Source: an uncultured Clostridia bacterium (lineage in GTDB: Bacteria > Bacillota > Clostridia > Oscillospirales > Oscillospiraceae). Taken from it: DNA of 27,843 nt. The stretch lies in contig CALZAG010000001.1 of assembly GCA_945613045.1 (NCBI GenBank), positions 1-27,843 of the forward strand. The letters run 5' to 3'. A program made the translations under genes and the position numbers. Under the pieces are notes generated by a model. That model did no database searches and was not told where the DNA came from. It saw only the letters and a program-made list of their open reading frames with translations. Shown piece after piece: positions 1 to 27,843 of this stretch (position 1 is its first letter; each line of letters begins with the position of its first letter).

Positions 1-122
1 CAAAATTGTGCCGGACAAGGCGGCGGCTGCAGCACATAATGGAGATATATGCGCAAAGCCGCCAACGCAGGATGGCGTAATTTTGGCCGAAAAGATCGTC
101 TGATTTCTATTGCATATCAGTA

Positions 123-1769
<1,647 letters not shown>

Positions 1770-2054
1770 TTACTCAACTATTGCAAGAATGTCGCTCTGG
1801 CGAACGATGGTATATTCAACGTCGTCGAGCTTTATCTTGCTGCCGCTGTACTTGCCGACGAGCACCTTATCGCCGGCGCTCACGGTCATAACGACCTCGT
1901 TGCCGTCAACGACGCCGCCGGGGCCAACCTCGACAACTTCATATATCTCGGGCTTCTCCTGCGCGGACGCGGCAAGGAAAATGCCGCCCTGGGTTTTTTC
2001 TTCGGCTGCTCTCTGAACGAGAACGACTCTGTCTGACAAAGGCTTCAGTTTCAT
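1770..2054 (-). CDS. groES: Co-chaperonin GroES (Cpn10), 94 aa
   Basis: MKLKPLSDRVV...GGIFL...VGPG...GDKVLVGKYSG...DILAIVE. Start moved from the track's TTG (2069) to ATG 2054, 8 nt after a GGAGG RBS (2063-2067). Confidence 0.99.
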   Translation of the reverse strand: MKLKPLSDRVVLVQRAAEEKTQGGIFLAASAQEKPEIYEVVEVGPGGVVDGNEVVMTVSAGDKVLVGKYSGSKIKLDDVEYTIVRQSDILAIVE

Positions 2055-2094
2055 TATATATACCTCCAAATATTATTTACAAAACTCGACCGAG

Positions 2095-2121
2095 TTAGCA
2101 CTCTTTAGCCTCGAGTGCTAA
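2095..2121 (-). promoter_or_regulatory. CIRCE element (HrcA operator) upstream of groESL
   Basis: Exact TTAGCACTC-N9-GAGTGCTAA: 2095-2103, spacer tttagcctc, 2113-2121; lies between the promoter and the groES RBS. Confidence 0.98.
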
Positions 2122-2128
2122 CTCGGTT

Positions 2129-2159
2129 ATTATAATAGCACATATTCTGAAAATTTCAA
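2129..2159 (-). promoter_or_regulatory. Sigma-A promoter of groESL
   Basis: Minus strand TTGAAA (2159-2154), then extended -10 TGcTATTAT (16-nt spacer) overlapping a TATAAT (2134-2129); AT-rich UP-like tract 2160-2200 upstream. Exact -10 register is ambiguous. Confidence 0.7.
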
Positions 2160-2245
2160 GTACCTTTATAAAAAAATTTGCAAAAATTTTTATATATATT
2201 TCTTTTCAAAATTTCAGTCCGGGCATCAAGGGCATTATATTTATA

Positions 2246-3364
2246 CTATTTATAATACATAAACAGGTCACATTTTATCATGCCGTTATACAGTTTGCGC
2301 TTTTTATCGGCGGCTCTGCCGAAGGCGCGCTCAAATTCCGTGTGGGAGGACAGCAGGTAAAGCTTCCAGTTTTGCGTTTTGCGCCACGCCGCGCCGAAGG
2401 TTGCGTAAAGCCGCTCGGCCTCCTGTTTTTCCATGATGCGCTCGCCGTAGGGTGGGTTTGTAACGATGATGCCGTTTTCCGTCGCGCGGTCGAATTTCGC
2501 GGCGTCGGCTTTTTCAAAGCGCACGATATCCGCGACGCCCGCCCGCTCGGCGTTTTCCCTTGCGATGGAAAGCGCGTTAGGGTCTATATCCGCGCCCACG
2601 ATGCGGTAATCGCCGTTAAACTCGCGGCTGCGGGCCTCCTCTCTGGCCTGCTGCCAGATCTTATTATCGAAAATCCGCCAGTTCATGGCCGCAAAGCTGC
2701 GGTCAAGGCCGGGAGCACGGTTTTTAGCGATGAGCGCGGCCTCTATGGGGATCGTACCGCTTCCGCAGAAGGGGTCGCAGAAGTCCTCCCTGCCGCGGTA
2801 TCGGGAAAGCGACACCATCGCCGCCGCCATGGTCTCCTTGAGAGGAGCTGCGTTGTGAGCCGGACGGTAGCCGCGCTTGTGCAGCCCCTCGCCTGATGTG
2901 TCGAGGCACAGTGAGGCGACGTCCTTCATTATTGAAAACTGTATCTGACAGGTCTCGGCGGTCTCGGGGAACCACTCGATGCCGTAAACGCTTTTGAGCC
3001 TCTCGACGACCGCTTTTTTGATGATCTTCTGGCAGTCGGAAACGGAAAAGAGCTTTGAATTGAGACTGTAGCCCTTAACGGGGAAGGCCGCGTCCCTCGG
3101 AATGAGCGTTTCCCACGGCAAAGCCTTTGTTTTTTCAAAAAGCTCGTCAAAAGTATTCGCCTCAAACCTCCCCAGCTCCAGCAGCACCCGCTCGCCGATG
3201 CGGAGATTTATATTGGCCCTGGCTATATCCTCAGAGCCGCCGCGGAAATACACCCTGCCGTTTTCGTTTCTTACACCGGAAAGCTTCATGCGCCGCAGCT
3301 CGTCGGCGATAGGCCCCTCAAGCCCCAAAAGGCAGGGCACGCACAGCTCAAATTCTCTGTCCAT
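2246..3364 (-). CDS. THUMP-domain class I SAM-dependent RNA methyltransferase (RlmL/YpsC-like, probable 23S rRNA m2G), about 372 aa
   Basis: N-terminal THUMP region, APLKETMAAAMV, DPFCGSGTIPIEAA SAM motif, IVTNPPYGER. Start set at ATG 3364 (MDREFEL) after a GGGAG RBS. Confidence 0.92.
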   Translation of the reverse strand: MDREFELCVPCLLGLEGPIADELRRMKLSGVRNENGRVYFRGGSEDIARANINLRIGERVLLELGRFEANTFDELFEKTKALPWETLIPRDAAFPVKGYSLNSKLFSVSDCQKIIKKAVVERLKSVYGIEWFPETAETCQIQFSIMKDVASLCLDTSGEGLHKRGYRPAHNAAPLKETMAAAMVSLSRYRGREDFCDPFCGSGTIPIEAALIAKNRAPGLDRSFAAMNWRIFDNKIWQQAREEARSREFNGDYRIVGADIDPNALSIARENAERAGVADIVRFEKADAAKFDRATENGIIVTNPPYGERIMEKQEAERLYATFGAAWRKTQNWKLYLLSSHTEFERAFGRAADKKRKLYNGMIKCDLFMYYK

Positions 3365-3556
3365 AGCGCTTCTCCCAAACCGTCCCCCTGCGGAGGGCAT
3401 GTTTTAAAATAATGATTTTTTCTTAAGAATACTTTAATTTTTTTTGAAAGTAAACCAAAAAATCTTCTTTCCGCGAAAATTCCTTTTATTTGCAGATTAT
3501 TTCAAATTTTTATACTTAGTATGCCAAAAAGTCATGAACAATTTGTTACAAAACTA

Positions 3557-3585
3557 TTGATTTCCCATGAAAATAAGTATATACT
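3557..3585 (+). promoter_or_regulatory. Sigma-A promoter of the hypothetical gene-cstA unit
   Basis: TTGATT (3557-3562), 17 nt, TATACT (3580-3585). Confidence 0.7.
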
Positions 3586-3688
3586 GTTAACGTGTTTGGA
3601 GATAATTTAACAATGTTTGTATTTTTGCACACAGTTTTCCGTTTACGTTATCGCGTTATATACAGGAGTTTTGTGAGGGAGGGTGTGT

Positions 3689-4189
3689 ATGACAAGAGCC
3701 GAAGCCATTGATATCCTGTGCGAAAGCTATTCCGGATATTTTGACATCGAGCGTTTCGACGGCGGCGAGAATGAGCTTGCCGCGACCTGCTTTCTCCACG
3801 TGCACTCCGAGAAATACGTCCTCGTGAAGGCGGCAAAGCTCTGGGAGGCCGACAGCAACGAGTATGTCTATATCTTCTCCGTTCCTCATCTCACAGAGGA
3901 GATATTCTCCCGCTGCAGGGACTACGCCTACAAGGAAGGTATGACTCACATTGAGCCCAAGCCCGGGCATATGTGCTCTTATATAACCGCCCTGTTTATC
4001 TGCGACACCTGCGATGACAAGGCCCTCAAGGCGCTCAAAAAAACGAGGATATACAAGAGCTTCCGTCTCTCCTATTACGGCTGGATGGATTTTCATACCG
4101 GCGTGATAGCGCTTGATAACGGAATGACTGCCGCGAATGGCAGCGGACGCAGTACAGCACAGCTTTTGAAAAAAACGCTGCTGAAATAA
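3689..4189 (+). CDS. Hypothetical cytoplasmic protein, about 166 aa
   Basis: Clean ORF after a GGGAGGG RBS with host-like codon usage; ends 26 nt before cstA; no motif recognised. Confidence 0.8.
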   Translation: MTRAEAIDILCESYSGYFDIERFDGGENELAATCFLHVHSEKYVLVKAAKLWEADSNEYVYIFSVPHLTEEIFSRCRDYAYKEGMTHIEPKPGHMCSYITALFICDTCDDKALKALKKTRIYKSFRLSYYGWMDFHTGVIALDNGMTAANGSGRSTAQLLKKTLLK

Positions 4190-4215
4190 ATTTTTAAAAA
4201 GGGAGAGAACTCTAA

Positions 4216-5955
4216 ATGAATGCTGCTGTATTACTTATAATCAGCATAGCCATTCTGGTCGTAGGTTACATATTCTACGGCGGATGGCTGGCAAAAAAGT
4301 GGGGAGTAGACTCCAAGAACGTCACTCCTGCTCACACCATGGAAGATGGTGTTGACTATGTTCCCGCAAAGGCACCCGTGCTTATGGGACACCATTTCTC
4401 CTCTATCGCCGGCGCAGGCCCCATAAACGGACCTATCCAGGCCGCTGTTTTCGGCTGGGTCCCCGTCGCTCTTTGGGTACTCATAGGCGGTATCTTCTTC
4501 GGCGGCGTGCATGACTTCGGCGCTCTGTTCGCATCCGTCCGCAACAAGGGCAAGTCCATCGGCACCGTCATTGAAGACAGTATCGGCCTCAAGGCAAAGC
4601 GTCTGTTCATCACCTTCGCTTACCTGACCCTCCTGCTCGTCGTTGCCGCATTCGCTTCCATCGTCGCCAACACCTTCAAGGCCACCTTCCTTGAAAACGG
4701 CGCTGTTGACTACGCGGCCAGCGCAGCAAACGCAAGCACCGCGATGATCTCCATCTTCTTCATCGTCGTTGCTATCCTCTTCGGCTTCTTCGTATACAGA
4801 AGAAACGCTCCTCTCGGTGTTTCCACCGTTATCGGCGTTGCCCTCATCGTTGGCTGCATGGTTCTCGGTCTGAACTGGCATCCCATCTACCTCAGCTATG
4901 AGGCATGGATGATCATCTGCGGCGTGTACATTCTCGTCGCCTCCGTCACTCCTGTCTGGATTCTTCTGCAGCCCCGTGACTACCTGAGCTCCTTCCTGCT
5001 CTACGGTATGATGATCCTCGCCGTCGTCGGCATCATCGGCTGCCATCCCAGCATCGACACAATGCCCGCGTTCACCGGCTTCTATGACACCGTTGCCCCG
5101 ACCGGCAGCTCCATCGGCTACCTGTTCCCGGCACTGTTCGTCACCATCGCCTGCGGCGCTATCTCCGGCTTCCATTCCCTTGTCGGCTCCGGCACCACCG
5201 CAAAGCAGCTCAACCGCGAGCAGGACGCACGCCCCATCGCTTACGGCGGTATGCTCATCGAGTCTGCTCTGGCGATCATCTCCCTCTGCGCCGTTGCATA
5301 CATCTGGAAGGATTACGCATCCGGCACCACCGTCGTTCCCACCGCAGTTTTTGCAGGCGGCCTGTCCCAGATGCTCGGTACCCTGTTCGGTGCCGGCGCG
5401 CAGAGCATCACCTACTCTCTGCTCATCCTCGCGGTCTCCGCGTTCTGCCTGACCTCTCTTGACACCGCTACCCGTCTTGCCCGCTACATGTTCCAGGAGT
5501 TCTGGGTAAAGCCCGGCGAAGACATCAAGACCCTGACCGGTGCAAGAAAAGTTCTTGTTAATCCGTACGTTTCAACTATCATCACCGTCGTTATCGGCAT
5601 TGCACTCGGTATGACCGGTTATGCTAAGATCTGGGCTCTGTTCGGCGCTGCAAACCAGCTCCTGGCAGCTCTCGGTCTGCTTGCCGTCGCAGCATGGCTC
5701 GGCAAGATCGGCAGGAACAACAAGATGTTCTACATCCCCATGGTATTCATGCTTCTTGTTACCCTGACCTCTCTTGTGTTCACCATCAAGACTCAGATCG
5801 GCCTCATCACCACCGGTGCTGACGTGACCTGGGGCATCGTCCGCGGCGTCATCGCTGTACTGCTCATCGTCCTTGCCATCGACCTTGTTATCCAGGGCGT
5901 CAAGGCTCTGAGCGCACAGTCCAAGGCAAAGGCTCAGGAGAACCCCGCTCAGTAA
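4216..5955 (+). CDS. cstA: Carbon starvation protein A family transporter (peptide/pyruvate uptake), 579 aa
   Basis: TPAH...DGVDYVP, GHHFSSIAGAGPINGPI, IACGAISGFHSL, LTSLDTATRLARY, IWALFGAANQLLA; highly hydrophobic. Confidence 0.96.
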   Translation: MNAAVLLIISIAILVVGYIFYGGWLAKKWGVDSKNVTPAHTMEDGVDYVPAKAPVLMGHHFSSIAGAGPINGPIQAAVFGWVPVALWVLIGGIFFGGVHDFGALFASVRNKGKSIGTVIEDSIGLKAKRLFITFAYLTLLLVVAAFASIVANTFKATFLENGAVDYAASAANASTAMISIFFIVVAILFGFFVYRRNAPLGVSTVIGVALIVGCMVLGLNWHPIYLSYEAWMIICGVYILVASVTPVWILLQPRDYLSSFLLYGMMILAVVGIIGCHPSIDTMPAFTGFYDTVAPTGSSIGYLFPALFVTIACGAISGFHSLVGSGTTAKQLNREQDARPIAYGGMLIESALAIISLCAVAYIWKDYASGTTVVPTAVFAGGLSQMLGTLFGAGAQSITYSLLILAVSAFCLTSLDTATRLARYMFQEFWVKPGEDIKTLTGARKVLVNPYVSTIITVVIGIALGMTGYAKIWALFGAANQLLAALGLLAVAAWLGKIGRNNKMFYIPMVFMLLVTLTSLVFTIKTQIGLITTGADVTWGIVRGVIAVLLIVLAIDLVIQGVKALSAQSKAKAQENPAQ

Positions 5956-5978
5956 TAGACTGACAGCAACATAATGAT

Positions 5979-6009
5979 AAAGGAGCTGCCGCAGGGCAGC
6001 TCCTTTTTT
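5979..6009 (+). terminator. Intrinsic terminator after cstA
   Basis: AAAGGAGCTGCC-gcag-GGCAGCTCCTTT followed by further Ts. Confidence 0.93.
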
Positions 6010-6085
6010 ACATTTTATTCACCTTTACAAACGGCCTTGATGTATAATATAAATTGTATCAATTTATAACCAAGGGGGAAATACT

Positions 6086-6772
6086 ATGAATAAGAAAGCC
6101 CTCGTTGTTGAAGACGACGTTAATATTGCCGAGCTGCTCATGCTCTATCTGGAGAAGGACGGCTTTGAAGTCAGCATAGCCCACGACGGTGGAAAGGGAG
6201 TCGCCATGTTCAGCGAGCTTCAGCCCGATCTGGTGCTGCTGGATATCATGATGCCCGTCATGGACGGTATGCAGGTCTGCCGCGAGATCCGTAAGACCTC
6301 CTCCGTGCCCATCATTATGCTCACAGCCAAGGGTGCGGTGGGCGACAAGGTCGCCGGTCTTGACATCGGTGCGGACGACTATATCACCAAGCCCTTTGAG
6401 GTTAAGGAGCTTCTGGCCCGTATCCACGCGGTCATGCGGCGCTCCGAGGCCGAGTCCGCGCCCAAGGAGAAGAAGCTCATTTATGACAAGCTCGTCATAA
6501 ACCTCGACTCCTATGAGCTGCTTGTCGACGGCGTTAAGGTGGACACGCCGCCCAAAGAAATGGAGCTGCTCTACCATCTTGCCGCCTCGCCAAATATTGT
6601 TTTCACGAGAAATCAGCTGCTCGACGAGGTTTGGGGCTTTGATTATTTCGGAGACTCGCGCACCGTCGATGTACACATAAAGCGCCTTAGAGAGAAGCTT
6701 GAGGGCGTATCTCCCCAATGGTCGCTGCAGACCGTCTGGGGCGTAGGGTATAAATTTGAAGTCGCCAAGTAA
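6086..6772 (+). CDS. OmpR/PhoB-family response regulator, 228 aa
   Basis: VVEDD, LLDIMMP (phospho-acceptor Asp), DYITKPF, winged-helix DSRTVDVHIKRLREKL...TVWGVGYK. Confidence 0.97.
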   Translation: MNKKALVVEDDVNIAELLMLYLEKDGFEVSIAHDGGKGVAMFSELQPDLVLLDIMMPVMDGMQVCREIRKTSSVPIIMLTAKGAVGDKVAGLDIGADDYITKPFEVKELLARIHAVMRRSEAESAPKEKKLIYDKLVINLDSYELLVDGVKVDTPPKEMELLYHLAASPNIVFTRNQLLDEVWGFDYFGDSRTVDVHIKRLREKLEGVSPQWSLQTVWGVGYKFEVAK

Positions 6773-8206
6773 ATGAAAAGCATATATTTAAGGAATTTCC
6801 TTGCCACGGCGCTGCTGGTGTTCTTCTGTTTTCTCATTATCGGCGCTTCCTTCTTCTTCCTCGGGCGCAGCTACCTTATCAGCAACACCCGGGACAGGAT
6901 GAGCGCCTGCGCCGACGAGGTCGTGCGCACTGCCTCCGCGCTTGCCAAACAGGAATCGCTTGCAAGCTGGAACCTTCGCATGACCATCAGCCCCATCGCC
7001 AGCGCCACCTCCAGCCACATATTCATCTGCGATCAGGACGGTCTTGTGCTGTCCTGTTCCGATTTGGCCCTTCACTGCGCCAAGCATCAGGGCAAGCTGC
7101 TTGATTCGTCTGTGGTCTCGACCCTGCAGAACACCGGAAACTTTGACAGTTTGACCGATCTCGGCGGCTTCTACCCCGAGCAGCAGTACGTCGTTGCAAA
7201 GCCCATAAATTCCGAAGGAGAGCTGCTCGGCTATGTGTTCGTATCCTCAAACGACGTCGTCATCATGAGCGGCTGGCAGACCTTTATGGGCGTTGTGTTC
7301 GCGGTCGGCGTCGCGGTGATGCTCGTTGCTATGCTCATGAGCCTCATATATTCCAAGAAAATGGCCGAGCCCCTGGATGAGCTGACACTGGCGGCGCGGA
7401 AATTCGCCATGGGCGATTTTTCCGTTCGCGTGAACACCAAGGAAGACCGCGACGATGAGATAGGCACCCTTCTTGAGTCGTTCAACCTCATGGCCGACTC
7501 GCTCGAGCAGAGTGAGAACAAGCGTCAGGAATTCGTGGCCAACATCTCCCATGAACTGCGCACGCCCATGACCACCATAGCCGGCTTCGCGGACGGCATA
7601 CTCGACGGCACCATACCGCATGAGCAGGAGGAAAAGTACCTGCGCAAGATCGCCGACGAGACACGCAGGCTGTCGCGCCTCGTGCGCAATATGCTCAATC
7701 TCAGTCAGGCCGAAAGCGATGCCGTGGACAAGTCAAAGCGCACAAAATTTGACCTTTCCGAGCTTCTGCTCCAGAGCATGCTCAGCTTTGAGGGGCGGGC
7801 AAAGGAGAAAAATCTCGACGTCGATCCCCAGCTTCCGGAGGATCCCATAATCGTTTTCGCCGAGCGCGACTCCATTACGCAGGTCATCTATAACCTGACG
7901 GACAACGCCGTTAAGTTTGCCTCCCCCGGGAGCACCATAACCATCAGGCTCTATAAAAAGGGAGGCAAGGCCTATGTTTCCGTCAAAAACATCGGCGAGA
8001 CCATCCCAAAGGACGATCTGCCCTACATTTTCGACCGCTTCCACAAGTCCGACCGCTCCCGCAGTATGGATAAGGACGGCGTTGGGCTGGGTCTGTATCT
8101 TGTCAAGAAGATACTCAACAGCCACGATGAGGATGTGGCCGTGACCAGCCGCGACGGCGTAACGGTATTCGTATTCACGCTGCCGCTGGCAATGCCCGCA
8201 AAATAA
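6773..8206 (+). CDS. HAMP-domain sensor histidine kinase, 477 aa
   Basis: Two TM segments, HAMP (DEIGTLLESFNLMA), H-box ANISHELRTPMT, N-box NLTDNAVKF, G-box GLGLYLVK; starts immediately after the regulator stop. Confidence 0.97.
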   Translation: MKSIYLRNFLATALLVFFCFLIIGASFFFLGRSYLISNTRDRMSACADEVVRTASALAKQESLASWNLRMTISPIASATSSHIFICDQDGLVLSCSDLALHCAKHQGKLLDSSVVSTLQNTGNFDSLTDLGGFYPEQQYVVAKPINSEGELLGYVFVSSNDVVIMSGWQTFMGVVFAVGVAVMLVAMLMSLIYSKKMAEPLDELTLAARKFAMGDFSVRVNTKEDRDDEIGTLLESFNLMADSLEQSENKRQEFVANISHELRTPMTTIAGFADGILDGTIPHEQEEKYLRKIADETRRLSRLVRNMLNLSQAESDAVDKSKRTKFDLSELLLQSMLSFEGRAKEKNLDVDPQLPEDPIIVFAERDSITQVIYNLTDNAVKFASPGSTITIRLYKKGGKAYVSVKNIGETIPKDDLPYIFDRFHKSDRSRSMDKDGVGLGLYLVKKILNSHDEDVAVTSRDGVTVFVFTLPLAMPAK

Positions 8207-8241
8207 CACGCGCTGCCATGTGCGGCGGATTGGAGATAAAT

Positions 8242-9519
8242 ATGAGCTGGTACAGCAGCAACAACAACTGGTATAAGGCTGAAAGCACGGCTCCGCAGGG
8301 CGGGTACGGCGCGCCGCGGCAGCAGCCTCAGACCCCTCCGCCGGGTAATCGCAGGGTTCGGATGATCGCCGTAATCGTCTGCATATGTCTTATAGCTGCC
8401 GGCATCTGGATCGCTGCGACAGGTGGCGGCAGCAGAGTATCCCAATACAACTCCGACGGTATGCCCGTCCTCTGGCAGGACTATATGGACAGTCTTTACG
8501 ACTCTGACACTTTCACGCAGACCGAGATCAATATCCCGGTTGCCGATGAGCGGGGCAGCTTTGCGCTGCAAATGAGCTCCTCCGGCGGCGCTGCGCTGGA
8601 TTTCAGCGAGATCTATGAAAAGTGCGTCCCCTCCGTCGTCGGCATCAAGAGCTTCATCGGCGACAGTCCCGATTATTACGGCTGGGGCAGCGGCGTTATC
8701 GTCTCCTCCGACGGCTATGTGCTCACTAACACTCATGTCATTGACGGCGGCGACTCTGCCAAGGTCGTCCTTTACGACGGCAGCGAGCACGAGGCAAAGC
8801 TTGTCGGCTATGACAGCCAGAGCGACATCGCGGTCATAAAGATCGAGGCCGAGGGCCTCACGGCAGCGGAATTCGCATCTAGCTCGGATCTGAGCGTGGG
8901 CGACAGCGTTGCGGCCATCGGAAATCCCCTGAGCCCCGACCTTCGTCTGACCATGACGCGCGGCATAATCTCCGCACTAAACCGCGAGATTAGCTATAAC
9001 GGCACGGTTATGAGCCTTATCCAGACCGACGCATCCATCAATGAGGGCAACTCCGGCGGCCCGCTGTTTAACGACCGCGGTCAGGTCATCGGCATCACCA
9101 ACATGAAGATGATATCCACCTTCGGCAGCGGCATCGAGGGTCTCGGCTTCGCCATCCCCTCCGACACCGTAAAAACGATCGTCGGCGCTCTGGTTAAGGA
9201 CGGCGCGGTCTACGGACGCAGCACCATCGGCGTCACTATAGGCCCCATAAGCGAGGAGATAGCCGATTATTACGACATTCCCCAGGGGCTTTATGTGTCC
9301 TATGTGCTCGCCGGCTCCGACGCCGAGGCACAGGGCATTGAGAAGGGCGATATAATAATCAAGGTCAACGGTACCGACGCCCGCCAAAACGCCGATATTT
9401 CGGCCGTGAAAGCCGAGCTTGAGATAGGCGACACGATAGACTTCACCGTCTGGCGCGACGGAAAAGCCTTTGACGTTTCCGTAGAGCTTATGGACGGTGC
9501 CGAAATCAGCGACGGCTAA
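8242..9519 (+). CDS. htrA: HtrA/DegP-family membrane-anchored serine protease with one PDZ domain, about 425 aa
   Basis: Catalytic triad LTNTHVI, SDIAVI, GNSGGPL; N-terminal TM helix; C-terminal PDZ. Start set at ATG 8242 after a GGAG RBS. Confidence 0.93.
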   Translation: MSWYSSNNNWYKAESTAPQGGYGAPRQQPQTPPPGNRRVRMIAVIVCICLIAAGIWIAATGGGSRVSQYNSDGMPVLWQDYMDSLYDSDTFTQTEINIPVADERGSFALQMSSSGGAALDFSEIYEKCVPSVVGIKSFIGDSPDYYGWGSGVIVSSDGYVLTNTHVIDGGDSAKVVLYDGSEHEAKLVGYDSQSDIAVIKIEAEGLTAAEFASSSDLSVGDSVAAIGNPLSPDLRLTMTRGIISALNREISYNGTVMSLIQTDASINEGNSGGPLFNDRGQVIGITNMKMISTFGSGIEGLGFAIPSDTVKTIVGALVKDGAVYGRSTIGVTIGPISEEIADYYDIPQGLYVSYVLAGSDAEAQGIEKGDIIIKVNGTDARQNADISAVKAELEIGDTIDFTVWRDGKAFDVSVELMDGAEISDG

Positions 9520-9533
9520 CAGCGAAAAACTGC

Positions 9534-9560
9534 CCCCCGAAGCGCGGTTCGCTTCGGGGG
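9534..9560. terminator. GC-rich hairpin after htrA (probable terminator)
   Basis: CCCCCGAAGCG-cggtt-CGCTTCGGGGG; the U-tract is weak on the plus strand (A-run precedes the stem). Confidence 0.65.
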
Positions 9561-9582
9561 CTTGCCTTGCAGTCAAAAACTG

Positions 9583-9611
9583 TTTACAATTTGATATATT
9601 TGTATTAAAAT
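9583..9611 (+). promoter_or_regulatory. Sigma-A promoter of the MarR gene
   Basis: TTTACA (9583-9588), 17 nt, TAAAAT (9606-9611). Confidence 0.7.
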
Positions 9612-9671
9612 ATATTAAATAACTGTTGTTTTTTCCGGATACAGATTTTGGACTCATATGGAGGCTTCAAT

Positions 9672-10118
9672 ATGCTTCAGGACAGTTTTATTAATGTATA
9701 CGATAAATTCAAGCTGGAATTCTTCCGCCGTATCTTTGAGCTCGTTCGGGAGCGTGAGGGCTCCCTCAGCGCGATGGAGGCCTTTTCCATTGAGATCATC
9801 CACGCTCTTGATGAGCCCACCGTCGGCCAGTTCGCGGAGTTTTTGAACATTTCGCAGTCAAACGCCACCTATAAGGTAAATAACCTCATAAAAAAGGGGT
9901 ACCTCAAAAAGCAGAATTCGTCCACCGACCGCAGGGAATATCACCTTGTGCTCTCTGAAAAGTACTACGGCTATACGGACATCATGCGCGGCTATGTGAA
10001 GACCGTCATGGACAGGATCGAAGCGAGCTTCACACCCGAGGAGACCGAGCTTTTTTCGAAAATGCTCGGCCGCATTTCGGATGAGCTTATGCCCGAGGCA
10101 GGCGTATTTAAAACATAA
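9672..10118 (+). CDS. MarR-family transcriptional regulator, about 148 aa
   Basis: wHTH pattern TVGQFAEFLNISQSNATYKVNNLIKKGYL...DRREYHLVLSEK. Start set at ATG 9672 after GGAGG (9660-9664). Confidence 0.92.
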   Translation: MLQDSFINVYDKFKLEFFRRIFELVREREGSLSAMEAFSIEIIHALDEPTVGQFAEFLNISQSNATYKVNNLIKKGYLKKQNSSTDRREYHLVLSEKYYGYTDIMRGYVKTVMDRIEASFTPEETELFSKMLGRISDELMPEAGVFKT

Positions 10119-10128
10119 AACAGACTTC

Positions 10129-10156
10129 AAAAAGTGCGGCCAAAACCGCGCTTTTT
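10129..10156 (+). terminator. Intrinsic terminator after marR
   Basis: AAAAAGTGCGG-ccaaaa-CCGCGCTTTTT (one G-U pair). Confidence 0.8.
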
Positions 10157-10177
10157 GCTCTTTTCAGCGCTGCATTG

Positions 10178-10206
10178 TTGACATTACTATACTGATGGTA
10201 TAGAAT
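10178..10206 (+). promoter_or_regulatory. Sigma-A promoter of the aconitase X operon
   Basis: TTGACA (10178-10183), 17 nt, TAGAAT (10201-10206). Confidence 0.85.
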
Positions 10207-10259
10207 GTAGTTGTTAATTGAGTGACAAATTTTACTTATATAAGGATGTGATTTGCCAA

Positions 10260-11543
10260 ATGAAACTCAGCCCCGAGCAGCAGGCCATGCTGAACGGCGA
10301 AAAGGGTGAAACCATGGCAAAGGTCGTCAAGACACTCGTCATGTACGGTGAAACCTTCGGCGCAGAGCGTATGGTGCCCATTACCTCAAAGTACGGCCAT
10401 ACGGTCATCAGCTTCGGCCTCAAGGTCATGAAGCCTGTGTATGATCTTTATCAGGAGATCATCGACGCGGGCCTCGCCGCAGACCAGAAGTTCACCGCAG
10501 ACCCCAAGCCTCTGGACAAGAATGTCCCCAGCAGTCTCATCGAAGACCTCGTCTTCAAAAAGTTCATGTACACTTATCAGGATGACTATGAGCAGCAGCT
10601 TCGTGAGCTTGGCATCACAAGCGACGACGACTACACCTGCACCTGCTATCTTGACCAGGTGGGCAACAAGCCCAAAAAGGGCGACATCCTCTCATGGGCG
10701 GAATCGAGCGCCGTCGTTTACGCAAACTCCGTCCTCGGCGCGCGCTGCAACCGCAACTCCGGCATGATAGAGCTCATGGGCTCGCTGGCAGGCTTTGTTC
10801 CCGAGTTCGGCCTGCTGCTGGATGAAAACCGCAAGGCGACCTGGATAGTCGAGGTCAGGTGCACGAAAAAGCCCGACGCCCAGCTTTTGGGCTCGGCCAT
10901 CGGCATGAAGGTCATGGAGGAGGTCCCCTACGTCAAGGGTCTGGACAAATGGCTCGGCACCGAACTGAATGACGAGGCCTGCACCTATCTCAAGGACTTC
11001 GGCGCGGCCACCGCCTCCAACGGCGCGGTCGGCCTATACCACATTGAAAACCTCACCCCCGAGGCCGTCGAGCAGGGCGAGAGCATAATTGCGGAGAACG
11101 CGCAGGTCTACGTCATCGACGACGCCGAGCTCGAGCGCGTCAAGGCCGGCTACCCCGTCATCTGGAAAAACCCCGACGCTGCTCCTCAGCTTTGCTTCGT
11201 CGGCTGCCCTCACATGACCCTGCAGCAGCTTATCGACTGGACAGAGCGCGTGGGCGAAGCTCTCCGCCGCAACGGTCTTAAGAAGGTCACGGTACCCACC
11301 GTGTTCACTGCCTCCACCCCGGTCATCAAGGAGTTTGAGAAAACGCCTTACTCCAAGCAGCTCAAGCGCCAGGGCATCATACTCAGCTACATCTGCCCGC
11401 TGATGTACATGAACAATCCCCTGTGCAAGAGCAAGGCGGTCATCACCTCCTCCAACAAGCTGCGCACCTACACCAGCGCCCGTTACTACACCGAGGCTGA
11501 GATCCTCAGCACCATCACCACAAAGAAGGAGGGCAAGAAATGA
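10260..11543 (+). CDS. Aconitase X catalytic (large) subunit, DUF521, about 427 aa
   Basis: MKLSPEQQAMLNGEKG start, WAESSAVVYANSVLGARCNR, LKDFGAATASNGAVGLYHIENLTPEA, and candidate Fe-S Cys ligands in YTCTCY, VGCPH and YICP. Start set at ATG 10260 after an AAGGA RBS. Confidence 0.9.
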   Translation: MKLSPEQQAMLNGEKGETMAKVVKTLVMYGETFGAERMVPITSKYGHTVISFGLKVMKPVYDLYQEIIDAGLAADQKFTADPKPLDKNVPSSLIEDLVFKKFMYTYQDDYEQQLRELGITSDDDYTCTCYLDQVGNKPKKGDILSWAESSAVVYANSVLGARCNRNSGMIELMGSLAGFVPEFGLLLDENRKATWIVEVRCTKKPDAQLLGSAIGMKVMEEVPYVKGLDKWLGTELNDEACTYLKDFGAATASNGAVGLYHIENLTPEAVEQGESIIAENAQVYVIDDAELERVKAGYPVIWKNPDAAPQLCFVGCPHMTLQQLIDWTERVGEALRRNGLKKVTVPTVFTASTPVIKEFEKTPYSKQLKRQGIILSYICPLMYMNNPLCKSKAVITSSNKLRTYTSARYYTEAEILSTITTKKEGKK

Positions 11544-11980
11544 AAACGTTCAAAGGCCGTGTCGTAGTTCCCGGCACCTGCACCGCGGAAGCCCTCGTTT
11601 CCACCGGCGGCTTCAACACCCTCGCCTCCTATCAGATGGGTATGATGTTCGGAGACAAGCAGATGAAATGCGGCGACCAGAACAACGCCGATATATACAA
11701 AAAGCCCATGATAGGCAAGGCTCTGTGCCTGCCCATGACCATAGGCTCCACCACCGGCGGCATGGTACTGTTCACCGTCTGCGCCCTCGGCAAGCAGCCG
11801 GCGTGTATGCTGTTTTCAAAGCCCATCGACCCGCTGGCGGCCAGCGGCGCGATACTCGGAGACGTATGGACGGACGCCGAAATGCCCGTTGTCGACTCCC
11901 TCGGCGACGAGTTCCTCGAGTATGTCAAGACCGGCGCCACGGTAAGCGTCAAGGCCGACGGCGTAGTCGAAGTCAGCTGA
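11540..11980 (+). CDS. Aconitase X swivel (small) subunit, DUF126, 146 aa
   Basis: FKGRVVVPG...AEALVS, GKALCLP...GSTTGG, IDPLAASGAIL, V-D; ATGA overlap with the large-subunit stop. Confidence 0.88.
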   Translation: MKTFKGRVVVPGTCTAEALVSTGGFNTLASYQMGMMFGDKQMKCGDQNNADIYKKPMIGKALCLPMTIGSTTGGMVLFTVCALGKQPACMLFSKPIDPLAASGAILGDVWTDAEMPVVDSLGDEFLEYVKTGATVSVKADGVVEVS

Positions 11981-11992
11981 GCTTATAAAATG

Positions 11993-12024
11993 AAAAATCC
12001 CGCATCGAAAGATGCGGGATTTTT
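11993..12024. terminator. Bidirectional intrinsic terminator between the convergent acnX and M20 operons
   Basis: AAAAATCCCGCATC-gaaa-GATGCGGGATTTTT, a perfect 14-bp stem. Confidence 0.93.
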
Positions 12025-12029
12025 GCTTT

Positions 12030-13469
12030 TCACTTGCTCATATCTATAAGATTTTTATAGAAATCCACGGCTCCGGGCAGGCAGCTTATCTCGATATTCT
12101 CGTTTAAGCCGTGCATACCCTTCATTTGCTCGGGGCCGTATATCACGGGGCCAAAGCGGATGCAGTTATCGCATATCTCCTGATAGAACTGGCAGTCGGT
12201 TCCGCCGGTCATTACATAGGGGCTGTACGGAAGCCCGGGGAATGTGCGCTCAATGGCCGATACTACCTTGCCCCAGGCCTCGCCGTGGATATCGACGGGC
12301 TCGGTATAGTCCGCCGCCCACAGTATCTCCGTTTCAAGGCCGTACTTTTCCGCGAGCTTCGTGATTATGGCAAGGCTCTCGTCCTTGCCCTGATGCGGGA
12401 TAAAGCGCATATTCGCCCACACCGAGGCCTCCTGCGGCAGCACGTTGGCCGCGTCCGAGCCCGACTGCATCGTAAACGCGACGGTGGTTTTGAGCATGGC
12501 TCCCGCCTGAGCCGACACCATCGGCAGCGCAAGCATCAGCAGCGGCTTGAACAGCCATATGTTCCCGAACAGCAGCTTCATGCCGAAGCCGGCGTAGGGC
12601 GCGAGCGTCTCAAACATGGCCCTGACCTCGGGCAGCAGCTTCTTTTTAAAGGGGCTGCGGGTCTCAACGCGGTTTACAAACTTCGCAAGCCTCGGGATGG
12701 GGGAGTTTTTCGTGGGAGCGCTGGAATGTCCGCCGCTCGAGCGGGCGGTGAATTTCAGATCTCCCTTGCCCTTTTCGAAAACGCCTATCATTGCGAAATT
12801 GCCCTTTATGCCGCCGATGGGCTCATTTATTATGCCGCCGCCCTCGTCGCAGACGAGATGGGGCCTGACGCCGCGGCGCTTTAGCTCCGAAACGAGCTTT
12901 TTGCAGCCGCCGCCGGCAAATTCCTCCGTGCAGGAGGAGGATATATACACGTCCTGTTCGGGCACGAAGCCCTGCGCGAGCAGCTCCTCGGCCGCCTGGA
13001 AAAAGGCCATGACGGTGCATTTCGTGTCCGCCGCTCCCCTGCCCCAGACCTTGCCCTCGGCGATGTCGCCGGAGAAGGGCCCGTGCAGCCACTCGCCCTC
13101 GGCGGGCACCACGTCCTGATGGCTCATGAGCACCATGGGCTTGTCGTGGTTTTTGCCCGGCCAGTAATACAAAAGGTTCCCGTCGATAACGCTGCGCTCA
13201 AGCCTTTCGTGCACCAGCGGAAATAGCTTTTCCAGCACCTTGTGGAAAGCGTAAAACTTTGCGCCCGTCGGGTCGTCGGGGGTAGATACCGTTTCGCACC
13301 TTATCATTTCGGCGAGCTTTTCGGCATATTCCATTGCGCGGGCCTCGTCCGGCCCGGGAACATAGTCCGAGACCTTGCTCGGCGTCAACAGAGTGCGCAC
13401 GACCGCCGTCGCGAGCAGCGAGGCTCCGGCCGAGGCCGCCGCAAGCCCGATATTTTTAGCCTTCATCAT
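12030..13469 (-). CDS. M20/M25/M40 metallo-amidohydrolase (CPS1/PM20D1-like), about 478 aa
   Basis: Metal ligands SHQDVVP, GRGAADTK, EE, DEG and HGLNE; GGHSSAP; GGTD; hydrophobic N-terminus. Start is 13469 or 13466 (AGGAGG RBS favours 13466). Confidence 0.9.
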   Translation of the reverse strand: MMKAKNIGLAAASAGASLLATAVVRTLLTPSKVSDYVPGPDEARAMEYAEKLAEMIRCETVSTPDDPTGAKFYAFHKVLEKLFPLVHERLERSVIDGNLLYYWPGKNHDKPMVLMSHQDVVPAEGEWLHGPFSGDIAEGKVWGRGAADTKCTVMAFFQAAEELLAQGFVPEQDVYISSSCTEEFAGGGCKKLVSELKRRGVRPHLVCDEGGGIINEPIGGIKGNFAMIGVFEKGKGDLKFTARSSGGHSSAPTKNSPIPRLAKFVNRVETRSPFKKKLLPEVRAMFETLAPYAGFGMKLLFGNIWLFKPLLMLALPMVSAQAGAMLKTTVAFTMQSGSDAANVLPQEASVWANMRFIPHQGKDESLAIITKLAEKYGLETEILWAADYTEPVDIHGEAWGKVVSAIERTFPGLPYSPYVMTGGTDCQFYQEICDNCIRFGPVIYGPEQMKGMHGLNENIEISCLPGAVDFYKNLIDMSK

Positions 13470-14136
13470 TTTTCCTCCTGTACAGCAGGAAAGCGATGCC
13501 GATGGCTATCGCGCCGCTGGGGAGTATCATGAAGCTCGTCGAGGAGATGAGACCGGGCACGAAAATGAACAGCAGGCTCATGACCGCCAGCGGAATGAGC
13601 GCTATTTTCAGGTTGTTGCGGAAATACTTGTACGCCATCGCGCCGAACAGCGCCGGCACGACGTTATCGAAGGCCGGCTGCAGCGCGGGGTCCTGAAGTA
13701 CCGGCTGCAGCGGGATAAGCAGCGCGACGCCCACCGCGAGCACGAGTATCGTAACCAGAGAGGCCGTCGCTATCGAGAGCGTCGAGATTATCTCGTTTTC
13801 GGGCGTGCCGGTCTTTGCCCCGACGATATCGCGCGCGTTTACCGCGCAGGGTATCTTCATGTTGATAAGGTTGCCGGTAATAAAGGCGAGGTAGCCGCCG
13901 CCCGCGCCCAGCATGGGCGTGTACACAAGATATTCTGCGATGCAGCTTACAAACCAAACGATGCCTACGGCGAGGAAGGCCTTGCCTGCCGCCGGGAGGT
14001 TGGGCATCGCGCCGAGGTGCATGCCCATGACAAAGGGTGCGCCGAGGAGCAGTACAAGCGTTATTGAGCAGACGGTCCTTCCCAGAACGTGAGTGCGGTT
14101 ATTGTATTTTTCGAAAATTTCGGTTTTCTCGGTCAT
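13456..14136 (-). CDS. Uncharacterised multi-pass membrane protein, 226 aa
   Basis: About six hydrophobic segments, GGGYLAFITGNLINMKIPCA motif; AGGAGG RBS; overlaps the M20 start. Confidence 0.85.
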   Translation of the reverse strand: MTEKTEIFEKYNNRTHVLGRTVCSITLVLLLGAPFVMGMHLGAMPNLPAAGKAFLAVGIVWFVSCIAEYLVYTPMLGAGGGYLAFITGNLINMKIPCAVNARDIVGAKTGTPENEIISTLSIATASLVTILVLAVGVALLIPLQPVLQDPALQPAFDNVVPALFGAMAYKYFRNNLKIALIPLAVMSLLFIFVPGLISSTSFMILPSGAIAIGIAFLLYRRKNDEG

Positions 14137-14148
14137 TTCTGCACCTCC

Positions 14149-14916
14149 TCAGCTTACAAATCCGTTTATGATGACAGCGGTCGCCATGGCGATTATCATG
14201 CTGCCCGCGATGGAAAAGCTCTCGACCCATGCGGCCTTTTTCTTTTCGGCAAGCCATATGAACACGGCCATGACCGCGCCCGAGACAAGGACGACCGCCA
14301 GCGGCAGCCATGAGCCGCCGAAGCCGAGCAGTCCGCCGGAGCCGCCGGAGATGAAGCCTCCGATGTAGCTTCCGATATAGGCGCTTACAAGGCCGATGAA
14401 CATCGCGGTCATCGCCGTGTCGCCGAAGCCGGCCGCGCCGCCTGTTTTGGCACTCTTGGGGCTGCCGAGCCGTTTGAGGTATTTTTTATTGAAGAATATC
14501 GAGAACACCATGCCCCACATGATGCATAAGCTCATCACAAGAGCGATGGTCGTAAATGCCTCGGCCGTCATCTCGGCAGCGCTCAGACCGGAAAGGCCGA
14601 TGGCCTCCGCCGCGCCCTGCGCCACCTGAGTCTCATAGTGCAGCGCGCCTATAACGGAAAGGCGCAGCCACGGAAGCGGAGTTCCCAGGCTGCCCGACAG
14701 GGCGATCACGCCCAGCAGTATGCCAACCGAGGGCAGCACCGCAAAGGTCGCGCTTGCCGTTATCGTTCTTTTCATTTTTGTCCTGTCCATGCCGATGGCA
14801 AGACCCGCCCTGTAAGCGCGTACCATGAAGATCACGCAGACAATCGCAACAAAAAGTACGATCACGCCGCATATCAGGTACATTACGGGGCTGTTGAGCT
14901 GCGATAGTATTGACAA
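14149..14916 (-). CDS. DUF5058-family membrane protein, 255 aa
   Basis: RAYRAGLAIGMD, LPSVGILLGVIAL, PLPWLRLSVIGALHYE recognised as DUF5058-like from memory; TTG start after an AAGGTGA RBS. Confidence 0.75.
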   Translation of the reverse strand: MSILSQLNSPVMYLICGVIVLFVAIVCVIFMVRAYRAGLAIGMDRTKMKRTITASATFAVLPSVGILLGVIALSGSLGTPLPWLRLSVIGALHYETQVAQGAAEAIGLSGLSAAEMTAEAFTTIALVMSLCIMWGMVFSIFFNKKYLKRLGSPKSAKTGGAAGFGDTAMTAMFIGLVSAYIGSYIGGFISGGSGGLLGFGGSWLPLAVVLVSGAVMAVFIWLAEKKKAAWVESFSIAGSMIIAMATAVIINGFVS

Positions 14917-14990
14917 AAGATCACCTTCAATTCAAATATGATACCATCGGCCGACAGCCGGACACATGGTTTTGCCAGACCGATGATAAT

Positions 14991-15019
14991 ATTTTATCAT
15001 TCAATTAACAGGCTGTCCA
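14991..15019 (-). promoter_or_regulatory. Sigma-A promoter of the DUF5058 operon
   Basis: Minus strand TGGACA, 17 nt, extended TGa-TAAAAT (14996-14991). Confidence 0.65.
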
Positions 15020-15052
15020 TATAAACTTAGCGACGCCGCCCAGCGGTGAAAA

Positions 15053-15077
15053 ATCCCCCTGCGCGAGGCAGGGGGAT
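15053..15077 (-). terminator. Intrinsic terminator after the 80-aa ORF
   Basis: ATCCCCCTGC-N5-GCAGGGGGAT followed by TTTT on the minus strand. Confidence 0.85.
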
Positions 15078-15087
15078 GAAAAACGCG

Positions 15088-15330
15088 TCACTCGATCTCG
15101 AGCTTCATGGGCAGCCAGAAGGTGAAGCCGTACAGCATTGTATTTATAAAGCAGCGGGTATCGTCATACCAGACCTTTTTGCCGGCCTTTTTCGCAACGA
15201 TGAAATACTCCGCAAGGTGCAGGCCGTAAAGCGCCAGAGGCATTACCGGATTTTTCTTGATTATCGCGTGGGCAAAGCTTGCCGCGCCAAGCACGAGGCA
15301 GGATTTGCGGGCGGTGCTCCAAACGTTCAT
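15088..15330 (-). CDS. Small membrane protein, 80 aa, function unknown
   Basis: AAGGAG RBS, own promoter and terminator; hydrophobic segments with LHLAEYF and TMLYGFTFWLP. Confidence 0.78.
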   Translation of the reverse strand: MNVWSTARKSCLVLGAASFAHAIIKKNPVMPLALYGLHLAEYFIVAKKAGKKVWYDDTRCFINTMLYGFTFWLPMKLEIE

Positions 15331-15398
15331 TTTGTTTTCTCCTTGATCATAGTTTTTACACTCAGTACTTTCAGGGTGTTTCTTCCCTTTTGGATGGC

Positions 15399-15427
15399 AT
15401 TATATCACATATTTATTCCCGGCACAA
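15399..15427 (-). promoter_or_regulatory. Sigma-A promoter of the 80-aa ORF
   Basis: Minus strand TTGTGC (15427-15422), 17 nt, TGa-TATAAT (15404-15399). Confidence 0.7.
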
Positions 15428-15495
15428 GCCCCGGGTCACACCGCCTGTATCTCGGCGCGATCTGCCGGTCAACGACGGTATACATATAATCTATC

Positions 15496-16842
15496 TCATC
15501 CTATGCCGCCGAGAGCCGCGCCGGCGATCAGAGCGATGAGCGCACAGGCGCAGTAAACATACTTGCTCATTGGGTAGTACCACTTGCCGATGGGCTTGCG
15601 CGCGCCCTCGTTAACACTGTCAAGCACGAACTTTTTGCCCGCGACCCAGAAGAACATTATCGCCGCCAAGAGCGCTCCGAGAGGGCATATATAGATCGAA
15701 ACGACATCCATCCACTGGGATACTATCGCCTGTATGCACAGCGCGACCGCGCAGCCGGCGACGTGTATTACCGCCGTCGCGGGAACGCGGCGGAGACAGA
15801 ACTTCTCCTGAACGAAGGCAACGGGAGCCTCATAGAGGTTTATAATGGAGCTGATGCCCGCAAAGCTCACGCACAGGAAAAACACAATGCCCACTATGCG
15901 TCCGCCGGCCATACCGTTTATGACGTTCACAAGGTAGATGAACATAAGTCCCGGGCCGCCGGAGTCGAGAGACGCACCGCCCGCCGCCATTGCGGGGATG
16001 ATGACGAAAGCCGCCAGCAGCGCCGCAAGAGTGTCGAACAGCGCGACATTGCGTGCGGAGCTGGGGATGCACTCGTTCTTGCTGAGGTAGGAGCCGTAGA
16101 TAACGCTGCCGTTGCCGGCCACGGACAGGGAGAAGAAGGCCTGGCCGAAGGCGTATATCCAAAGCTGGGGCTGCAGAAGTCCCTCGGGCTTGAGCGTCAG
16201 GATGTAGCGATAGCCCTCGGAGGCGCCGGGCAGGAGGAATATGTACACGCCCAGAGCTACGAACAGGAAAAACAGAACGGGCATCATGACCTTATTTGCC
16301 CTTTCAATGCCCCCCGCGATGCCGAAGGACATTATGGCAAAGCTGACGATGATTGCAACAACGATCCAGAGATTTGCACCCCAGCTCGATGCGGTGCTGC
16401 CGAAGGTGCCCCTGATAACGTCCATGTTCTGGCCCATGGCGAACAGATCGCCGCTGAAGGCCATGAAGGTATATTTGAATATCCAGCCCATGACGCAGGT
16501 ATAGCCTATGGCAAGGGCGAGAGAGCCCAGAACGGGGATATAGCCGATGCGCTCGCCGATCTTGCGCTTACCGAAGCGAAGCTCGGTGCACATACCGAAG
16601 GAGCCCATGGGACCCGCTCCGCCCGCACGGCCGAGGGCGTACTCGCCGATAACGCCGGTGGAGCCTATCAGAATGACGAAGATGAAGTACGGGATTAAAA
16701 ATGTCAGGCCGCCCCAGGTGGAGACCAGTATCGGGAATCGCCAGATATTGCCCATACCCACGGCCGAGCCTATGCAGGCGATGATAAATCCTCCGCGGCT
16801 GCGGAAGCCGTCGCGCTTTTGCACCGAGTCGTTGTTTTTCAT
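15496..16842 (-). CDS. NSS/SNF-family sodium-dependent transporter (probably amino acid), about 448 aa
   Basis: Signature GSAVGMGNIWRFP, GIERANKVMMP, AFGQAFFSLSV, GPGLMF. Start set at ATG 16842 (MKNNDS). Confidence 0.94.
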   Translation of the reverse strand: MKNNDSVQKRDGFRSRGGFIIACIGSAVGMGNIWRFPILVSTWGGLTFLIPYFIFVILIGSTGVIGEYALGRAGGAGPMGSFGMCTELRFGKRKIGERIGYIPVLGSLALAIGYTCVMGWIFKYTFMAFSGDLFAMGQNMDVIRGTFGSTASSWGANLWIVVAIIVSFAIMSFGIAGGIERANKVMMPVLFFLFVALGVYIFLLPGASEGYRYILTLKPEGLLQPQLWIYAFGQAFFSLSVAGNGSVIYGSYLSKNECIPSSARNVALFDTLAALLAAFVIIPAMAAGGASLDSGGPGLMFIYLVNVINGMAGGRIVGIVFFLCVSFAGISSIINLYEAPVAFVQEKFCLRRVPATAVIHVAGCAVALCIQAIVSQWMDVVSIYICPLGALLAAIMFFWVAGKKFVLDSVNEGARKPIGKWYYPMSKYVYCACALIALIAGAALGGIG

Positions 16843-16885
16843 ATGTTCGTTACCTTTCGTGCCGAATAATTCACAATTAGTTAAC

Positions 16886-16914
16886 ATTTTAAATGAAATC
16901 CGCGCATATGTCAA
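16886..16914 (-). promoter_or_regulatory. Sigma-A promoter of the SNF transporter
   Basis: Minus strand TTGACA (16914-16909), 17 nt, TAAAAT (16891-16886). Confidence 0.85.
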
Positions 16915-16945
16915 TCACAATCGTAGAATATGGGCGCATATTGAG

Positions 16946-16977
16946 AAAAAACCGTCTGCATCATATGGTGCAGACGG
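16946..16977 (-). terminator. Intrinsic terminator ending the nucleoside ABC operon
   Basis: Minus strand CCGTCTGCACC-atat-GATGCAGACGG-TTTTTT. Confidence 0.9.
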
Positions 16978-16994
16978 CTTTATACATTCGGTTT

Positions 16995-17990
16995 CTATCG
17001 TTCTTCCCGGAAATACGCAAGGCCGAGGCTCGCGGGAGGCTCGTTGCTGCGGCTTTTCTTAAGGGACACGACTATGAGGACGATGATCGTTACCACATAC
17101 GGCAGCATCTTGTACAGCTCCTTCATATACAGGTGGGTGCCCGTGGGGATGAAGAGGTAGAGTATATACAGGCCGCCGAAAAGTATCGAGGCGAGAACGC
17201 TGACGTTGGGTCGCCAGATAGTGAAGATAACGAGCGCTATTGCGAGCCAGCCGCGGTCGCCGAAGGCGTCGTTCGACCACACCCCGCAGGCATAGTCCAT
17301 AACGTAGTACAGGCCGCCGAGACCGGCGATCATGCTGCCCACGCAGGTGGCGACGTATTTATAGCGGTTAACGTTTATACCGGCGGCGTCGGCAGTCGTT
17401 GGGCTCTCGCCGACGGCGCGGAGGTTGAGGCCCACGCGGGTCTTTTTGATGATATAGGCCGAAACAAAGGCTATTATGATCGCGGCATAGGCCAGAAAAC
17501 CGTAATCGAGGAACATCGTGCCGAACCAGCCGAGGTCCTTGGCAAAGGGCAGAGACTTGCTGAAATAGCCGCTGGTCGCGGAAAGCGCGATGGAGGGCAC
17601 CTCGGAGCCCGTGAGCTTTATAAGCGAGCCGCCGAAGAAGTTGCCTATGCCGATACCGAAGGTGGTCAGAGCAAGGCCGGTCACGTTCTGATTTGCTCTA
17701 AGGGTGACGGTAAGGAAGCAGTAGATAAGCCCCATGATGAGCGAGCCGAGCAAACAAGACAGAACGGGGATGGCAACGGCGAGAAAGCCGTTCATATCCG
17801 CGGGAGATGGCACCGACTGCTCATACATGAAAGCCCCAATAACGCCGCAGATACCGCCGACATACATGACGCCGGGGATGCCGAGGTTGAGGTTGCCGGA
17901 TTTTTCGGTTATTATCTCGCCGGTGCTGCCGAAGAGCAGCGGTATGCCCTGCATCACGGCTCTGGGGAAAAAGGAAACAATATCAAACAT
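16995..17990 (-). CDS. BMP-type (nucleoside/sugar) ABC transporter permease 2, 331 aa
   Basis: GEIITEKSGNLNLGIPG, LRANQNVTGLAL, LRAVGESPTTADAAGINV, GWLAIALV. Confidence 0.93.
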   Translation of the reverse strand: MFDIVSFFPRAVMQGIPLLFGSTGEIITEKSGNLNLGIPGVMYVGGICGVIGAFMYEQSVPSPADMNGFLAVAIPVLSCLLGSLIMGLIYCFLTVTLRANQNVTGLALTTFGIGIGNFFGGSLIKLTGSEVPSIALSATSGYFSKSLPFAKDLGWFGTMFLDYGFLAYAAIIIAFVSAYIIKKTRVGLNLRAVGESPTTADAAGINVNRYKYVATCVGSMIAGLGGLYYVMDYACGVWSNDAFGDRGWLAIALVIFTIWRPNVSVLASILFGGLYILYLFIPTGTHLYMKELYKMLPYVVTIIVLIVVSLKKSRSNEPPASLGLAYFREER

Positions 17991-19095
17991 TTGTGTCTGC
18001 CTCCTTCTTTGCGGATTTTCGGAAGCTGAGCTTATAGCTTATGAAGAACTCGCAGCCGATGATGAAAAACAGGATGATGCCGGACAGGATATCAGCAAAG
18101 GAATGGTTCAGGCCGAAATTCGTGGATATCGCGCCGGCGCCCTTGTCCAGAAAGGCCAGAAGCAGGCTCGTGAGCACCATGAAGATGGGGTTGAACTTGG
18201 CAAGCCACGATACCATTACCGCGGTGAAGCCCCTGCCGCCGGCGATCGTTGTCGTCACGGTGTGGTCGGTGCCGGATACCAAAAGGAAGCCCACAACGCC
18301 GCATATCGCGCCCGAGAGGAGCATGGTGCGGATGATGACTCTGTCGACCTTGATGCCGACATAGCGCGCGGTGCGCTCGGACTCGCCCACGACGCTCAGC
18401 TCATAGCCGTGCTTTGAGTAATTAAGGTAAACGTACAGTCCTACGGTCAGCACAAGTATGACGATAACGTTGAGCAGATACTTGTTGCCGCCTATTGGGG
18501 GGAGCCAGCCGAGCTGAGTCGCCTGGTTAATAATGCCGATCTTGCCCGCGCCCTTGGGCACCTCCCAGACAATGACGAAGAATGCGACGAGCTGGGTCGC
18601 AACATAGTTCATCATCAGGGTGAACAGCGTCTCGTTCGTATTCCACTTAGCCTTGAAGAAGGCCGGTATTCCCGCCCAGACAGCGCCCGCGGCAATGCTC
18701 GCAGCGGCGGTCACGGCGATGAGAAGTCCGTTTGACATCTTATCGGCAAGGCAGATCATGCAGGCAGCGGCCGCAAGGCATCCGGCCAGCACCTGACCCT
18801 CGCCGCCGATGTTCCAGAAGCGCATACGGAACGCGGGAGTTACAGCAAGCGATACGCCCAGCAGCATGGCGGTGCTCTGAGCGAGGTTCCACGCCTTGCG
18901 GGTAGTTCCGAAGGCTCCGTCTATCATGGTGGCGTAGACCTGGATGGGGTCCTCACCCGTTACAACCATGGTAACGACTGCGCACACTATGAGCGCCGCG
19001 ACAATGGCGATAAGGCGTATGCCCCACGCCTTCCAGCGGGGAAGCGCGCCGCGCTTGACGATATGGACCAGCGGGCCCTGCTTTGCGTTATTCAT
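17983..19095 (-). CDS. BMP-type ABC transporter permease 1, 370 aa
   Basis: FWNIGGEGQ, NETLFTLMMNY, GYELSVVGESERTARYVGI, GFTAVMVSWLAKFNP. Confidence 0.93.
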   Translation of the reverse strand: MNNAKQGPLVHIVKRGALPRWKAWGIRLIAIVAALIVCAVVTMVVTGEDPIQVYATMIDGAFGTTRKAWNLAQSTAMLLGVSLAVTPAFRMRFWNIGGEGQVLAGCLAAAACMICLADKMSNGLLIAVTAAASIAAGAVWAGIPAFFKAKWNTNETLFTLMMNYVATQLVAFFVIVWEVPKGAGKIGIINQATQLGWLPPIGGNKYLLNVIVILVLTVGLYVYLNYSKHGYELSVVGESERTARYVGIKVDRVIIRTMLLSGAICGVVGFLLVSGTDHTVTTTIAGGRGFTAVMVSWLAKFNPIFMVLTSLLLAFLDKGAGAISTNFGLNHSFADILSGIILFFIIGCEFFISYKLSFRKSAKKEADTNV

Positions 19096-20626
19096 CGGCC
19101 TTGTTACCTCCCAGCTTTGTCATCATCATGCCGACGTCGCGCTTCTTTGCGCCGCGCCCGGGCACGATGCCACTCACCTTGCCGCCGCAGAGCACAAGGA
19201 TCCTGTCGCACAGCTCGAGCAGAACGTCAAGATCCTCGCCGACGTAGATGACGGCGACGCCACTTTTCTTCTGTCGGTTTATAAGATCGTAAATGGTGTA
19301 GGACGAATTTATATCCAGCCCGCGGACGGCGTAAGCCGTGAGCAGAACGGTGGGCGCGGAGGCTATCTCCCGGCCTACCAGCACCTTCTGCACGTTGCCG
19401 CCGGAGAGCTTGCGGACGGGCGTGCTGATACTGGGAGTGCTGACGTCCAGCTCATCGACCACGGTCTGAGCCAGCTTTCGGGGACCCTTTCTGTCGGTCA
19501 GGAGCGAGCGGCCGCGGCGGAAGGAGCGGAGCATCATATTGTCGCTCAGGTCCATATTCCCGACAAGGCCCATACCCAGTCTGTCCTCAGGCACGAAGGA
19601 GAGCGTCACACCCATATCGGCGATGGCAAGGGGATCCTTACCGAGCAGTTCTTCCCTTTCGCCGCTGTCGGTTATATAGCTGATGCTGCCGCTCTCGGTG
19701 GGCTGCAGGCCGGCAATGGCCTCCAGCAGCTCCTTCTGTCCGCAGCCTGAGATGCCCGCGATGCCGAGTATCTCGCCGCTGTTTGCGGTAAAGGACACGT
19801 TATCGAGCTTTATAACGCCGTCGATGCTGCGCACCGTCAGATCCTTCACCTCTATCCTCGGCTTGGGGTCGACGGGCTCGGGGCGCTCGATGTTGAGCTC
19901 AACGGGACGTCCGATCATCATGTTCGTCATTTCCTGCGCGTTGGTGTCCTTGGTGAGCATATCGCCTATAAACTGACCGTGCCGCAGGACGGCGACGCGG
20001 TCGGACAGCTCCTCGACCTCGTGCATCTTATGGGTGATGATGACTATCGCCTTGCCGGCGTCGCGCATATTGCGCAGAACGGCGAAAAGCTTGTCCGTCT
20101 CCTGCGGAGTCAGAACGGCAGTGGGCTCGTCGAGGATGAGAATATCCGCGCCGCGGTAGAGCACCTTTACGATCTCGACCGTCTGCTTCTGGGATACGCT
20201 CATCTCGTATATCTTCATGTCGGGGTCGACGTCGAAGCCATACTTGTCGCAGATCTCCCTGATCTTTGCCGACGCCGCCTTCAGGTCGAGCCTTCCCTTG
20301 CCCTCGAGGCCGAGGATGATATTCTCGGTCGCGGTGAGCACGTCGACGAGCTTGAAGTGCTGGTGTATCATGCCTATTCCCAGATTGAGCGCATCCTTGG
20401 GAGAGCGGATGACAACCTCTTTCCCGTCAATGGTGATCTCCCCCTCGTCGGGGAAGTATATGCCGGAGAGCATATTCATAAGCGTGGTCTTGCCGGAGCC
20501 GTTTTCGCCCAGCAGAGCCAGTATCTCGCCTCTGTATATATCCAGCCATACCTTATCGTTGGCAAGCACCGGGCCGAAGGCCTTGGTGATATTGCGCATT
20601 TTTACCGCCGCGGTTTTCTTCTCCAT
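19088..20626 (-). CDS. ABC transporter ATP-binding protein with two ATPase domains (CUT2/NupA-like), 512 aa
   Basis: Walker A GENGSGKT, LILDEPTAVL, second domain LSGGNVQK. Confidence 0.95.
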   Translation of the reverse strand: MEKKTAAVKMRNITKAFGPVLANDKVWLDIYRGEILALLGENGSGKTTLMNMLSGIYFPDEGEITIDGKEVVIRSPKDALNLGIGMIHQHFKLVDVLTATENIILGLEGKGRLDLKAASAKIREICDKYGFDVDPDMKIYEMSVSQKQTVEIVKVLYRGADILILDEPTAVLTPQETDKLFAVLRNMRDAGKAIVIITHKMHEVEELSDRVAVLRHGQFIGDMLTKDTNAQEMTNMMIGRPVELNIERPEPVDPKPRIEVKDLTVRSIDGVIKLDNVSFTANSGEILGIAGISGCGQKELLEAIAGLQPTESGSISYITDSGEREELLGKDPLAIADMGVTLSFVPEDRLGMGLVGNMDLSDNMMLRSFRRGRSLLTDRKGPRKLAQTVVDELDVSTPSISTPVRKLSGGNVQKVLVGREIASAPTVLLTAYAVRGLDINSSYTIYDLINRQKKSGVAVIYVGEDLDVLLELCDRILVLCGGKVSGIVPGRGAKKRDVGMMMTKLGGNKADE

Positions 20627-20661
20627 TTTTTCTCTCCCAATATTTTCTGGTCAAAACTGCT

Positions 20662-20751
20662 TCAAAGGGCAGCACGGCGGCTAAAGTCCCTGTGTTGCCC
20701 TTTGGAGCAGTAAAAGCATATCGGGAAGCTTCCTTGAGCGGAAGCTTCCCG
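20662..20751 (-). repeat. Two intergenic hairpins between the BMP and ATPase genes
   Basis: CAAAGGGCAGCAC...GTGTTGCCCTTTG (20662-20704) and CGGGAAGCTTCC-ttgagc-GGAAGCTTCCCG (20722-20751). Confidence 0.75.
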
Positions 20752-20766
20752 TTATTCTGTTGGATA

Positions 20767-21984
20767 TCAGCCGAAGTTGGTGTCAAGAAGAGTGATGCCG
20801 TCGATCTGGAGATCGAAGTAAGGAGCGGAGCGGAACTTGGATTCCATGAATATGCCGTTCTCGATGACCTCGGTGTCCTTCTCGTAAGCGGCGTCGGAGT
20901 CGACGTCTGCCATGTAGCTGTCAAGGGTCTTGCCCTCAACGGTGAAGTTTGCGGTGTCGAATACGAAGAGGGTGCCGTCCTCGAGCTTTGCCTTCGCGTC
21001 GGCGATGGCTTCAGCGGTGCCCTCAGCGGCGGCCTGCTCGTTGATGTCGGTCAGGACGACGGAGCCGGTAGCAAGAGTGCCGGTCCAGTCAGCGTCGATG
21101 GTCTCGCCGTTCTTGACTGCGTTGATCACGTACTCGTAGTAGGGAGCCCAGTCGATGCGGGAGGAAACGATGAAGGTGTTGGGGCATGCGTCAACGGTGG
21201 AGCCGTTGTAGGAAACGTTGGGAACGCCGGCCAGCTCGCAGGCAGTGGGAGCGCCCATGGAGTCGGCGTGCTGGCTGATGAGCTTGCAGCCGTTTGCGAT
21301 GAGCTTGTTTGCGCCTTCCTTCTCTGCGGTCTCATCGTACCAGGAACCGGTGAAGGTCACTTCCATGGTGGCGGTGGGGCATACAGAGCGGGCGCCGAGG
21401 AAGAAGGAGGTGTAACCGGAAACGACTTCCGCGTAGGTGAATGCGCCGACATAGCCGATCTTGGCCTCGTCTGCGGTGAATTCGCCTGCGTCGATCATCT
21501 CGTTGAGCTTCATGCCTGCTGCGATGCCGGCAAGGTAGCGGCCCTCGTAGATGGAGGCGAATGCGTTGTGGAAGTTGTCAAGACCTGCGGTGTGTGCGTT
21601 GGTGCCGGTGGCGTGGCAGAACTGGACCTCGGGGAATTCCTTGGCCGCTTCCATCAGGAAGGCCTCGTGACCGAAGCTGTCGGCAAAGACGATGTTGCAG
21701 CCGGCGTCGGCGAGCTCGCAGGCAGCGTCATAGCATTCCTGAGTCTCGTCGATGTTGGTCTTGAAAATGTACTGATCCTCAGACAGGCCGAGGTTTGCGC
21801 AGGCTTCCTTGGCTGCGTTCATGAAGTTAAGGTCGTAGGTGGAATTCTCGTCATGCAGGAAAATAAAGCCGACCTTGAGCGCGTCGTCAGCGTCGCCGCC
21901 CTCAGTCTTGTTGTCATCGCCGCCGCAGGCGCACAGTGCAAACACCATGACCAGGGCAAGAAGCAGTGCTGTGATCTTCTTCAT
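20767..21984 (-). CDS. BMP-family ABC substrate-binding lipoprotein (purine nucleoside-type), 405 aa
   Basis: Signal peptide II with lipobox LCAC, KVGFIFL, IYEGRYLAGIAAG, IGYVGAF, SQHADS; preceded by a purine riboswitch. Confidence 0.93.
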   Translation of the reverse strand: MKKITALLLALVMVFALCACGGDDNKTEGGDADDALKVGFIFLHDENSTYDLNFMNAAKEACANLGLSEDQYIFKTNIDETQECYDAACELADAGCNIVFADSFGHEAFLMEAAKEFPEVQFCHATGTNAHTAGLDNFHNAFASIYEGRYLAGIAAGMKLNEMIDAGEFTADEAKIGYVGAFTYAEVVSGYTSFFLGARSVCPTATMEVTFTGSWYDETAEKEGANKLIANGCKLISQHADSMGAPTACELAGVPNVSYNGSTVDACPNTFIVSSRIDWAPYYEYVINAVKNGETIDADWTGTLATGSVVLTDINEQAAAEGTAEAIADAKAKLEDGTLFVFDTANFTVEGKTLDSYMADVDSDAAYEKDTEVIENGIFMESKFRSAPYFDLQIDGITLLDTNFG

Positions 21985-22046
21985 CTTCGGTTATCCTCCA
22001 ATAAATTCATTTATTATCAAAACCCAGTCGGGCTGTGATACAAATT

Positions 22047-22074
22047 AAAAACCGGCCACATGATATGTGACCGG
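22047..22074 (-). terminator. Riboswitch-controlled intrinsic terminator (expression platform)
   Basis: Minus strand CCGGTCACAT-atc-ATGTGGCCGG-TTTTT; the 5' arm is complementary to the aptamer P3 3' strand. Confidence 0.85.
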
Positions 22075-22125
22075 AATAAAACACCAAAGCCAAGGAAGAA
22101 AGAACCTTCTTCCTCTTATATAAAA

Positions 22126-22196
22126 CTTCGATAGTCCGGTCATTTACGGCGTCCGGGTAGAAACTTCAAATCCATATCATTTGCTATATATCGAAA
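22126..22196 (-). ncRNA. Purine riboswitch, guanine class
   Basis: Minus strand: P1 TTCGATA/TATCGAA, L2 GATATGG, J2/3 GTTTCTACC, L3 CCGTAAA, then GACTAT with discriminator C at 22134 (C74 equivalent). Confidence 0.95.
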
Positions 22197-22225
22197 TATT
22201 TACTTTTAAGTGAACTTGCAAGTTT

Positions 22226-22254
22226 AGAATATCAACAGTATCTAAAAATGTCAA
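22226..22254 (-). promoter_or_regulatory. Sigma-A promoter of the riboswitch-BMP operon
   Basis: Minus strand TTGACA (22254-22249), 17 nt, TGa-TATTCT (22231-22226). Confidence 0.85.
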
Positions 22255-22308
22255 GGCTTGTTTTTATCTAAGTTTGACATTTGTTCGACTGAAAATTTGT
22301 GCATTTTG

Positions 22309-22884
22309 TCAGTCTTCGCAGAATTCGATGCTGTCGTCGCTCATGGACGCTATGCGGGCCAGCGCCTCGATCCTGAGTCCCTTTCCGCGCAGTCTCTCAC
22401 CGCCGGGCTGGAAGGCCTTTTCTATCGCCACTGCCGCGCCGACCACCTCGGCTCCCGCCTGGCCGACTATGTCGCACAGGCCCTCCAAAGCCGCGCCGTT
22501 TGCCAGGAAATCGTCCACTATCAGCACCCTCTCGCCGGGGTTGAGGTAACGCTTTGACACGAGCACCTGCTTTGACACCTGATGGGTGAAGGAATACACC
22601 GTCGTGGAATAAATATCGTCGGAAAGGTTGATGGTCTTGCTCTTTTTGGCAAACAAAACAGGGCACCCGAAAACAAGACCCGTTAAAACGGCCATTCCGA
22701 TGCCCGAAGCTTCGATCGTCAATATTTTGTCAACTTTCTCGTCCGCAAAAAGCCGGCGTATCTCCTTTGCCATGTCATAGCTCAGCGCAGGGTCGATCTG
22801 GTGGTTGAGAAAGCTGTCCACCTTCAAAACTCCGCCGGGTCTTACCACGCCGTCGCGCTTTATGCGCTCTATAAGCTGCTGCAA
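22309..22884 (-). CDS. xpt: Xanthine phosphoribosyltransferase, about 191 aa
   Basis: VLKVDSFLNHQIDP, ILTIEASGI, FAKK, PRPP motif VLIVDDFLANG, IEKAFQPG. TTG start at 22884 after GAGGTG is preferred over the track's GTG at 22893. Confidence 0.95.
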   Translation of the reverse strand: MQQLIERIKRDGVVRPGGVLKVDSFLNHQIDPALSYDMAKEIRRLFADEKVDKILTIEASGIGMAVLTGLVFGCPVLFAKKSKTINLSDDIYSTTVYSFTHQVSKQVLVSKRYLNPGERVLIVDDFLANGAALEGLCDIVGQAGAEVVGAAVAIEKAFQPGGERLRGKGLRIEALARIASMSDDSIEFCED

Positions 22885-22914
22885 GCCGATCACCTCATTA
22901 ACTGATTTCGACTT

Positions 22915-22943
22915 ATTCTATCCGATATTCGACTTTTTCGCAA
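22915..22943 (-). promoter_or_regulatory. Sigma-A promoter of xpt
   Basis: Minus strand TTGCGA (22943-22938), 17 nt, TAGAAT (22920-22915). Confidence 0.7.
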
Positions 22944-23042
22944 TACGAAGTTTTGTAAATCTTATATCTTTTTTGTACCGCATTTTGTGCACTTGCCACA
23001 AATTCCCGACCCAAACTTCATGAGCCCGAGTCCGCATTTTCC

Positions 23043-23071
23043 TTGCCAACGGCTCCCGGGACTGATAAAAT
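23043..23071 (+). promoter_or_regulatory. Sigma-A promoter of the GPH symporter-deacetylase operon
   Basis: TTGCCA (23043-23048), 17 nt, TGa-TAAAAT (23066-23071). Confidence 0.78.
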
Positions 23072-23102
23072 ATAATTTACATTATATGATAGGAGCTTTG
23101 AT

Positions 23103-24575
23103 ATGGAGGATCTTAAACTCAGAAAGAAAAACCTGATAATGTTCCCGCTCGGCACGGTCGGCCGCGACATGGTGTATTATCTCTTTACGAGCTGCATAAT
23201 GACCTTCGTTCTGTTCACCCGCAGCCTCACAAACTCCCAGTTTGCCGCGATCACCGCCATCGTCGTCGCCGCGCGAATTTTCGATGCGCTCAACGATCCG
23301 ATCATGGGCAACATCATCGAGCGCACCCGCACCCGCTGGGGCAAGTTCAAGCCCTGGCTCGTGATCGGCATACTCTCGACAAGCGTTGTTGTATATCTCG
23401 CCTTCAACACCGATCTTCAGGGCTGGAGCTTCGTGTGGTTCTTCGGGATAATATACTTCATGTATTCGATAACCTACACGATGCATGACATCTCCTACTG
23501 GGGCATGGTGCCCGCCCTGTCCTCGGACGCCAACGCCCGAAACCAGTTTACCGCCCGCGCGACGCTCTTCGCCGGCATAGGCGGCACCGTCGCCAGCGTG
23601 CTCATCCCCATGTTCACCGTCGGCGACATGGCCATCGGAGGCAGTACGACCACCGCCTACGGCATCATTGCGCTGATCGTCTGCATCTTAGCTCCCCTGT
23701 TTCTGTGCTTTACCATATTCGGCGTTCGCGAAAAGCGTGAGTACACCGACGCGCCTCCGGTAAGCTTCAAAAAGATCTGGAAGACCATTACGGGCAACGA
23801 CCAGCTCCTTTGGATAAGCCTCATTTTCCTGCTCCAGCAGATAGGCAACGGCTTTATCGTCAGCGGCATCGGCTCGACATACATATATTTTGACTTCGGC
23901 TACGAAGGCGGACTGTTCTCTCTGTTTTCCATCGTAGGTATGTCCGTCACCGCCTTTCTCATGATCTTCTACCCCGCAATCTCGCGAAAGATCAAGCGAA
24001 AAAAGCTCATGGGCATCCTCGCGGCGATCTCCCTCGTCGGCTACGCCGTCATGCTTGCCGCCGGTCTGTTCCTGCCCTCCGACATGACGAAATTCTGGAT
24101 GGTTGTCGTGGGCTATATGCTCTCGAACTTCGGCCAGTACGGCTACTATCTGATCATGATGATCTCCATCATAAACACCGTCGAATACAACGAATACCGC
24201 ACCGGCGAGCGCGACGAGGCCATCATCGCCTCCCTGCGCCCCTTCCTCACTAAGCTCGCCTCCGCCCTCATCGTCCTTATCACCAACGCAAGCTATATCA
24301 TCTTCGGCGTCACCGGCTACACCAACCGGATCTCCGACTTCGAAAACCAGTGCGCAAGAAAGCTCATAACCGAGTCCGAAAAAATAAGCTCGATAAGCGG
24401 CGTTATAAGCGGCATCGAACCGGGAAAGACGCTTGCGCTGCTGCTCTGCATGGTCATCATACCCTGCGCGCTCATGCTCGTTTCCTATGTTCTCTACAAA
24501 AAGCACTATAAGCTCGACGAGGACGAGTACGCCCGCATATGCTCCGAGCTCGAGGCTCGAAAGGCAAAGGCATGA
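23103..24575 (+). CDS. Glycoside-pentoside-hexuronide (MelB-like, MFS_2) cation symporter, 490 aa
   Basis: ARIFDALNDPIMG...RTRTRWGKFKPW, YTMHDISYWGMVPALS, NTVEYNEYRTGERDEA, KLASAL. Confidence 0.93.
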   Translation: MEDLKLRKKNLIMFPLGTVGRDMVYYLFTSCIMTFVLFTRSLTNSQFAAITAIVVAARIFDALNDPIMGNIIERTRTRWGKFKPWLVIGILSTSVVVYLAFNTDLQGWSFVWFFGIIYFMYSITYTMHDISYWGMVPALSSDANARNQFTARATLFAGIGGTVASVLIPMFTVGDMAIGGSTTTAYGIIALIVCILAPLFLCFTIFGVREKREYTDAPPVSFKKIWKTITGNDQLLWISLIFLLQQIGNGFIVSGIGSTYIYFDFGYEGGLFSLFSIVGMSVTAFLMIFYPAISRKIKRKKLMGILAAISLVGYAVMLAAGLFLPSDMTKFWMVVVGYMLSNFGQYGYYLIMMISIINTVEYNEYRTGERDEAIIASLRPFLTKLASALIVLITNASYIIFGVTGYTNRISDFENQCARKLITESEKISSISGVISGIEPGKTLALLLCMVIIPCALMLVSYVLYKKHYKLDEDEYARICSELEARKAKA

Positions 24576-25336
24576 GCATAACAAGACTTGCGCTCAAATT
24601 CGCCGCGCCGCTGCCAAAGCTTGAAAGCTTCGAGCGGTATCTGTTCATAGGCCCGCACCCGGACGATATCGAGATCGGCGCCGGAGCGACGGCGGCAAAG
24701 CTTGCCGCCATGGGCAAAAAGGTCGGATTTCTTGTATGCGTCGACGGCAGATTCGGCTCCGCAGTCATTCCCCCGGAGGAGCTTGCAGCCATCCGTCAGG
24801 GCGAGGGCCGAGCCTCGGCTAAGGCACTGGGCGTGGACTATGTCCGGTATCTTTCCTTCTGCGACGGCGGCTTTTATGACACGCGGGAGCTTACCTCCCG
24901 TATCGCCGGAGCCGTCGGAGAGTTCAAGCCCGAGGTCATCTTTGCGCCCGACTGCTTCGTTTCGAGCGAATGTCACCCCGATCACATAAACGTCGGCAGG
25001 GCCGCCTCAGAGATCGCCTACCTTGCCCCTTACGCGCAGCTCATGGCAAAGCACGGCGCGCAGGCCGCGCCCGTCAAGGCTATTGCCTATTACATGACGG
25101 CAAAGCCGAACCGCTTTGTCAAAACCTCGGCCGCACTTCTTAATAAGCAGCTCTCGGCGATATTCGACTGCCACAAAAGCCAGTTTCCCTCCGGCTGCCC
25201 CGAGGGCAGGGCGATCGCCATGTATCTGAAGCTGCGCTCATTTGATTTCGGCCTGCGCAGGCTGTGCGGCCATGCGGAGGGCTTCCGCGTCCTCGGCGTC
25301 ACGCATATGCATTGCCTGCCCGAGGCAGGAGACTGA
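24572..25336 (+). CDS. PIG-L/LmbE-family Zn-dependent de-N-acetylase, about 254 aa
   Basis: GPHPDDIEIGAG, DGRFG, IRQGEGRASAKALGV, HPDH motifs; ATG 24572 overlaps the symporter TGA (ATGA). Confidence 0.9.
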   Translation: MSITRLALKFAAPLPKLESFERYLFIGPHPDDIEIGAGATAAKLAAMGKKVGFLVCVDGRFGSAVIPPEELAAIRQGEGRASAKALGVDYVRYLSFCDGGFYDTRELTSRIAGAVGEFKPEVIFAPDCFVSSECHPDHINVGRAASEIAYLAPYAQLMAKHGAQAAPVKAIAYYMTAKPNRFVKTSAALLNKQLSAIFDCHKSQFPSGCPEGRAIAMYLKLRSFDFGLRRLCGHAEGFRVLGVTHMHCLPEAGD

Positions 25337-25342
25337 AACAGT

Positions 25343-25384
25343 AAAAATACTGCGGATACTACACTCAGTATCCGCAGTATTTTT
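25343..25384. terminator. Bidirectional intrinsic terminator
   Basis: AAAAATACTGCGGATACT-acactc-AGTATCCGCAGTATTTTT, a perfect 18-bp stem between convergent genes. Confidence 0.93.
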
Positions 25385-25436
25385 CTCATCAGACGCAGCC
25401 GCGGGCGGAATATCCGGGTCAGTGCTCCGCAATATA

Positions 25437-26669
25437 TCAGAGCGCCGACGGTTCTCCGAACTCGGGCAGGAAGATCTGCGCGGGCGGCTCGAGGGAGGCA
25501 AACTGCATGGGCGAGACAGACGCGGCGTAGCTCCCCGCGTTCGTTATCACGAAAACGTCGCCGCATTCGAGCCGCGGCAGAAGAATATCCTGTGCGATGA
25601 CGTCAGCCCCGGTGCAGAGGCTTCCCGTTACGGTGACGGTCTCCGTATCGCGGTCCTCCGTCAGCGGGACGAAGCCAAAGGCGTTCCGGCCGGTATACAG
25701 CGGTTCGCAGCCCGCAGGCTTTTCCTCCCGCGTATAGCTCTCAACCATCTGAGCGACCGAGGGCCTTACAAAGCCGCCCAGCGTGTTTGCAAGCAGCACG
25801 AAGGTCCTGCCGTGGCTCACCTTTTTATCCATAACGTGAGTGGCGTAAACGCCCGCCTTTCCGACTATGAATCGGCCGGATTCAACCAATATCTCCGTCC
25901 TTGGAAGCTGCGGGCGGTACTGCCGGATAAGCGCCGACATACTTGCGCCCAGCGCCTTAATATCCACCGGAGCGTCCTGCTCGGCATAGGGTATACCGAT
26001 GCCCGAGCCCATGTTTACGAACCTGAGCTCATGCCCCAGCGCGTTCTGAAACCTCACCGCGAGCTCAAACATCCTGCCGTAGTAAGCGGCGATCAGCTCG
26101 CCGCGCAGCTCCTGACTGCGGGAATGGACATGAATGCCGCGTATCCTCACGTTCTTATAGCCCTTCCACTGCGGCAGCAGCCGGAATGCCTCCTCCTCGT
26201 CTATGCCGAATTTGCTTGCCGAGCCGCCTTCACCGTCGAAGCTGAAATCGGGGTTAAGGCGTATACCGATGTCGGCGGTTATGCCGTGCCCCTCCGCGAT
26301 GGCCTGTATGCGTTCGACCTCTGCGGGACTGTCGGCAATGATCGTCGAGCAGCCGAGAGCCGCGTTGATATCCCGCGGGCTCTTACCCGGCGCGGAATAA
26401 TATATATCCCCCGCGGCAAGGCCGTTCTCCTTACCCATCGTCACCTCGCGCAGGGAGGCCGCGTCCACACCGACGCCCTCGTCGATTATGCATCTGAGCA
26501 CTGCCGGATGCGGGTTTGCCTTCACCGAATATAAAAACCGCACGCCCTCAAAGTTCCCTTGGAGAACGGCTATATTCTCCGCTATTGTCCGTCCGTCATA
26601 CAGATAAAAGCTCTCGTACTTTTCCGCAAGGAGCAGTACCGCGTCCCGGTCAAAGCTCATTTTCATCAT
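25437..26669 (-). CDS. Group IV PLP-dependent decarboxylase (diaminopimelate decarboxylase-like), about 407-410 aa
   Basis: PLP Lys in YSVKANPH, VDAAS..E, YSAPGK, IRLNP, SKFGI, NMGSGIGIPY, ESGRF, LCTGAD, AGSY. Start is uncertain (26660, 26666 or 26669). Confidence 0.85.
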   Translation of the reverse strand: MMKMSFDRDAVLLLAEKYESFYLYDGRTIAENIAVLQGNFEGVRFLYSVKANPHPAVLRCIIDEGVGVDAASLREVTMGKENGLAAGDIYYSAPGKSPRDINAALGCSTIIADSPAEVERIQAIAEGHGITADIGIRLNPDFSFDGEGGSASKFGIDEEEAFRLLPQWKGYKNVRIRGIHVHSRSQELRGELIAAYYGRMFELAVRFQNALGHELRFVNMGSGIGIPYAEQDAPVDIKALGASMSALIRQYRPQLPRTEILVESGRFIVGKAGVYATHVMDKKVSHGRTFVLLANTLGGFVRPSVAQMVESYTREEKPAGCEPLYTGRNAFGFVPLTEDRDTETVTVTGSLCTGADVIAQDILLPRLECGDVFVITNAGSYAASVSPMQFASLEPPAQIFLPEFGEPSAL

Positions 26670-26691
26670 CCTTTCGCCATGTTTACTTTAA

Positions 26692-26720
26692 ATTATATAA
26701 TATCGGACATTTTACCGCAA
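26692..26720 (-). promoter_or_regulatory. Sigma-A promoter of the decarboxylase gene
   Basis: Minus strand TTGCGG (26720-26715), 17 nt, TATAAT (26697-26692). Confidence 0.75.
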
Positions 26721-26775
26721 TACATTCGCGTTAAACTTTGTATATTTGCTGGAAAAATGTTTTTTAAAAAAACTA

Positions 26776-26804
26776 TTGACTTTTCCCGTTAAAAGCGTTA
26801 AAGT
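26776..26804 (+). promoter_or_regulatory. Sigma-A promoter of the aromatic amino acid ABC leader
   Basis: TTGACT (26776-26781), 17 nt, TAAAGT (26799-26804). Confidence 0.75.
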
Positions 26805-26833
26805 AGGCACATCTACAGAAAGGAAGCAAAAAG

Positions 26834-26914
26834 ATGTCTTTCCGATTTAAAGTCAGCAGATATTTTTACTATTACTTTTTTGCCGAGAGTAATGGTCGTT
26901 TGTGCTGCACTTGA
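26834..26914 (+). CDS. Putative Phe/Tyr attenuation leader peptide MSFRFKVSRYFYYYFFAESNGRLCCT (26 aa)
   Basis: AAGGAAG RBS (26820-26826) 7 nt before ATG 26834; codons TAT TTT TAC TAT TAC TTT TTT at 26861-26881; TGA at 26912-26914. Confidence 0.8.
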   Translation: MSFRFKVSRYFYYYFFAESNGRLCCT

Positions 26915-26947
26915 AACGGTTGTCATTTTTTGACGGATTTGTTTATT

Positions 26948-26985
26948 AACAGGCTGCACAAACAGTGCAGTCTGTTTTTAATTTT
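26948..26985 (+). terminator. Attenuator terminator in the 5' leader of the ABC binding-protein gene
   Basis: AACAGGCTGCAC-aaaca-GTGCAGTCTGTT then TTTAATTTT, located between the promoter and the RBS of the downstream gene. Confidence 0.88.
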
Positions 26986-27011
26986 AATAATCTTTTTGGA
27001 GGAGAAATACA

Positions 27012-27843
27012 ATGAAAAAAATTATTGCTCTCGCACTCGCCGCAATGATGCTGTTTTCACTGGCCGCCTGCGGCAGCGGCGACGACTCGGGCGATGCGAA
27101 GACCTACACCGTCGGCATTTGCCAGCTCGTCCAGCATCCCGCGCTTGACGCCGCCACTCAGGGCTTCAAGGATGTTCTCACCGAGGAATTCGGCGACGCC
27201 GTGACCTTCGAGGAAGGCAACGCCTCCGGCGACAGCGCCACCTGCGCCACCATCTGCAACGGCTTTGTTTCCAACAGCGTTGACCTTATCCTTGCAAACG
27301 CGACCGCGTCGCTTCAGGCGGCGGCCGCAGCCACCAACGAGATACCCGTTCTCGGCACCTCCATCACCGAATACGGCGTTGCGCTTGAGATCGAAAACTT
27401 CAACGGCACCGTCGGCGGCAACGTCTCCGGTACCTCCGACCTCGCTCCTCTGGACCAGCAGGCCGATATGATCACCGAGCTCTTCCCCGATACCAAGACC
27501 GTGGGCATCCTCTACTGCTCCGGCGAGCCCAACTCCGTGTACCAGGCAAACGTCGTCAAGGAATGCCTTGAGGCAAAGAACATCAAGGTCGATGTCTACA
27601 CCTTCGCGGACTCCAACGACGTTTCCACCGTTACCGCAAGCGCCTGCGCCGAGAGCGACGTGCTCTACATCCCCACCGATAACACCGCCGCCTCCTGCGC
27701 CGAAGCGATCAATGCCGTCGCACTTCCCGCCGGCGTTCCCATCATCGCGGGCGAAGAGGGCATCTGCTCCGGCTGCGGCGTTGCGACCCTCTCCATCGAC
27801 TACTACGAGCTCGGCCGCACCACCGGTCAGATGGCAGTCAAGA
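27012..27843 (+). CDS. ABC substrate-binding lipoprotein, ABC_sub_bind/TrpX-like (aromatic amino acid), truncated by the window end
   Basis: Absent from the ORF track because it has no stop in the window. Hand translation: MKKIIALALAAMMLFSLAAC (lipobox), VGICQLVQHPALDAATQGF, GNASGD, NATASLQ, NVSGTSD, GEPNS, YIPTDNT, IDYYELG; GGAGG RBS. Confidence 0.92.
   Translation, partial: MKKIIALALAAMMLFSLAACGSGDDSGDAKTYTVGICQLVQHPALDAATQGFKDVLTEEFGDAVTFEEGNASGDSATCATICNGFVSNSVDLILANATASLQAAAAATNEIPVLGTSITEYGVALEIENFNGTVGGNVSGTSDLAPLDQQADMITELFPDTKTVGILYCSGEPNSVYQANVVKECLEAKNIKVDVYTFADSNDVSTVTASACAESDVLYIPTDNTAASCAEAINAVALPAGVPIIAGEEGICSGCGVATLSIDYYELGRTTGQMAVK

Follow-up and report, generated by a model that had tools for sequence, protein, structure and literature searches.

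A probable tyrosine- and phenylalanine-sensing transcription attenuator upstream of a predicted tyrosine importer in gut Oscillospirales

In the present study, a short leader upstream of a transporter operon was analysed in an uncultured gut bacterium of the Oscillospiraceae. Comparison of related leaders and RNA folding suggest that this leader is very probably a Tyr/Phe-sensing, classical four-segment ribosome-mediated transcription attenuator, which would read charged tRNA-Tyr and tRNA-Phe. We infer that the leader is translated and that the ribosome stalls, as well as the sign and magnitude of the response. The operon begins with an ABC substrate-binding protein that most likely prefers tyrosine, and the same RNA core was found in front of other Tyr/Phe-related genes in the class Clostridia.

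Results

Anatomy of the leader and its predicted fold

The window, i.e. the whole stretch of DNA analysed, is an entire 27.8-kb contig of a 1.48-Mb metagenome-assembled genome (MAG) that is 95% complete, and near-identical DNA comes mostly from pig-gut and other gut or faecal metagenomes. All features described herein lie on the forward (+) strand. The original prediction had named a promoter, a Shine-Dalgarno (SD) sequence, a leader ORF with a Tyr/Phe run, complementary segments, an inner hairpin and a terminator, and each of these was recovered at the positions given below. A sigma-70-type promoter identified by consensus scan (26776-26804; -35 TTGACT at 26776-26781, a 17-nt spacer and -10 TAAAGT at 26799-26804) precedes an SD-like AAGGAAG (26820-26826), which lies 7 nt 5' of the leader ATG and is supported by the frame-wise occurrence of an SD and start codon in relatives. 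The leader ORF, MSFRFKVSRYFYYYFFAESNGRLCCT (26834-26914), comprises 26 codons and a TGA at 26912-26914, and it is conserved in frame in orthologs. Its regulatory codon run, YFYYYFF (26861-26881; 4 Tyr and 3 Phe), is the putative site of ribosome stalling, and Y/F runs occur in all members of the family described below.

Two structural features had been missed by the original prediction. The first is a 12-bp hairpin, P1 (26868-26896), whose 5' arm ACTATTACTTTT (26868-26879) is built from the Tyr/Phe codons themselves and pairs across a loop at 26880-26884 with the 3' arm GAGAGTAATGGT (26885-26896); it is supported by folds and covariation. The second, seen in the minimum-free-energy fold, is an anti-antiterminator lower stem around P1 (26842-26919; 26842-26860 paired with 26901-26919), which is predicted to sequester the antiterminator 5' strand in the absence of a ribosome. 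An equivalent lower stem is formed in relatives from other sequence, e.g. TATGA.CGGC with GCTG.TCATA in leader L005. The antiterminator 5' strand, GTTTGTGC-T-GC-A-CT (26898-26911), forms a duplex with 26951-26963, and within it GTTTGTGC (26898-26905) is complementary to GCACAAAC (26956-26963) at every position. This 3' strand is at the same time the 5' arm and loop of the intrinsic terminator AACAGGCTGCAC/AAACA/GTGCAGTCTGTT (26948-26979), in which folds show a 12-bp stem (26948-26959 with 26965-26976) followed by a T run to 26979. A small hairpin, TTGTCA (26920-26925) with TGACGG (26931-26936), lies at 26920-26936 inside the antiterminator loop. Compared with shuffled sequences, the fold of the 207-nt leader is much more stable, with a z-score of -4.7. 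The window contains the features by which leader-peptide attenuators are recognized, namely an SD and start codon of their own, tandem cognate codons, an intrinsic terminator and mutually exclusive pairings.

Database searches matched the element to no Rfam family. An Rfam cmscan of 26600-27100 at E<=10 returned only chance-level matches to unrelated families; the T-box (RF00230), which the original prediction had also considered absent, was not among them, and neither was any leader family (Phe_leader RF01859, Trp_leader, His_leader, the leu/phe leader and others). The exact leader peptide was absent from a collection of 15 billion proteins, indicating that the gene callers behind that collection never produced this sequence.

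Predicted switching between the two folds

When the whole leader was folded at equilibrium with ribosome masks, the terminator formed at every ribosome position, the antiterminator duplex having a dG of -15.9 kcal/mol and the terminator about -20.7 kcal/mol. Because the terminator wins at equilibrium wherever the ribosome stands, the switch must be kinetic. The trp attenuator is likewise kinetic, its terminator also winning at equilibrium. Refolding was therefore carried out with transcripts ending before the terminator 3' arm. With a ribosome footprint on the codon run, the antiterminator formed, and 8 of the 12 bases of the terminator 5' arm were paired in the window (9-11 in leaders L004-L009). 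With a footprint at the stop codon, which masks 26897-26926, the terminator 5' arm of the window was left unpaired. The attenuation geometry of the original prediction, with the antiterminator freed by a ribosome on the run and masked by one at the stop, was thus reproduced in these folds, and the pairing of segments 1 and 2, formed by the regulatory codons themselves, was added to it. Translational control of the binding-protein gene was considered and rejected, since its SD GGAGGAG (26998-27004) was unsequestered in every predicted fold.

An RNA family upstream of Tyr/Phe-related genes

A BLASTN search with the leader across 400 genomes of the order returned fragments only, yet these fragments led to leaders of aroF. 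The same core was found there before a different gene, a DAHP synthase scoring above the NCBIfam cut-off, and consisted of a Y/F run, AGTAATRGT, ATTTGTG.TGC and a terminator with the complementary segment. A covariance model, R1, was built from 19 aligned cores (alignment A2). In a MAFFT alignment of whole leaders (A1), the terminators were too poorly aligned for the counting of pairs, and duplex energies of individual sequences were compared with shuffles instead.

In the genome of the window, R1 gave a single match, at the window itself (67.8 bits). Matches, one per genome, were obtained in 16 of 150 other Oscillospirales genomes and in 14 of 149 other Clostridia genomes sampled, the weakest of the latter appearing false; these counts are descriptive, because related genomes are not independent and the number of separate observations is overstated. 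In a pattern scan of GTDB species genomes, the element occurred mainly in MAGs of Oscillospiraceae, Acutalibacteraceae and Ruminococcaceae, and also in [Clostridium] viride DSM 6836, a cultured organism whose copy (L099) is the aroF version. The genes downstream of R1 encode DAHP synthase in most cases, and otherwise the binding protein, prephenate dehydrogenase or chorismate mutase/prephenate dehydratase; all are related to Tyr or Phe. The strongly conserved nucleotides of the core are TTACTATTACTTTT ... AGTAATRGT.ATTTGTG.TGC.

Both pairings of the proposed switch were followed in the 19 sequences of alignment A2. First, 94% of the P1 cells were paired, compared with 34-70% in slid controls, and compensatory changes were observed at two pairs (AU to UA in 4 sequences, CG to UA in 5); the covariation score was reached by none of 500 shuffles. 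The original prediction had proposed a search for covarying stems, and P1 is such a stem. Second, an intrinsic terminator was present in all 19 members examined in detail, and in all 19 the segment just 3' of P1 was complementary to the 5' arm and loop of a terminator that was otherwise unrelated in sequence (complements such as GCACAAAC, GTGCAGACAAT, CACAGATTAC, ATCACAAAT and GCAGTAGAATTCAC). The antiterminator duplexes had energies of -11 to -22 kcal/mol. For 14 of the 19 members, the energy of the duplex was reached by no more than 9 of 500 shuffled targets; the signal was weaker in the subgroup L027-L031, with 20-55 of 500.

Leaders of the orthologous transporter genes

Of the 36 species of the genus that were sampled, 34 have a close relative of the binding protein, and such relatives also occur in several further families of the order. 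Their leaders were of several kinds. The type-1 leaders resemble that of the window, with an ORF of 25-35 codons, an in-frame Y/F run, a shared promoter, the hairpin, the switch segment and the terminator. Their runs read, for example, FYYYFYF, YYYYYF, YYYFYFYF and YFYYYFYF, and the promoter TTGACT-17-TAAAGT or -TATAGT was kept upstream of 13 of 13 of these leaders. The original prediction had staked its reading on conservation of the aromatic run in orthologous leaders, and the in-frame run was kept at binding-protein identities of 63-96%, including leaders in at least two other families. Type-2 leaders, in 17 other species of the genus, have a uORF of about 50 codons and a terminator, and their Tyr/Phe codons are scattered yet conserved (SY[YF]x[FY] ... 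C[YF]A ... R[YR]F).

Orthologs in other families have T-box leaders. Following standard T-box anatomy (GAA, codon, purine), the specifier was read as UAC (Tyr) for an ortholog of 60% identity and as UUC (Phe) for a paralog of 43% identity. Since T-boxes with Tyr or Phe specifiers control orthologs, the aromatic link of the transporter gains independent support. These sequences suggest that one transporter gene is under tRNA-Tyr/tRNA-Phe-dependent control by two different devices.

Is the leader ORF read?

The frame holding the longest Tyr/Phe codon run (frame 0) was compared with the other two frames. An SD and start codon with an ORF through the run were found in frame 0 at 30 of 31 R1 matches, the sole failure being the lowest-scoring match, and at 0 and 3 matches in the other frames. 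The Tyr share of the aromatic run differed with the downstream gene: it was 0.90 in the 8 tyrA leaders, most of which have YYYYYY, 0.66 in the 24 leaders of the binding protein, 0.51 in the 43 DAHP synthase leaders and 0.50 in the only pheA-type leader; these figures are descriptive rather than tests, the genomes being related. Some of the conservation of the Y/F codons is structural, because they also make up one arm of a hairpin. Pure-Tyr runs before an enzyme of the Tyr branch are nevertheless hard to explain through RNA structure alone.

The peptide tail behaves differently. The aroF leaders L046, L049, L058 and L062 have their stop codon within the 3' arm of P1 (AAG TAA TGG), and the same nucleotides are read as AGT AAT GGT in the window. 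Because the stop falls within this arm in the aroF leaders, the tail is unconserved and the Y/F frame alone is kept. The 'SNG.LCC' tail is thus, as judged from these alignments, a by-product of the RNA switch sequence. A RiPP or other functional small peptide was rejected as an identity of the ORF product, the tail being a by-product of the antiterminator and out of frame in several aroF leaders.

These observations bear on two other ways in which the leader could act. In the first, the switch would depend on translation without reading tRNA charging, the ribosome being stalled by an aromatic nascent peptide or by slow decoding, and the signal being free Tyr/Phe in the exit tunnel or general translation capacity. 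TnaC, which senses free Trp in the exit tunnel, is an example of such sensing. The anatomy of uORF, antiterminator and terminator would be the same as for a reading of tRNA charging, and the computed evidence is alike for tRNA-limited stalling and peptide-mediated arrest. However, arrest peptides normally require a defined sequence, and here the peptide is unconserved outside the Y/F run, several aroF leaders ending in another frame right after it. Moreover, pure-Tyr runs before tyrA and mixed runs before genes of the common pathway are what codon-by-codon sensing of charged tRNA predicts, and arrest by free amino acids would have the wrong sign, inducing import and biosynthesis at high supply. 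We therefore consider this mechanism improbable. In the second, which we regard as slightly less probable still, the short ORF would be incidental and the hairpins would serve as the binding site of a protein, of a small ligand or of uncharged tRNA. The strong conservation of the core nucleotides, the covariation of P1 and the fact that the family can be modelled as RNA alone are in its favour, but the placement of the SD and start codon in the Y/F frame, the frequent Y-to-F exchanges that keep the codons aromatic, and a Tyr share that follows the regulated gene all argue for a translated run; in addition, the structured part is small, consisting of one hairpin and the switch, and matches no Rfam family, T-box included.

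RNA contigs from metatranscriptomes

In two pig-gut metatranscriptomes containing a near-identical strain, RNA contigs covering the transporter gene start at 26943 and 26934, i.e. 5-14 nt upstream of the terminator hairpin, and other contigs, reaching to 26636 and 26671, span the divergent gene for a decarboxylase. No assembled RNA contig covered 26672-26933, which includes the leader, in these two metatranscriptomes, contigs being weak evidence. Leader RNA should, if anything, be in excess where an attenuator mostly terminates, and this gap is not support for such a device. The gap could be explained by processing upstream of the terminator hairpin, by loss of short RNA during library preparation or by a hole in the assembly. 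The leader of the Bacillus subtilis thrS T-box is processed, and its hairpin then stabilizes the mRNA; the 5' boundary observed here may recall this processing, an analogy that is only a lead. Read-through mRNA of the transporter may likewise be processed just upstream of the terminator hairpin.

An internal promoter, TTGTCA-18-TATTAA (26920-26949), was rejected as the source of these ends, since its start would fall downstream of the observed contig ends. In two other RNA runs, a relative of 95-97% identity gave a single contig across the whole region, which could be DNA.

The least probable alternative is that nothing is regulated, the region being a T-rich 5' UTR with a chance ORF and either a leaky terminator or one with another purpose, such as stabilizing a processed 5' end; the contigs beginning just before the hairpin with the leader uncovered fit such 5'-end protection, but the arrangement is kept across the class Clostridia specifically before Tyr/Phe genes, and the segment after P1 stays complementary to terminators that are otherwise unrelated.

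The downstream binding protein and its substrate

The gene behind the leader (27012-27843) encodes the first 277 codons of an ABC substrate-binding lipoprotein of PF04392 (Pfam 1.6e-50; best PDB match 6HNI), of the CD0873-like tyrosine type, and is cut by the contig end. In a full-length ortholog of 96% identity (L003), a BPD_transp_2 permease and then an ABC ATPase follow downstream. The original prediction of an aromatic amino acid importer with a 'TrpX-like' binding protein stood as regards the ABC binding-protein family; the TrpX label proved loose. TrpX equivalog identity was rejected, because the L003 ortholog, although of the same Pfam family, scored 236.9 bits against NF041285, below its cut-off of 390. 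Among solved structures, the nearest relative is CD0873 of Clostridioides difficile (6HNI), a binder of tyrosine.

CD0873 has been found to bind tyrosine by crystallography and thermal shift; its Glu-263, replaced by Ala in Phe and Trp binders, forms a hydrogen bond with the hydroxyl group of Tyr, and its Tyr-279, replaced by Gln in the Trp binder, keeps Trp out (PMC6816091). In the protein of the window, a Glu (IIAGEEG) and a Tyr (SIDYYELG) align to these two residues, and both were present in every leader-controlled ortholog examined whose sequence spans the positions. In the paralog of 43% identity behind the Phe T-box, the Glu-263 equivalent is replaced by Tyr. These alignments suggest that the importer is most likely tyrosine-preferring. 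The original prediction held that a dual Tyr+Phe leader also predicts the substrate; sensing of both amino acids is supported by the comparison of leaders, whereas the substrate is better described as Tyr than as Tyr plus Phe, because tyrosine is indicated both by the pocket residues and by the closest ortholog under T-box control. The mixed Y/F run may mean that the importer is induced by a shortage of either amino acid.

Discussion

Herein, we propose the following sequence of events for the Tyr/Phe-sensing attenuator. Transcription would start from the promoter at 26776-26804, and a ribosome loaded at the leader SD would translate the 26 codons behind the polymerase. When Tyr and Phe are plentiful, the ribosome would reach the TGA at 26912 and cover about 26897-26926, hiding GTTTGTGCTGCACT (26898-26911). 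With this strand hidden, the terminator at 26948-26976 and its T run would form, and transcription would end before the transporter genes. In an untranslated leader, the strand 26898-26911 would be tied up by the long stem 26842-26919, and here too the terminator would form. When Tyr or Phe is short, the ribosome would stall on YFYYYFF (26861-26881), covering the 5' half of P1 and that of the lower stem. This would release the strand 26898-26911, which could pair with 26951-26963 before the terminator 3' arm exists, and the antiterminated polymerase would read into the operon of binding protein, permease and ATPase.

Several consequences follow if this proposal is correct. First, an unannotated control element would explain the coupling of tyrosine uptake to tRNA charging in a pig-gut Oscillospirales bacterium, and the results support a change of annotation, from a generic 'ABC substrate-binding protein' to a tyrosine importer. 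Second, one attenuator design would serve the first common step of aromatic synthesis, the Tyr/Phe branch enzymes and uptake, with a codon content that fits the role of each gene. Third, the alternation with T-boxes at orthologous loci would be a clean natural example of sensor swapping. The value of the element lies in annotation and in a well-delimited test system, and not in a new principle.

The original prediction regarded pheL/trpL-type attenuators as typical of proteobacteria, which is outdated: F/Y-rich uORFs have been reported in Firmicutes, including Clostridia (PMC6429828). Stav et al. (2019, BMC Microbiol 19:66) described two 'aromatic amino acid attenuators', uORF-12 and uORF-13, found from C. 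novyi. The 1258 examples of uORF-12 come from Bacilli, Clostridia and Erysipelotrichia, and most of them precede amino-acid transporters; uORF-13 has 336 examples, roughly half of them in front of aroF, with tyrA, shikimate genes and amino-acid transporters next, and consists of an F-Y-F uORF before a terminator; both were proposed to act like the trp attenuator, as a prediction rather than by experiment (PMC6429828). His leader peptides are also documented in Firmicutes (PMC2965389, PMC9413887), as are Leu leader peptides (PMC5794164). Thus, this kind of attenuator was already predicted in Firmicutes and Clostridia in 2019, and its mechanism is that of the textbook. What may be new at the margin is the association with a CD0873-type importer, the gene-specific tuning of Tyr and Phe codons, and the alternation with T-boxes at orthologous loci; a literature search found no paper on these three points.

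Compared by description only, uORF-12, uORF-13 and R1 share the same gene set, an occurrence in Firmicutes including Clostridia, and an F/Y-rich uORF with a terminator. The gene set and range of R1 closely match those of uORF-13 as published. The position of the codons differs: F-Y-F lies 'within the loop of P1' in uORF-13 and 'immediately preceding stem P1' in uORF-12, whereas the Y/F codons of R1 form the 5' arm of an inner hairpin within a longer stem. The paper names 'amino acid transporters' only, and not the PF04392 tyrosine ABC importer. We put forward only tentatively, and with more doubt than belief, the idea that R1 is a distinct class-wide attenuator chassis, an RNA other than uORF-12 and uORF-13, whose codon run has been retuned for each gene (pure Tyr for tyrA, Tyr-biased for the importer and about 1:1 for aroF and pheA). 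If this were true, the codon composition of leaders could reveal the substrates of uncharacterised transporters, and within a single order R1 would have taken the place of Tyr and Phe T-boxes in front of orthologous transporter genes.

Other leaders before DAHP synthase genes also combine an aromatic-codon uORF with a terminator, namely the Acholeplasma uORFC-13-1 motif before aroF (Brewer et al. 2021, PMC8632094) and the Corynebacterium glutamicum aroR leader, which is cited in the supplement of Stav et al. (PMC6429828). They belong to other phyla or classes, are reported to be structurally distinct and carry no reported association with a transporter. The E. coli paradigms pheL-pheA, pheM-pheST (RF01859) and trpL follow the same logic as the window, with a codon run, 1:2, 2:3 and 3:4 pairings and an intrinsic terminator, and the stop codon of the window is placed as in pheL and trpL so that a terminating ribosome masks segment 2. 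The window differs from pheL and pheM in having no sequence or structure homology to them (no Rfam match at E<=10), in its mixed Tyr and Phe run and in its Clostridia lineage, and it regulates an importer, whereas pheL and pheM regulate a biosynthetic enzyme or a synthetase. The T-box leaders (RF00230) that stand in front of PF04392 transporters, e.g. Streptococcus suis trpX (PMC9382623), control the same transporter family and have the same output, namely read-through of a terminator when the cognate tRNA is uncharged. The T-box RNA, however, senses uncharged tRNA directly, whereas sensing in the window is proposed to proceed through the translating ribosome.

Leaders upstream of orthologous binding-protein genes

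The gene encoding the PF04392 binding protein has been observed behind leaders that differ from the short Tyr/Phe-run leader of the window. First, 17 further species of the genus carry a leader designated type 2 upstream of the orthologous gene (loci L010-L026 and L042), where it stands in place of the short Tyr/Phe-run leader. The type 2 uORF comprises approximately 50 codons with the pattern MSIC...NTGRR..SA.SY[YF].F[RS].VC[YF]A[DG]RYFAAL.LSDRC...VF, in which the Tyr and Phe codons are conserved but scattered, and the leader also contains paired GCAGAC/GTCTGC hairpins and a terminator. Second, uORFs with Tyr-only clusters, MSESIIKTAQPVVGSYYYYGEVRYYAGPFVHARIQ and MTYQNRYYHYYYFLPAVERPSVV, were observed before more distant orthologs at L035 and L038 (genomes G027 and G032) and at L039 (G051), each followed by a terminator. 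MSESIIKTAQPVVGSYYYYGEVRYYAGPFVHARIQ was translated from an ATG visible in the sequence, as only a shorter GTG start was given in the automated ORF listing. The core described by R1, the covariance model of the window-type leader, was absent from the Tyr-only leaders of these three loci.

Third, T-box leaders were observed in this gene family. Genome G058 harbors two PF04392 binding-protein genes, each preceded by a T-box (L034 = G058:C4; L041 = G058:C13). The specifier of the first was read as UAC (Tyr), and the pocket Glu, at the position aligned to CD0873 Glu-263, is kept in its binding protein; the specifier of the second was read as UUC (Phe), and Tyr replaces the pocket Glu. At L040 (G053:C22), the leader is T-box-like, with a score short of the gathering threshold; its specifier was read as UUC, and the pocket Glu is kept.

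RNA boundary at the window leader

In two pig-gut metatranscriptomes containing a near-identical strain, the RNA contigs of the transporter gene start at 26943 and 26934, that is, 5-14 nt 5' of the terminator hairpin, and neither the promoter nor the leader ORF, which lie within the uncovered stretch 26672-26933, is spanned by any RNA contig. This boundary could be a processing site, with the hairpin left as a protective 5' end; an assembly gap could also be its source.

Overlapping genes for an MFS_2/GPH-type symporter and a PIG-L deacetylase occupy 23103-25336 (+) of the window, and a PLP-dependent Orn/DAP/Arg decarboxylase-family gene (25437-26669, -) is divergent from the leader promoter.

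The aro operon and its leader

The window's own genome contains an aro operon (contig C22, L215:5286-13266) encoding CM/PDT, DHQ synthase, chorismate synthase, prephenate dehydrogenase and a DAHP_synth_1 protein. No R1-type leader was found upstream of this operon, which is preceded by a leader of a second kind (L215:4215-4525) with a promoter, SD, uORF, hairpin and terminator. The uORF comprises 48-55 codons with the pattern M.ICRNN...SFNAVRFY[AS]YC.FYYY(YY)G...QRT, and the hairpin GCAGTACG/CGTACTGC lies within it, directly 5' of the Tyr run, with the terminator downstream. This leader, kept in at least eight other genomes of the genus, is resembled by the type 2 leader, and may be the other published motif, uORF-12 or uORF-13 (Stav et al. 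2019, PMC6429828), among the F/Y-rich aromatic amino acid attenuators of Firmicutes.
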